DNA of 62,437 nucleotides, filler included, from Nitrospinota bacterium (GTDB lineage: Bacteria; JAUXIQ01): assembly GCA_030620925.1 (NCBI GenBank). It is 14 parts of 14 records of this genome, joined end to end, with 100 filler letters (N's around TTAATTAATTAA, not from the genome) between each part and the next. Parts side by side here need not be neighbours in the genome. Positions count along the whole stretch, not along the records: positions 38,231 to 42,065 come from JAUXIQ010000278.1; 13 more parts are not named here. One strand, given 5' to 3'. Position numbers and translations under genes: made by a program. Positions 1 through 62,437 of this stretch are shown one piece after another. The notes under the pieces were generated by a model that did not search any database, was not told the origin of the DNA, and worked only from the letters and a program-made list of their open reading frames with translations. Position 1 is the stretch's first letter; the number at the start of each line of letters is the position of its first letter.

Positions 1-120
1 ACGAATCAACTGATCCCCTATTCCTTCTTGCGCGGGTAAAACTTAATTAGACAGTACTTGGGTTATCAGATTTCGGCGTATTACGGCGAAGATTTAGACC
101 CTTTAATGGTTAAAAGGTCA

Positions 121-741
121 TCACATCACCCCATCGTTCGTGTATTCCACCTCGGCCAGAGCTGCGTGGACGTTTGACCAGTCGAACTTGATGGCCCCTG
201 TCCCTTTGAGCACGGCGGCACAGGCAACTTCCGCCAGCTTGAACTCGACACCTTCGGGCAGTGATATCTGGGCACGGTGTTCCTCGCCGGTCACGGGGCT
301 CCTGATGGGCTCTATTTCCGTTTCGCAGGCACCATTTACGGCGACTCGCCCGTTACGCTTCTCCATGTCGAATTTGAAGTCGATTTCCACGAATTGGGCT
401 TCCAGGAAATTAGAGACGGTTGCATCTAAAACCTCAAACCAGGGCCCTCCCGCCCGGCCGCTGATAATTTTCAGGAGAGCCTCCCGCTGCTTTTCGTCGG
501 CCCTGGCATCGATGAAAGGCTGTGCCGTCCCGTTGCCTTCGTACAACGGCCCCGGCCAACTGTAGGTAAGGGCCCATCTCAAGCCGCTCAGGGGCAAGTC
601 GCCGTAGTTCCCCTCCACGACGTTCATGCCCAGTATGCCCTCGCAATTATTGCGGGTGGGTTTACTCTCGAAGTCACAGGGGCAGCCGAAATCGCAGTTA
701 CAGTTCGCGATATACTCGCCCTTCATACGCCATTGCGCCAT
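121..741 (-). CDS. DUF1326 family Cys-rich protein (copy 2)
   Basis: N-terminal W-x4-EY-x3-CNC-x3-CPC motif (MAQWRMKGEYIANCNCDFGCPC), plus IDARADEKQREALLKIISGRAGGP. Start moved from 837 to ATG 741, which follows a GGGGGAG SD; the longer track ORF runs through a REP palindrome. Confidence 0.85.
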   Translation of the reverse strand: MAQWRMKGEYIANCNCDFGCPCDFESKPTRNNCEGILGMNVVEGNYGDLPLSGLRWALTYSWPGPLYEGNGTAQPFIDARADEKQREALLKIISGRAGGPWFEVLDATVSNFLEAQFVEIDFKFDMEKRNGRVAVNGACETEIEPIRSPVTGEEHRAQISLPEGVEFKLAEVACAAVLKGTGAIKFDWSNVHAALAEVEYTNDGVM

Positions 742-784
742 GATATCTCCCCCCTTTTTCTGTTGATCAACGTGAAGCCCAATA

Positions 785-810
785 GGGCGGGTTTGAAACC
801 CGCCCCTACG
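785..810. repeat. GTAG-type REP-like palindrome GGGCGGGTTTGAAACCCGCCCCTACG
   Basis: Hairpin ending in CTAC; identical 26-nt copy at 57021-57046 on another contig. Confidence 0.85.
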
Positions 811-999
811 AAACGATACCGGCGTGAGTGCGATCATATTTGGGCTCGGCCCCGCGGCAAGCAGGACACCTCTACGTTGTTTTCATATAATTCGTTGTCG
901 AAAAATCCCTGTTCCAAGATGGGTTGCAGGGGCAAACTGCTGTGCGCCCTTTCTCACTAAATATGCATACCCACTCATTAATGGGTGGGTTGTTGATGA

Positions 1000-1115
1000 T
1001 CCCGCCGTCAGGCGGGTTCGAACCCCGCCACTTGTGGCGGGGACTTTCCGGGACAAACCTGTAAAACAAGGGCTTGCACAGGCAGGCGAGATTCTTCGTT
1101 TCACTCAGAATGACA
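1000..1115. repeat. Cluster of short palindromes and a REP-like unit (GAGATTCTTCGTTTCACTCAGAATGACA)
   Basis: CCCGCC-GTCA-GGCGGG, CCCCGCCAC-TT-GTGGCGGGG, and an ATTCT...AGAATGAC unit resembling a common GTCATTCTGAG...GAAGAATCTC repeat type. Confidence 0.6.
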
Positions 1116-1187
1116 ACCCATGCACCCTGACTCTGCATGTTCGGAGCAACAGCTCACGACCATTGATGAGCCACCTTAAGACCCTGG

Positions 1188-1799
1188 CTATGGCCCCGCC
1201 CACTCGATAGTCGCGTAGTGGCCGTTCCTGCCGCTGTTGTCCCATTTCAGCCCATAATCGGTAAATGTGCCCCTGGTGCTTTTGGCCACGGCCAATCGGG
1301 TGGAGGCTGGATGCGGAGCGTTATCAAGCCAGATCGGTTCCTCGGAGTCGGCTCCGGTAATGGCTTCGACCTCCATATCCAAAATATCGGGGATACTGCC
1401 GCCGCGCTTTTTCCCCTCAGATCTGTACTCGATGGGCACGTACTTGACCCCCAGAATGTTGGTGATCAAAGAGGCCAGAGCACCCATAGGGCCGCCGGCC
1501 TCGCCGCTGAAAATAGCCGCAAGCGCCTCGCGCTGTTTGTCGTCCGCCCGTTCGTCCACGTAGAGAGCCACGGTGCCGTTGCCTTCGGCCATGGGGCCGG
1601 GAGTCTGGAGGACGCTCACAACGTTCAAGCCGTTTAACTCAACGTCCCCGTATCGGCCCTCATCGATGTGGAAAAGGAGAGGGACATCGCAGTGCCCATC
1701 CTTGGGCATCGCCTGCATGCCGGAATGGATGCAAGGACACAGCACCTCGCAATTACAGTTCTCGAAATATTCCCCCTGGATGCTCCACTTTTCAGCCAT
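1188..1799 (-). CDS. DUF1326 family Cys-rich protein (copy 1)
   Basis: WSIQGEYFENCNCEVLCPC and YVDERADDKQREALAAIFSGEAGGP motifs; GGAGG SD upstream; paralogue of 121-741. Confidence 0.88.
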   Translation of the reverse strand: MAEKWSIQGEYFENCNCEVLCPCIHSGMQAMPKDGHCDVPLLFHIDEGRYGDVELNGLNVVSVLQTPGPMAEGNGTVALYVDERADDKQREALAAIFSGEAGGPMGALASLITNILGVKYVPIEYRSEGKKRGGSIPDILDMEVEAITGADSEEPIWLDNAPHPASTRLAVAKSTRGTFTDYGLKWDNSGRNGHYATIEWAGP

Positions 1800-1924
1800 T
1801 TCGACCTCCTTTTTTTGTGTTTATGGACCAAATAACCTTTTCATAATGCACCTAATATATCCTCTTTAGTGCGGAAAAACACCCCCTGTAGACAAAACCG
1901 GACAAAATTTTTTTTCTTCACCTC

Positions 1925-2041
1925 TCCGTAAGGACTTATCCCTCACGTGCCGGTTCTCAGGTGAGCACTGGGCACGTTTGTGATGAGAAACGGCCGATTC
2001 CTTCTACCTTCGGGCCTGAGCAACGGCCTTACTGCAAGCAG
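1925..2041 (+). ncRNA. Candidate structured RNA, unassigned
   Basis: Four adjacent hairpins, with a GUAA tetraloop, a cUUCGg tetraloop and G-U pairs that work only on the + strand. Confidence 0.3.
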
Positions 2042-2357
2042 ATCATTTCAACGTATTTCTCCACGCATCTCCTCTAACCGTACAAACTAAAGCCGGCGGT
2101 CCCTGCACGAAACTATCAGACGATTTACATGGAAACACCCGTTAATGCAGAAAAAAGGACCTTGGTTTTCGCCCCCGTTAAAGGCTTTACTTATGGCTCT
2201 CAACCCATTGTTCCTAAAGGGATAATCCGCCTGAACCTTGGTTTTTTGCATCTATTCTATAGAGGGGTGTATAACCACAATTCAGGAAAAAATTAACCAC
2301 AAAGGCACTAAGGCTCAAGCCCGAGGAATGTTGCAGGATACTATATGCAAAACAGAT

Positions 2358-2495
2358 GTAGGGGCAACCGTCCCGCGTGTGGCGGGATGATCGCCCTGGG
2401 CAGGCACATGGGCCTGCCCCTACAATCGCGCCTGAAAGGCGCTCCTACGATGAAATGTAGGAGCGGCATTCCGCCACGCGCGGGATGTCTCTACG
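2358..2495. repeat. Cluster of GTAG/CTAC REP-like palindromes
   Basis: GTAGGGGCAACC...GCCC, GGGCAGGCACATGGGCCTGCCCCTAC (1 mismatch to 56974-56999), GCGCCTGAAAGGCGCTCCTAC and GTAGGAGCGGCAT (also at 57087). Confidence 0.8.
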
Positions 2496-2834
2496 AGTGT
2501 TTGTATTTCACAGGTTACTAGAGTCTCCCTCCCTTGAAGGAAGGGTGGTGATGGGCAGGGATAATTCGTTAAGCAACCCCAAACCAACGTGAGCTATACT
2601 CTTGATTATTAAGACTATTCCGAGGGAAGCAACCTCTAATCGACAGATGAAGATCGTTTATAAGCTATTGTTTTCAAAAGTGTTTTAAAGTTTAGGGTTG
2701 CTTAAGCAAGGGGGTGGGTAGGGCAACCTTGCTGTCTGTTTCTGACGATTAGTGTTGAATACGAGGCGAGAATATGCGAATAATAATAGAGGGAATAAAT
2801 TTCGCTTTTCAGTCCACTAAGGGGGAAAACAGGT

Positions 2835-3872
2835 ATGATCAAGAAACAGCGACTGGGCAGGACAGGGCTTGAGGTGACCAGACTGGGGTTCGGAGGGATA
2901 CCCATCCAGAGGATCAGCGAGGAAGATGCGGTATCGGTGGTGAAGCATGTGGTTAAACAGGGCGTGAACCTGCTGGATACCGCACGCGGCTACACCAACA
3001 GCGAGGAGCGCATAGGCAAGGCTCTCAAGGATATGGACGAGAAGGTTTATATTTCCAGCAAGTCTCCCGACAAGACCGCCGAAGGCCTGCTCAAACACCT
3101 GGATATAGCCCTTGGGCTTCTCCAGGTGAACAAGATAGATATATACAACTGCCACGGAATCAGCAGCTTTGAAAACTATGATAAGGTAATCGGCCCCGGA
3201 GGCGCCCTGGAAGGGCTTAAAAAGGCCCGCGATAAGGGCCTCATAGATTTCCTGGGCTTAACCAGCCATAGCCTGGACGTGCTGGAAAAGGTCGTCGACG
3301 ATGCTCATTTCGATGTGATCATGGTCTGCCACAGCTTCCTCGAGCCAAAAGCGGAGGAAAAGGTCATCCCCACGGCAATTGAACAAGACCTGGGCATAAT
3401 GACCATGAAAAACTTTTCCGGCGGCGTTATAGAGAACGCCTCGGCAGCCCTCAAATACGCGCTGTCGACTCCCGAAGTGGTGCTCATACCCGGCATCGAC
3501 TCCATCGACCAGGCAAACGAGAACTGGGATGTCTTCATGCTGCCCGATTACACCATGACAGAAGAGGAAATCGCCGTCATGGAGGCCACCAAGGAAGAAT
3601 ATAAAGACAAGTTCTGCCGCCGCTGCGACTACTGCCAGCCCTGTCCGGAAGAAATCCCTATCCAGGCCATGATGGGCATCCGCAGCATTATAAAAAGGAT
3701 GGGAGAAGGCGCTTTCGACCGCCCCTGGGTAAAGGCCGCCGTAGAAAAGGGCAGGAACTGCACTGAGTGCGGCGAGTGCATGTCCCGCTGCCCTTACGAC
3801 CTGCCCATACCCGAACTGATCGATGCGAACCTGAAGTGGGTCGACAGCCAGTTGACACAGACGGAAAAATAG
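2835..3872 (+). CDS. Aldo/keto reductase with C-terminal 2x[4Fe-4S] domain
   Basis: LGRTGLEVTRLGFGGIPIQR and DTARGY AKR motifs; CRRCDYCQPCP and CTECGECMSRCP. Confidence 0.92.
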   Translation: MIKKQRLGRTGLEVTRLGFGGIPIQRISEEDAVSVVKHVVKQGVNLLDTARGYTNSEERIGKALKDMDEKVYISSKSPDKTAEGLLKHLDIALGLLQVNKIDIYNCHGISSFENYDKVIGPGGALEGLKKARDKGLIDFLGLTSHSLDVLEKVVDDAHFDVIMVCHSFLEPKAEEKVIPTAIEQDLGIMTMKNFSGGVIENASAALKYALSTPEVVLIPGIDSIDQANENWDVFMLPDYTMTEEEIAVMEATKEEYKDKFCRRCDYCQPCPEEIPIQAMMGIRSIIKRMGEGAFDRPWVKAAVEKGRNCTECGECMSRCPYDLPIPELIDANLKWVDSQLTQTEK

Positions 3873-3975
3873 TTTTCGGCTCATTCTGAAAATAGGTTTA
3901 CAATATCTACTTCCCTCCTCCCCCTTGACCTCGCCTTCCGCAGAGTTGGTCGCTGAAGGGACTGGGGGAGGGTGC

Positions 3976-4029
3976 GTAGGGGCAGGGCTTGCCCTGCCCG
4001 AAACGGGCGCAGCAAGCGACGCCCCTACG
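3976..4029. repeat. Inverted REP doublet
   Basis: GTAGGGGCAGGGCTTGCCCTGCCC-GAAAC-GGGCGCAGCAAGCGACGCCCCTAC; outer GTAGGGGC and GCCCCTAC are complementary. Confidence 0.8.
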
Positions 4030-4237
4030 AGAGACCGGATGAAAAAGATCGTCATCTATGCCGGGGAGGTTGGGTGGGGGTGAATACCGAATAACACCCT
4101 CCCTTAATTCCCTCCCACAAGGGGAAATTTATCAATATAAAATGAGAAAGTGAGCATGGCAACCATCTGGGGAGTCAAAACCAAACTTCATCAACCGATT
4201 CTGCTGATGAAGCCGGTTTTTTTCAGGAGGAGACTTA

Positions 4238-4281
4238 ATGTCAGAGAACGTCTACGAAAAGCTGCAAGAAAAGTTCGACAG
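4238..4281 (+). CDS. Gene start truncated by contig end (MSENVYEKLQEKFD...)
   Basis: AGGAGG SD followed by ATG; too short to assign a product. Confidence 0.5.
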
Positions 4282-4381
4282 NNNNNNNNNNNNNNNNNNN
4301 NNNNNNNNNNNNNNNNNNNNNNNNNTTAATTAATTAANNNNNNNNNNNNNNNNNNNNNNNNNNNNNNNNNNNNNNNNNNNN
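4282..4381. other. Artificial contig linker; identical linkers at 7384, 11072, 21889, 26224, 30047, 33007, 38131, 42066, 46187, 49962, 53592 and 57145 (100 nt each)
   Basis: N44-TTAATTAATTAA-N44 puts stops in all six frames; genes are cut off on both sides. Confidence 0.99.
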
Positions 4382-5314
4382 GGCATCGAGCTCGACCTTT
4401 TCACCAACGTATCCCAGGGAGCGGACACAGTTGCCGCCGTCGCCGGGAAACTGGCCATCACGGAGGAGAACGCCGAAAAGCTGATGACCGCCTGCACCGC
4501 TCTGGGCTTGCTGGAAAAGGAGGGCGACAAGTATTCAAACGCCTACGATGCGGAGCGTTTCCTGGTCAAGGGCGAACCCTTCTACCTGGGCACCTGGGCT
4601 CTAATGGGAAAACGGAGTTACGATAACTGGAAAGACCTCGGAGAAGCGCTTAAGAGAGAAGGAGAGCTTAATATACTGGGCAACTACGAGCAGTTGTGGG
4701 AGACCCCCGAAGGCGCCCGCTGGCTGACGGAGGCTACATACAGCGCAGGGTCCGGCGCAGGGCAGAAATTGGCCCGGGAGTTCGATTTCTCCGACCGCGA
4801 GCTGCTGCTGGACCTCGGCGGAGGCTCAGGGGCCTACTGCATCGCCGCCGCCCAGAGCAACCCCCGCCTTAAGGCCGTCGTTCTGGACCACGAAAACGTG
4901 TGCGCCGTGGCGCGGGATTTCATCGAAAAAGAAGGGCTCTCGGACAGAATAACCACCCATCCCGGCGACTTCACCAAAGACCCATTCCCCGGCCGGCCCG
5001 ACGTGGTTATCATGGCCAGCAACCTGCCCGGCTACGGGAGCGAAGAGTGCCGGGCCATTTTTAAAAAAGCTTATGACGCCATGAAACCGGGGGGTACGTT
5101 CATAGTAATCTCCGAGACGCTGAACGACGACAGGACCGGCCCCCTGGAGCCCGCCATGTGGTCCCTGGCGGAAGTGCTCTCGGGCAGCACCGGCCACGGC
5201 CATACGGAGAGCGAGGTATGCCAGTATCTGCGCGACGTCGGTTTCGTTGAGGTGACCATAACGGACTTCATCTCCGGCATTCTCAGCCGGGCGATGGGTA
5301 ATAAACCCTCCTGA
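4382..5314 (+). CDS. SAM-dependent O-methyltransferase (Methyltransf_2 type with dimerisation domain), 5' truncated
   Basis: Frame open from the contig edge (GIELDLFT...); LLDLGGGSG SAM motif, PGDF, AMKPGGTFIVISE. Confidence 0.88.
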   Translation, partial: GIELDLFTNVSQGADTVAAVAGKLAITEENAEKLMTACTALGLLEKEGDKYSNAYDAERFLVKGEPFYLGTWALMGKRSYDNWKDLGEALKREGELNILGNYEQLWETPEGARWLTEATYSAGSGAGQKLAREFDFSDRELLLDLGGGSGAYCIAAAQSNPRLKAVVLDHENVCAVARDFIEKEGLSDRITTHPGDFTKDPFPGRPDVVIMASNLPGYGSEECRAIFKKAYDAMKPGGTFIVISETLNDDRTGPLEPAMWSLAEVLSGSTGHGHTESEVCQYLRDVGFVEVTITDFISGILSRAMGNKPS

Positions 5315-5399
5315 TGCGGGGTGTTCGCCGGGAAAAGAAAGACGATTCAGGAAGGTATAACTTCAGGAAGACGGTAGTATAGCTCCACCGCCTGTCTTA

Positions 5400-6800
5400 C
5401 TATTTCAGGCCCACGATTATCACAATGTCGAAAGGCTCATGGCCTCTAAGCCGGAGTACATTCTGAGTGCCGGGTATCTTGTGGGCCAGATCAATCGCTT
5501 CTTTCACGCTGGCTTTGCGGTAAAAGACGGTGGTCAGCGCCCAATCGAATCTTTCAGCGTTACCCACTTCCTCTACCTGATAGTTGAAGCCTGCCAGCAC
5601 TTCCACTATTCCAGCGGCAGCGCCTTTAATTCCGTTGCCGTTAAGGACCTTGATGCGAAGACCCGTCCCTTTCACCACCTTTTGTTCGACCTTAGCTTCC
5701 TTCTTTGCTTCTACCTTTTTTTCCACTTTTTTCTCCGCCTTTGTTTCCAGCTCCTTCAGGCGGGTTACTTGTTGGCGGCGTTTGGGAGGCTTGACCGCTA
5801 TAACGGGTTGTACGGGCTCTCTCTTTTCCGTAGCTGCGACTTCTTCCTTTGTGGCGGGCAGCCCTCTCTCCTCCTTTAAAGAAGCTTCAAGATATTTGAG
5901 CTGCTCCTTGTAGTAGCTATCTTCGGGTGACAACTTGCTGGCCATCTTCAAAGCTCTTACGGCTTCTACCTTCATTTCGACCTGCATGTAAAGCATGGCG
6001 AGGGTGTGGTAGTAAATGGGATTGGTGGGAGAGAGATAGACCGCTCTGCGGGCATGCTCGACCCCTTCTTCTATTTTCATCCTGTTCTTGGCGTAAAGCC
6101 AGGCAAGGTTATTATGGGCCATATGAAAATCGGGATCCATATCGATGGTTTTCAGGTACTTCAGCTCAGCATCATAGGTTCTTCCCAACGAATCGTACAC
6201 CTTCGCTAAATTATAGTGAGTCTCGACCAGGTCCGGCGCAAGCTCGGAAGCCATTTCCAGAGAGTCGGCGGCCTCCCGATTCAAATTCAGCTTGTTCTGA
6301 CATAGCCCCAGATAAAAATAGGAGAACGCACTATCGGGGTTGAGTTCGAGGTCCTTCTTGAACTCCTCTATGGCATTCTGATAGCGGCCCCTATCGAAGA
6401 GCCCGAGGCCATTTTCATAGTATTCATCGGTGGTAACCTGAAAAATAGCATTGCCCAGGGCCGTCACCACTATGCCCGTATGTTGGCCGGGTTTTAACCC
6501 CCTCAGCGCTTCCCTCAGCTCTGGCTTCAACCTGTTGACATCGACGGTGCCGATGTGTCCCCCTCGTTCCGCATGCGGACCCAAAGACAGCTCCTTGGCA
6601 AGTTGAACGAAGGAAGTGCCACTCTCCAGAGAAGACAGCACAACCCGGGCATCCAACTTGTTTTTAACCACTATCATCCGCAGTTTGACCAGTCGGCTGG
6701 AGCCGCTTCCCTGAACCGATTGCGCCAGCGCTTCTTCAATACCTATCAAGGTAAAAGCCAGAACCACAGCAAGGACCACGGCAGTCGCTATAAACCGCAT
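5400..6800 (-). CDS. Exported multidomain protein: parvulin-like PPIase, TPR repeats, K/E-rich linker and LytR C-terminal domain
   Basis: Signal-peptide-like N-terminus; SFVQLAKELSLGPHAERGGHIG (rotamase); several TPRs; IKVLNGNGIKGAA...DIVIIVG (LytR_C). Confidence 0.8.
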   Translation of the reverse strand: MRFIATAVVLAVVLAFTLIGIEEALAQSVQGSGSSRLVKLRMIVVKNKLDARVVLSSLESGTSFVQLAKELSLGPHAERGGHIGTVDVNRLKPELREALRGLKPGQHTGIVVTALGNAIFQVTTDEYYENGLGLFDRGRYQNAIEEFKKDLELNPDSAFSYFYLGLCQNKLNLNREAADSLEMASELAPDLVETHYNLAKVYDSLGRTYDAELKYLKTIDMDPDFHMAHNNLAWLYAKNRMKIEEGVEHARRAVYLSPTNPIYYHTLAMLYMQVEMKVEAVRALKMASKLSPEDSYYKEQLKYLEASLKEERGLPATKEEVAATEKREPVQPVIAVKPPKRRQQVTRLKELETKAEKKVEKKVEAKKEAKVEQKVVKGTGLRIKVLNGNGIKGAAAGIVEVLAGFNYQVEEVGNAERFDWALTTVFYRKASVKEAIDLAHKIPGTQNVLRLRGHEPFDIVIIVGLK

Positions 6801-7042
6801 AAATGAGCATCCTCTATAATGAAAAACCGTAAAGTAAATAAAACCCCGTGAGATTACAGCTTAGTCCCTCAATCGTCTACAATCAGTTTAATCACGCCTC
6901 TGTTCACTATGGCTGAACAGTTCAATTATACATATAATTACTGAAATAATGAAGAAAAAAATTTATGTCTAACTAAATTTTATCAAAATCGGTTATCCTC
7001 GATTCAAAAAAACCCCGCTGCCCGACCCGACATATTTAGCCC

Positions 7043-7072
7043 TTGACAAACAGAGGCACAGCGGGTTAATTT
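7043..7072 (+). promoter_or_regulatory. Putative sigma70 promoter of tRNA-Ala
   Basis: TTGACA at 7043 and an AT-rich -10-like TAATTT 18 nt downstream. Confidence 0.5.
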
Positions 7073-7097
7073 TAAATTGCCAGTTTACCTCTATGGT

Positions 7098-7173
7098 GGG
7101 GCTGTGGCGCAATTGGGAGCGCGCATGACTGGCAGTCATGAGGCTGCGGGTTCGATCCCCGCCAGCTCCACCA
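7098..7173 (+). tRNA. tRNA-Ala (GGC)
   Basis: 76-nt cloverleaf GGGGCTG...CAGCTCCACCA with G3-U70 pair; anticodon arm CATGA-CTGGCAG-TCATG; GGTTCGATCCC T-arm. Confidence 0.97.
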
Positions 7174-7182
7174 ATAAATCAA

Positions 7183-7383
7183 TCACTTACGAACACTCGC
7201 CTTTTCAAAATCTTCCCTGGTGTCCATATAGGTGTCCATCTTGGTGATAGCTTTGACCTTATGACTTTGGGATAGGTGGGAATAACGTTGGGTCATTCTA
7301 AGGCTTTTATGGCCTAGTATTTCCTGTAAAGTTTTGATATCACCTCCACTCATCAAGAAGTACGAGGCAAAGGTATGTCTCAA
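7183..7383 (-). mobile_element. C-terminal end of a tyrosine recombinase/integrase, at the edge of an element integrated at tRNA-Ala
   Basis: LRHTFAS...[15 protein letters not shown] catalytic motifs; stop codon about 10 nt from the tRNA CCA end; lower GC; truncated by linker. Confidence 0.88.
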
Positions 7384-7483
7384 NNNNNNNNNNNNNNNNN
7401 NNNNNNNNNNNNNNNNNNNNNNNNNNNTTAATTAATTAANNNNNNNNNNNNNNNNNNNNNNNNNNNNNNNNNNNNNNNNNNNN

Positions 7484-7748
7484 AGTCTGACTGCAGGGCG
7501 ATACGATTTCGATCCCTGCAACAAACCTGCATGACCGGCTCATGCCCGTAAGCTTTAAGCAGAGAGCAAGCGGACAGGGAGCTCATGCGCATGACGGCCC
7601 GCTGATTATCGGTGACGTTTATAGCGTCGACCTTCCCCCTCACCGAATCGGCCAGACCCATCATATCTTCTATGTCCGCGCCCTTTGGCGGAGACATTTC
7701 AACAGTTACCACCCTCTCGCCTGAAGCTATCTTCTCCTTAAAACCCAT
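7484..7748 (-). CDS. metF: Methylenetetrahydrofolate reductase, 3' truncated
   Basis: VTVEMSPPKG, DAINVTDNQRAVMRMSS and EPVMQVCCRDRNRIALQSD motifs. Confidence 0.92.
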
Positions 7749-7826
7749 ATTTCTTCCCCGGTAATAAAGAAAAAAGCCGCGTCAATATCACCCCATAAAG
7801 GACATGAATGCCCGTTTATAAACTTA

Positions 7827-8495
7827 TCACCACTCTCCTTTCAATATCCCCTTACCGGTATTCACCCTGCGAGGATGGGTCGATCGCAAGTGGTCCTTCG
7901 GTTTCGCTATACGAGCGAGTGAGCCTTCATTGCCCAGGCTCTTCATGCGCTCGTAAATCTCAACCCAGGCGCACTCGATTTCAGAATCCACCTCGCATTT
8001 ACCGTCGATGGTGCCCCCGCAGGGGCCGTTAAGCAGTTCCTTCGGACACCGGCTGACAGGGCATATTCCGCCATATTCGCCTACCACGCACTGCCCGCAG
8101 ATCGAGCACATCTCGCGGTAGTGCCCTATGCGCTCCAGGACACCTGCAAACACGGTATCCAGCCCCGGCATCACCGGTTTATCCGTATGGGCAGCCACCA
8201 CCTGCACGGCTATGCCGCAGGACATTACCAGAACAACGTCGGCTTCCTTAACCTGTTCCTTCTTATCTTTCAGGGCTCGCCGCACCTTCTCCAGATTGCA
8301 CAACGACTCTACGACAACGCCTTCCACCACGCCCATGCCCTCGGACTTCAGGCGTTTTTTCATATCCGCCACTTCTTTTTCTCCACCGGTGTGGCAGTCC
8401 GCAGAGCATGTGCCGCATCCCAATATCAGCGGTTTTTCGTACGGTGCCAGCGAGTCTAAAATCTCTTTCATCGGCTTGGGTTTGGTGAAGATCAT
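7827..8495 (-). CDS. metV: MetV (MTHFR accessory Fe-S/Zn-finger subunit)
   Basis: GCGTC...C.TGGEKEV and CSICGQC...GGICPVSRCPKELLNGPCGG...CEV...CAW; directly upstream of metF. Confidence 0.88.
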   Translation of the reverse strand: MIFTKPKPMKEILDSLAPYEKPLILGCGTCSADCHTGGEKEVADMKKRLKSEGMGVVEGVVVESLCNLEKVRRALKDKKEQVKEADVVLVMSCGIAVQVVAAHTDKPVMPGLDTVFAGVLERIGHYREMCSICGQCVVGEYGGICPVSRCPKELLNGPCGGTIDGKCEVDSEIECAWVEIYERMKSLGNEGSLARIAKPKDHLRSTHPRRVNTGKGILKGEW

Positions 8496-8615
8496 TGCTC
8501 CATCCCTGAAAAAGAATCTTATTATTCACTCTAATAAGTTATAATCCCGGGCTCCATAAACCGCCTGGACACCGTTGCCCTCTCGCTACCCCTTTACTCT
8601 TCTGCGAATAATAAG

Positions 8616-8636
8616 GCGAGGTGTATAACCTCGCCC
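8616..8636. terminator. Hairpin GGCGAGGT-GTATA-ACCTCGCC, possible terminator for the glt-like genes
   Basis: 8-bp perfect stem followed by TTATTATT on the minus strand. Confidence 0.45.
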
Positions 8637-8679
8637 TGAGAAAGGAGTTAACCCAATTTAATTCAAGTATTCGCCTGGA

Positions 8680-9414
8680 TCAGTAGGCGTACAGGTTCCC
8701 ATAAGGTCGTGAACTTATGGGGATTAGCTTGGTAAATTTGGTGCCCATAACTTCTTTTAAATCCAGGTCGAAATCTTCGCAGAACTCCCCCAGGTGCTCC
8801 TGCAGAAGCTGTTGGTCCTGGTCGTCCAGATCGACCTCTCCCACTTCCGCTCCCAGTTGATGCTTCTCCACCCGGCCCCTCACGTAGATCACGCCGCCGT
8901 GCATACCCGTGCCCAGGTAGTCTCCGGCCAGCATCTCGCCGTCCCTGGCGTTCAGTCCCAGCAGCATCAGGATTCCGCCCGCCATATACTCCCCGAAGAA
9001 ATCCCCGGCCTTGCCTCCGGCTACTATTACGGGCACCTGCTTCTTATATGACTTCATGTGTATGCCCACACGATAGCCCACGTCGTCCCGGATGAACATC
9101 TTGCCCCCTCGCATCCCGTAGCCGAGCACGTCTCCCGCATGGCCGTGTATGACTATCTTCCCCTGGTTCATGGTGTTTCCCACCGCGTCCTGGGCGCTGT
9201 CGTTGACTATAACCGTAGGGCCGTTCATAAACACACCCAGATCATTTCCGGGGACGCCGTTTACGATAATGGTTACTTTCTCTTCGACGGCATCGGCGAT
9301 GTAGCGCTGGCCGTTCACGTTGTCCACCACGAGCTCTTTCTCACCGGAGGCGATGGCCTCCCGCAATATCCGGTTCAGCTCCCTGTAATAGATTCCCTTG
9401 GCGTCTATTCTCAT
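8680..9414 (-). CDS. Glutamate synthase GXGXG-domain subunit (split GltB domain 3)
   Basis: Repeated beta-helix motifs GNDLGVFMNG, GDVLGYGMRGG, GDFFGEYMAGG and GTGMHGG. Confidence 0.9.
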   Translation of the reverse strand: MRIDAKGIYYRELNRILREAIASGEKELVVDNVNGQRYIADAVEEKVTIIVNGVPGNDLGVFMNGPTVIVNDSAQDAVGNTMNQGKIVIHGHAGDVLGYGMRGGKMFIRDDVGYRVGIHMKSYKKQVPVIVAGGKAGDFFGEYMAGGILMLLGLNARDGEMLAGDYLGTGMHGGVIYVRGRVEKHQLGAEVGEVDLDDQDQQLLQEHLGEFCEDFDLDLKEVMGTKFTKLIPISSRPYGNLYAY

Positions 9415-9440
9415 TTCCCCGCCGTATGTTTAATACCCGC

Positions 9441-10949
9441 TCATCGGCCCGCGGGTTTTATACCCAGTATATCCAGGGTGAGAGAGTCGAGGCCAACGCC
9501 CCTCAATCTCTCCCTGTTCCCGCGAAGGCTCTCCACCGCGTTGATTCCCAACGCACCTAATATTTCCTTCAACTCCCTGCTCCAGGCGGTGATGAGGTTG
9601 TACAACCGTTCGGCGAATATCTCAGGGTCCAGGCGCCTGGTCAGCTCCGGTCTCTGGGTGGTGATCCCCCAGCTGCAATTCCCCGTGTAACATTTTCCGC
9701 ACACCCTGCAGCCCATGGCTATAAGAGCGGCGGTACCCAGGGACACCACATCGGCTCCCAGGGCAATGGCTTTGGCGGCATCGGCGCTGGAACGGATACC
9801 TCCGGCGGCGATGATGGAAGCCATGTGGCGAATGCCCTCCTGCCTCAGCCTGTCATCGACTGCGGCTACGGCGTGTTCTATGGGAATGCCCAGGTGATCC
9901 CTGATGATGGTGGGTGCCGCGCCCGTGCCTCCCCGCGCGCCGTCCAGGTATACCATATCCGCCCCCGCCCGCACTATACCGCTGGCGATGGCCGCCACGT
10001 TGTGCACGGCGGCTATCTTCACCGAGACGGGCTTGTAGTCCGTCGCTTCCTTGAGGGCGTAGATGAGCTGCCGCAGGTCTTCAATGGAGTAGATATCGTG
10101 GTGAGGCGCCGGCGACAGGGCATCGGTGCCCTGGGGTATCATCCTCGTCTTGGAGACTTCCATCCCCACCTTTTCGCCGGGGAGATGCCCCCCGATGCCC
10201 GGCTTGGCGCCCTGCCCTATCTTTATCTCCACCGCCACCCCGGCGTTGAGATACTCGGAATGGACGCCGAACCTTCCCGAAGCACACTGCACGATTATGT
10301 TATCCCGGTAGGGATAGAGGTCCTGGTGAAGGCCGCCCTCTCCTGTGTTCATCACGATGCCCAGCTCCTTGGCCGCCATGGCCAGGGATTTGTGTGCGTT
10401 GAGGCTCAAGGCTCCATAGGACATGGGTGCGAAAATGAAGGGCGTATCCAGCTTTACCTGCGGGGCAACGTCGGTCTTGAGCTTGAGGCCCCCGTCTCCA
10501 TCCTCTTCGAACTCCAGGCTGTCCGGCTTCCTGCCCAGATAAGTCCTGAGCTCCATGGGCTCCCGGAGGGGGTCTATGGAAGGGTTGGTCACCTGGCAGG
10601 CGTCTATCAGAATGTTATCCCATAGAATGGGATAAGGGGTGCTGGCTCCCATGCTGGTGAGCAAAACGCCCCCCGTCTCCGCCTGGAGGTAGATTTTTTT
10701 CCTGTGATCGTCCGACCAGGCAGGATGCTCCTTAAACGCAAGGGGGTTGCTCTTTATGCTGATGGCCTCTTCAGGGCAAAACAGGTAGCAGCGCTGACAG
10801 GCCACGCACTTTGTGTCGTCCGCAAGAACCCGGTCTCCCCCCCAGCTATATACATCCCATCCGCAATTTTGTATGCATCTCCTGCATTTGCGGCATTTTC
10901 CTTGGTCTATTTCGGCCAGAAACTCTGGCGGCACGAAGCTCTTAAACAC
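9441..10949 (-). CDS. Glutamate synthase FMN-binding subunit (split GltB domain 2) with N-terminal 2x[4Fe-4S]
   Basis: PMSYGALS, NTGEGG, QCASGRFGV, EIKIGQGAKPGIGGHLPGEKV and SPAPHHDIYSIEDL; C-terminal CRVCGKCYTGNC. Confidence 0.93.
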   Translation of the reverse strand: MFKSFVPPEFLAEIDQGKCRKCRRCIQNCGWDVYSWGGDRVLADDTKCVACQRCYLFCPEEAISIKSNPLAFKEHPAWSDDHRKKIYLQAETGGVLLTSMGASTPYPILWDNILIDACQVTNPSIDPLREPMELRTYLGRKPDSLEFEEDGDGGLKLKTDVAPQVKLDTPFIFAPMSYGALSLNAHKSLAMAAKELGIVMNTGEGGLHQDLYPYRDNIIVQCASGRFGVHSEYLNAGVAVEIKIGQGAKPGIGGHLPGEKVGMEVSKTRMIPQGTDALSPAPHHDIYSIEDLRQLIYALKEATDYKPVSVKIAAVHNVAAIASGIVRAGADMVYLDGARGGTGAAPTIIRDHLGIPIEHAVAAVDDRLRQEGIRHMASIIAAGGIRSSADAAKAIALGADVVSLGTAALIAMGCRVCGKCYTGNCSWGITTQRPELTRRLDPEIFAERLYNLITAWSRELKEILGALGINAVESLRGNRERLRGVGLDSLTLDILGIKPAGR

Positions 10950-11171
10950 TCTGTTTCTCCTTCCGGCGGGGTTCCTGAACCCCCCCTCGCATCTTCTCCC
11001 CGGATATCTATCAGCCCCGGGGATATGTGAACCTTAAAATTAAGGTTTATTCCACGTCCTCGTCCAGCTCANNNNNNNNNNNNNNNNNNNNNNNNNNNNN
11101 NNNNNNNNNNNNNNNTTAATTAATTAANNNNNNNNNNNNNNNNNNNNNNNNNNNNNNNNNNNNNNNNNNNN

Positions 11172-11468
11172 ATCGATATGCTGGAAGGCGATAGGGCCAG
11201 GCACCTGGCATCGCAAATGATGATGCAGCAGGTGGATCTGGATGATTGGCAGCGAACCACAGAAGAATGTCTCAAGCTGCTTGAAGAAAGAGCGGCCGAG
11301 CCGGGTGTATCCACGGTGGAAATGCTGAATAAAACCGCTCTCAAACTCAAAGAAGCGGAAAGCAGGGGAGAGGAGATAGGTCCCCTGCTCAGGAAGCTTC
11401 AGGAATTACGCTCCAGGCTGAAAAGCGAAGGGAGCGAGCGGCAGCTCATCCGCATCGAACGCCGGTAG
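11172..11468 (+). CDS. dnaG: Probable C-terminus of DNA primase, 5' truncated
   Basis: Helical C-terminal fragment directly upstream of rpoD; call rests mainly on dnaG-rpoD synteny. Confidence 0.55.
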   Translation: MDMLEGDRARHLASQMMMQQVDLDDWQRTTEECLKLLEERAAEPGVSTVEMLNKTALKLKEAESRGEEIGPLLRKLQELRSRLKSEGSERQLIRIERR

Positions 11469-11549
11469 ACAGGCATTATAAATATATTCATAATTTAAAG
11501 TCGTTCCTTATTGCTGAACGTTTTCACTTGGCTGGAGGTTACGCGGGAT

Positions 11550-13277
11550 ATGGCCAAAACAGAAGGTATGGACAAGGTAAAGCAACTCATTGCCATTGGG
11601 AGGGAAAAAGGATACCTCACTTACGAGGAGATCAATGACGTGCTTCCTCCCGAAATCGTTTCTCCTGAAGAGATCGACGATATAATGATGACCTTCGGGG
11701 AAATGGATATCGACATCGTAGATTCAAGGCACAAAAAACAAAAGAGCGTCCCTCCCAAAAAGAAAGACGAGGACAACCTTGATATAGAGCGCAGTCTGGG
11801 GATCCAATCCGAGCTCTCCGGCAAAACGGATGACCCGGTCAGGATGTATCTCAGAGAAATGGGCAGCATCCCCCTGCTCACCAGGGGAGGTGAAGTAGTA
11901 ATAGCTAAGAAAATAGAAGAAGGTCAGCAGGAAATAAAGAAAGCTGCACTAAATACCTGCCTCGCTGTGAGAGAAGTGTTAAGCCTGGCCGATAAATTAA
12001 AACAGAACAAGAACGACCTTCGGGAACTCATCGATTTCAGCGATTACATGGAAAGCAGTAAGGATAAAAAGCGTAGCGAATTACGGAAGATCAACCGGCT
12101 GGTAGGGGAGCTCAAACGCGATAATACCAGGCTGCTCAAACTGAAGAAGGAAAATTCCGGGAACAGCACGGTAGAGGCCGATCAGAAAATAAGGGATAAA
12201 ATGGCCGAATGCCTGAACCAGTTAAACCTGAAGCCCTTCCTTATCGACAGAATAGCGACCAAGCTGGAGATTCTGAAAGAAAGGATGAACCAAAGCGTCA
12301 AGGAGATAGAAGGGGCTCTGAATCAAATAGGCATGTCGCAGGAAGAGCTGAGAAAGGTCCTGCGAAATAAGGATAATAAAAATGCGGATGTTCAAATACC
12401 CTCCCATCTCAGCAGAGAAAAACTCCTGGAAGTCGACCGCAGAATCCGCAACTCCAGGAGAAAGATGAAGCGCACAGAAACAGAAGCAGACCTCACCGAA
12501 GAGCAGTTGAAGGATATTCTCCAAGCCGTGGCAAAAGGGAAATCGAAGGAGAAGATGGCCAAGAAAGAGCTTGCCGAAGCCAACTTGAGGCTGGTGGTGA
12601 GCATAGCCAAGAAATATACCAACCGCGGCCTGCAGTTCCTGGACCTCATCCAGGAAGGCAACATAGGGCTGATGAAAGCAGTGGAGAAATTCGAGTATCA
12701 GAGAGGATATAAGTTCAGCACCTACGCCACCTGGTGGATCAGGCAGGCAATAACCAGGGCCATCGCCGACCAGGCACGAACCATTCGCATCCCGGTCCAT
12801 ATGATCGAGACAATCAACAAGCTCATCCGCACCTCACGGGTGCTGGTGCAAGAAATCGGCCGAGAACCTACCCCAGAAGAGATCGCCCTCAAGATGGATA
12901 TACCCGCGGAGCGGGTGAGAAACGTGCTCAAGATAGCCAAAGAACCGATTTCCCTGGAGACACCCATAGGCGAGGAAGAGGATAGCCACCTGGGCGACTT
13001 CATCGAAGACAAGAAAGTCATCGCTCCCGCGGAGGCGGTGGTAAAATCGGACCTCGAAGACAAGGTGCAGCTGGTCCTGGAGACCCTCACCGCCAGAGAG
13101 GAGAAAGTGCTCAGGAAGCGTTTCGGCATAGGGGTCGACTCAGAGCATACACTTGAGGAAGTGGGGCAGGATTTCGACGTCACCAGGGAGCGAATCAGGC
13201 AGATAGAGGCCAAATCGATCAGAAAACTCAGGCATCCCAGCAGAAGCAAAAAACTTAAAAGTTTCGTGGAATATTAA
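11550..13277 (+). CDS. rpoD: RNA polymerase primary sigma factor sigma70
   Basis: Region 1.1 ([14 protein letters not shown]), [52 protein letters not shown] and region 4 HTH; ATG 11550 follows GGAGG. Confidence 0.98.
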
Positions 13278-13357
13278 GGACCCGAAGAGGCAGGATAACT
13301 TTTTGCCTTGACACCGCTCACACCTTAATATATCTACAATGCCAGGGTATACTGTGT

Positions 13358-13433
13358 GGGCCCATAGCTCAGATGGAAGAGCCACCGGCTCATAACCGGT
13401 AGGTCCCTGGTTCGAGGCCAGGTGGGCCCACCA
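13358..13433 (+). tRNA. tRNA with CAU anticodon, most likely tRNA-Ile2 (lysidine) rather than Met
   Basis: 76-nt cloverleaf GGGCCCA...TGGGCCCACCA with ACCGG-CTCATAA-CCGGT; G1-C72 pair and no GGG/CCC initiator anticodon stem; position after rpoD is typical of Ile2. Confidence 0.9.
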
Positions 13434-13497
13434 TTAAATCATGGTGGTCGATAAGTGCATTGACATGATGCACTTTTCTTTTTTCGGAGACTTCCGT

Positions 13498-14202
13498 GTG
13501 AACATCGATGTTCAGCTCCTGATAAACCTGCAGTCCGTCGATCTGAAGATAGCCATGCTCAAGGGAGAAATCGACGCTGTCCCCGGTGAAATAGAAGAGC
13601 TCAGGCAAGAATTTCTCAAGGCACAAAAAGATCTGCAAGACCTCCTGGATGAGATGGACCAGGACGAACAAAAGAGAAAGTCTCTGGAACGCACCGTGGA
13701 AGACGAGAAAGAGGCGCTGGCTAAATCCAAACTTAAGATCCCAGAGGTTAAAACCAACAAAGAATATACCGCCCTCCTCTCCGAAATCGAGAATATGGAG
13801 AAGACCATATACGACACCGAAGATGAAATTCTCAACCTTATGGAGTTAATGGAAGAGAAGACGACATTAAAAAAAGAGAACGAAGGGGTGGTAAAGAGAG
13901 AAAATGAACATTTCAATAAACTGAAAGACCAGAAGGAAAAAGAGCTTGCAGAGTTTAACGGCGGGCTTGAAGTAGAAACCACCAAAAGGGAGCAGCTTGC
14001 CGACGGTATAAAGAGACCCCTCCTGGAACAATACGAAAGACTGAAACAGGCAAGGAACGGCATAGCCGTGATGAACGTGGTGGAAAGCGTCTGCCAGGGA
14101 TGCCACATGACCATCCCCCCCCAGGTTGTGGCGGAAATTATGACGGGAGAAGAAGTGATAAACTGCGAACACTGCAACAGGATACTTTTCATCACCCCCT
14201 GA
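13498..14202 (+). CDS. Coiled-coil protein with C4 zinc ribbon (DUF164/HP0958-like)
   Basis: LINLQSVD, VKTNKEYTALLSEIE and CQGCHMTIPPQ...CEHCNRIL; GTG start after GGAGA. Confidence 0.9.
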   Translation: MNIDVQLLINLQSVDLKIAMLKGEIDAVPGEIEELRQEFLKAQKDLQDLLDEMDQDEQKRKSLERTVEDEKEALAKSKLKIPEVKTNKEYTALLSEIENMEKTIYDTEDEILNLMELMEEKTTLKKENEGVVKRENEHFNKLKDQKEKELAEFNGGLEVETTKREQLADGIKRPLLEQYERLKQARNGIAVMNVVESVCQGCHMTIPPQVVAEIMTGEEVINCEHCNRILFITP

Positions 14203-14284
14203 ACTTCCACCTCCACCCCGCCCCTAAAAAGATAGTGTGAACGGATACCGGGGAGTATATATTCTATAGTAAGGAGAAACCAGA

Positions 14285-14866
14285 CTGTCACCCAAGAAAC
14301 CCGAGAAGAAACCTGTAAGACGAGAACAGTATGCCAATATTCTCAAAGCTCTTGCTAAGAGCAGCGTCATCAACAAAATCGCTAAAACCGAACTTCAGGC
14401 TGACCCCAAGGAGGTGAAAAAGGCTCTTCTAGAAGGGGCGAAGGCCCTGCATCCAAAGTTAAAGAAGCTGAGGGCTTTTATAGATGGTGGCTCCAGGGGA
14501 AACCCTGGCAAAGCAGGTGCGGGGGTGGTGATATATGACGAAAAAGGAGAGGTGCTGGAGGAAAAATCAGTATACCTGGGTGAGACCACGAACAACGTCG
14601 CCGAATACAGAGCTTTACTCATTGCACTTCAAATGGCAGAAAAAAGAGGAGCGGAAGAGCTCGAGGTCTTCGCGGACTCGGAGCTCGTCGTCAAACAGAT
14701 AAGCGGGAAGTACAAGGTTAAAAATCCGGCCCTGATAGTACTTTACAAGGAAGCCAGGGAGCGGATAATCAACCTTAAACGCTTTCAGATCACTCACATT
14801 CCCCGAAAGGAGAACAGTATTGCCGACAGGCTGGCCAACATGGCCATAGACATGGTGTCGGAGTAG
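14285..14866 (+). CDS. rnhA: Ribonuclease HI family protein (start probably CTG 14285; track start GTG 14414)
   Basis: FIDGGSRGNPGKAGAG, TNNVAEYRAL, DSELVVKQ and HIPRKENSIADRLAN. Confidence 0.9.
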   Translation: MSPKKPEKKPVRREQYANILKALAKSSVINKIAKTELQADPKEVKKALLEGAKALHPKLKKLRAFIDGGSRGNPGKAGAGVVIYDEKGEVLEEKSVYLGETTNNVAEYRALLIALQMAEKRGAEELEVFADSELVVKQISGKYKVKNPALIVLYKEARERIINLKRFQITHIPRKENSIADRLANMAIDMVSE

Positions 14867-15228
14867 GCTTGATGGCCGCCGGTACCCAGTAAGGGTGTCC
14901 GGAGGAAAGTCCGAGCTCCGCAGAGCAGGGTGCTGGATAACGTCCAGCGGGGGCGACCCCAGGGATAGTGCCACAGAGAACAGACCGCCGGCCCCTCAGG
15001 GGGCAGGTAAGGGTGAAACGGTGAGGTAAGAGCTCACCAGCGGTCCGGGTGACCGGGCCGGCTAGGTAAACCCCACCCGGAGCAAGACCAAATAGGAGGG
15101 CGTTCGAGGGTTGCTCGCCCGAGTCCTCGGGTAAGGTCGCTGGAGACGCCGTGCAAGCGGCGCCCCAGATAAATGGCCATCCCCCCGGAAAGCTCGGGGG
15201 AACAGAACTCGGCTTACAGCCTGCTCCG
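14859..15228 (+). ncRNA. rnpB: RNase P RNA, bacterial type A
   Basis: GAGGAAAGTCCGAGCTCC, AGTGCCACAGA, GGGTGAAACGG, GGTAAACCCCACCCGGAGCAAG and ACAGAACTCGGCTTA; P1 helix CGGAGTAGGCT/AGCCTGCTCCG. Confidence 0.98.
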
Positions 15229-15387
15229 ATTCTTCTTTTTTGGAAGCAGCGCCTTCCGGGCACGAAGTTTAGACAGGCAAACACAGAAGTTTGGGTGGGA
15301 GCGTCCCCCGCGGAACGCGGGGTTTCAAAATGCCCCCGCACAATTTTTTTAAGATTCCCCCCGACGAGTCCAATCGCCGCGCTCGGT

Positions 15388-15945
15388 TCAGCGCGGTTTC
15401 TCTTCCTTTTTTCCCAGCCATTCAACCTCCTCCACCCCGTCCATCCAGTTAGCCATACGGGCCATGGCGTAGAGAAGATCAGAGAGCCTGTTCATGTATT
15501 TCTTCAGCTCCTCCCGCACCACATCCCGAGCGGCCAGCGCCACTACCTGGCGCTCCGCTCTGCGGCAGACCGTTCTGGCCAGATGAAGGAAGGCGGCCGC
15601 CTCTCCCCCGCCGGGGAGTATAAACCGCCTCAAGGGCTTGAGCTGATTCATAAACTCATCGATGTAAGCTTCCAGCTCTTCGATCCGCTGCTGGCTCACG
15701 GCGGGGATGACATCGCTTCCCTTGCCCGGAGAGGCCAGCTCCGCCCCCACTTTGAAGAGGTCCCGCTGGATGCCATCGATTACCTCTGTGAGCCGGCCCC
15801 TGCTGCGAGTCCTGGCAACACCCAGCACGGCATTAAGCTCGTCCACGGCGCCGTAAGCCGCCACCCGACTGGAATCCTTGGCTACCCTGGTTCCGTCGAA
15901 AAGACTGGTCTCCCCCTTATCTCCTCCCTTGGTGTATATGGGCAT
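15388..15945 (-). CDS. ATP:cob(I)alamin adenosyltransferase, PduO type
   Basis: IYTKGGDKGETSL, AYGAVDELNA, FILPGG...HLARTVCRRAER and YMNRLSDLL. Confidence 0.94.
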   Translation of the reverse strand: MPIYTKGGDKGETSLFDGTRVAKDSSRVAAYGAVDELNAVLGVARTRSRGRLTEVIDGIQRDLFKVGAELASPGKGSDVIPAVSQQRIEELEAYIDEFMNQLKPLRRFILPGGGEAAAFLHLARTVCRRAERQVVALAARDVVREELKKYMNRLSDLLYAMARMANWMDGVEEVEWLGKKEEKPR

Positions 15946-16021
15946 GATCATCCTTTCAAAGTTTCCGGCTCCGGCAGCCTCCCCGCAAGACCCGGCTTCA
16001 ACCGTTGATGCGGGTTAAAGA

Positions 16022-16306
<285 letters not shown>

Positions 16307-16359
16307 CTATAGGCGTTCACATCATCAGATCGCCCTCTCCATCAACTCAAGGTTATCAT

Positions 16360-16851
16360 CTACTTACGGTTTTTGAGGAAAAGCTCTGTCTCCTTCCCTT
16401 CCCAGTCCTCCAAAAGCTTGTCTATTTCGAATACCCACTTCCGGGTGTCGTTAATGACCAGTTCATAGGTATCGCTGAGGACAATGGCCTCCACGGGGCA
16501 GGCCTCTTCGCACATGCCGCACAGGATACAGCGCCCCATGTCTATCTCGAAGGATACTGGGGTCCGCTCCCAGCTCAACTCCTCGGTCTCCTCCGCCTGG
16601 AGGGTTATGGCATGGGGCGGGCATACCGCCGCGCACAATCCGCAGGCGACGCATTTAGGGTGCCCCTCCTTATCCTTCACCAGCTTGGGAAACCCGCGGA
16701 AGCGGGGGCCGGGCTCCGGCTTCTCCTCCGGATACTGCATGGTAAACTTCGGCCACATGAACAGGTGCTTCAAGGTAATGGACAATCCCTTAACGATAGC
16801 CGGCAGATAAAGCTTCTCCCAGAAGCTCAACTCCTTGTACTGAATCTTCAT
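16360..16851 (-). CDS. nuoI: Complex I subunit NuoI
   Basis: TMQYPEEK...RFRG, CVACGLCAAVCP and FEIDMGRCILCGMCEEACP. Confidence 0.93.
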   Translation of the reverse strand: MKIQYKELSFWEKLYLPAIVKGLSITLKHLFMWPKFTMQYPEEKPEPGPRFRGFPKLVKDKEGHPKCVACGLCAAVCPPHAITLQAEETEELSWERTPVSFEIDMGRCILCGMCEEACPVEAIVLSDTYELVINDTRKWVFEIDKLLEDWEGKETELFLKNRK

Positions 16852-16879
16852 GCCTCTACATCCTCGTTTTCAAGACCGG

Positions 16880-18076
16880 CTATTTATCCACTTCGCCCAT
16901 CACCAGGTCCATGCTGCCGATGATGGCTATGGCGTCGGCCAACATTCCGCCCCTCACCATGTGCGGGAAAGCCTGGAGGTTGATCATGGAAGGAGAGCGT
17001 ATCCTCATCCGGTATGCCTTGGGCTCTCCATCGCTCACGATATAAAATCCCAGTTCCCCCTTGGGGTTCTCGATGGCCGAATAGACTTCTCCCACCGGCG
17101 GCTCGAAACCCTGGGACATGAGCTTGAACTGATGGATCAACTCCTCCATGGAGGTTAATACCTTACCCTTGGTGGGCAGAACGATTTTCGGCATATCAGC
17201 GTTTACAGGGCCGGCAGGTAATTGGTTCAGGGCCTGTTCCACCACGCGTGCGCTCTGCCGCATCTCCTCCATTCTGACCAGATACCTGTCCAGCGAATCT
17301 CCATTAGTGCCCACGGGAACGTCGAAATCGAAGCGGTCGTATACCAGGTAAGGGTTCGCTTTCCTCAAATCGTGCTCCACGCCGGAGGCCCGGAGGTTGG
17401 GGCCTGTCAAGCCATACTGAACGGCATCCTCCCCAGAAATCACCCCTACCCCTTTGCATCGGTCCACCCAGATCCTGTTTCTGGTGAGGAGCGCTTCCAT
17501 CTCGTCCACCGCCGATGGGAAGTCATTCAGAAAAGTCCTTACGTCTTCCCCGAACCCATCGTACAGGTCCATGACCACGCCCCCCACCCTCATGTAGCTG
17601 GTGGTGAGCCTGGTTCCCGTGAGTTTCTCGAAGATATCGTAAAGCTTCTCCCGCTCCCGAAACCCCCACAGGAAAACGGTGAACGCGCCCAGATCGAGGG
17701 CCATGATCCCCATGCCCAGCAGGTGTGCGGAGATTCTGGCCAGTTCGCAGCAGATTACCCGTATATATTTTGTCCGCTCCGGCACTTCGATGTCCAAGAG
17801 CTTTTCCACCGCCATCACGTAAGCGGTGTTGTTGGAGAGTGGAGCAAGGTAGTCCAGCCGGTCGGTATAGGGGATATACTGGTGAAAAGTTCTATCCTCA
17901 CCTATCTTCTCGTAGCCGCGGTGCAGGTAGCCGATGTGAGGGACGGCGTTCACCACCACCTCCCCGTCCAGCTCCAGCACCACCCTCAACACCCCGTGCG
18001 TCCCGGGGTGCTGGGGGCCCAAGTTCAGAAACATATGCTCAGTGCGCAGCGTCCGGGCCTGCTCCGTTTCCGCCAT
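16880..18076 (-). CDS. nuoD: Complex I subunit NuoD (not fused to NuoC)
   Basis: NLGPQHPGTHGVLR, IGYLHRGYEK, DRLDY, ENPKGELG and C-terminal DLVMGEVDK. Confidence 0.96.
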   Translation of the reverse strand: MAETEQARTLRTEHMFLNLGPQHPGTHGVLRVVLELDGEVVVNAVPHIGYLHRGYEKIGEDRTFHQYIPYTDRLDYLAPLSNNTAYVMAVEKLLDIEVPERTKYIRVICCELARISAHLLGMGIMALDLGAFTVFLWGFREREKLYDIFEKLTGTRLTTSYMRVGGVVMDLYDGFGEDVRTFLNDFPSAVDEMEALLTRNRIWVDRCKGVGVISGEDAVQYGLTGPNLRASGVEHDLRKANPYLVYDRFDFDVPVGTNGDSLDRYLVRMEEMRQSARVVEQALNQLPAGPVNADMPKIVLPTKGKVLTSMEELIHQFKLMSQGFEPPVGEVYSAIENPKGELGFYIVSDGEPKAYRMRIRSPSMINLQAFPHMVRGGMLADAIAIIGSMDLVMGEVDK

Positions 18077-18099
18077 CCCTTAGCACCTCCGCCTTCAGA

Positions 18100-18588
18100 T
18101 TAATCTTCACCCGACGGTTCGGCAACCGTCTCCCTGGATACCTGCTCCTGAATCTTCATAATAGCGTTCAGAAGGTTCTCCGGCCTGGGCGGGCATCCCA
18201 GTGCGTACTGATCCACGGGGATTATTCTGTGAAGCCCCTGCACCACGCTGTAGCTGTCGTACATGCCGCCCGTGGCCAGACAGGCCCCCATGGCGATAAC
18301 CCATTTCGGCTCCGGCATCTGATCGTATATCTTTCTCACCACGGGAGCCATCTTCCAGGTAAGCGTGCCCGCCACTATCATGAGGTCCGCCTGCCGGGGG
18401 GAATAACTGAGCCGCTCCGAGCCGAACCTGGCCAGATCATACCTGGAGCACAGGGTGGCCATCATCTCAATAGCGCAACATGAAATTCCCATGGGCATAG
18501 GCCAGAGTGAATTCTTCCTGCCCCAGTTGACCGCTTTGTCCAGCGTGGTCAGGAAGACAGTATCCTGTATCTGACTCTCCAGACCCAT
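18100..18588 (-). CDS. nuoB: Complex I subunit NuoB
   Basis: WGRKNSLWP, tandem [19 protein letters not shown] and GCPPRPE; ATG 18588 follows GGAGG. Confidence 0.96.
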
Positions 18589-18723
18589 TACAAACACCTC
18601 CCTCTAAGAAAAATCGCCTTTAAATATAACATGTATATAACATTCGCTACCACGATTAGCAAGGCCGGCGACCCGGCGCACAATCAGCCCCCCGATATTC
18701 TTCGAGCTCCGCTATAATGTCAA

Positions 18724-19872
18724 TTAATATTCAAAATCCAGGATGGACTTGGCTATGACCATCCGCTGAATCTCCGAGGTGCCCTCCCCTATCTCACATA
18801 TCTTGGCGTCTCTGAAATACCGCTCTACCGGATAATCCTTGATGTAGCCGTAGCCGCCATGAATCTGCACCGCGCTGTTGACGGCCCGCCCGGCCGCCTC
18901 GGATGCAAACAGCTTTGCCATGGCCGACTCCATCGTGCATTTCTCTCCCCGCTGCCGCTTGAGGGCGGCGCGGTAAGTGAGCAGACGGGCGGCGTCCAGC
19001 TCCGTGGCCATGTCGGCCAGTTTCCACTGGATGGCCTGAAATTCGGAGATGGGTTTCCCGAACTGTTCCCTCTCTTTTGCATACCTGGCACTATCCTCCA
19101 GAGCCCCTCTGGCGAGCCCCAGGGCCATGGCGGATATGCCTATTCGGCCCCCGTCCAGCACGTCCAGGCAGTCCTGAAACCCCCGGCCCTCTTCCCCGAT
19201 GAGGTTACCCGCGGGAACTTCCACATCCTCCAGTACAAGGCCCGCAGTATCGCTGCTCCTCACTCCCAGCTTGTTCTCTCTCCTGCCCACACCCAGGCCG
19301 GGCGCACCGGCTTCTACCACAAAGGCGGAGATACCCTTGCTTCCTTTCTTTAGGTCGGTTGAAGCCATTATTACGTATGTGCCGGCCACCGAGCCGTTGG
19401 TGGTGAACGCCTTCCGCCCGTTGATGACCCATCGGTCGTCCCGAAGCGATGCCCTGCTGATCAGGCCCGCCGCGTCGCTCCCTGAGGAGGGCTCCGTGAG
19501 CGCCCAGGCGCCCATCACTTCTCCTTCCGCCAGGGAAACAACGTACCTGCGCCTCAGTTCCTCGCCGCCGAATTTATATATATGGTACTTGGAAAGTGAG
19601 TTGTGGGCGGCTACCGTCATGCCCAGGGCCGCGTCGTGCCTGCTCAGCTCCTCGATAACCACGGCGTAGCTCACGTAGTCCAGCCCGGCGCCTCCATACT
19701 CTTCGGGTATGAGCATACCCAGGAGGTTCAGCTCCCCAAGACTCTTCATAAGGTCCCAGGGGTAATCACCTGTCTCGTCCCTGAGCCCGGCTCCTGGAGC
19801 CACTTCGGAACGTGCGAACCTGCCCACCATGTCCTTAAGCATCAACTGTTCTTCGCTCAACTCCGTGTCCAT
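18724..19872 (-). CDS. Acyl-CoA dehydrogenase
   Basis: ALTEPSSGSD, INGRKAFTTNG, REQFGKPI, QIHGGYGY and IGEGTSEIQR. Confidence 0.96.
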   Translation of the reverse strand: MDTELSEEQLMLKDMVGRFARSEVAPGAGLRDETGDYPWDLMKSLGELNLLGMLIPEEYGGAGLDYVSYAVVIEELSRHDAALGMTVAAHNSLSKYHIYKFGGEELRRRYVVSLAEGEVMGAWALTEPSSGSDAAGLISRASLRDDRWVINGRKAFTTNGSVAGTYVIMASTDLKKGSKGISAFVVEAGAPGLGVGRRENKLGVRSSDTAGLVLEDVEVPAGNLIGEEGRGFQDCLDVLDGGRIGISAMALGLARGALEDSARYAKEREQFGKPISEFQAIQWKLADMATELDAARLLTYRAALKRQRGEKCTMESAMAKLFASEAAGRAVNSAVQIHGGYGYIKDYPVERYFRDAKICEIGEGTSEIQRMVIAKSILDFEY

Positions 19873-19969
19873 CTCACTTCTCCCAGCTCATCATTTAAAT
19901 CCATGAATTCGGTCACTCGTCTACACGGTTATACCATACTAAAATAGTCTTATTTAGGGGCAAAATTTT

Positions 19970-20386
19970 TTACTTAAACACCATCCCCTCCGCCAGATTA
20001 TCCAGCGTTATACCTCCCAGCGTATCCATTGTATGTTCCTGCAGACGATTTAAGACCTCCTGAACGGAACACTTGGTAAACGCGCTGCAGACTTCGCCAT
20101 CTCCCGCAACACAATGATAGATGACCGGCTTTCCCTGCACCGCTTCTATAACATCCCTCACCGTTATTTCCTCAGCGGGTAGTGCTAAGGTAAACCCGCC
20201 CCCCCTGCCGCGATAAGATTTTAACAGACTGCCCCGGGCCATACTATAAAACACCTGGGCTAAAAGTTTCTGGGGTAGATTAAAAGCCTCGGCCACCTCT
20301 CCAACGTGTGACATTGAGTCCTTCCCCTTTTTTACAAGGTAGATTAGACCCAACAGTGCACATTCACCTCTCCTCGTAAGTTTCAA
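19970..20386 (-). CDS. Rrf2 family transcriptional regulator
   Basis: MKLTRRGE, SYRGRGGGFTLA...ITVRDVIEAVQG, and three C-terminal Cys (candidate Fe-S ligands). Confidence 0.9.
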   Translation of the reverse strand: MKLTRRGECALLGLIYLVKKGKDSMSHVGEVAEAFNLPQKLLAQVFYSMARGSLLKSYRGRGGGFTLALPAEEITVRDVIEAVQGKPVIYHCVAGDGEVCSAFTKCSVQEVLNRLQEHTMDTLGGITLDNLAEGMVFK

Positions 20387-20898
20387 AACGTCTACCTCAC
20401 TTCATAAACAGGATATAATTAGTATTCTTTCGCATCTGTTAGTATACATCTCATAAATGCGGGTTTCAACCCTGAGACCGGCCTTTATCGTTTAGCATTG
20501 AGTCATTCCGGCAGGGGGGGTTAGAGTAAATTTTAATAACTGATAACATTCAGCGAAACTGCTCACTAAAGTCTGAGGGTTCATCCGTGATCGAGTCGGT
20601 CAAAAATCTTCTTACATAAAAATAAAACATGCGCCTGAGATGTCAATACTTTCTGGTGCTGGAATTTAATCCCATATCAGGAATAGACAGATTGCAAGGA
20701 TCAGACGGATGAAGCATATTTATTAGTAGGTGATAAAAATATTAAAGCCCGTTGAAAATAATAAAACAGGCTATATATTTAAGAGCAAAGGCGACAAAAT
20801 TAGTATTATTTCAGCCTGATTTACACTACAAGCTCAATTAAAGTCAATTTTTTACCGACTTCAAGAGCGGACAATTATCTGCAAGGAGGGTCGGAAAA

Positions 20899-21534
20899 AT
20901 GTTAGTAAAAGATTACATGCAGAAAGAACCATCAACTATTTGCGGAGAGGCCACCTTAGTTGAAGCCATGGATTACATTCATCGAGAGGGGGTCCTGACG
21001 CTGCCGGTATTGGATGGGAAAAAAGTTACCGGAATAGTGACCGACAGGGACATCAGGAAAGCCAGCTCATCATCCACCCGGGAACTACACGTCCACGAAA
21101 TAGAGTATCTTCTTTCCAGGATCAAGGTAGCCGACATAATGAGCCGCATGGTTATCTCCGTCTCGCCTGAGCTCACAGTCGAGGAGGCGGTAAAGATTCT
21201 GCACGACAGGAAGATAAAGGGTCTTCCCGTGATGGAAAACGGCGAATTGGTGGGGCTGATCACGGTTAAAGAGGTTCTTGAATTCTTCGCCGAGCTTTTC
21301 GAGAAAAATGAAAAAACCGCCACTTTCGAGCTCAAGCTCAACGGTGATACGGACAAGCTGAGCAAGGCTCTCGAGATTATCACCTCCCACGGGGGGAACA
21401 TAGTCGGCGCATTGACCGCCCCTATGGGAAAAGGGAGTCACCACAAAGAGATTATCCTTCACGTAGAGGGCGAGGACGTCGAGGGATTAAAGAAAGAGCT
21501 CATGGGCAGCGACTTGCTGTTGGCAGCGGCCTGA
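20899..21534 (+). CDS. CBS-pair plus ACT-like domain protein (AcuB-like)
   Basis: MLVKDYM...LPVLDG...GIVTDRDIRKAS, a second CBS domain, and a C-terminal GGNI ACT-like segment. Confidence 0.88.
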   Translation: MLVKDYMQKEPSTICGEATLVEAMDYIHREGVLTLPVLDGKKVTGIVTDRDIRKASSSSTRELHVHEIEYLLSRIKVADIMSRMVISVSPELTVEEAVKILHDRKIKGLPVMENGELVGLITVKEVLEFFAELFEKNEKTATFELKLNGDTDKLSKALEIITSHGGNIVGALTAPMGKGSHHKEIILHVEGEDVEGLKKELMGSDLLLAAA

Positions 21535-21649
21535 TCTAATCGGGAACCGACGGCTGAAGCAGTCGGCCGGGGCGGAAGAAACAAAAAGCTTTAATTTTTT
21601 CAGGGGTCGAACCGGACCTGTCGACATCTAACTCATGGTGGGATAGCTC

Positions 21650-21888
21650 ATGGTATGGGAGTTGTTGAACATGCTAAAAACGGCCATCATCTTCGAGAGG
21701 GAGGGACTTGAAACATATCTCAAGTGCGCCATGCAAACGGACTCAGTCGAAGGCAAGGATATGTACGTCAACCTCGCTCAGGACGAGCACTCACACGTGC
21801 AGAAGCTTCACGAAAGGCTTAATGAACTGCTCGTGGAGCTGCTGAAGAGAGGAGACTTAGCACCCGGGGACTTCGAGAACATTTTCTC
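21650..21888 (+). CDS. Ferritin-like/rubrerythrin family protein, 3' truncated
   Basis: AIIFEREG..Y and LAQDEHSH diiron motifs. Confidence 0.75.
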
Positions 21889-21990
21889 NNNNNNNNNNNN
21901 NNNNNNNNNNNNNNNNNNNNNNNNNNNNNNNNTTAATTAATTAANNNNNNNNNNNNNNNNNNNNNNNNNNNNNNNNNNNNNNNNNNNNCC

Positions 21991-22542
21991 CATAAAATTC
22001 TGGTGCTCAACCAGACTTATGAGCCGCTCAATTTCTGCAACTCCAAGAGAGCGATTAAAATGGTCCTCAAGGGTAAAGCGGAGGAAGTGGAGAGCGACGG
22101 AGTGCTGGTGCGCTCACCCAGTTATACCTTCAGGTTACCCAGCGTTATAAGGCTCCTTTACTATATCAAGCATCCTCATATCGTAGGTGTTACTTTCAGT
22201 AAGAAAAACGTTTTCAAACGCGACCGGTTTATCTGTCAGTACTGCGGTCAGATGAGCACGGAAATGACCATCGACCATGTCATTCCCAAATCTCGGAGCG
22301 GTAGGACATGCTGGGAGAATGTGGTGGTGGCCTGCAGGGATTGCAACACCAAGAAGGGCGACAGGACGCTCCAGGAGGCCCGTATGCAATTGATCCGCAA
22401 ACCCAAAAAGCCCACCTTCCTCTTTTATCTCAACCTCGCGCATCTGTCTGCCAGCGGGTATCATGAGAGCTGGGACAAGTACCTACCCGAGGATTTTCGT
22501 ATCCGGCGCCCCGGCAGGACGGCTTCCCTGTCAGCCCCGTGA
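21991..22542 (+). CDS. HNH endonuclease, slightly 5' truncated
   Basis: LVLNQTYEPL, LPSVIRL, RDRFICQYCG, TIDHVIPKSRSG..WENVVVAC..CN.KKG. Confidence 0.92.
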   Translation, partial: HKILVLNQTYEPLNFCNSKRAIKMVLKGKAEEVESDGVLVRSPSYTFRLPSVIRLLYYIKHPHIVGVTFSKKNVFKRDRFICQYCGQMSTEMTIDHVIPKSRSGRTCWENVVVACRDCNTKKGDRTLQEARMQLIRKPKKPTFLFYLNLAHLSASGYHESWDKYLPEDFRIRRPGRTASLSAP

Positions 22543-22693
22543 CTCTTCCCGTTCGGCCCCTGATAGATCTCATGTCATGCTGTTTAAGAAAATGTATATT
22601 CCATCGCTATAACCATCTTTTAGCTATATATTCAGTAGACGGATATTGAAATATCTTTTGTTTTTCAACACTTTTAGCATTCAGGTGGAGTAG

Positions 22694-24697
22694 ATGGCAG
22701 GAAAGTTCCAACTGGTTTCTGATTTCGGCCCCAAGGGGGACCAGCCCCAGGCCATAGAGCAGCTTTCGGAGAACGTGGAGGCGGGGGTGGAGCATCAGGT
22801 GCTTCTGGGGGTAACCGGCTCGGGCAAGACCTATACCATAGCCAACGTAATCGAGCGGGTGCAGAAGCCAACACTGGTGATCGTCCACAACAAGACACTG
22901 GCCGCGCAGCTCTACAGCGAATTCAAGAGTTTCTTCCCCTACAACGCCGTGGAGTATTTCGTCAGCTACTACGACTATTATCAACCCGAAGCCTATATCC
23001 CGCAGACCGATACCTATATAGAGAAGGATGCCAGCATTAACGACGAGATAGACAAGATGCGCCACGCCGCCACCAGGTCTCTGCTGGAGCGGAGGGACGT
23101 GATAATAGTGGCCAGCGTTTCCTGCATCTACGGATTGGGCTCTCCCGAGCTGTATCACGGCATGATGGTCTATCTGGAGGAGGGGGAAAGGATAGACCGG
23201 GACGAATTGCTCCACAAGCTGGTTCAGATACAGTACCGCAGGAACGACATCGATTTCAGAAGGGGCACCTTCAGGGTGAGGGGAGACGTGGTGGAGGTTA
23301 TGCCCTCTCACGAGTGGGAGTCGGCCATAAGGATAGAGTTGTTCGGAGATGAAGTTGATGCCATAAGCCGTATCGACCCCCTCACGGGGGCCGTGGCGGA
23401 GAAACTCCCCTCCACGACCATATACCCCAGCAGCCACTTCGTCACCCCGGAGCAGCGCCTCAAGGAGGCCATTGAAGGCATCCAGGAGGAGCTGGCCGAG
23501 CGGGTGGCCTATTTCGAGGAGAACGGCAAACAGCTCGAGGCGCAGCGGATTCAGCAGCGCACCATGTTCGACATGGAGATGATGAGCGAGATAGGCTACT
23601 GCCAGGGGATAGAGAACTATTCCCGGTGGCTGGACGGCAGACAGGCCGGAGAGCCGCCTCACACGCTATTGGACTACTACCCCGAAGATACACTGGTGGT
23701 AATAGATGAGAGCCACGTCGCCATTCCCCAGGTGAAAGGTATGTACCTCGGCGACCAGTCGCGCAAGCGGAGCCTGGTGGAGTACGGGTTCAGGCTGCCC
23801 TCGGCTCTGGACAACCGCCCGCTCAACTTCGAAGAGTTCCAGGGGGCGGTGAGCCAGTTGGTCTACGTGTCCGCCACACCGGCCGATTACGAGCTGGAAA
23901 AGAGCGGCGGGCTGTTGGTGGAGCAGTTGATAAGGCCCACGGGGCTAACCGACCCGGAGGTGAAAATCGAGCCTTCCCGGGGGCAGGTCGACCATCTCAT
24001 GGGGGAGATAAACAAGCGGGCCGGGAGGGACCAGCGGGTGCTGGTCACCACCCTCACCAAACGGTTCTCCGAGGACCTCACGGAATACTATCAGGATATG
24101 GGTCTCAAGGTGCGTTACATGCATTCCGACATAGATACCCTCGAACGGACGGAAATAATCAGGGACTTGCGCCTGGGCAAATTCGATGCGCTGATAGGCA
24201 TCAACCTGCTGAGAGAGGGGTTGGATTTGCCCGAAGTCTCGCTGGTGGCCATTCTCGACGCTGACAAGGAAGGGTTTCTGCGTTCTGAGACAGCCCTCAT
24301 CCAGACCATGGGCAGGGCGGCCAGGAACGTGGAAGGCGAGGTTCTCCTCTATGCGGATAAGATGACGACTGCCATCAAAGCCGCCATAAGCGAGACCGAG
24401 CGCAGGCGGGAGAAACAACTGGAATTTAACCGGGTGAATAACATAACTCCTGCTTCGATAAAGAAGTCCATACACGATATACTGGGAAGCGTCTACGAGC
24501 GGGATTACTACACGCTTCCCCTGGTGGCCGAGGAAGTGGAGAAGTACGTGGCGGAGCATGAGCTGCCGGGGGTCATCCAGGAGCTGGAAAAAGAGATGCG
24601 CCAGGCGGCCAAGGAGCTGGAGTTCGAGAAGGCGGCGGAGATAAGGGATAAGATACGCCAACTGCGAAGGGCGGAATTCGGAGCTGCCGTAACCTAG
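22694..24697 (+). CDS. uvrB: Excinuclease ABC subunit B
   Basis: [39 protein letters not shown] and C-terminal UVR domain. Confidence 0.99.
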
Positions 24698-24763
24698 CTT
24701 TCGGTTCCCGGCGCTTCAGTTGAGTCCGCGTCCTGACACCAAGAGTAGGATTGTGCGAGAGCC

Positions 24764-26223
24764 ATGATTGAGCAGACGATACCATCGGATGTGAAAACGC
24801 TGAGGGGGAGCCTCCCCGATGAGCCGGGCGTCTACATGATGAGGGACGCCCGTAAAGAAGTGCTTTACATCGGCAAGGCGAAGTCTCTCCGTTCGAGGGT
24901 TACATCCTATTTTCAAGACTCGGCGGCCCATGCTCATAAGGTGAGGTCCATGCTCTCCCAGGCTGAGAGCATAAGCTACATCGTAACCGAGTCTGAGACG
25001 GAGGCGCTGATCCTGGAGAGCAACCTGGTCAAGCGCCGCAAGCCAAGGTACAACGTCGTCCTGCGCGATGACAAACACTTTCCATACCTCCGGCTCTCCG
25101 TGGAGGAGGAGTACCCCAAGCTCACCGTGGTACGGCGCATAAGCAGAGGGAAGTCCCTCTACTACGGCCCCTATGTTTCGGCAAAGGCCATGCGCAAGAC
25201 CCTGCGCTTCCTCTACAAGGTGTTCCCCATAAGGCAGTGCCGCATCAAGATAGACGGCAAGGCGGAGCGCCCCTGCCTCGACTATCACATGGACCTCTGT
25301 TCGGCGCCCTGCATCGGGGCCATAGGCAAAGAGGAATACGGGAAAATAGTGCGCGACCTGTCCCTCTTCCTCCAGGGCAGGAACACCGAGCTGGTAACCC
25401 ATCTGAGGGAAAAGATGGAGAGGGCGTCCGAGGGGCTCCGCTTCGAGGAGGCGGCTCGGATTCGAGACCAGATAGAAGCCATCGAGAAGGTCGTGGAAAG
25501 ACAGAAGATCATCTCCACCGGCATGGAAGACCAGGATATCATAGCCACCCAGCGAATCGGCCCGCTGTGCAACGTCCAGCTCTTCTTCGTTCGTCAGGGC
25601 CGGGTGCTGGGCAACAAGGAGTTCACCATCGAGACCGAGGATGATGATGAAGAGCTGCTCGCCGCTTTCTTGCAGCAGTATTACAGCGATGATAATTATA
25701 TCCCTCGAGAGATAGTTATGGAACGCAGCGTGGCGGGGCAGGAGCTCCTCCAGAGGTGGCTCACCGAAAAGAAGGGTTCTTCAGTGGGCATAACGGTTCC
25801 CCAGAGGGGCATGAAGAACAAGTGGATAGCGATGGCCCGGCGCAACGCTCAGTTGTCCCTGCAACGTAACGTAAACAGGCAGCAGTGGAGGGAGGAGGCC
25901 CTGGGCGAAGCGCAGCAGGTACTGGGGTTAAGCGGACCGCCGTCGAGGATAGAGGCGTTCGACATATCCAATATTCATGGTGAGGCCGCGGTGGGTTCCA
26001 TGGTGGTGTTCGCGGGAGGCGAGGCCAAAAAGTCTGAGTACAGGAAATTCAGGATCAAGACGGTCGTGGGAATAGACGATTACGCCATGATGTATGAGGT
26101 GGTGCACCGCCGTCTCAAAAGGCTGCAGCGGGAAGAGTTGAAGCTGCCGGACCTCATGCTCATCGACGGGGGGAAAGGGCACCTTAACGCCGCTCTCAAG
26201 GCAATGGCCGACCTGAGCGTGAC
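24764..26223 (+). CDS. uvrC: Excinuclease ABC subunit C, 3' truncated
   Basis: GIY-YIG domain (PGVY...LYIGKAKSLRSRV), RIEAFDISN, DDYAMM and PDLMLIDGGKGHL. Confidence 0.98.
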
Positions 26224-26451
26224 NNNNNNNNNNNNNNNNNNNNNNNNNNNNNNNNNNNNNNNNNNNNTTAATTAATTAANNNNNNNNNNNNNNNNNNNNN
26301 NNNNNNNNNNNNNNNNNNNNNNNATTCACCCCCACCTTAATTCCTCCCCAGCGGAACGTCCCGCGGAAGGCGGGATCAATGGGGGGGTGAGCGATTCCGC
26401 TATATCTGCCTCCCCCCGGCCTCCCCCGTCTATGGAGAATAATACTATTAT

Positions 26452-26766
26452 CTACTCTTTAACGTATTCGCTTAATTGGGTGTAAAGGTTCCAGGAAAAG
26501 TTCTTGATGTGAGACTCGAACTGGTACCAGCCGCTTTCCTCATTGAACTCATCCGATTTCAACGCATCCACGGACTCGATCTCGTAGAGGGCCATATACG
26601 ACGGCTCTCCTCGCACGGAGCGGTAGCGCCGACCGGAAATGAACCCCGGACAATTCACTATGCCCGGCACGTGGACGTTGTTATACCACTCGTTGAATTC
26701 GTCTTCCATCTCAGGGTCGATATCCACCCTAACTTCCATAATCAGCTTCACTTCCTCACCCCCCAT
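26452..26766 (-). CDS. Small dimeric alpha-beta-barrel protein (EthD/DUF4286-like)
   Basis: EDEFNEWYNNVHVP...PGFISGRRY...YMALYE. Confidence 0.75.
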   Translation of the reverse strand: MGGEEVKLIMEVRVDIDPEMEDEFNEWYNNVHVPGIVNCPGFISGRRYRSVRGEPSYMALYEIESVDALKSDEFNEESGWYQFESHIKNFSWNLYTQLSEYVKE

Positions 26767-26782
26767 AATTAGATAGTTTCAG

Positions 26783-26922
26783 AGGGAACCTTTTTGGAAA
26801 AAAGGCTCCCTCAAACTCCCTCCAAAAACTTTTTGAAATGAGACAGCGATAGTTCTCCCAACTATAACAAAAGTCTTTGGGAAGGGGTTTGGGGAAACCC
26901 TTTCTACAGAAAGGGTTTCCCC
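26783..26922. repeat. Inverted doublet of a ~50-nt hairpin repeat (REPIN/MITE-like)
   Basis: Right arm AAAAGTCTTTGGGAAGGGGTTTGGGGAAACCCTTTCTACAGAAAGGGTTTCCCC; left arm is a diverged reverse complement; related single copy at 40683-40737. Confidence 0.8.
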
Positions 26923-26993
26923 AGGCTCCCGGATGGAACTTTTTAAAAAAGTTCAATCTGTAGATACACAAATCCTCCCACCTTAACCGGTCG

Positions 26994-27887
26994 TCACGTT
27001 TTCTGCGAGGGCGGAATGGACTGCTCGCAGGGGACCGCCGTCTGGCAGAGGCCGCAGCCGGTGGTCCAATCGCAGTTGTATCTGGACGTCAGCATGGGCC
27101 CCAGGTAATCGACGAGATACCATCTGCATTTCTGCTTGTCGTGCCCCGCCTCGGTTATGGCCCCCACGGGACAGCGCTTGATACATATCTTGCAAGTGCC
27201 TTCGCGGTAGTAGAGACAGTTGTGGTAGTGGTCGGGGTAAGGTCTGTCGGATGGTTGCAGGGGCATGTTGGTGACGATGTTGCCGCAGCGCATGGCTATC
27301 CCTTTGGAGGTGATGAAGCCGTCGTTCAAGCTGAAGGTCCCCAGCCCCGCCACGTAAGCGGCATGGCGCTCCGACCAGTTGGAGGAGACATCCCCTCCCG
27401 GCCCCTCCTCCATTATATATTTAAAATAATCCGCGCGCATGGGGGCCACGGCCAGGTATCCCATCTCCCGCACCTCCATGGCCACGTGGTCCCGCACGGC
27501 ATCGTTGAAGCGCTCCCCGCAGTTCCTTTGGTGCGCCCACTGGAGGGATGGGTGGTGCCTCTGGGAGCGGTTGCTCTTCCTTGTCTTAGCGGTAACGGGA
27601 AGGATATAGCTTATAACGCTTATTTTATCCAGGTCCTGATTGGGCACGTCGTCACCCGCCTGCACCGCTGTTTCCATGACCTCCCGGGGGGTGTAGTGAT
27701 AGTCTCCTATGATTTCCTTGAACTGTTCGAAAAGTGGGTCCCTCCCGTCCGCGAAACCCACCAGGGGATCCTCGTAGAAGGGGCTTCCGTCCAGATGAAA
27801 CATCCTGTTGGCGCTGCTGTTTTTCACGAAATTGACTATAGAATCTCTGATCTTTTCTTCCATGCTGAGCGTACTTTCATCGCCCAT
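26994..27887 (-). CDS. Epoxyqueuosine reductase-like (QueG-like) Fe-S protein
   Basis: PLVGFADGRDPLF, SNWSERHAAYVAGLGTFSL, CKICIKRCPVGAI and GCGLCQTAVPC. Confidence 0.8.
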   Translation of the reverse strand: MGDESTLSMEEKIRDSIVNFVKNSSANRMFHLDGSPFYEDPLVGFADGRDPLFEQFKEIIGDYHYTPREVMETAVQAGDDVPNQDLDKISVISYILPVTAKTRKSNRSQRHHPSLQWAHQRNCGERFNDAVRDHVAMEVREMGYLAVAPMRADYFKYIMEEGPGGDVSSNWSERHAAYVAGLGTFSLNDGFITSKGIAMRCGNIVTNMPLQPSDRPYPDHYHNCLYYREGTCKICIKRCPVGAITEAGHDKQKCRWYLVDYLGPMLTSRYNCDWTTGCGLCQTAVPCEQSIPPSQKT

Positions 27888-28089
27888 CTATTTTCTCCTT
27901 CAAAACGGCGTGTCCGTATCGCGGTCCATCTCTCACCGCTCTGCACTGAATTCGACTCTCTTATAGCATATGGTCTCTATTATTACAATTTCCCTGAAGA
28001 AACCTTTTGTTTAGGCCGATAATAATTCCATAATAGTCCTTCTTAAGGCGGTTGTATCGGGGCGGACCTCTCTACAGCGAATAAAGTTA

Positions 28090-28119
28090 TTGACAGCCTC
28101 ACCCTCGCATAACTAAAAT
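28090..28119 (+). promoter_or_regulatory. Sigma70 promoter of the acyl-CoA ligase
   Basis: TTGACA-N18-TAAAAT. Confidence 0.65.
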
Positions 28120-28159
28120 ACGCTTCCACAACCGGTCGGCGAGTGCCGGCGTCTGGATT

Positions 28160-28177
28160 GGTAAAATAACTTTTACC
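28160..28177. promoter_or_regulatory. Candidate operator palindrome GGTAAAA-TAAC-TTTTACC
   Basis: Perfect 7-4-7 inverted repeat in the leader of the CoA ligase. Confidence 0.45.
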
Positions 28178-28258
28178 CGTATATAGGGCCCTACCGGGGG
28201 AGTACTCGCCCGGTACAGTTGAGCGGGGCCTGACTAAAAACGTAAGGGGGGCGAAGCA

Positions 28259-29806
28259 ATGACAATGAACATGGGGAGTATCATTCTCAGGAGCACCGAA
28301 CGCTTCCCGGAAAAAACGGCTATTATTTACGAGGACAAGAGGTATACCTACCGGGAGTTCAACGGCCGAATGAACCGGGTGGCCAACAAGCTCACGGAAA
28401 TGGGGGTCAAAAAGGGCGATTGTATAGCCATCCTCTCTTTCAACTGCCCCCAGTTCCTGGAGATTTACTTCGCCCTGGCCAAACTGGGCGCCTGGGCCGT
28501 GCCTCTCAATTTCCGCCTGGTGGGCAGGGAACTGGCTTACGCCCTCAACGATTCCGCCTCAACAATGCTATTTTTGGGCGAGGAATTCAAGGAACTGGTG
28601 GAAGAAATCCGCGGGGAGCTGAAAACCGTTGAAAAATTCATACTCATGGAAGGGAAGCTCGAAGGCGACCTGCTCGATTACGAGGAGCTGATCAAATCCT
28701 CCCACGACGCCGAGCCGGACGTCCCCGTAGACGAGGACGATATCCAGATGCTCTGTTACACCTCCGGCACTACCGGCTTCCCAAAAGGGGCCATGCTCTC
28801 CCACGGCAACCTCATCTGGAACTCCATCAACATGAACTTCGGCTGGGGGGTGACCCCCGACGACGTGAGCGTCTGCGCCGCACCTCTATTCCATACCGGC
28901 GCCCTTCACTGCGTGGCCTTCCCCACTTTTCATGTGGGTGGCACCACCATCGTTTTTAAAAATTTCGACCCGGTGGAAACCATCCAGGCCGTGCAGAAGG
29001 AGCGCGTCACCAGCATGCTCATGCTCACCTCCATGTGGATAATGCTGGCCGAACTCCCCGACCTGGAGAAATACGATGTCTCCAGCGTGCGCTGGTGTCT
29101 GTGCGGCGGCTCCGTGCTCCCCACCAACACCGCCGAGAAGCTGGGCCGCTTCTTCAAAGAGGGTTTCATCGCCGGCTACGGCCTCACCGAAGCCAGCCCG
29201 GGCGTCTCCATGCTGTCCCCCGAATTCTTCGAAGGGCGGCCCGATTCCATCGGCAAGCCCATCCCCCACGTGGACGTGCGCATCGTCAACGACCAGGACC
29301 AGGACGTGGCGGTGGGCGAGGTGGGTGAAATAATCGTCAAGGGACGCAATGTCTTCAAGGGTTATTACAAGAAACCGGAAGCCAACGCCGAGACTCTGCG
29401 CGACGGCTGGCTCTACACCGGAGACCTGGCAAAATACGACGACCAGGGCTTCATGTACTTCGTCGACCGCAAGAAGGACATGATAAAGACCGGAGGCGAG
29501 AACGTTTACGCCGCCGAGGTGGAGTACGCCCTCACCAGTCACCCCAAGGTCATAGAGGCGGCGGTTATCGGCGTGCCCGACCCCAAGTGGGTGGAGACCA
29601 TAAAGGCCTTCGTGGTGACTAAACCCGGCGAGGAGGTCACCGCCGATGAGCTCATCGAGCACTGCAAAACCATCATGGCCAGTTTCAAGAAACCGAAGTT
29701 TATAGAGTTCATGGACGAGCTCCCCAAAAACCCCTCGGGCAAAGTGGTTAAGCCTGTCCTGCGAGAGCTCTCCAACGTGGATGCCCATCCGGCCAGCCAG
29801 ACTTAG
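28259..29806 (+). CDS. Acyl-CoA synthetase (AMP-binding, long-chain-fatty-acid--CoA ligase-like)
   Basis: YTSGTTGFPKG, GYGLTE, GWLYTGD, DRKKDMIKTGGENV and LPKNPSGK. Confidence 0.95.
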   Translation: MTMNMGSIILRSTERFPEKTAIIYEDKRYTYREFNGRMNRVANKLTEMGVKKGDCIAILSFNCPQFLEIYFALAKLGAWAVPLNFRLVGRELAYALNDSASTMLFLGEEFKELVEEIRGELKTVEKFILMEGKLEGDLLDYEELIKSSHDAEPDVPVDEDDIQMLCYTSGTTGFPKGAMLSHGNLIWNSINMNFGWGVTPDDVSVCAAPLFHTGALHCVAFPTFHVGGTTIVFKNFDPVETIQAVQKERVTSMLMLTSMWIMLAELPDLEKYDVSSVRWCLCGGSVLPTNTAEKLGRFFKEGFIAGYGLTEASPGVSMLSPEFFEGRPDSIGKPIPHVDVRIVNDQDQDVAVGEVGEIIVKGRNVFKGYYKKPEANAETLRDGWLYTGDLAKYDDQGFMYFVDRKKDMIKTGGENVYAAEVEYALTSHPKVIEAAVIGVPDPKWVETIKAFVVTKPGEEVTADELIEHCKTIMASFKKPKFIEFMDELPKNPSGKVVKPVLRELSNVDAHPASQT

Positions 29807-29984
29807 CTCCATCTGAAAACTCTCCTGGCCCGGCGGACACATTACGGCTTGAGATGCTCCCTATTTCAAGGCTGGTCGATCTCAGCGTTACGAACCTGCC
29901 CCATGGAGTCTGAGTACGCCCTGTGCATACGGCAAGTGGATGTCGGGTTACGTCAAAACAATTATCTCGATAAGGGGGAAAAGT

Positions 29985-30046
29985 ATGTCCTACGAAACCA
30001 TTTTGTATGATAAAGACGACCGGATTGCGACCATAACGCTCAACAG
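29985..30046 (+). CDS. Enoyl-CoA hydratase/crotonase N-terminus, truncated
   Basis: MSYETILYDKDDRIATITLN after a GGGGG SD. Confidence 0.7.
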
Positions 30047-30146
30047 NNNNNNNNNNNNNNNNNNNNNNNNNNNNNNNNNNNNNNNNNNNNTTAATTAATT
30101 AANNNNNNNNNNNNNNNNNNNNNNNNNNNNNNNNNNNNNNNNNNNN

Positions 30147-31376
30147 ACCGTTAACAACATATTGGACAGCGTGGAAAAAGAGGAGGCCCGCCGTCTTATC
30201 ACGGAAAAAGGTGTGCGCCCCGATGGGCGCGGACTGAAGGATATCAGGAGTATATGGGGCAAGGTAAGTGTGCTCCCCCGAACCCACGGCTCCGGCCTGT
30301 TCACCCGGGGGGAGACGCAGGCCCTGGTGGTGGCCACCCTGGGGACGTCGATGGACGAGCAGCGTCTGGACGACCTGGTAGGCAAATCCACCAAGACCTT
30401 CATGCTGCACTACAACTTTCCCCCCTTCTCCGTGGGAGAGGCTAGGTTTCTGCGCAATCCCAGCAGGCGGGAGATAGGGCACGGGGCCCTTGCCGCGAGG
30501 GCCATTTCCCCGGTACTGCCCACCCACGAGGAGTTCCCTTACACCATAAGGTTGGTCTCGGATATACTGGAATCCAACGGTTCATCTTCCATGGCCTCCG
30601 TTTGTGGGTCTTCCATGGCCCTCATGGACGCAGGCGTCAAGCTTAAAGCACCCGTGGCGGGAATCGCTATGGGGCTCATTAAAGAAGGGGAGAAAACTTA
30701 TGTTCTCTCCGACATATTGGGCATGGAAGACCACGTGGGGGATATGGACTTCAAGGTAGCAGGAACAAGAGAGGGAATCACCGCCATTCAGATGGACGTC
30801 AAGATCGCCGGCGTGGGTATGGATACCCTGCGTGACGCACTGGCGCAGGCCCGGGAAGGGAGGATGTTCATCCTGGACCGCATGAATGAGACCATCTCGG
30901 AAGCCCGGCCCGACATCTCGCCCTATGCACCCAGAATCATCACCATAATGGTCAAACCCGACAAGGTGCGCGAGGTCATAGGCCCCGGCGGGAAGACCAT
31001 CCGCTCAATCGTAGACAGGACCGGCGTCACCATAGACATCGAAAACGACGGCACGGTTACTATAGCCTCGGTCGACGAAAAAGCGGCGCAAGAAGCCGTT
31101 GATATTGTCTCCAAGATTGTGGAGGAAGCCGAAATCGGGAAGATATACATGGGGACCGTTAAGAAGATAGTCGATTTCGGTGCTTTCGTTGAGATAATAC
31201 CCGGCACGGACGGCCTGCTTCATATCTCACAGATCGCTGAACATCGCATCAAGAGGGTTGAGGATGAGCTTAAAGAGGGAGATGAGATAGAGGTTAAAGT
31301 GCTGGACGTAGACAGAGCCGGCAAGATAAAGCTCAGCAGAAAAGAGGTCATAAAAGAATCCAGGAAAGACGACTGA
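30147..31376 (+). CDS. pnp: Polynucleotide phosphorylase, 5' truncated
   Basis: [48 protein letters not shown] and S1 domains. Confidence 0.99.
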
Positions 31377-31464
31377 TCGCGCCGCCCTGTTTAAGTTGAG
31401 TGGAAGGGAACGGCGGGTTGGTTAGGAGTGGATAAACTTAAGGTAGAGTTTTTTAGACCAGGCT

Positions 31465-31494
31465 AAAAAGAGGCGGGAGGCCGCCTCTTTTTTT
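31465..31494. terminator. Bidirectional intrinsic terminator between pnp and cvpA
   Basis: AAAAAGAGGCGG-GAGG-CCGCCTCTTTTTTT between convergent genes. Confidence 0.85.
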
Positions 31495-32056
31495 ATTTCT
31501 TTTTCCGATCCCGGTTGAGGGTATCCACCAATTCGCGTATCCGCTCAGGGTCCTGAAGGTTTTCGTAGGTCCTTTGCATCCCCTTCCTAACTTCTTTGGG
31601 CAGCGCAATGGAAATCATCCGGGAGAATTCAAGAAAATAAATTGAGAATTGGGAGTTCGCCACGTGGTGCTTGCCCCTGTCGGTGAAACCGATTATCAGG
31701 AGCAACATGACGGAAATTATCGTAGCCCCTTTTAACGCTCCTATCACCGCCCCGAGGACCCTGTCCAGAGGGGTCAGGCCGGCGCCTTCGAAAGCTTTCC
31801 CCACCCGCCAGCCCCATACCCTGATGATTATAAACACCACCCCCAGGATTATCAGAAAGCTCAGGAACGCGGCCGTGGTGGGGTTGCCGACGACGCCCTG
31901 TAAGATGACGGACAGGTAACTGTAGCCCCTGAGAGCGGCCAGGAGGCCGAGCATCACTCCCAGGAAGAAAAAGCCTTCCTTCACGAAGCCCTTGACCAGG
32001 CTGTAGACTATGCTGGCTCCCAGTATGCACAGAATGAGTACGTCCAACCAGTTCAT
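31493..32056 (-). CDS. cvpA: CvpA family membrane protein
   Basis: MNWLD...KGFVKE, four hydrophobic segments and LDRVLGAVIGALKG. Confidence 0.9.
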   Translation of the reverse strand: MNWLDVLILCILGASIVYSLVKGFVKEGFFFLGVMLGLLAALRGYSYLSVILQGVVGNPTTAAFLSFLIILGVVFIIIRVWGWRVGKAFEGAGLTPLDRVLGAVIGALKGATIISVMLLLIIGFTDRGKHHVANSQFSIYFLEFSRMISIALPKEVRKGMQRTYENLQDPERIRELVDTLNRDRKKK

Positions 32057-32110
32057 GATCGCATTTCAGAGAATAGGGTTTAGTTGATGTAACTTTTGGT
32101 GTATTATTTT

Positions 32111-32213
32111 ATACTAAGCAGTAGAGGTTGCCGTTGTCAATTCAAATCGGTGCCGGGGAGAGCTTTTCATCAGGTAAAAAAATATTGACATCAAACCACC
32201 TCTTAAGTAGATT
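32111..32213. promoter_or_regulatory. Divergent sigma70 promoter pair
   Basis: Minus strand TTGACA(32140)-N18-TAGTAT; plus strand TTGACA(32185)-N17-TAGATT. Confidence 0.6.
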
Positions 32214-32329
32214 GATTTTCCTGAGCCTGTTACGGCCTGATGGACGAAATGTGTAGAAAGAGCAATTTCCCGCACCCTGGAAGCGGGGATCAACACCCCA
32301 TTCCCTAACGTTAATCGGGATAGGCGGTT

Positions 32330-32944
32330 ATGAAAGTTAAAGCGAACAATATCCTGTTGATCGTCTTAACGGCATCAATGCTCCTGTACGCAGGATGCGC
32401 GGGGGGCAGGTACTATTCTCTGAATTCTCCGGAACATCATTACCTCATGGGCATGAAACTCATGGAGAGGTACAATCTGGATGATGTGGAGAGGGAGTTC
32501 GCCCTGGCCAAAGAACTCGATGCCGATTTCGCCCCCGCTTACGTGGGGTTGGCCCTGGTTACCAGCGCTCGCGGCGATTTCGATGGGGCTGTTGAGAAGC
32601 TGGAAAAAGCCAGAGAAAAGAGCAAAACCGCTGAAGACAATGTGGCGGTGGCCGTGGGCACCATAAAAGTCTATACGGACCTTTTCATAGTGGACAAGGG
32701 GAAGGGGGAGGCCTCATCCTGGATGCAGTCTGCCGAGGAAGCCTACAGGCAAGGGCTGGGCTACAACAGCAAGGACCCCGCTCTCCATTTTTTCATGGGC
32801 CGTGCGTATAAAGTAGCTGGAAAATATGATAAGGCCGAGGCTTCATTCCAGAAGGTTATACAGCTGAGAGCAGGCTATGCCGTTCTGGCCATGGAGGAGT
32901 TGAGTTATCTCTCAAAGGCGAGCTCTGAGAAGGAAGAGCAGTGA
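32330..32944 (+). CDS. TPR-repeat lipoprotein
   Basis: Lipobox-like YAGC after a hydrophobic stretch; TPR-like helices. Confidence 0.75.
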   Translation: MKVKANNILLIVLTASMLLYAGCAGGRYYSLNSPEHHYLMGMKLMERYNLDDVEREFALAKELDADFAPAYVGLALVTSARGDFDGAVEKLEKAREKSKTAEDNVAVAVGTIKVYTDLFIVDKGKGEASSWMQSAEEAYRQGLGYNSKDPALHFFMGRAYKVAGKYDKAEASFQKVIQLRAGYAVLAMEELSYLSKASSEKEEQ

Positions 32945-33107
32945 GAGCTTTAAACTCACCATTTTACCCGTGAGTTTATATAAATTGTAGAAGGATAGGC
33001 TTAGCTNNNNNNNNNNNNNNNNNNNNNNNNNNNNNNNNNNNNNNNNNNNNTTAATTAATTAANNNNNNNNNNNNNNNNNNNNNNNNNNNNNNNNNNNNNN
33101 NNNNNNC

Positions 33108-34949
33108 GCCCCTTACGAGAAATTTATGGGCGGCAAGGGGATTAATCTCAAAATTCTCTTCGACAATATTGAGGCTGATACCGGGCCTTTCGATCCGGAA
33201 AACCCCCTGCTTTTCGGCGCGGGGCCTCTTGTGGGAACACCGTTCCCCGGGGCGAGCCGGATAGATGTAATGTCCAAGTCTCCGGTTACGGGTGCCCTGG
33301 GAGATGCGGGTATGGGGGGATACCTGGGTGCCGAGCTGAAGTTCGCCGGTTATGACAACCTGGTGGTCGAAGGCATAGCCGAAAAGCCGGTCTATCTCTA
33401 CGTGAGGGATGACCGGGTGGAGATAAGAGACGCGGCCGCCATCTGGGGGCGCGACACATACGAGACACCGGTCATGGTGAGGGAAGATGCCGGTGATCCC
33501 GCCGCCCAGGTGGTCTGTATCGGGCCTGCCGGTGAGCGGTTGGTGGTCTACGCTTCCATCATGTCCGGGACGGGCAACTCCGCCGCTCGAACGGGGATAG
33601 GCGCGGTGATGGGTTCTAAGAACCTCAAGGCCATCGCCGTCCGCGGAACGGGCGGGCTGGGGGTCCATCGGCCAAATGAGTTTCTCGAAGGGTGCAAGCG
33701 GCTGCTGGAGGACATGAAGCAAAACGTCATGTACCAGGAGCTGCACGAGCGGGGGCTGACAAGAATCCACGACAGGGAGATGCGGGGCATCTACGAGCTG
33801 ATGGGGAAAACCTGGGAAGGGAGCGAAACCATCTGTGAGGAGGAGTTCCTGAACGAACACCTTCACAGCAGGGTAGGGTGCTTCGCCTGTCCGGCGGCCT
33901 GTTTTGACGGGTACGATATATCGGGGGTGGGGTCGGGAACCGCCAAGTGCAGCCCTTACGGCGACCTGACCTGGGACCTGAAAAACCCCGATCTGCTGGT
34001 CTTCTGGAGGACCTTCGTCGACTGCCAGCGATACGGACTGGACGCACGTTCCCTCTCAAACGCTATCGAATGGCTCATGCAGCTTCACGAAAACGGGATA
34101 ATAAGCGCCGAGGATACCGACGGAACGCCCATGGAATGGGGAAGCCCGGAGGCCATTATCCAGATGGCCAGGAAACTCTGCTATCGCGAGGGGATAGGGG
34201 ACTTACTGGCGGACGGGTTGCCGGCCGCCGCAAAAAAGATCGGCAGGGGCGCTGAAGAATACCTTATTATCGCAAAAGGGTCGCCTTCGGACGTGCACGT
34301 TCCCCCTCTCAAGACCAGGGTGCTGGCGTCCGCCGTGTCGGCCATCGGGGAGGACGCCCAGGTACAGCCCCTGCTGGATGCCATTTCCGCCAGGCGGTAC
34401 GTGAAGGCGGAAGACGAGGCATCGTTCGAAGAAGCGATCAAGAAATACAAAGACCGGGCAGAGAAACAGGTGGGGGTGAGGGAAGCGGCGGACCCCAGGG
34501 TCATCGACGGCAAGGCGGCGCTGGTCCGGCAGGATGAAGAGCGCGCCGACATAATGGATATGATAGGCGTATGCACCTGGATGACTTCTTTCATGGGGTT
34601 GCCCGTGAGTAACGAGGTGATAGCGGAGTTCATGGCCTACGGGACGGGAACGGCCATGGACGTCGACACCCTCACCGAGGCCGCAACCAGGATACACCAC
34701 CTGGAAAGGGCCATACTGGGGTTGTGCGGTCTCACGCGCAAGGATGATAAAGTCTCCAAGGCTTACCAGGACAGGTTCCGGCCGGGCGGCAAGCCCGTGC
34801 CCGAGCTGGGTTCCACCGAGGACGAGCTGGAGAAGATGAAAGACGAATACTATCAGCTTATAGGCTGGGACCTTAAAACAGGGATGCCCACCCGGGAGAC
34901 CCTCGATAAGTATGGATTGGAGGACGTGGCGGAAAAAATGGGGGTCTGA
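33108..34949 (+). CDS. Aldehyde:ferredoxin oxidoreductase family (tungstopterin), 5' truncated
   Basis: KSPVTG, IGPAGE, AARTGIGAVMGSKNLKAIAVRG, CFACPAAC, YGLD and YYQLIGWD...GMPTRETL. Confidence 0.93.
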   Translation, partial: APYEKFMGGKGINLKILFDNIEADTGPFDPENPLLFGAGPLVGTPFPGASRIDVMSKSPVTGALGDAGMGGYLGAELKFAGYDNLVVEGIAEKPVYLYVRDDRVEIRDAAAIWGRDTYETPVMVREDAGDPAAQVVCIGPAGERLVVYASIMSGTGNSAARTGIGAVMGSKNLKAIAVRGTGGLGVHRPNEFLEGCKRLLEDMKQNVMYQELHERGLTRIHDREMRGIYELMGKTWEGSETICEEEFLNEHLHSRVGCFACPAACFDGYDISGVGSGTAKCSPYGDLTWDLKNPDLLVFWRTFVDCQRYGLDARSLSNAIEWLMQLHENGIISAEDTDGTPMEWGSPEAIIQMARKLCYREGIGDLLADGLPAAAKKIGRGAEEYLIIAKGSPSDVHVPPLKTRVLASAVSAIGEDAQVQPLLDAISARRYVKAEDEASFEEAIKKYKDRAEKQVGVREAADPRVIDGKAALVRQDEERADIMDMIGVCTWMTSFMGLPVSNEVIAEFMAYGTGTAMDVDTLTEAATRIHHLERAILGLCGLTRKDDKVSKAYQDRFRPGGKPVPELGSTEDELEKMKDEYYQLIGWDLKTGMPTRETLDKYGLEDVAEKMGV

Positions 34950-34982
34950 CGGCTCAGGTCTTAATTCAAGGGAGAGAAAACG

Positions 34983-35801
34983 ATGAGTGATGGAGCGCGA
35001 GTTGTTCGATGGGAGAAGGAAGGTAACGTGGCCACCGTCTGGCTCTGCAATCCTGAAAAACGGAATGCCATGGGCCCCGCTTTCTGGGAACAGCTTCCGC
35101 AGGTCATGAGCGAGATAGACGAGGACGACGACGTCCGTGCCGTGGCCCTGTGCGCCGAGGGGCCGGCTTTTTCGGTGGGCCTCGACCTGAAGGCCATGTC
35201 GGACACCATCGGTGGTTTAAATGAGGGTGATGCCGGAGGCCGACTGCATTTCCTCAAGGATATAACACGTCTGCAGGGATCGATTACCAGCGTGGCCGAC
35301 TGCTCGGTTCCGGTGATAGCCGCCATGCACGGCTGGTGCGTCGGCGGAGGAGTGGATTTGACCAGCGCCTGCGATGTCCGCCTGGCCTCGAGGGACCTGA
35401 AGCTTTCCATACGCGAGACGAAAATGGCCATGGTCGCCGACGTGGGGACGCTTCAGCGGCTGCCGGAGATCATCCCCAGGGGACATTTCAACGAGCTGGT
35501 CTATACCGGCAAAGACATCGATGCGGAACGCTGCAAGGAGATCGGCCTGGTCAACGATATTTATGAAACACCCGATGAGGCCGTCAAAGCCGCTCGGGAG
35601 ATGGCCCGTGAAATAGCGGAGAACTCGCCGCTGGCGGTCAAGGGCGTAAAAAACGTCCTCCGCTACGGCGAGAACATGAGCGTTGAAGACGGTCTCAACT
35701 ACGTCGGTCTCTGGAACGCTGCGTTCCTCTTTTCAGATGATCTGAAAGAAGCCGTCAGCGCTTTTATCCAGAAGAGAAAACCCGACTTCCAAGGCAAGTG
35801 A
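34983..35801 (+). CDS. Crotonase/enoyl-CoA hydratase (dienoyl-CoA isomerase-like)
   Basis: PEKRNAM, FSVGLDL, HGWCVGGGVDL and ADVGTLQRLP. Confidence 0.92.
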   Translation: MSDGARVVRWEKEGNVATVWLCNPEKRNAMGPAFWEQLPQVMSEIDEDDDVRAVALCAEGPAFSVGLDLKAMSDTIGGLNEGDAGGRLHFLKDITRLQGSITSVADCSVPVIAAMHGWCVGGGVDLTSACDVRLASRDLKLSIRETKMAMVADVGTLQRLPEIIPRGHFNELVYTGKDIDAERCKEIGLVNDIYETPDEAVKAAREMAREIAENSPLAVKGVKNVLRYGENMSVEDGLNYVGLWNAAFLFSDDLKEAVSAFIQKRKPDFQGK

Positions 35802-35906
35802 GCGGTCCGTTCAACCGAATTAAGGCGTTGGTTCTTTCATCACTAATAAAATCAGTATAAAATATGCCGATTACATGGCATAGATGGGTAGCCGCTCGGT
35901 TCATTT

Positions 35907-37013
35907 TTATCTTCCTGAAGCTTCACGCAGGGCCTTGAGAAATTTTGGGTGAACTTGATACCCCAGGCTTTGTGCCTTATGCACGTCCTTCCAGGCCTTG
36001 TCGTATTCTTCCATATAGTAGTAAGTAATTGCCCTATAATTGTAAGCAACAGTATATTCAGGGTCTATCTCAACAGCCATGTTGAAATCATCTATGGCAA
36101 AATCATATTGGTTTTTCCTTATATAGGCGGCCCCCCGGTTGTTGTAAGCCGCAGCATTCCTGGGTTCTATATCAATGGCCTTGCTGAAATCAGAGATAGC
36201 CTGGTCATGTTGGCCTTTGATCCCATAGGTGGACCCTCGATTGAAGTAGGCCATAGCAAAGTCGGGGTTTATCTCAATGGCCTTGTTGAAATCAGCGATG
36301 GCCTGGTCGAGTCGGCCTTTTTCCTCATTGGCTAGCCCTCTGAGGACGTATGCTTCAACATCACCGGGGTTCAGCTTTATAACCCTGTTGAAATCGGCGA
36401 TGGCCCGGTCATATTGGCCTTTGCTGTTATAGGAGAGCCCCCGATTGAAGTAGGCTATGGCGAACTCCGGGTTTATCTTAATGGCCTTGTTGAGGTCAAC
36501 GATTGCCCGGTCATGCCGGCCTTTAAGGCCGTAGGCGGCCCCTCGATTGATGTAAGCCACAGAAAGCTTCGGGTCTATTTCTACGGCCCTGTTGAAATCG
36601 GCGATGGCCCGGTCATATTCACCTTTGCTACTATAGGCGGCTCCTCGAATGTTGTAACCCAGAGCGTACTTTGGATCTACATTAATGGCCTTGCTGTACT
36701 CGGCAATTGCTTCGCCTGACATCCCTTTATAGGCGTATGCCGCCCCTTTGAACAAATGAACAGTAGTCTCCTTTTTTATCCGCTGGGCGATAGCGTCTTT
36801 AATTACCTTAAGTCTTACCTGTGCTCGTAGGTTGAACCGGTCGGTTTTCAAGGCCTCTTCAAATTTCTTCCTGGCCTCTACGAATTTCCCTTCAACGGCA
36901 TACTTCACGCCTCTGTGGTGGCTCTTTTGTGAAGAACTCTGTGCATAAGAGATGCTAGCAGATAGAAGCAGGACAATTAAAACCGCCACGCGTATTCTCG
37001 CCAAAACTTTCAT
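35907..37013 (-). CDS. Exported TPR-repeat protein
   Basis: Signal peptide followed by about 8 regular 34-aa TPRs (AYxNRG...YDRAIADFNxAIxIxP). Confidence 0.92.
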   Translation of the reverse strand: MKVLARIRVAVLIVLLLSASISYAQSSSQKSHHRGVKYAVEGKFVEARKKFEEALKTDRFNLRAQVRLKVIKDAIAQRIKKETTVHLFKGAAYAYKGMSGEAIAEYSKAINVDPKYALGYNIRGAAYSSKGEYDRAIADFNRAVEIDPKLSVAYINRGAAYGLKGRHDRAIVDLNKAIKINPEFAIAYFNRGLSYNSKGQYDRAIADFNRVIKLNPGDVEAYVLRGLANEEKGRLDQAIADFNKAIEINPDFAMAYFNRGSTYGIKGQHDQAISDFSKAIDIEPRNAAAYNNRGAAYIRKNQYDFAIDDFNMAVEIDPEYTVAYNYRAITYYYMEEYDKAWKDVHKAQSLGYQVHPKFLKALREASGR

Positions 37014-37460
37014 GAACGCTCTTCTTTCTCTCCATCCTAATAGTGGATAATGAAAAACACTTTTTTCCTTTCCCCCTCATTAGGGAAAAGACATTTACCT
37101 TAATATTAAGGTAATTCCTGCCCGGCCGGTAGTGGATTATCAGGCCCCTTGCAAAGCCCTATTTCTATTCAACCTTATTATAAGGGCGAAATCCGCGTCC
37201 ACCGGTAGAAGGGGAACCCGTTTATGGAATTGGGTGCTGCCTATATGAGGGTGGCTGAAGATATCAGGCTATTTTTTATCAGAACCTCTTTGTTGTGTCA
37301 ATATCTGGATATGCGCGTCTACTTACGGTTCCTTTTCCCCTGGTCTTCTCACCGCGGCTCCACTCAACATTTATATTTATGAAAGTGATACAATAGCGGG
37401 CGCAAATCCGGGCACTCTACATGCTGACGTATAATTGAAACATAGAGAGGGGAACTAATC

Positions 37461-38130
37461 ATGGAATTGAAAGAGCTCGAAAATGAGCTGCGGGATATGG
37501 GGCTGATAACTCACAAGCTCGAAAAGTGGGCGGAAACCAGACCGGAGAAGACCTTCTTTCATTACGGGGAGGAAGGCAGGCATATAACGTATAGAGAGTT
37601 CAACCAGATGGCCAACAGCGTGGGGAACAATCTGCGTTCCATGGGGGTTGAAAAGGGGGACAGGGTTTCATTGTTCCTGTTCAACCCTCTGATCACCACC
37701 CTGGCTATGTTCGGCCTGTGGAAGATAGGAGCGGTCTACTGCCCCATAAATTACAATTATACCGGCCGGCTCCTTTCCTACCAGATTAACGATACGGGCC
37801 CCAAACTGCTCATAACCGAAAGCGGTCGGGAGCCGATTTTAAATAATATCGCGTCTGAAATCCCTGACCTGCCCGTAATCATACACAAGCCGGGCGATGA
37901 CGAGCACGATTACGACCCTGAAAAGGCGGGCCTGAAGCTGGATGAAAAGTTCAGCCAGTCCTTATTCGAGGATTTATTGGCAGGAGATACCTCCAACCCG
38001 AACGTGGAGCTTGAATACTGGGACACGGCCAACATCATCTATACTTCCGGCACCACCGGTCCGGCCAAAGGTGTCGTCCAGTCTTTCCGCTGGCTGCAGA
38101 ACTATTGCTATAAATCGTATAAGCTTCAAC
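37461..38130 (+). CDS. AMP-binding CoA ligase (CaiC-like), 3' truncated
   Basis: GVEKGDRV and IIYTSGTTGPAKGV. Confidence 0.88.
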
Positions 38131-38419
38131 NNNNNNNNNNNNNNNNNNNNNNNNNNNNNNNNNNNNNNNNNNNNTTAATTAATTAANNNNNNNNNNNNNN
38201 NNNNNNNNNNNNNNNNNNNNNNNNNNNNNNGAATCTCGCCTGCCCGTGCAAACCCGTTTTCTTTGGGCTTTTGCAACCCCCCTCCCCTTTTTCCCCTCCC
38301 TCCAGGAGGTGAAATTCGTTGACTCGAAAGATTTCGTAATCATCTACTAGATTATAGGTTTTACCCATACCCTTATACCGCCTCCGAACGTAATATATAT
38401 GCAGGCTTCGACTCACCCG

Positions 38420-38428
38420 TGTTATAAT
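38420..38428 (+). promoter_or_regulatory. Extended -10 promoter (TGnTATAAT) upstream of the molybdoenzyme
   Basis: TGTTATAAT about 90 nt before the ATG. Confidence 0.5.
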
Positions 38429-38519
38429 GACGCCCACGAACCGATGGTTCCAGAATGTGCTGTGCAGGATATACTGCATACGCCACATCTCGGATCACGC
38501 ATCATGAGGAGATCCCTAT

Positions 38520-40664
38520 ATGGAAACCGCCACCGAAGAATACAGGGTTGTCCCCGTGGCCTGCCCCCACAACTGCGGCGGGAGCTGCCTTTTAAACGCT
38601 CACGTGAGGAACGGGGTAATCGAGAGGATCAGCGGAGACGAGGCCGATGATAACGCCTCAGTTCCTCAGCTCAGAGGGTGTGCGCGGGGAAGGGCGTACC
38701 GCCATCGCGTTTACGCGCCGGACAGGCTCAGATACCCCATGATCAGGAACGGACAACGCGGAGAGGGCAGATTCAAACGGGTAAGCTGGGACAAGGCGCT
38801 GGATCTGGTGGCGGAGAGGATGGGGGAGATCAAGAAGGAGCACGGTCCCTCCGCGGTATTGAATATGTCCGCCAGCGGAACTTATCCTGCATGCCTTCAC
38901 AACACAGGCTGGGTTCATCGACTGTTGAATATGTGGGGAGGGCAGACGCAACTGGTGGGAACCTTGTCCAACGAGGGCGGATCCTTCGCGTCCAGATACA
39001 CTTACGGCACGTATGTGACCTCCAGCGATATGGACGATCTGCTCAACTCCGAGCTCATAATCATGTGGGGATGGAACCCGGCGGCGTCAATACATTCTAC
39101 TAATACCACCTGGTACCTCAGACAGGCAAAGGAGAATGGCGCCAAGATAATCGTGATCGACCCCAGACATACGGAATCCGCTGCCGCCCTGGCCGACCAG
39201 TGGATACCCGTTCGGCCTGGATCCGACGCAGCGCTGGCCGCGGCCATGGCCAACGTCATCCTGGAAGAGAGACTGGAGGACAAGGTCTTCCTGGACAAGT
39301 TTACCTACGGTTTTCAGGACTATGCCGAGTACGTCTCCGGGGAAGAAGACGGCGTCCCCAAAACCCCACGTTGGGCAGAGCAGTTGACCGGCGTGAAAGC
39401 AGACACCATCACCCGGCTGGCAAGGGAGCTGGCAGGCGGCAAACCAGCCGCGTTAATGACGGGGATGGGGCCGGGGCGCACACCGTACGGGGAACAATTC
39501 TTCCGCACTACCGCAGCCCTGGCGGCCATGACCGGAAACGTGGGAGTGCCTGGAGGGTCATCCGCCATCCCGGGGGGCGGAATCAACATGCTCCGGCTTC
39601 GGGGGATCCCCACCATATCGCCGAACCCCGCGGGGTGCACTTTGAACCCCAGTAATTGGGCCGACGCCATCCTAAAGGGGAAAGAGGGGGGCTACCCCAG
39701 TGACATAAAAATGGTCTACGGCATGGCCGGGAACCTGCTCAACCAGGTTGGAAACATAAACAAAGGGGTAGAGGCTTTAAAAAGCCTGGAGTTCATGGTT
39801 ATGCAGGAACAGTTTATGACCCCCACCGCCCGTTTCGCAGATGTCCTCCTTCCCGCCACCACCAGTTTGGAGCGGGAAGACGTGTTCAATCCCTGGGGAA
39901 TGCTGGGTAGGTACGCAGTATACTCCCATAAGGTCATCGAGCCCATGTACGAGTGCAAAAACGACCTGGAGATACTCACCCTCCTGGCGAAAAAACTTGG
40001 CATCGAAGGCTATAACGATAAGTCGGACCACGAATGGCTGAGCCAGCTGGTGGCCGATTCGGAAATAGAGGAAGTGGAGGAGTTCAAACGTTCCGGGGCG
40101 TACAGAATAAATCTCATTCAACCGAATGTAGCCCTGCAAAAGAACATTCAAAATCCGGGGAAAAACCCTTTCAGGACTCCCACAGGGAAGATTGAGATCT
40201 ACTCCTCACGTCTGGCTGAAATGGATGAACCGGAGATACCCCCCATACCAAAATACATCCCCGGCTGGGAGAGCAACGACTGTTCCGAAGCCGGCGATCA
40301 CCCCCTTCTGCTGATCACCCCTCAGTCCAAGCGGAGATGCCATTCCACCTACGACAATATCCCGCTGGTGAGTGAAATCGAACCGAACACCATCTGGATA
40401 AATCCCCAAGACGCCTCGCGTAGGGGTGTGGAAAACGGCGACCCGGTCATGGTCAGAAATGAAAGGGGCCGCACTGTCATCCAAGCCAAAGTAACCGAGC
40501 GTATAATGCCCGGCGTAGTCAGCATCGATGAAGGGAGATGGTTCACACCCGACGAGAACGGAACGGATACCGCCGGTTCCGCAAACACACTTGTACTGGA
40601 CGGCCCGTCACCCGGCGGGGCGGCTCGCTTCAACGGCAACAGGGTAGAGGTGGAAAAAGCGTAG
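38520..40664 (+). CDS. DMSO-reductase-family Mo/W-bisPGD oxidoreductase catalytic subunit, cytoplasmic
   Basis: CPHNCGGSC...C Fe-S motif, RLRYPMIR, WGWNP, TPTARFADVLLP and C-terminal dinucleotide-binding domain; no Tat signal. Confidence 0.92.
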   Translation: METATEEYRVVPVACPHNCGGSCLLNAHVRNGVIERISGDEADDNASVPQLRGCARGRAYRHRVYAPDRLRYPMIRNGQRGEGRFKRVSWDKALDLVAERMGEIKKEHGPSAVLNMSASGTYPACLHNTGWVHRLLNMWGGQTQLVGTLSNEGGSFASRYTYGTYVTSSDMDDLLNSELIIMWGWNPAASIHSTNTTWYLRQAKENGAKIIVIDPRHTESAAALADQWIPVRPGSDAALAAAMANVILEERLEDKVFLDKFTYGFQDYAEYVSGEEDGVPKTPRWAEQLTGVKADTITRLARELAGGKPAALMTGMGPGRTPYGEQFFRTTAALAAMTGNVGVPGGSSAIPGGGINMLRLRGIPTISPNPAGCTLNPSNWADAILKGKEGGYPSDIKMVYGMAGNLLNQVGNINKGVEALKSLEFMVMQEQFMTPTARFADVLLPATTSLEREDVFNPWGMLGRYAVYSHKVIEPMYECKNDLEILTLLAKKLGIEGYNDKSDHEWLSQLVADSEIEEVEEFKRSGAYRINLIQPNVALQKNIQNPGKNPFRTPTGKIEIYSSRLAEMDEPEIPPIPKYIPGWESNDCSEAGDHPLLLITPQSKRRCHSTYDNIPLVSEIEPNTIWINPQDASRRGVENGDPVMVRNERGRTVIQAKVTERIMPGVVSIDEGRWFTPDENGTDTAGSANTLVLDGPSPGGAARFNGNRVEVEKA

Positions 40665-40682
40665 CCGCCGCTTTGAAGTATG

Positions 40683-40737
40683 AAAAGTCTTGCGAATCAG
40701 GTTCGGGGGAAACCGGTTTCCGAAAAGGTTTCCCCCC
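40683..40737. repeat. Single copy of the AAAAGT...GGGGAAACC-N-GGTTTCCCC repeat
   Basis: Similar to the right arm at 26869-26922. Confidence 0.65.
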
Positions 40738-40875
40738 AATTTTTTATGACCTTTTAATAATTAGGTTTGAACAACCATCACAATGCGTTAAAATGTTTTC
40801 CTGCAACCAGGCAATTCATCTCATCTATTCATCTATCACAAACAGGAACCTTACTTAATAGAAAAGGATAAGAAA

Positions 40876-42065
40876 ATGGCAGACCATAAACCCCCTGATA
40901 AATTCGAGACCCTTTCGGGTATACCGTTGAAAAACGTCTATACCAAAGAGGACGTATCGAGCGGGGATGAGAGAGAGTGGCTGGGTTTGCCCGGTCAACC
41001 GCCTTTCACCCGCGGCGTATACCCCAACATGTACCGCCAGCAACCCTGGCGCATCTTCGAGCTGAGCGGTTACGGCACCCCTGAAGACGAGCGGGAACGC
41101 ATCCTCTACCTCCTGAGCCAGGGCGAGACCGGGTTCATCATGGAAATCGACCAGTTGACCACCTACCACATGTTCGATATCGACCACCCTGAAGTAATGG
41201 CCCGGAAAGAAGACGTCGGGCTCACCGGCCCGCCTCTCATGTCCCTGGCCGATTACGAGACGGTGCTGGAAGGCATCAACCTGGACGAAGTCTACGCCCA
41301 TCCGGGCGGCGCCGTTATCCAGTTCGCGCCCTTCGCACACGCTTCTTATTTTTCAATTGCCCAGAAGAGGGGTATACCTCTTAACAAGCTGCGGGGCACC
41401 GGCCAGAGCGACTATTTCATCAGCTACCTCTCCTGCCCCATAAAAGAGCAGATACCGCCCCGCCCCGGCCTGCGACTCAACTGCGATTTCATCGAGTACT
41501 GCGTGGAGAACGTGCCCAAGTGGGTGCCCGTTTCCATCCCCGGTTACAACGCCAGCGAGAGCGGCATCAACGCCTACCAGGAGGTGGCGGTGGTGTTGGC
41601 CAACGCCATCGAGTACGTCGAAGAGGTGCTGCGGCGCGGGCGTTTGGGCATAGACGATTTCGCCTACGGTATCGGCGGCGTGAACTTCGCCGCCGGGCGG
41701 GACTTCTTCGAAGACGTTGCCAAGATGCGCGCCGCACGGCGTATGTGGTACAAGTTGCTCTCCAAAACCTACGGCGCCACCGACCCCAAGGCCCTCAAGA
41801 TGCGTATTCACGTGGTCACCACCGGCTCCTGGATGACCTACGAACAACCGCTCAACAACATCATCCGCGGCTCACTCTACTGCCTGACGGCGGCTTTCGC
41901 AGGCGTTCAGTCAGTGGGCGTTTCATCTTTCGATGAAGCCATATCCGGTCCTTCCGAGGAAGCGCACACCATCGCCGTGCGCACCCAGCAGATAATCCAG
42001 GAGGAGAGCAACATAACCAGCGTCGCCGACCCGCTGGGAGGTTCCTACCTGGTGGAGAAGCTCAC
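40876..42065 (+). CDS. Divergent B12-dependent acyl-CoA mutase (methylmalonyl-CoA mutase family) substrate-binding subunit, 3' truncated
   Basis: TLSGIPLKNVY, PGQPPFTRGVYPNMY, FFEDVAKMRAARRMW, QPLNNIIR, RTQQII and ADPLGGSYLVE. Confidence 0.92.
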
Positions 42066-42167
42066 NNNNNNNNNNNNNNNNNNNNNNNNNNNNNNNNNNN
42101 NNNNNNNNNTTAATTAATTAANNNNNNNNNNNNNNNNNNNNNNNNNNNNNNNNNNNNNNNNNNNNAG

Positions 42168-42500
42168 AGTTACAGACGCAGTGTGCAGGACACGCCCATC
42201 GAATGCATAAATCTGCGAATGCTGGTCAGCGCCTCGATGCCTCCGGTGAAGATAGACCGCGCCGACGCCAGGGAGAAGAAGGAATCCCTGAAGGGTAAGC
42301 GACGGGCCTACTTCGGCGATAAAGACGGGTACCGGGAGTCCCCGGTATACGACCGCTACCTGCTCGCCCCCGGCCAGCGGATCGAGGGGCCGGCCCTCAT
42401 CGAGGAGCGGGAGTGCACCATCGTGGTGGGGCCGCCCTGCCGGGCCGAAGTGGATGAGTATCTCAACGTGATCATAGATTTCTCAGAAGGGAGGAGCTAG
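42168..42500 (+). CDS. Hydantoinase A/oxoprolinase subunit C-terminus, 5' truncated
   Basis: PVYDRYLL.PG..IEGPALIEE...TIVV; stop overlaps the next start. Confidence 0.85.
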   Translation, partial: SYRRSVQDTPIECINLRMLVSASMPPVKIDRADAREKKESLKGKRRAYFGDKDGYRESPVYDRYLLAPGQRIEGPALIEERECTIVVGPPCRAEVDEYLNVIIDFSEGRS

Positions 42501-44200
42501 TGCGTTCATTTGACCCCATCACCCTCAAGGTCTTGTGGGACAAGCTTATCTACATAGCCGAGGAAGCCGGCGCCACGCTCATCCGCACCTCCTTCTCGCC
42601 CATCGTGAGGGAGGCCAACGATTTCGCCTGCGCCCTGATGGACGCCAGGGGCGATTCGGTCGGGCAGTCACCCTACGCCATTCCCTCTTTTATCGGCACC
42701 ATGCCCATCACCGCCAAGCACTTCCTGCGAAAGTTTCCGCCTGAGTCGCTGCGGCCCGGAGACGTTCTCATCACCAACGACCCCTGGCTGGCCACCGGCC
42801 ACCTGCCCGACCTGACCATCATAACCCCCGTCTTTCACGGGGAGAAGCACGTGGCTATGGCGGGCACCATCGCCCATACGCCGGACATAGGCGGCATCGT
42901 GGGGTTGGGCCTGGCATCGGAGGTCTTCGAGGAAGGGCTGCGCATCCCCATGTGCAAGCTGTTCAAGGGGGGGCAGGCCAACGAAGACCTGTTCGAGATA
43001 ATCCGGAGCAACGTGAGGGTCCCCGAACAGACCATAGGGGACATCATGGCCATGGTGGCCTCCAACGAGGCGGCCGCCGACAGGCTGCAGGAGGTCATGA
43101 ACGAATTTGAGCTGAAGGATATAGAGGAGCTGTCAGGAGAGGTAAACACACGGTCGGAAGAGGCCATGCGTTCGGCCATAGAAGAGATACCCGACGGCTC
43201 ATATTCCCACGAAGCGGTCATGGACGGATACGAGGAACCCCTCCACATACGGGCCACGCTGACCATCTCGGGAAGCGATATTAACGTAGACTATACCGGC
43301 TCCTCACCGCAGAACCCGCGGGGGATCAACTCGGTGATGAACTACACTTACGCCTATACCGCCTATCCCTTGAAATGCGTCACCAACCCCACCATACCCA
43401 ACAACACGGGGTGTTTTCGTCCCATAACGGTCACCGCCCCGGAGGGCAGCATCATGAACGCCCGGTTTCCCGCTGCGGTTAACCTCCGCCACTTCACGGG
43501 GCACATGGCCCATACGGTCATATTCGGAGCACTGGCCGAAGCGGCGCCGGACAAGGTGATGGCATACAGCGGCTCCGCGCCGCTCTGGTTCCCGGTCCTG
43601 GTTGGCAAGGGATACCGGGGAGAGCCCTTCGTGCAGTTCATAACCGCCAACGGGGGGAGCGGTGCCTATCCCGCCAAGGACGGCGAAATCTGCAGTTATC
43701 CCAGCAACCTCTCTAACATTCCAATCGAGATGATTGAGAACTACGCGCCCATCCTGATAGAAGCCAAAGAGATCATCCCCGGCTCGGCGGGCGCCGGCCG
43801 ATACCGCGGCGGCTGGGGCCAGCGTATGGCCATAAGCTCCCGCTCGGAAGAACCCATACAGCTCGGAATAAACGCGGACAGGATAAAGAATCCGGCCAAG
43901 GGTCTACTGGGAGGGGGACCCGGCGCGCCGGGAAGGGTAACGATAAACGGCCAGGAGCTACCCTTTTCCAAAGGGATTACTATCCTTAAGAATGGAGACT
44001 CAGCGGATTTCTGCTACCCCGGTGGGGGCGGCCTGCACGATCCCAGGACGAGAGACGCTGAGCTGGTGCTTAAAGAAGTGCGCGACGGCCTCCTATCCGT
44101 CCGGGAGGCGGCCGAGATATACGGTGTGGTATTAAAAGGCCAGGGTATCGGAATGGAAATCGACGCACAGGAAACCAGGAAACTGCGGGGGGAGGACTGA
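42500..44200 (+). CDS. Hydantoinase B/oxoprolinase family subunit
   Basis: DPITL, RTSFSPIVREANDF, LRPGDVLITNDPW..GHLPD, EEGLRIP, GAGRYRGG and PGGGG. Confidence 0.94.
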   Translation: MRSFDPITLKVLWDKLIYIAEEAGATLIRTSFSPIVREANDFACALMDARGDSVGQSPYAIPSFIGTMPITAKHFLRKFPPESLRPGDVLITNDPWLATGHLPDLTIITPVFHGEKHVAMAGTIAHTPDIGGIVGLGLASEVFEEGLRIPMCKLFKGGQANEDLFEIIRSNVRVPEQTIGDIMAMVASNEAAADRLQEVMNEFELKDIEELSGEVNTRSEEAMRSAIEEIPDGSYSHEAVMDGYEEPLHIRATLTISGSDINVDYTGSSPQNPRGINSVMNYTYAYTAYPLKCVTNPTIPNNTGCFRPITVTAPEGSIMNARFPAAVNLRHFTGHMAHTVIFGALAEAAPDKVMAYSGSAPLWFPVLVGKGYRGEPFVQFITANGGSGAYPAKDGEICSYPSNLSNIPIEMIENYAPILIEAKEIIPGSAGAGRYRGGWGQRMAISSRSEEPIQLGINADRIKNPAKGLLGGGPGAPGRVTINGQELPFSKGITILKNGDSADFCYPGGGGLHDPRTRDAELVLKEVRDGLLSVREAAEIYGVVLKGQGIGMEIDAQETRKLRGED

Positions 44201-44266
44201 GCGAGCTCCGAAACTCTGAACCGATCATTATCCGGCCCGCTTAACATTACAGGATGGAACTACTAT

Positions 44267-45412
44267 ATGCCCCCCTTATCAGAAATGCTTAAACGTCTGG
44301 GCACCACCGAACGGTCCAAGCTTATGGCCCGCACCATACCTGAGGAGACTGCCCGCCTGCACATCGGCGATCCTTTTTTCGACACACCTGCCCACATCTG
44401 TCATGCCGCGTTGGAAGCCATGCAGGAGGGATACACCAACTACGCTCCCTTTCCCGGTGACGCCGAGCTGCGTGAAGAGACCTGCCGGTTCCTCCGGCAG
44501 GAGTGCGGCGCGGACTTCCAAACCGATGGACTGCTGATAACCAACGGCGCCACCGAGGCCATATTCTGCTCCCTGGCGGGATACATCGATCCCGGGGATG
44601 AGGTGCTGGTGTTCGACCCCACGTACTCCCTCTACGCTACCTGCGTGCGGGCCGTGGGCGGAGTGTCGGTCTCCGTGCCTCTCTCCGCACAGTTCAGGGT
44701 GATGAAGGAAGAGCTGAGGCAGCGGGTCAGCACCAGAAGCAAGATGGTAATAATCAACAACCCGAATAACCCGACGGGGATGCTTTACTCAAGGGATGAG
44801 TTGAAGGCCGTAGCTGAAGTAGCCGTGGAAAACGATCTGCTGGTCCTCTCCGATGAGGTCTATCATAAATTCGTGTATGACGGGGCGGAACACGTCAGCG
44901 CGGCCGCTCTACCGGAGCTCAGAGAACGCTGCCTGGTGGTAAACAGTTTCTCCAAGACTTACGCCATGACCGGATGGAGGGTGGGATACGTGGCGGGTGC
45001 GGAAGCGATAGTGAAACCGCTGCTCCCGCTGCATTGCGCCCTCACGGGAACAGTCAACCACCCCGCGCAGAGGGCCGCACTCACCGCTCTCCGAGGGCCG
45101 CAGGACTGCGTGGACGATATGCGCAGCGAGTATGTTTCAAGGCGGGAGAAGATGCTGAGCGCCATCCAGCGCATCGAGGGGTTATCCTGCATACCACCAG
45201 ATGGCGCCTTCTACGTCTTCTGCAAATTCGACCTGCCTCTGACGTCCGCAGAGCTCACCGAGGAGTTAATCAACCGGGGAGTGGCGGTGCGCAGCGGAAC
45301 GGAATACGGGCCTTGCGGCGAAGGGCACATCCGCCTGGCTTTCACACCCCCGGCCCTGGAAATCGAGGAAGGTATGGAACGGCTGGGTAAGGCTTTTCGG
45401 GAGCTGAAATAG
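44267..45412 (+). CDS. PLP-dependent aminotransferase class I/II
   Basis: NNPNNPTG, SDEVY and SFSKTYAMTGWRVGY. Confidence 0.95.
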   Translation: MPPLSEMLKRLGTTERSKLMARTIPEETARLHIGDPFFDTPAHICHAALEAMQEGYTNYAPFPGDAELREETCRFLRQECGADFQTDGLLITNGATEAIFCSLAGYIDPGDEVLVFDPTYSLYATCVRAVGGVSVSVPLSAQFRVMKEELRQRVSTRSKMVIINNPNNPTGMLYSRDELKAVAEVAVENDLLVLSDEVYHKFVYDGAEHVSAAALPELRERCLVVNSFSKTYAMTGWRVGYVAGAEAIVKPLLPLHCALTGTVNHPAQRAALTALRGPQDCVDDMRSEYVSRREKMLSAIQRIEGLSCIPPDGAFYVFCKFDLPLTSAELTEELINRGVAVRSGTEYGPCGEGHIRLAFTPPALEIEEGMERLGKAFRELK

Positions 45413-46027
45413 ATGAGGGAACAGGGTCGGGCCAGGGATAAATGGAACCGCAATTCAGCGTTATACGACCTGTTCACCTTCATGGAGGTGCGAGGGAAGA
45501 ACGCCGAGGTGCGGGCGGAGATGCTGAAAGAAACGAGAGGCCGGATACTTGAAGTGGGGATAGGCACGGGGCACAGCATAGCGTTCTTTCCTGAGGGGAG
45601 TGAGGTGGTAGGAATCGACATCAGCGAAAAGATGCTGTGCAAAGCCAAAGCTAAAACGGAAGCTCAAAAAGGGAGACCGGCTCTGCTGAACATGGATGCT
45701 GAAAAGATGGGTTTCAAGGACAACTCTTTCGATACCGTGGTCAGCACCTGCGTCTTCTGTTCCGTGCCGGACCCGGTGGAGGGCCTCTCAGAAATAAAGC
45801 GAGTGCTCAAACCGGACGGCCGCCTCCTGATGTATGAACACATGATAAGCCGCAACCCTTTGCTGGCGCTCATGCTGAACGCCATGAACCCCTTCGTTTC
45901 CCGGATCATGGGCTCTAACGTAAACCGGGACACCGTGGGGAACATAGTAACAGCAGGCTTGAGGGTGACAAGGGAGAGGAACGTCCGCTTCTTCGATATC
46001 TTCAGACGTATCGACGCAACACACTGA
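45413..46027 (+). CDS. Class I SAM-dependent methyltransferase (UbiE/PmtA-like)
   Basis: ILEVGIGTG, FDTVVSTCVFCSVPDP and RVLKPDG. Confidence 0.9.
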   Translation: MREQGRARDKWNRNSALYDLFTFMEVRGKNAEVRAEMLKETRGRILEVGIGTGHSIAFFPEGSEVVGIDISEKMLCKAKAKTEAQKGRPALLNMDAEKMGFKDNSFDTVVSTCVFCSVPDPVEGLSEIKRVLKPDGRLLMYEHMISRNPLLALMLNAMNPFVSRIMGSNVNRDTVGNIVTAGLRVTRERNVRFFDIFRRIDATH

Positions 46028-46288
46028 TAGAGCCCGCCAGGGCGTCTGCCGACCATTCCGTTCCATACGACCCAGACTTCTATTCTGACAGCAGGTCATC
46101 TAACAATGCCCTTGCGCTATCTCCATCCCATTTCCTGGCTCCGATGGCAACGACCGCAATTCTTCCCTCCCTGTCGATGAGAAAGGNNNNNNNNNNNNNN
46201 NNNNNNNNNNNNNNNNNNNNNNNNNNNNNNTTAATTAATTAANNNNNNNNNNNNNNNNNNNNNNNNNNNNNNNNNNNNNNNNNNNNAG

Positions 46289-47407
46289 GAAGAACAACAG
46301 GTCGCCGCCCCCGAAGCGGAAATTGAGGCGGAAGAAGAATTAGAACTCGCCGAGCAGACGGAAGAGGCCGCTGAGGAGGCTGAGCTGCAGGCCGATACCG
46401 AACAGACGGCCGACGAAGACGCTGACGAAGACTTTGAAATAAAGCTGGAACTGGAAGAAACTGTGGAGGAGGCTGAGCTGGAGGAAGATACCGAACTACC
46501 CGTCGAAGAAGAGGTTTCTGAAGATGTGGAGATAACGATGGAAGAAGAAACCGAAGAAGACGTGGAAATAACACTGGGCGGAGAAGAGGAAGAGGCCTCG
46601 GAAGAGGTCGAAATCGACGACGCCGAGGAGCAGACGGCTGAAGAAGAAACCGAAGAAGACGTGGAGATAACGCTGGGTGGAGAAGAGGAAGAAACTACAG
46701 AGGAGGTTGAGCTGCAGGCCGACACCGAACAACCAGCGGAAGAAGAGGTTTCTGAAGATGTGGAGATAACGCTGGGTGGAGAAGAGGAAGAGACTGCCGA
46801 GGAGGTTGAGCTGCAGGAAGAAGTCGAACAGCCTGCCGATGCTGAAGTAACTGCCGAAGCTGATGATATTAAGCTGGCGCTCGACACGGAAGAGACCGAC
46901 GAGGAATTTGAATTAGAAACTGAACCGCCCGCTGCCGTCCAGGACGAGGAAGACGTCGAAGACCAAGCCTTTCCCGTCTATGAGGAGACGGATATCACTG
47001 CTGACTACGAGCAAGCTTCGGAAGAAGTATCGCCGCAACCCGAGGAAATGGAGGAAGTCGCCTCCGATAGCTACGGGCAGGATTCCGAACCGCCTCTCGA
47101 AACGCCGGAAAAGCCCCTCGAAAAAGAGGGTGCCATATCGCAGACCGGTGTCGAAGGCTTCGGTAATGTCCTCGGCCAGCATTTAGTGGATACGGCGGAG
47201 CGCGTCCTCTACGAATCCCTGGAGCGGGCCGTGCAGGAAAGCGTAGAGAAAGCCCTGGAAAATATCAAGCCGGAGCTCATGGAAGCGGCCAGGCAGCAAC
47301 TGGAGCGGTTTCTGCCCGGCATGGCGGAGGTGATCATCCGGCAGGAAATTGAGAAGCTCAAGGAAAGCGTGCAGAGAGAAGACAGCAACCCCAACATGCC
47401 CGTCTGA
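46289..47407 (+). CDS. Very acidic repeat protein with RomR-like C-terminal helix, 5' truncated
   Basis: Frame open from the contig edge; Glu-rich; C-terminal FLPGMAEVIIRQEIEKL; directly upstream of valS. Confidence 0.7.
   Translation, partial: EEQQVAAPEAEIEAEEELELAEQTEEAAEEAELQADTEQTADEDADEDFEIKLELEETVEEAELEEDTELPVEEEVSEDVEITMEEETEEDVEITLGGEEEEASEEVEIDDAEEQTAEEETEEDVEITLGGEEEETTEEVELQADTEQPAEEEVSEDVEITLGGEEEETAEEVELQEEVEQPADAEVTAEADDIKLALDTEETDEEFELETEPPAAVQDEEDVEDQAFPVYEETDITADYEQASEEVSPQPEEMEEVASDSYGQDSEPPLETPEKPLEKEGAISQTGVEGFGNVLGQHLVDTAERVLYESLERAVQESVEKALENIKPELMEAARQQLERFLPGMAEVIIRQEIEKLKESVQREDSNPNMPV
46556..46852 (+). repeat. Three tandem 99-bp (33-aa) coding repeats starting EDVEITLGGEEEE
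   Basis: Units start at 46556, 46655 and 46754. Confidence 0.9.
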
Positions 47408-47514
47408 TTAGAGACGTTTTATGCTTACGCCCGGCGGAAGAAACCGAAGCATGAACGCCCCGGATAAAAAACGAACCCCGCTATAGAGGGTTAAACCGCG
47501 CTAAGGGAGGGAAA

Positions 47515-49961
47515 TTGGCCCAAGAACCACTTGCTAAAAGTTACGACCCGGCGGGCATAGAAGATAAATGGTATGAATTTTGGCTCCAAAAGGGGTATTT
47601 CCACGCCAACGAACATTCAAACGATTCACCCTTCACCATAGTAATACCTCCCCCAAATATAACCGGTTCGCTGCACGTGGGCCACGCCTTCAACAACACC
47701 ATCCAGGACATAATCATCCGCTGGAAACGTATGGACGGATTCAACACGCTGTGGCTGCCCGGAACGGACCACGCGGGCATCGCCACCCAGTACGTGGTGG
47801 AGCGGATGCTGGCCGAGGAGGGGCTGGACAGAAAGGAGCTTGGGCGTGAGGAGTTCATCAGCAGGGTCTGGCAGTGGCGGAAGGAATCGGGGCATACCAT
47901 CATCAATCAGCTCATGAAACTGGGCTCCTCCTGCGACTGGGAGAGGGAACGGTTCACCATGGACGAAGGCCTGTCGGCGGCGGTGCGCAAGGTATTCGTT
48001 CAGTTATACAGAGAAGGGCTCGTATACCGCGGCGATTATATCATCAATTCCTGCCCTCGCTGCCTTACCGTGCTCTCCGAGCTGGAGGTCGATTATCAAG
48101 AAGTAGACGGCCATCTTTATTACATCAAATACCCCCTGGTGGAAAGCGAAGAATCACTGGTCATCGCCACCACCAGGCCCGAGACCATGCTGGGGGATAC
48201 GGCGGTGGCCGTCAACCCCCACGACGAGCGCTACCAGCAGGTCACCGGCAGGAAAGTTCTCCTGCCGGTAGCGGAGAGGGAAATACCCGTCATCGCCGAC
48301 CCTTACGTAGATATCGCTTTCGGCACGGGGGCGCTCAAGATAACCCCCGCCCACGATCCCAACGATTTTATGGTAGGTATGAACCACGACCTGCCCCGGG
48401 TTAAAGCCATCGGTGAGGACGGAAAAATGACCTCCGAGGCCGGCAAATACGCCGGCCTGGACCGCTTCGATTGCCGCAGCCGGTTGTTGCAGGAGCTCGA
48501 AGACAAGGGTTATCTCGAAAAGACTGAAGACTACAGGCACAAGGTGGGCCACTGTTACCGCTGCTCCTCGGTGGTTGAACCGCTGCTCTCCAAGCAGTGG
48601 TTCGTGAGCATGCAGACGCTTGCCGAGCCCGCCGTCAAAGCGGTGGAAGAGGGCCGCATCAAGCTTGTCCCCTCCATGTGGGAGGCCACCTACTACGAGT
48701 GGATGAACAACGTGCGCGACTGGTGCATCTCCCGCCAGCTCTGGTGGGGGCACCGCATACCGGCATGGTACTGCGACGACTGCGGAGAGATAACCGTTTC
48801 CGAAAAGGACCCCACCTCCTGCGAATATTGCTCCAGCGGCAAAATCACCCAGGACGAGGACGTGCTGGACACCTGGTTCAGCTCGGGGCTCTGGCCCTTC
48901 ACCACCCTGGGCTGGCCTGAGAAGACCAACGACCTCAAGACTTTCTATCCCACCTCCGTGCTGGTCACCGGTTTCGACATACTATTCTTCTGGGTGGCCC
49001 GAATGATCTTTTTCGGTCTCAAGGTAATGGGCGAGGTGCCCTTCCAACACGTATACGTGCACGGCCTTATACGGGACGCCGAAGGGCAGAAAATGAGCAA
49101 GACCAGGGGAAACATCATCGACCCCCTGGAGACTATGAGCTCTTTCGGTACGGACGCATTCCGCTTCACCCTGGCCGCCTTCGCCGCCCAGGGGCGGGAT
49201 ATAAAGCTCTCCGAAGAGCGCATCGAGGGATACCGCAAGTTCTGCAACAAGATTTGGAACGCCGCCCGCTTCGTGCTCATGAACGCAGAAGGTTTCGACC
49301 CGCAACTCAGCCCCCTGCAGAACATTTCCCCCGGGGAGATGGAGCTGGCCGACCGATGGATATTGAGCCGTCTCAACGGGACAATCCAGGAAGTGCGCGC
49401 CGCCCTCGAAGAATACAAGTTTAACGACACCGCCAACATCCTCTACCATTTCATCTGGCACGAATACTGCGACTGGTACATCGAGCTGGTCAAAGACCGG
49501 CTACAGCAGGACGGCCACCAGCGCCACGTGGCCCAGACGGTGCTCATGCACGTCCTGAGGGAAAGCCTGGAGCTGCTGCACCCCATCATGCCCTTCATCA
49601 CCGAGGAGCTCTGGCGCCAGATACCCGGCACCGGCGAGAGCATCATGATCACCGCCTATCCGAAAGGGTACCGCGAATGGATGGACGCCGGGGCGGAGAG
49701 GGACATGAAATTGCTGCAGGATGTAACCACCGCGGTGCGAAATATCCGGGGCGAGTTCAACGTGCCCCCTTCCCGCTCAGTGGACGCCATTGTAAAATGC
49801 GAGAGGGAAGAACCCCTGGAACTTCTCACCGTCTATTCCGCTTACGTCTCCAGGCTTGCAGGGATCGGAAAGCTGGAAACGGGCAAACAGTCGGTCGCCC
49901 CCCGGCTCTCCGCCTCCGCCGTGGTGGGGGGACTGGAGGTGTTCGTGCCCCTGGAAGGCCT
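47515..49961 (+). CDS. valS: Valyl-tRNA synthetase, 3' truncated
   Basis: PPPNITGSLHVGH, DWCISRQLWWGH, DVLDTWFSS and KMSKT; TTG start after GGAGG. Confidence 0.99.
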
Positions 49962-50061
49962 NNNNNNNNNNNNNNNNNNNNNNNNNNNNNNNNNNNNNNN
50001 NNNNNTTAATTAATTAANNNNNNNNNNNNNNNNNNNNNNNNNNNNNNNNNNNNNNNNNNNN

Positions 50062-50167
50062 AGCTGCAGCCGAGGAGAAAACACCCAAAGCCGCAGCCGA
50101 GGAGAAAGCACCCAAAGCTGCAGCCGAGGAGAAAGCACCCAAAGCCGCAGCCAAAGAAAAAGCTTAA
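50062..50167 (+). repeat. 27-bp tandem repeat (3 units plus a partial) encoding the (AAAEEKAPK)n tail of a truncated gene
   Basis: Unit AGCYGCAGCCGAGGAGAAARCACCCAA; frame ends at TAA 50165-50167. Confidence 0.85.
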
Positions 50168-50380
50168 GGGACCTTCGCTCCCAGTCCTGAGAATCGCAGG
50201 GATATCTTTACGTCCCGGAGATCAGTATCTGATCTCAATAACCATTTTCCCCATCTCTTAAAATAAGTTTTTTTATCGCCTGAAAAGGTGGTAAGGGAGT
50301 TTCAGGAAAAAGTTTTTGGGGGGAAGTATAAACGAAGGGTGGTTATCAAAGCGCAAGTATCTGCCATACTTTAAAAGTGA

Positions 50381-51577
50381 TCAGTTAGACAGGTGGTCTA
50401 TCCGCTCGGACAGATATTTTCTCAGCCTGTCATCATCCTCTTTTCTCTCGGCAAGATTAAACAAGTTTAACAAATCTTCAGTGGTGCTGTTTGCCTGGGC
50501 CTTCTCTATGGCCTTTATGTTATCCAAAAAAGCTCTCACAACCATCGGATCGAAATGCTTTCCGGAGCCTTCCCGCACAATGCTGTATGCCTCTTCATTG
50601 GCAAAGGCAGCCTTATAGACGCGGGGCGAGGTGAGGGCATCGAAGACATCCACAACAGCGACTATACGCCCCGCAAAGGGTATCTGCTCACCTCTCAGGC
50701 CCAAAGGATAACCGCTCCCATCCCACTTCTCATGGTGGGTCAACACGATGTCCTGGGCCATCTTGAGGAAATCGACCTCGGAGCCGTAAAGAATTTCGAA
50801 ACCTATGATGGAGTGTTTCTTGATATCTTCGAATTCATTCTTGCTCAAGCTCCCGGGTTTAAGCAGTATGGAGTCGGGGATGCCGATCTTCCCGATATCG
50901 TGCATTACGCTGGCCACTTTAAGGCTTGCGATGTCCTCTACGTCCCACCCCAGAGCGGTTGCAATAATCACCGAGTATTCGCTTATACGTTTCAGGTGAG
51001 ACGCAGTCTCCTGGTTTCTGAACTCAGCGGCCAGAGACAGACGATAGATGGTATCGCGGTGAGCCTCCTTTATCCTGCTCTTCGACTTATCGATCTCACT
51101 CATGGCGATGGTTAAAGCATCCGCACTCTGCTTTATCTTTGCCTCCAGGCTTTCTCTATATTTCCTTACCTTTTTCACTAAACGGCCTTTTTCCAGGGCA
51201 TTTTGTATGTTCGCGCTCAGGCTCTTCAGGTCTATGGGTTTGGTAACGTAGTCGAAGGCGCCGTTCTTCATGGCAGAAACAGCGATTTCGGTATCATTAA
51301 GAGCGGTAACCATTATTATGGGTAACTCCTGGTCCATCTTCCGGACGTTCCGGAGAAGTTCCAGGCCATCCATCTCCGGCATTCGGATATCCATCAGAAT
51401 GATATCCGGCGCGCTGTTAGAATCCCTGATGATCATATCCAGGGCTTCCACACCGGAACAGGCCGTATTCACCGTATAACCCTTAATGATAAAATACCTT
51501 CTGAGAAGCTCACAGATGTCTGGCTCGTCGTCGACTATCAGAATTTTCAGGTTCGAACCTTCCCTGTCAATTGTCAT
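50381..51577 (-). CDS. Response regulator with HD-GYP domain (RpfG-like cyclic di-GMP phosphodiesterase)
   Basis: ILIVDDE...MDIRMPEMDG receiver domain; HDIGKIGIPD and HHEKWDGSGYP. Confidence 0.94.
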   Translation of the reverse strand: MTIDREGSNLKILIVDDEPDICELLRRYFIIKGYTVNTACSGVEALDMIIRDSNSAPDIILMDIRMPEMDGLELLRNVRKMDQELPIIMVTALNDTEIAVSAMKNGAFDYVTKPIDLKSLSANIQNALEKGRLVKKVRKYRESLEAKIKQSADALTIAMSEIDKSKSRIKEAHRDTIYRLSLAAEFRNQETASHLKRISEYSVIIATALGWDVEDIASLKVASVMHDIGKIGIPDSILLKPGSLSKNEFEDIKKHSIIGFEILYGSEVDFLKMAQDIVLTHHEKWDGSGYPLGLRGEQIPFAGRIVAVVDVFDALTSPRVYKAAFANEEAYSIVREGSGKHFDPMVVRAFLDNIKAIEKAQANSTTEDLLNLFNLAERKEDDDRLRKYLSERIDHLSN

Positions 51578-52096
51578 TTTTATTCCATCCTATTGATCTT
51601 ACTTCGTTTCCCGGCAATTTGGATTTTCACGATATAGGATGTAGCTAAACTAATCATCTTGTCGTCAATTTCTTCAAAATACTTTAGGGGAAAATGCCCA
51701 TTTTAGAACATGCGCATCAGAGCCATGCAGAGCTTAAATTAGACCTTATATCAATACTTTAGGCAGCCATCAGCTCTCAGGGATTGTCCGACTTTACAAA
51801 CGGGGTTTGAAACATTTTCACCTCTGATTTGAATCTTATAATAGAGTGCTCATTCCGTTCCCTGAAAGGGTTCACAAAACTCAGGTTATGGCTGTCTGTG
51901 CGGATATAAGGATGGAAAAATCAAACTGGAGCTCCGCGCCGTTTGCCCGCCGGCTCCTGAACTTTCACCGCATATGCATGAAATTCGAGCCTGGCAATTC
52001 TACGGCATAGCCCCCTCACCACCGGGGGCAGACCGGCAGGTTATTTTCGCCGAAGACAAAGTTTTGGCAGGAAACAGGGATTAGCCGGCACCTTAG

Positions 52097-52465
52097 CTAG
52101 GTATTTGCCTCGAATTCGCCCTTAAGCCTCCTGTACGGCTCCAGTTTTTCTTCACGAAGCTTGCCGCTCTCATCGTAAAGATCGAGAAAATAGACGGCCA
52201 GGCGCTGCCTGCCCTCATGGTCAATGAACCTGATGCTGTAGCTTAACTGCTCAGAACCGTGACTGGGTGCTTCAACAAATTTAACTTCCTTCAGGTCCTC
52301 ATATTTCATGTGTATGTGCCAATCCCTGCACTCACAGGTGAGCCAGCCGTCGGAAAATTCGATCTCGGGTTCCTTAATGAAAAGCTCGGCCACGGATTCA
52401 GGAATTCCGACGGTGAGAACTATGTCCTTGAGCTGGAGCACTTCTTCCAATAGTTTGGCTAACAT
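52097..52465 (-). CDS. ChuX/HutX-like small protein (putative heme/tetrapyrrole carrier fold)
   Basis: WHIH...VKFVE...SYSIRF.D..G pattern; SD GGAG. Confidence 0.55.
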   Translation of the reverse strand: MLAKLLEEVLQLKDIVLTVGIPESVAELFIKEPEIEFSDGWLTCECRDWHIHMKYEDLKEVKFVEAPSHGSEQLSYSIRFIDHEGRQRLAVYFLDLYDESGKLREEKLEPYRRLKGEFEANT

Positions 52466-52496
52466 CTGTATATCTCCTTACCTGTCCGCCACAGGA

Positions 52497-53591
52497 TCAA
52501 GAATTTCTCGCGTTTATCTTTTTCCTGACCTCCTCAACCTCCCTGAACGGCCCCTCGCACCCGCCTGGGAAACAGACGTAGGCAGCGGGTTCCCGGCTGA
52601 GAGGATAACCCAGGCTGGAAAGGTATTCCTCATCCTCGGAGGGGTCCAGGAGCCGAACCACGCGCCTCGACTCAAATATCTCCAGGCAGGAATGGAGGAA
52701 ATCTTTGGTCTTTTGCAGCCCTTTATCACCCACGATATGGATAACTGGCGGGGGGTCTCCCAGGGAGAGAGCCGCGCTGGCCAGAGTGGAGGCCATAATG
52801 CTCTGATCCCGGTATGAGGCGTAAAACAGGGCCATGGTCTCTTCCGCCAGGTCAGAGCAGCGCTTATCGCCGGTGAGGTAGTACAGTCTGGTCAGAACCT
52901 CTACCATCCGTGCGTTCTCATCCAGGGGTTTCATCCGATATTTGAGCGTACCCAGCGTGTGGGAATCGGATGGTATATCATAGAAGGCGCCTTTTTCACC
53001 GTCATAAAACAGATCCAGGCCGGATGCCAGCAGCTCTTCGGCGCGCCTGAGATACTTACCTTCCTGAGTGAGCTCGAAAGCGTCGAGGAGCGCTTTGAGC
53101 ACCGCCGCCTGGTCCGACAGGAAAGCCACCTCTGATCGATCGCCGTTGAAATAGTGAGAAAATATCCCCCTCTCTTCCTGTAGTGCGTTCTTAAGTATGA
53201 ATTCGAGCGTTTTGAACCCGACCCGGGCATGCCGTTCATCGCCGAGCGCCACTGAGGCCAGCAGGTAGGAGGAGACGACCGCGGCGTTCCAATCAGTCTA
53301 GTAGGTCTTATCAATGTAAGGGGCGCCTTTCTCCTCCCGCTTTTCCATGGGGAGGGAATAGTATTCTTCATCGGCGTCCTGGCTGCCGTAGAAAGCGCCC
53401 AGTTCGGGGTGAGAGAGGTTATGGTCTATAAACCTCATGATATCAGCGGCTTTCTCCGCGTATTTTTCCTGCGAGGTATGCTGATATGCCATGAGATAGA
53501 CCCTAAGCAGCAAAGCGTTATCCTCCAGCATCTTTTCGAAATGAGGCACCTTCCACTCCCTGTCAGTCGAATATCGGAAAAAACCTCCCTC
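52497..53591 (-). pseudogene. YyaL/SSP411-like thioredoxin-domain protein, 5' truncated, with in-frame TAG at 53298-53300
   Basis: GGFFRYSTDREWKVPHFEKMLEDNA, GAFYGSQDADE, DKTY*TDWNA, FLSDQA and AAYVC; the two track ORFs share one frame. Confidence 0.8.
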
Positions 53592-53691
53592 NNNNNNNNN
53601 NNNNNNNNNNNNNNNNNNNNNNNNNNNNNNNNNNNTTAATTAATTAANNNNNNNNNNNNNNNNNNNNNNNNNNNNNNNNNNNNNNNNNNNN

Positions 53692-53848
53692 CCGGATTAA
53701 ACCATTCCAGCTTGGCGTAGATTTCCACCCCCGGCTTGTCGGGGGTTATGGTGTTGATCTTCACCAAAGGGGTGTTCCCTATTAAATCTATTATGGACCG
53801 GGTATGACCTTTGGTGTCTCTGTTGGCAACTACGTTGCTCTCGCTCAT
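53692..53848 (-). CDS. Second cysteine synthase (CysM-like), 3' truncated
   Basis: IIDLIGNTPLVKI...IYAKLEWFNP. Confidence 0.85.
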
Positions 53849-53873
53849 GGTCTACCCCACGATCTGTTTTCGG

Positions 53874-54227
53874 TTAATATCTGATAACGGTTTTACTCTG
53901 ATTAATGATATCGAAGATTTCTTCACCGGCGATGAGTTCCACCTCATGTCTTGTGCCGGCCCCCCCCAGCCTCTCCTCCACCGCCTCTTTCTCGGCCACC
54001 AGCCTGCAGTTGAGGAGCTTCAAGGTCTCCAGGTGCTTTTCCGTTTCCAGCGAACCTACCGCTTCCGGCTTTATCGGCGCCAGGGTGTAGACCCCGTCTC
54101 CCAGGAAGGCCACCTGCACCCGGTTATCATCGTTGAGGGTCAGGCCCACGCCCATGCGCAGGGCTTCCGAGTTCCTGAAGGTATTAAAGGGGGTTCTGGT
54201 GATGACTACTGTTACGGTGTCTTCCAT
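53874..54227 (-). CDS. DsrE/DsrF-like family protein
   Basis: VVITRTPF...EALRMGVGL...AFLGDGVY. Confidence 0.8.
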   Translation of the reverse strand: MEDTVTVVITRTPFNTFRNSEALRMGVGLTLNDDNRVQVAFLGDGVYTLAPIKPEAVGSLETEKHLETLKLLNCRLVAEKEAVEERLGGAGTRHEVELIAGEEIFDIINQSKTVIRY

Positions 54228-54237
54228 CTCCCCCCCC

Positions 54238-54558
54238 TCAGTTGAAAGCCAGGAAACTGTCCGATTCGGCGACTATGTCGGCCAGGTCGTACTGGCTTCC
54301 GAAGAGTATGGGCCCCTTTTTCTCCAGTTTCCGCTCATCGGCGTTATGGGCGCATAGGGAAAGCCGGGCGCCCCGCTCTGCAAGGGCGTTCAAAGGTTCC
54401 ACGCTCATGTTGTAGACGCCGTCGCACATGAGGAAGATGGAGACCTCCAGGCCTTCTTCCAGTGCGGCTTCGGCCAGCTTTATGACGGTGTGCGTGTTCT
54501 CGCTCTCGGTGCTGGTGGTAAGCATGAGCCCCAGTTTTCCCTTCTTCTTTTCAGCCAT
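54238..54558 (-). CDS. DsrE family sulfurtransferase-like protein
   Basis: VSIFLMCDGV, LCAHNA (candidate active Cys) and GSQYDLADIV. Confidence 0.82.
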   Translation of the reverse strand: MAEKKKGKLGLMLTTSTESENTHTVIKLAEAALEEGLEVSIFLMCDGVYNMSVEPLNALAERGARLSLCAHNADERKLEKKGPILFGSQYDLADIVAESDSFLAFN

Positions 54559-54605
54559 CAGACTCGATTCTCCGGTTTAGCCCGTGAGTTCGACTGGACG
54601 GGCGA

Positions 54606-55424
54606 TTAATGTCCTCTTGCCGCCTGGATGTTGCAAAACTCCTCGTAATCGATCAGTTCCTTGATGGAGGGGTTCTCGCCGCAAATGGGACAATCGGGGT
54701 CCCGGCGCAGCTTCATCTCCCTGAACCTGAGGCTCAGTGCGTCGTAGAGGAGGAGCCTCCCCACAAGCGTTTCCCCCACCCCCAGGATGAGTTTGAGCGT
54801 CTCCACCGCCTGCACCGTTCCTATCAGACCGGGTAGCACGCCGAGCACCCCCGCTTCCTGGCAACTGGGCACCATGCCCGGCGGCGGCGGATCGGGGTAG
54901 AGGCAGCGGTAGCAGGGCCCGTTGCCGGGCTGGAAAACTGTGGCCTGTCCCTCGAAACGGAAGATGGAGCCGTGGACGTTGACCTTGCCGGTCAGCACGC
55001 AGGCGTCGTTTATCAGGTAGCGGGTGGGGAAATTGTCGCAGCCGTCCACTATTATGTCGTAGTCCCGGAAGAGCTCCATTATGTTTTCCGAGCTCACCCG
55101 CTCATTGTAGGTGTTAAGCTCCACGTCGGGATTGAGGGCGTTCAGTTTCTCTTTAGCCGAATCGGTCTTGGCGCGGCCCAGGTCGCCGGTGTGGTGGAGA
55201 ATCTGGCGCTGGAGGTTACTCAGGTCCACCACGTCCATGTCCACGATACCTATCTTGCCTACGCCGGCCGCGGCCAGATAATACGCCGAAGGCGAGCCTA
55301 ATCCCCCCGCACCTACGAGCAGGACTTTCCCTTCCAGGAGCTTCTTCTGCCCCTTGCCCCCTATTTCGGGAAGTATGATGTGCCTGCTGTATCTGACTAT
55401 CTGCTCTTCGCTGAAGTCGAACAT
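54606..55424 (-). CDS. moeB: MoeB/ThiF family adenylyltransferase, without rhodanese domain
   Basis: RYSRHIIL, VGAGGLGSP, SNLQRQILH, PCYRCLYP, SCQEAGVLG and CPICG. Confidence 0.92.
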   Translation of the reverse strand: MFDFSEEQIVRYSRHIILPEIGGKGQKKLLEGKVLLVGAGGLGSPSAYYLAAAGVGKIGIVDMDVVDLSNLQRQILHHTGDLGRAKTDSAKEKLNALNPDVELNTYNERVSSENIMELFRDYDIIVDGCDNFPTRYLINDACVLTGKVNVHGSIFRFEGQATVFQPGNGPCYRCLYPDPPPPGMVPSCQEAGVLGVLPGLIGTVQAVETLKLILGVGETLVGRLLLYDALSLRFREMKLRRDPDCPICGENPSIKELIDYEEFCNIQAARGH

Positions 55425-55459
55425 CTTTTCTCCCTGTCTCAGGTTTCGGCGTATGCCTG

Positions 55460-55738
55460 TTAAATGCCTCCGGCTATAGCGGGCACGATGGATACCTCGT
55501 CTCCGTCTTTGAGTGCGGTTTTGTCGCCATCCAGGAAGCGTATGTCCTCGTCGTTGATGTAGATATTGACGAACCTGCGCAAGGAGCCCGCCTCGTCGAA
55601 GATGCGTTCCTTGATGCCCGGAAACTGTTTCTCAAGCTCATCGAAGAGGGAGACGATGTCGCTTCCCTCGGCCGCGACCTGGGACTGGTTTTGAGTAAGT
55701 TTCTGCAGTGGAGTAGGTATTCTCACTTGAACGGACAT
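55460..55738 (-). CDS. Ubiquitin-like sulfur carrier (MoaD/CysO-like) ending GG-I
   Basis: VRIPTPL...RRFVNIYINDEDIRFL...SIVPAIAGGI. Confidence 0.92.
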   Translation of the reverse strand: MSVQVRIPTPLQKLTQNQSQVAAEGSDIVSLFDELEKQFPGIKERIFDEAGSLRRFVNIYINDEDIRFLDGDKTALKDGDEVSIVPAIAGGI

Positions 55739-55809
55739 TTAGGTCTTCCTCCATATTTTTATAGTTGAAATCGATGGGTATAATCTTTTTATTATAACCA
55801 TAATATGTA

Positions 55810-56781
55810 TCACTCATTCTTCTCTGAACAGGAGAACGAGTCTGTGTGAAGGTACCGTTCTCCTGAATCGGGGAAGACGACCACAAGGTTTTTGCCCCGG
55901 CCCAGTTCATCAGCCATCTGGAGGGCGGCATAACACGCCGCGCCGGAGGATACGCCCACCAGAAGACCTTCTTCTCTGGCCAGGCGGCGGGCTGTGTGGT
56001 AGGCGTCGTGCTCGTCCACGGGGACGACCTTATCTATTATGTTCACGTTTAGCACCTTGGGTATGAACCCGGCGCCGATGCCCTGTATTCCGTGGGGTCC
56101 GGGAGGGCTGCCGGACAGGACGGCCGACTTGTTGGGCTCGACGGCTACTACGGCGGTATCGTGGTATCTGCCTTTGAGCACTTCTCCCACTCCGGTGATG
56201 GTGCCCCCCGTGCCCACACCCGCCACGAAGCAGTCCACCGCGTTGTCGCCCATGTTTTTGATGATTTCCACCGCCGTGGTCCTTCTGTGCGTCTCCGGAT
56301 TGGCCTGGTTGTGGAATTGCTGGGGCATGAAATAGCCCTTGTTGCGGGCCGCAAGCTCATAGGCCATTTCTATGGCGCCGCGCATTCCCCACTCCCGGGG
56401 GCTGAACACGATTTCAGCGCCCAGGAGCGTGAGGAGCCTTCTTCGCTCCTCGCTGAGCCCTTCCGGGGTGACCAGTATGACCCCGTATCCCTTCGCCGCA
56501 CCCACCACGGCCAGCCCTATTCCGGTGTTGCCGGTGGTGGGTTCTATGATGGTGCCCCCGGATTTCAGCAGGTCGCGGCGTTCGGCGTCGGCCACCATGC
56601 CCAGGGCGATGCGGTCCTTCACGCTGCCCCCGGGGTTCAGGGATTCTATCTTAGCGTAAATGTTCGTTCCGCCGGGCCGGGAGAGACTGTTCAGCCTCAA
56701 CATGGGCGTGGTGCCGATGAGGGAAGAGATATCCCTTCTGCTTCTCGATTTGCGCATTTTTTTACCGGTGACGTCGGGCAC
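55810..56781 (-). CDS. cysK: Cysteine synthase A (O-acetylserine sulfhydrylase)
   Basis: NPGGSVKDRI, EPTTGNTGIG, GVGTGGT, HGIQGIGAGFIP and PDSGERYL; exact start uncertain. Confidence 0.92.
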   Translation of the reverse strand: MPDVTGKKMRKSRSRRDISSLIGTTPMLRLNSLSRPGGTNIYAKIESLNPGGSVKDRIALGMVADAERRDLLKSGGTIIEPTTGNTGIGLAVVGAAKGYGVILVTPEGLSEERRRLLTLLGAEIVFSPREWGMRGAIEMAYELAARNKGYFMPQQFHNQANPETHRRTTAVEIIKNMGDNAVDCFVAGVGTGGTITGVGEVLKGRYHDTAVVAVEPNKSAVLSGSPPGPHGIQGIGAGFIPKVLNVNIIDKVVPVDEHDAYHTARRLAREEGLLVGVSSGAACYAALQMADELGRGKNLVVVFPDSGERYLHTDSFSCSEKNE

Positions 56782-56851
56782 GGTTGACTGTACCCCTGTT
56801 ACTGGTTCGACCTTTTCAAGAATAAACCCGTTGAAAAAGTATTAACAACGA

Positions 56852-56880
56852 ATAATAGTAAACCTGTCTATTTCTGTCAA
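56852..56880 (-). promoter_or_regulatory. Sigma70 promoter of the cysK cluster
   Basis: Minus strand TTGACA-N17-TATTAT. Confidence 0.7.
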
Positions 56881-56973
56881 GAATTATTTTGCATGTTGTG
56901 CAATATTTTTCTATTTTTGTATCTATTCTGTAGAGGGGTCCTTATCGCCTTATTTCCGGGGAATGTCCAGATA

Positions 56974-57110
56974 GGGCAGGCACAGGGGCCTGCCCCTACG
57001 CAAATTCCCATCATCCTGGTGGGCGGGTTTGAAACCCGCCCCTACGGTCACGCCTGTCCCGCGTTCCGCGCTCCCACTTGGCTCTTGTAGGAGCGGCATC
57101 TTGCCGCGAT
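56974..57110. repeat. Cluster of GTAG/CTAC REP-like palindromes
   Basis: Shares three unit types with 785-810, 2398-2423 and 2457-2469. Confidence 0.85.
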
Positions 57111-57244
57111 TCCGCCAGCAATAAATCTCCCCTCCCCTGGACCCNNNNNNNNNNNNNNNNNNNNNNNNNNNNNNNNNNNNNNNNNNNNTTAATTAATTAA
57201 NNNNNNNNNNNNNNNNNNNNNNNNNNNNNNNNNNNNNNNNNNNN

Positions 57245-57648
57245 AGAATAAGCTGAGGCAGGACGGGAGCAATCCGGATATTGAAAAACACTGCGAATGC
57301 GGGCAACGAAATGGCCTCCACCACTCCCATGAACACCAGGTTGCTTAACATTTTACCGAGGTAAATGGCCGATCGATCAGCGGGGCTCAAGAGCAGTCCC
57401 TGTATGCAGTCGTTCTCCTTCTCGCCCACGAAGGATTTATTGAGCCCCAGGACCCCGGCGAAGATGAACGCCACCCAAAGGATGCCGGGCGCCACCTCGC
57501 GCATCGCTTCCGTGCCGGGCTCGAAGGCGAAGTTGAACATCACTATAACCAGCAGGGAAAAGACCAGCATGGAGATAAACGCTTCCTTGGTCCTTATCTC
57601 GGCTATAACGTCCTTCCACAGCACGGCCCACACCGTTTTTAAAAACAT
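57245..57648 (-). CDS. ccmB: Heme exporter permease CcmB, 3' truncated
   Basis: WKD...E.R, APGILWV, SF..EKE...LLLSP...IYLGK. Confidence 0.92.
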
Positions 57649-57651
57649 CGC

Positions 57652-58389
57652 TTAGCTGCCCTCGACGCTCCGGAAATAGAGTGCCTCGAAATCGTCCTTG
57701 TCTACGTTCTCCATACTCTCCTTATAGACGATCCTGCCGCTCACCTGTATGGCCACAGTATCGCAGAGCTCGAGCCCGCGCTGAATGTTATGGGTGGTCA
57801 TAATGATGGATCGATCTCTATTATGCAGCCGGGCCAGAATCTTCCTCAAGGTGATGGCGGCATGCTGGTCAAGACCGGTATAGGGCTCGTCCAAAAAGAT
57901 GATCTGGGGATTATGGAGAACGCATCTTGCAATGGCCAGTCGTTGTAGCATTCCTCTGGAGTAGGTCCTCACCAGATCGTCCTTTCGGTGTTTGAGCCCC
58001 ACCTCTTCGAGGACCTCTTCTATTCTCTCCTCCAGCGCTGTAAGATTGTAAATCCGGCCGTAGAACTTTAAGTTTTCCTGCGCGGTCAAATTGGGGTAGA
58101 GGAATGAGTTGTGCGAAAGCAGGCCTATCTTTTTCCTTATCTCCTCCCCCTCTTTCTGCAATTCCCGCCCCGTGATTTTTACCGTGCCGGATGTGGGCCT
58201 GAGTACCGCCGAGAGTATCCTGATAAGGGTGGTTTTCCCCGCCCCGTTAGGCCCGAAAACAGTCATGAACTCACCGCGATTGACTTTCAGGTCCACACCA
58301 TCTAATGCCATCACATGGCCGAATGATCTGGTAAGGCTCTCCACTTCTACTGTAATTTGTTCATCCAACCTTTGCCGGCCCCCCCACAT
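57652..58389 (-). CDS. ccmA: Heme exporter ATP-binding protein CcmA
   Basis: GPNGAGKTT, YSRGMLQR and LDEPYTGLD; directly upstream of ccmB. Confidence 0.9.
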   Translation of the reverse strand: MWGGRQRLDEQITVEVESLTRSFGHVMALDGVDLKVNRGEFMTVFGPNGAGKTTLIRILSAVLRPTSGTVKITGRELQKEGEEIRKKIGLLSHNSFLYPNLTAQENLKFYGRIYNLTALEERIEEVLEEVGLKHRKDDLVRTYSRGMLQRLAIARCVLHNPQIIFLDEPYTGLDQHAAITLRKILARLHNRDRSIIMTTHNIQRGLELCDTVAIQVSGRIVYKESMENVDKDDFEALYFRSVEGS

Positions 58390-58451
58390 GGCAAAACACT
58401 CTTGATGCTGCTCGTCCGCAACCTTGTAGACAGTTAATCCTGAAGTCCGCC

Positions 58452-59621
58452 TTATTTATTTCCCATCAAGCGTATTATCTCCAATAGCTGCACCTTTTTC
58501 TCACCCCTCTCTCTCTCGTATGCCTTGCGGGATATTTCACCCGCCTCGAAGCGCTCATCAAGAGAGGCTATAGATTCTATAAGCTCGTTTCTCTGCTCCG
58601 CACTGTCATCCGCCGAAACAGCTTCAACTTCTCCCGGCTTTTGGCGCATTCGTCTCAAGACAATAAAAGTCCCTAAGACAACACACAACCCTGCTATAAA
58701 GATAACCGTAAGCAGGGCCTGGTTTTGTGCCACCCATGCAGTTCCGCCTATGCTGCTCCGCAAGAATATAGAGAAGGAAGAGTTTGCCGGCAGTTTCTCT
58801 CCTTTAAGGAACAGGTAATCTCTATCTCCGAATTTCATTACCCCCATATTCTTCAGCTTGTTAGAGCTGATATCGGCGTTGAATCCCCCGTAGAAAACGC
58901 TAAGATTCTTTGTGGGGTATTTCACTTTCTTACTCCACTTCAAGGGCAGCGGAAGTTCAGGCAATTGATAAGTGTAGTTCATTTGCGACTGCCCGGGCAG
59001 CAGATGTTTCTGGACGTAGAAGCCGTCGGGTTTCTCTTCGATGCGATTAGACGGAATCCTCTCCATGATCTTTAGATCTCTGTAGCCCCGCGGCAAAGGG
59101 AAAAAGAGGGGAAAAGCTCTTTGCTCATCACTTCGCTCAGAACTCACGACTGTCCGATTACCCTTGTTGTTGAGGGTGAGCATTTCAACTATCCGGTAAC
59201 CCCCCGGCTCCAACTCCACTATGAGATGATGCGATTCGATGGCGATGTCCTTATCCGAGTCGGTCGTCTCGTATACGGTTAAAATGTAGTTTGCCTTCCT
59301 GGAATCAACCAATTTGATTCGCTCTGAAACATAGAGTACGTTGTTATAGTTAGCGGTGATTATATATAGCAATTTCGGATTCACCGGCAAGCCGGTGAAC
59401 CTGAAATTTCCCTTACCGTCTGTTGTCGCCTTTCTCTGTTGTGTGCGTACACCTTTAGAGAAGACCATGAGCAGTACTTCTTGTCCGGCATAAAGTATGC
59501 TCTCATCGGTGCCGTTCAACACCCTGCCCTCTATGGTTCCCACACCTGTTTTTTCTTGGGCATGCGCCGCAACCACCAGGACAAGGGCTAACAACAAACC
59601 TGCAAAAAATCTTTTGAGCAA
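58452..59621 (-). CDS. Membrane-anchored periplasmic protein in the ccm cluster (carboxypeptidase-regulatory-like beta domain)
   Basis: TTG 59621 follows GGAGG; signal peptide, GTIEGRVLNGT...TDGKGNFRF, late TM helix and IASLDERFEAGEIS tail. Confidence 0.7.
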   Translation of the reverse strand: MLKRFFAGLLLALVLVVAAHAQEKTGVGTIEGRVLNGTDESILYAGQEVLLMVFSKGVRTQQRKATTDGKGNFRFTGLPVNPKLLYIITANYNNVLYVSERIKLVDSRKANYILTVYETTDSDKDIAIESHHLIVELEPGGYRIVEMLTLNNKGNRTVVSSERSDEQRAFPLFFPLPRGYRDLKIMERIPSNRIEEKPDGFYVQKHLLPGQSQMNYTYQLPELPLPLKWSKKVKYPTKNLSVFYGGFNADISSNKLKNMGVMKFGDRDYLFLKGEKLPANSSFSIFLRSSIGGTAWVAQNQALLTVIFIAGLCVVLGTFIVLRRMRQKPGEVEAVSADDSAEQRNELIESIASLDERFEAGEISRKAYERERGEKKVQLLEIIRLMGNK

Positions 59622-59673
59622 CTCTCTCCTCCACGCGGGGTGATGATATAAGGGAATAAACCTTGTAGGCGGA

Positions 59674-60150
59674 TTAATCGGAAGCGGGAAGTTCCGCCCC
59701 GCAATAGGGACAGAAACTATGGCCAGGGGGACATCCTTCACCACAACCGGGACAGTAGACACCTCCGCCGGTATCCCCTCTCGCCTCTGCTCCCTCTACC
59801 TGGGATTTCTCCGCAACCTGCCTTCGGCGTGCCCTGATCTCTTCTTCAATTCTATCATCAATCTCTCCGGACAAACCGCTCTTTTCCATCTCATGGAGCA
59901 GGGCCATGGCCTTTTCACGATACTTCTTGCGCAACTCCTCATAATCTTCAGCGGACAGTTTGCCCGTCTTGAAATCGAAATCCAGCTCTTTAATGGTGGC
60001 GTAGAGAGACTCTTTGCGGAAAGTCAAGTCTCCGCTTTCGTTTCGTTCTCCCAGGTGCAGGTAAGAAGCACCTCTCCGCTTGAGCCATAGGGGATACCCC
60101 ACCGCCAGCAGCACTGCCGCTATTACGATAAAAGCGAAGACTGTTATCAA
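59674..60150 (-). CDS. CcmI N-terminal-like membrane protein with zinc ribbon
   Basis: TTG 60150 follows AGGAG; TM helix, IKELDFDFKTGKLSAEDY and CPGCG...FCPYCG. Confidence 0.75.
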   Translation of the reverse strand: MITVFAFIVIAAVLLAVGYPLWLKRRGASYLHLGERNESGDLTFRKESLYATIKELDFDFKTGKLSAEDYEELRKKYREKAMALLHEMEKSGLSGEIDDRIEEEIRARRRQVAEKSQVEGAEARGDTGGGVYCPGCGEGCPPGHSFCPYCGAELPASD

Positions 60151-60236
60151 TAAATTTTCTCCTGATAGAAGGTCCCTGTTTGCCCTTCCTCCGTAGAGGG
60201 ACATCAGGACCCCCTAGGATAAAATACGTAAATTTT

Positions 60237-62237
<2,001 letters not shown>

Positions 62238-62437
62238 TTCTTCTCCATTCTAATCCTAGGGGTTGAGGGGCTAATAGGCCATGTCGTCAAACATGGATTT
62301 CTCCTATCTGACCCGACAAGGAAAGCCGGAATTACGTTTGCCGTAACGCTCCACACGCAGGTTATCATTTCAGGGTCAAAATGATTAGATGGTTCGGTGT
62401 TCAAAGGGGGCTTCACATCTCTTTCTTCTCAGAATCC

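Follow-up and report, generated by a model that had tools for sequence, protein, structure and literature searches.

The window analysed here, a stretch of 62,437 nucleotides joining 14 contigs from one 445-contig assembly of a Nitrospinota bacterium, carries a truncated gene which probably encodes the TIM-barrel large subunit of a two-component adenosylcobalamin (AdoCbl) dependent acyl-CoA mutase from a distinct, widespread and uncharacterised clade. A broader reading, for which we see the balance as even, is that this is a new AdoCbl isomerase, acting on an acyl-CoA substrate without precedent and having its radical site re-tuned, and that the approximately 20 mutase paralogues of this deep-branching lineage together serve to unblock the beta-oxidation of branched organic acids that would otherwise be recalcitrant. 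Such a site would lack the general-acid His and would combine an invariant Glu, an aromatic-rich pocket and a Trp beside the cobalt-ligating His of the small subunit. The characterised acyl-CoA mutase specificities number about half a dozen, namely methylmalonyl-CoA mutase (MCM), ICM/IcmF, ECM, HCM/RCM and PCM, and each of them led to a new pathway or to an application in biocatalysis. The clade is a sharply defined target, with a conserved subunit pair, diagnostic motifs (WRIF[QE]LSG..GYN and DGHWRG) and catabolic clusters, and it poses the mechanistic question of how rearrangement proceeds without His244. The database label 'methylmalonyl-CoA mutase' given to its proteins is almost certainly wrong as to substrate.

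On contig C353 (window 38231-42065), the reading frame of the gene opens with an ATG and genuine sequence gives way to filler exactly at the contig end (Table 1); the extension of the frame to 42117 is read-through of N filler only. The last ~147 codons are absent from the assembly. Residues 397-543 of the relatives P0007, P0008 and P0010, used as tblastn queries, gave no orthologue-level match in the genome. Contig C73, which starts with a PF01642 piece (profile positions 375-512), was considered as the missing C-terminus and rejected on the same search, as none of the three queries had anything orthologue-level in it past residue 396. The 3′ end of the gene, along with a small-subunit gene, would thus have been lost at the contig break. 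Upstream of the gene is a short spacer, and an Rfam scan of 38231-42065 (E ≤ 0.1) returned no cobalamin riboswitch or any other family. This is preceded by a molybdopterin oxidoreductase, which has an N-terminal Cys cluster, lacks a twin-arginine leader and scores 655.7 with TIGR02166, under the cut-off of 777.7. It was dismissed as a partner of the mutase since it adjoins the mutase in none of the 21 other related loci scanned.

Table 1. Features of the window and residue equivalences of the mutase fragment (P. shermanii MutB residue numbers are chain index plus 1)
Feature	Window position	Strand	Residue	Basis or remark
Acyl-CoA mutase large subunit, WRIF[QE]L / GYN clade	40876..42065	+	1-396 of ~543	translation, Pfam/NCBIfam, PDB alignments
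Artificial junction C353/C354	42066..42165	.		44 N, TTAATTAATTAA, 44 N
Spacer upstream of mutase, 211 bases	40665..40875	+		no known RNA family
DmsA/YnfE-like molybdopterin oxidoreductase, 714 residues	38520..40664	+		same contig, upstream; PF00384, PF01568, PF04879
PduO-type ATP:cob(I)alamin adenosyltransferase, contig C347	15451..15939 (G000:C347:4280-4768)	-		PF01923 E 1.9e-61
Motif WRIFELSGY			58	
Motif GFIMEID			86	
Motif GTGQSDYFIS			174	
Motif IPGYN			221	
Motif HVVTTG			312	
Motif QSVGVS			345	
Thr85 to Arg59	41050-41052		59	codon
Arg87 to Phe61	41056-41058		61	codon
Gln88 to Glu62			62	
Tyr89 to Leu63	41062-41064		63	codon
Ala116 (HCM Asp117) to Glu90	41143-41145		90	codon
Ile196 to Gly176	41401-41403		176	codon
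Arg207 to Cys187	41434-41436		187	codon; beside one-residue indel
His244 to Asn225	41548-41550		225	codon
Gln330 to Val314	41815-41817		314	codon
His of QSLHTN to Gly348	41917-41919		348	codon

The gene product is a large subunit with the fold and family of the catalytic acyl-CoA mutases. As the preliminary description had it, the scaffold is that of the MCM family, the fragment matching Pfam MM_CoA_mutase (PF01642; E 1.1e-113, 381 bits, cut-off 22.1) and TIGR00641 (334.7, cut-off 303.8). Its scores fall far under the cut-offs of TIGR00642 for MutA (131 against 617), the MCM equivalog NF006944 (274 against 876) and NF045497 for the fused IcmF form (112 against 1500); for IcmF chains the match is limited to residues 198-396 and a score of 98 bits. 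Matches in the ESM Atlas were to generic 'methylmalonyl-CoA mutase' clusters only. The predicted model of the full-length relative P0008, which is 90% identical to the fragment over 396 residues, has a pLDDT of 81.4 and a pTM of 0.86. It superimposes on HcmA (4r3u) with a TM of 0.90-0.91 and an rmsd of 2.4 Å, and its TM to catalytic chains (0.86-0.91) is well above that to MutA chains (0.59-0.69).

All six altered motifs initially reported are present in the translation. Residue equivalences were taken from HMMER alignments of the fragment to HcmA (4r3u) and human MUT, and further ones from P0008 aligned to P. shermanii MutB (1req/5req). These PDB alignments uphold the earlier assignments of Leu63 to the Tyr89 position, of Phe-Glu to the preceding Arg-Gln and of Asn to His244. 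The equivalence of Cys187 to Arg207 also appears in the alignments, but with a precision of only about two residues, as there is an adjacent indel and MAFFT places gaps in the region. Close to this indel, a basic residue (Lys or Arg) is found at position 190 in 109 of 121 clade members.

The conservation set comprised the protein of the window and its best 120 database relatives (55-93% identity). Within these 121 sequences Arg59 and Asn225 are invariant, Phe61, Leu63, Gly176 and Gly348 are each found in 120, and Glu90 is kept in 119, with variation within the clade between Gln and Glu at position 62 and between Val and Leu at position 314. The gene and its orthologue in a sister genome give a dN/dS of 0.07 over 396 codons. 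The rebuilt pocket is therefore conserved clade-wide and under strong purifying selection, and because relatives have the same residues and dN/dS is so low, the altered residues are not the product of decay.

In all 22 loci examined in related genomes, a B12-binding small subunit with the motif DGHWRG lies directly downstream of the mutase on the same strand, the closest orthologue included (90% identical; locus L013, mutase at 1449..3080 and small subunit at 3329..3739). L037 has one as well. The subunit is an HcmB-like B12 domain (98 bits to 4r3u_C), in which the cobalt-ligating His is retained within the clade-specific motif. At the corresponding DxHxxG motif of 57 other mutase loci, DGHWRG did not occur and DGHDRG occurred 25 times. 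The downstream B12 subunit anticipated in the preliminary description is thus a feature of the relatives, while the bacterium's own assembly, scanned in all frames, has no DGHWRG protein. It is very improbable that the gene is a non-catalytic or degenerate copy, whether as a scaffold of the beta type, as a regulator or as a paralogue in decay. The canonical catalytic residues are indeed absent, the genome is rich in mutase paralogues and the gene is incomplete in its own assembly. However, the truncation is that of the contig itself, the replacement residues are near-invariant under purifying selection, and both the MutA score and the model set the protein apart from beta-type chains. The operon make-up points the same way, each locus having its dedicated small subunit and none of the 184 neighbour ORFs at 21 related loci encoding a second PF01642 protein.

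The wider neighbourhood was drawn from 21 related loci of clade members 48-57% identical to the protein of the window, many of which are from related Halieaceae and so are not independent. Near the mutase in these loci were an AMP-binding acyl-CoA ligase (17), a TetR regulator (10), MeaB (9), a TonB-dependent receptor (9), an iron-containing alcohol dehydrogenase (Fe-ADH, 8), an enoyl-CoA hydratase (6) and an acyl-CoA dehydrogenase (4). In the close subclade, the two neighbourhoods that are informative, those of L013 and the window, have neither ligase nor MeaB; in L013 an Rrf2 regulator, the mutase and the small subunit are followed by unrelated genes. NCBIfam matches of the neighbours were limited to generic models for ligases, hydratases and dehydrogenases, all of them below cut-off, and gave no clue to the substrate. 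Two Acidimicrobiia-type loci also have a pair of genes for Xsc and an aminotransferase beside them, which looks like an unrelated taurine module.

A search of 1.84 billion representatives gave matches of 575, 504 and 420 bits, followed by a fall to 338 and then to below 330, which marks off a discrete family. The phylogenetic tree places the protein of the window in a clade of 19 rows (support 100%), which is nested in one of 22 rows. A split separates these 22 from 145 rows, among which are E. coli ScpA, two HCM large subunits and Xaut_5043. Nothing characterised and bearing the same residues clusters with it among the MCM, HCM and presumed PCM references of this tree. Members of the clade are found in at least six phyla, marine Halieaceae included. 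A metagenome scan gave a single close relative, L096, which is 67% identical and whose 2.9 kb contig ends just past the gene. No mutase clade having these residues turned up in a full-text literature search. It should be mentioned that His is kept at the His244 position in only 59 of the 131 nearest 50%-identity representatives, with Asn in 23. Loss of His244 is thus common among uncharacterised mutase clades and not special to this one, which makes the clade of the window one well-defined new clade among many.

The best solved relative is HcmAB, the 2-hydroxyisobutyryl-CoA mutase (HCM) of Aquincola tertiaricarbonis (4r3u), which matches the fragment at 283 bits and P0008 at 368 bits. Clusters orthologous to HcmAB on the plasmids of M. 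petroleiphilum PM1 and X. autotrophicus Py2 were used for comparison. Like the clade of the window, HCM is split into a large subunit and a B12 small subunit of ~135 residues, and its cluster also encodes an acyl-CoA ligase and a chaperone of the MeaB type. An acidic residue is also common to both, Asp117 in HCM and Glu90 here; we take Ile90 and Asp117 to be the residues diagnostic of HCM. However, HCM retains Thr-x-Arg-Gln-Ile, Tyr-His, His-x-Gln and QSLHT where the clade has Arg-x-Phe-Gln/Glu-Leu, Tyr-Asn, His-x-Val/Leu and QSxGV, and its small subunit has DGHDRG in place of DGHWRG. The clade-linked ligase has no significant similarity to that of the HCM clusters (best BLASTP E 0.32), and the regulators are of the TetR type, unlike the GntR type of hcm clusters. 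With Leu63, Glu90, Asn225, the separate clade and the unrelated ligase, identity with HCM was rejected.

The proteins Xaut_5043/5044 of X. autotrophicus Py2, which we take to be the isovaleryl-CoA/pivalyl-CoA mutase PCM, resemble the clade in having two subunits and a cluster that includes a ligase, TetR and a MeaB-like gene. Xaut_5043 also has Leu at the Tyr89 position, a QSDYIS-like stretch (QSDY(F)IS) replacing QNDILKE and no Arg at the Arg207 position, all as in the protein of the window. It is however at most 37-38% identical to the clade and retains Arg87-Gln88, His244 (as Gln-His), HGQTSG and QSMHT, all of which are replaced there, and Xaut_5044 has DGHDRG and not DGHWRG. In the tree Xaut_5043 groups with C398, a paralogue from the bacterium's own genome, and not with the protein of the window. 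The separate clade and the replacement of Arg87-Gln88 and His244 also led us to reject identity with PCM.

MCM (EC 5.4.99.2; P. shermanii MutB, human MMUT, E. coli ScpA) shares the superfamily, the fold and the support by B12, MeaB and adenosyltransferase. Its presumed diagnostic residues Tyr89, Arg207 and His244 are all replaced in the protein of the window, as are Arg87, Gln88 and Gln330, and in the clade a protein of its own carries the B12 domain. Leu63, Cys187 and Asn225, together with the low NF006944 score, set MCM aside. Leu63 and Cys187 likewise speak against isobutyryl-CoA mutase (ICM/IcmF), where the residues corresponding to Tyr89 and Arg207 are presumably Phe and Gln, as does the NF045497 score.

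An active mutase of a separate clade could still duplicate a known activity, on pivalyl-/isovaleryl-, isobutyryl- or 2-hydroxyisobutyryl-CoA, by convergence of the RCM/HCM kind. The residues held in common with Xaut_5043 and the acidic Glu90 at the HCM Asp117 position favour this, and according to PMC7176365, RcmAB is distant from HcmAB yet acts on the same substrate, so distant clades can have one substrate. We nevertheless regard such duplication as unlikely, since each of the characterised enzymes differs from the clade at eight or more positions in the pocket, the clade stands apart in the tree, and neither the ligase nor the TetR regulators are those of HCM clusters. Further acyl-CoA mutases are ethylmalonyl-CoA mutase (ECM), RCM of Kyrpidia and the phenylsuccinyl-/benzylmalonyl-CoA mutase IaaGH. 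PMC8360864 names IaaGH; according to PMC7176365 and PMC8360864, ECM and IaaGH act on substrates bearing a carboxylate, and hcl is present in rcm clusters.

The candidate radical isomerase with a rewired barrel that was first proposed for this gene is supported by the residues, the tree, the small subunit and the selection on the gene. For this isomerase, the small subunit would bind AdoCbl in the base-off/His-on form, a 5′-deoxyadenosyl radical would be formed and the thioester group would shift between neighbouring carbons of the acyl-CoA. The substrate would be other than methylmalonyl-, isobutyryl-, 2-hydroxyisobutyryl- or pivalyl-CoA, and an acid with branching that blocks beta-oxidation would be turned into a degradable one. 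From the sequence we infer an uncharged, bulky, branched acyl-CoA, possibly with a polar group. This is favoured because there is no Tyr89 and no Arg at or beside the Arg207 position, and because Leu63 and the QSDY(F)IS stretch are common to the presumed PCM. The invariant Glu90 may read a polar substituent. Against an uncharged substrate, Lys/Arg190 could still clamp a carboxylate. In MCM, His244 presumably acts as a general acid and assists the classical rearrangement, and from work on MCM mutants its replacement by Asn would be expected to slow that reaction. With Asn225 in its place, the thioester carbonyl may be polarised by a hydrogen bond instead of by partial protonation.

Loss of His244, of Gln330 and of the His of QSLHTN could also open the way to AdoCbl radical chemistry on a CoA ester in which the thioester makes no 1,2-shift, for instance an elimination or a rearrangement that moves a different group. 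The conserved Asn, Val/Leu and Gly replace residues that in classical mutases assist the rearrangement (His244) or lie near the cofactor, and the Trp beside the cobalt-ligating His is unique to the small subunits of this clade. No precedent is known for such chemistry in the acyl-CoA mutase superfamily, however, and the ligase, hydratase, dehydrogenase and thiolase neighbours are as expected for an isomerase that supplies beta-oxidation. Other mutase-like clades also commonly have Asn in place of His244, as described above, and we judge this alternative to be quite improbable.

The genome of the bacterium (2.5 Mb) has a single MeaB (C209) and approximately 20 mutase paralogues, an expansion suggesting that, for some uncultured lineages, rearranging carbon skeletons with B12 can be a major mode of catabolism. 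The PduO adenosyltransferase noted earlier on another contig was confirmed by its PF01923 match, and a second copy is present on C87. By its family, PduO would supply AdoCbl for the mutase.

The mutase gene at the end of contig C353 encodes 396 residues of a protein that is about 543 residues long in its full-length relatives. Although incomplete in the assembly, the gene is genuine and conserved, and its product belongs, as a subunit of the catalytic type, to a clade of acyl-CoA mutases that is uncharacterised. The ORF is listed with a stop at 42117 because translation ran through the inter-contig spacer (44 N, TTAATTAATTAA and 44 N). The source genome bin (2.5 Mb, 445 contigs, 14 of which make up the window) is 89% complete. 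With three close full-length relatives as tblastn queries, C353 was the sole match at 89-93% identity, the next being a paralogue at 44-45%, and the 3′ end of the gene was absent elsewhere in the assembly. No riboswitch was found upstream of the gene. The molybdoenzyme encoded there scores under the TIGR02166 cut-off (655.7 vs 777.7), possesses a Cys-x3-Cys-x3-Cys cluster and is probably cytoplasmic, as it lacks a twin-arginine signal; among the loci scanned, a DmsA-like molybdoenzyme next to the mutase was seen in the window only. The ligase gene at the end of C352 precedes the mutase contig only as an artefact of joining contigs, which is no evidence of linkage.

Features of the window and of related genomes (positions without prefix are those of the window)
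Feature	Location	Strand	Remarks
Mutase gene fragment	40876..42065	+	C353 (38231-42065); ATG at 40876, genuine sequence to 42065
DmsA/YnfE-like molybdopterin oxidoreductase	38520..40664	+	714 residues; upstream of mutase gene
AMP-binding acyl-CoA ligase	37461..38130	+	Cut by end of contig C352
Hydantoinase/oxoprolinase A (C-terminal 105 residues), then complete hydantoinase B (566 residues)	42183..44200	+	Contig C354 opens within the A gene
Class I/II aminotransferase and methyltransferase	44267..46027		After hydantoinase B on C354
PduO adenosyltransferase	15451-15939	-	
Small subunit of closest orthologue (sister genome G001)	L013 3329..3739	+	136 residues; 98 bits to HcmB; DGHWRG
Xsc and class III aminotransferase	L036 12112..15205; L030 12112..15205		Acidimicrobiia-type loci; after mutase pair
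Sister-clade paralogue, own genome (G000)	C259:740-2368	+	
Sister-clade paralogue, G001	C33:4588-6174	-	Adjoins small subunit

The methylmalonyl-CoA mutase (MCM) family scaffold of the preliminary description was evident (Pfam MM_CoA_mutase E 1e-113; TIGR00641 over cut-off), and all six of the divergent pocket motifs quoted there were located in the fragment. Residue equivalences were taken from HMMER alignments to HcmA, the large subunit of 2-hydroxyisobutyryl-CoA mutase (HCM) (4r3u), and to human MUT, and from alignment of P0008, a 90% identical relative, to P. shermanii MutB. The pocket is rebuilt at ten or so positions: MCM Thr85 is replaced by Arg59, Arg87 by Phe61, Gln88 by Glu62, Tyr89 by Leu63, Ala116 (HCM Asp117) by Glu90, Ile196 by Gly176, Arg207 by Cys187, His244 by Asn225, Gln330 by Val314 and the His of QSLHTN by Gly348, the catalytic roles of the MCM and HCM positions being those given in the literature. 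Cys187, previously set opposite Arg207 by ungapped count, falls there in the alignments also, but an adjoining indel leaves the placement uncertain by about two residues; Lys or Arg occupies position 190 in 109 of 121 relatives.

The 120 best matches in a collection of 5.8 billion proteins (55-93% identity, about 540 residues) all have the same alternative residues. Counting the query, Arg59 and Asn225 are present in 121 of 121, Phe61, Leu63, Gly176 and Gly348 in 120, and Glu90 in 119, with Cys187 less fixed (87). Over 396 codons, comparison with the G001 orthologue from the same family gave pN 0.062, pS 0.52 and dN/dS 0.07. A decaying gene, one alternative raised for the altered residues, is not borne out by this ratio or by the near-invariance of the replacements. 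When representatives at 50% identity were searched exhaustively, the best matches scored 575, 504 and 420 bits, followed by a fall to 338 and below 330, and the family is therefore discrete.

A midpoint-rooted FastTree tree of 167 rows was built from the query, 17 own-genome paralogues, 14 family members, 131 representatives with a minimum length of 480 residues (a further 18 fell short of this and were left out) and four references, namely E. coli ScpA, the HCM large subunits of M. petroleiphilum PM1 and X. autotrophicus Py2, and Xaut_5043; IcmA, Ecm, RcmA and IaaG were not included. Family members group in a clade of 19 rows (local support 100%), which joins a small sister group of the own paralogue C259, P0130 and P0145 in a 22-row clade (100%). 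This is split from 145 rows that hold all four references, so that none of these groups with the family. Xaut_5043, which with Xaut_5044 we take to be pivalyl-CoA mutase (PCM), resembles the family in having Leu in place of Tyr89 and a QSDYIS segment, but retains Arg-Gln, His244, HGQTSG and QSMHT. The unusualness claimed for the pocket holds in part: few of the 131 nearest representatives (3) have Phe in place of Arg87, and the DGHWRG partner described below is clade-specific, whereas loss of His244 is common (His in 59, Asn in 23, Asp in 11), and 23 of the 131 carry the full Arg-Gln-Tyr...His signature. Full-text searches, with much subscription literature outside their reach, found no paper on a mutase clade with such residues.

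A non-catalytic, MutA-type beta subunit had been the other alternative. The MutA equivalog scores 131 on the query against a cut-off of 617, and the AlphaFold model of P0008 (pLDDT 81.4, pTM 0.86) gives TM values of 0.90-0.91 to HcmA and 0.86-0.89 to MCM alpha chains, with only 0.59-0.69 to MutA chains. Genome context, which also speaks against MutA, is the more telling evidence for the catalytic type. Among at least 80 related loci, 22 of the 80 listed encode a WRIF[QE]L protein, and all 22 have a small B12-binding protein directly downstream on the same strand whose DxHxxG motif reads DGHWRG, Trp replacing the usual Asp. L037 (57% identity), counted apart, has DGHWRG too, and the other 57 read DGHDRG (25), DAHDRG (1) or gave no match to the motif pattern used (31), with DGHWRG in none; the three reference clusters also differ in having DGHDRG. 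Large and small subunit have co-varied. G000 encodes seven HcmB-like small subunits, and since none exceeds 48% identity to that of G001 or has DGHWRG, the gene for the partner most probably went missing where the contig ends.

Pfam scans covered 184 neighbour ORFs at 21 of the 22 WRIF[QE]L loci listed (L052 excluded). An AMP-binding acyl-CoA ligase occurs at 17, a TetR regulator at 10, MeaB and a TonB-dependent receptor at nine each, an iron alcohol dehydrogenase at eight, an enoyl-CoA hydratase at six, an acyl-CoA dehydrogenase at four and a second PF01642 protein at none. The recurrent Halieaceae/Luminiphilus order is receptor, ligase, TetR and iron alcohol dehydrogenase, with large subunit, small subunit, MeaB and hydratase divergent. 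Neighbour NCBIfam names are generic, and no relationship links the ligase with that of the HCM cluster, which is of the 2-HIBA type. This context transfers with caution, as the loci are inter-related and their clade members share only 48-57% identity with the fragment. Close-subclade context comes from L013 and the window only; L013 has an Rrf2 regulator upstream of the mutase and unrelated genes beyond the small subunit. At L036 and L030, Xsc (sulfoacetaldehyde acetyltransferase, over its NCBIfam cut-off) and the aminotransferase look like a taurine-degradation module.

The family thus constitutes a conserved B12 mutase system of two subunits, served by a chaperone and an adenosyltransferase, the PduO gene reported on another contig being present. 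AdoCbl would be bound His-on via the small-subunit DGHWRG, and the radical generated would lead to a 1,2-shift in which the thioester group of an acyl-CoA not among the known substrates migrates, the product entering beta-oxidation. From the residues, the candidate substrate would carry a branched acyl group that is bulkier and uncharged, because Tyr89 and the Arg at or beside position 207 are lost, Leu63 and QSDY(F)IS are PCM-like, and residues 176, 314 and 348 are smaller or hydrophobic. Invariant Glu90, at the position where HCM reads the hydroxyl of its substrate, would be compatible with a substituent that is hydroxylated or even cationic. The carbonyl of the thioester could be polarised by Asn225, but not protonated by it.

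G000 has 26 PF01642 matches, with about 20 acyl-CoA mutase large-subunit genes (on C122, C259, C282, C311, C330, C363, C374, C398 and C439, for example), about eight stand-alone small subunits and a single MeaB; G001 likewise has 26 candidates. Only six of 17 long G000 paralogues keep His244, and the canonical MCM signature is confined to C176. The sister-clade paralogue (44-45% identical) has Thr-Arg-Arg-Tyr at the Tyr89 region and Tyr-Ser at the His244 region, and represents a further mutase type, likewise uncharacterised, that both genomes of the lineage have conserved.
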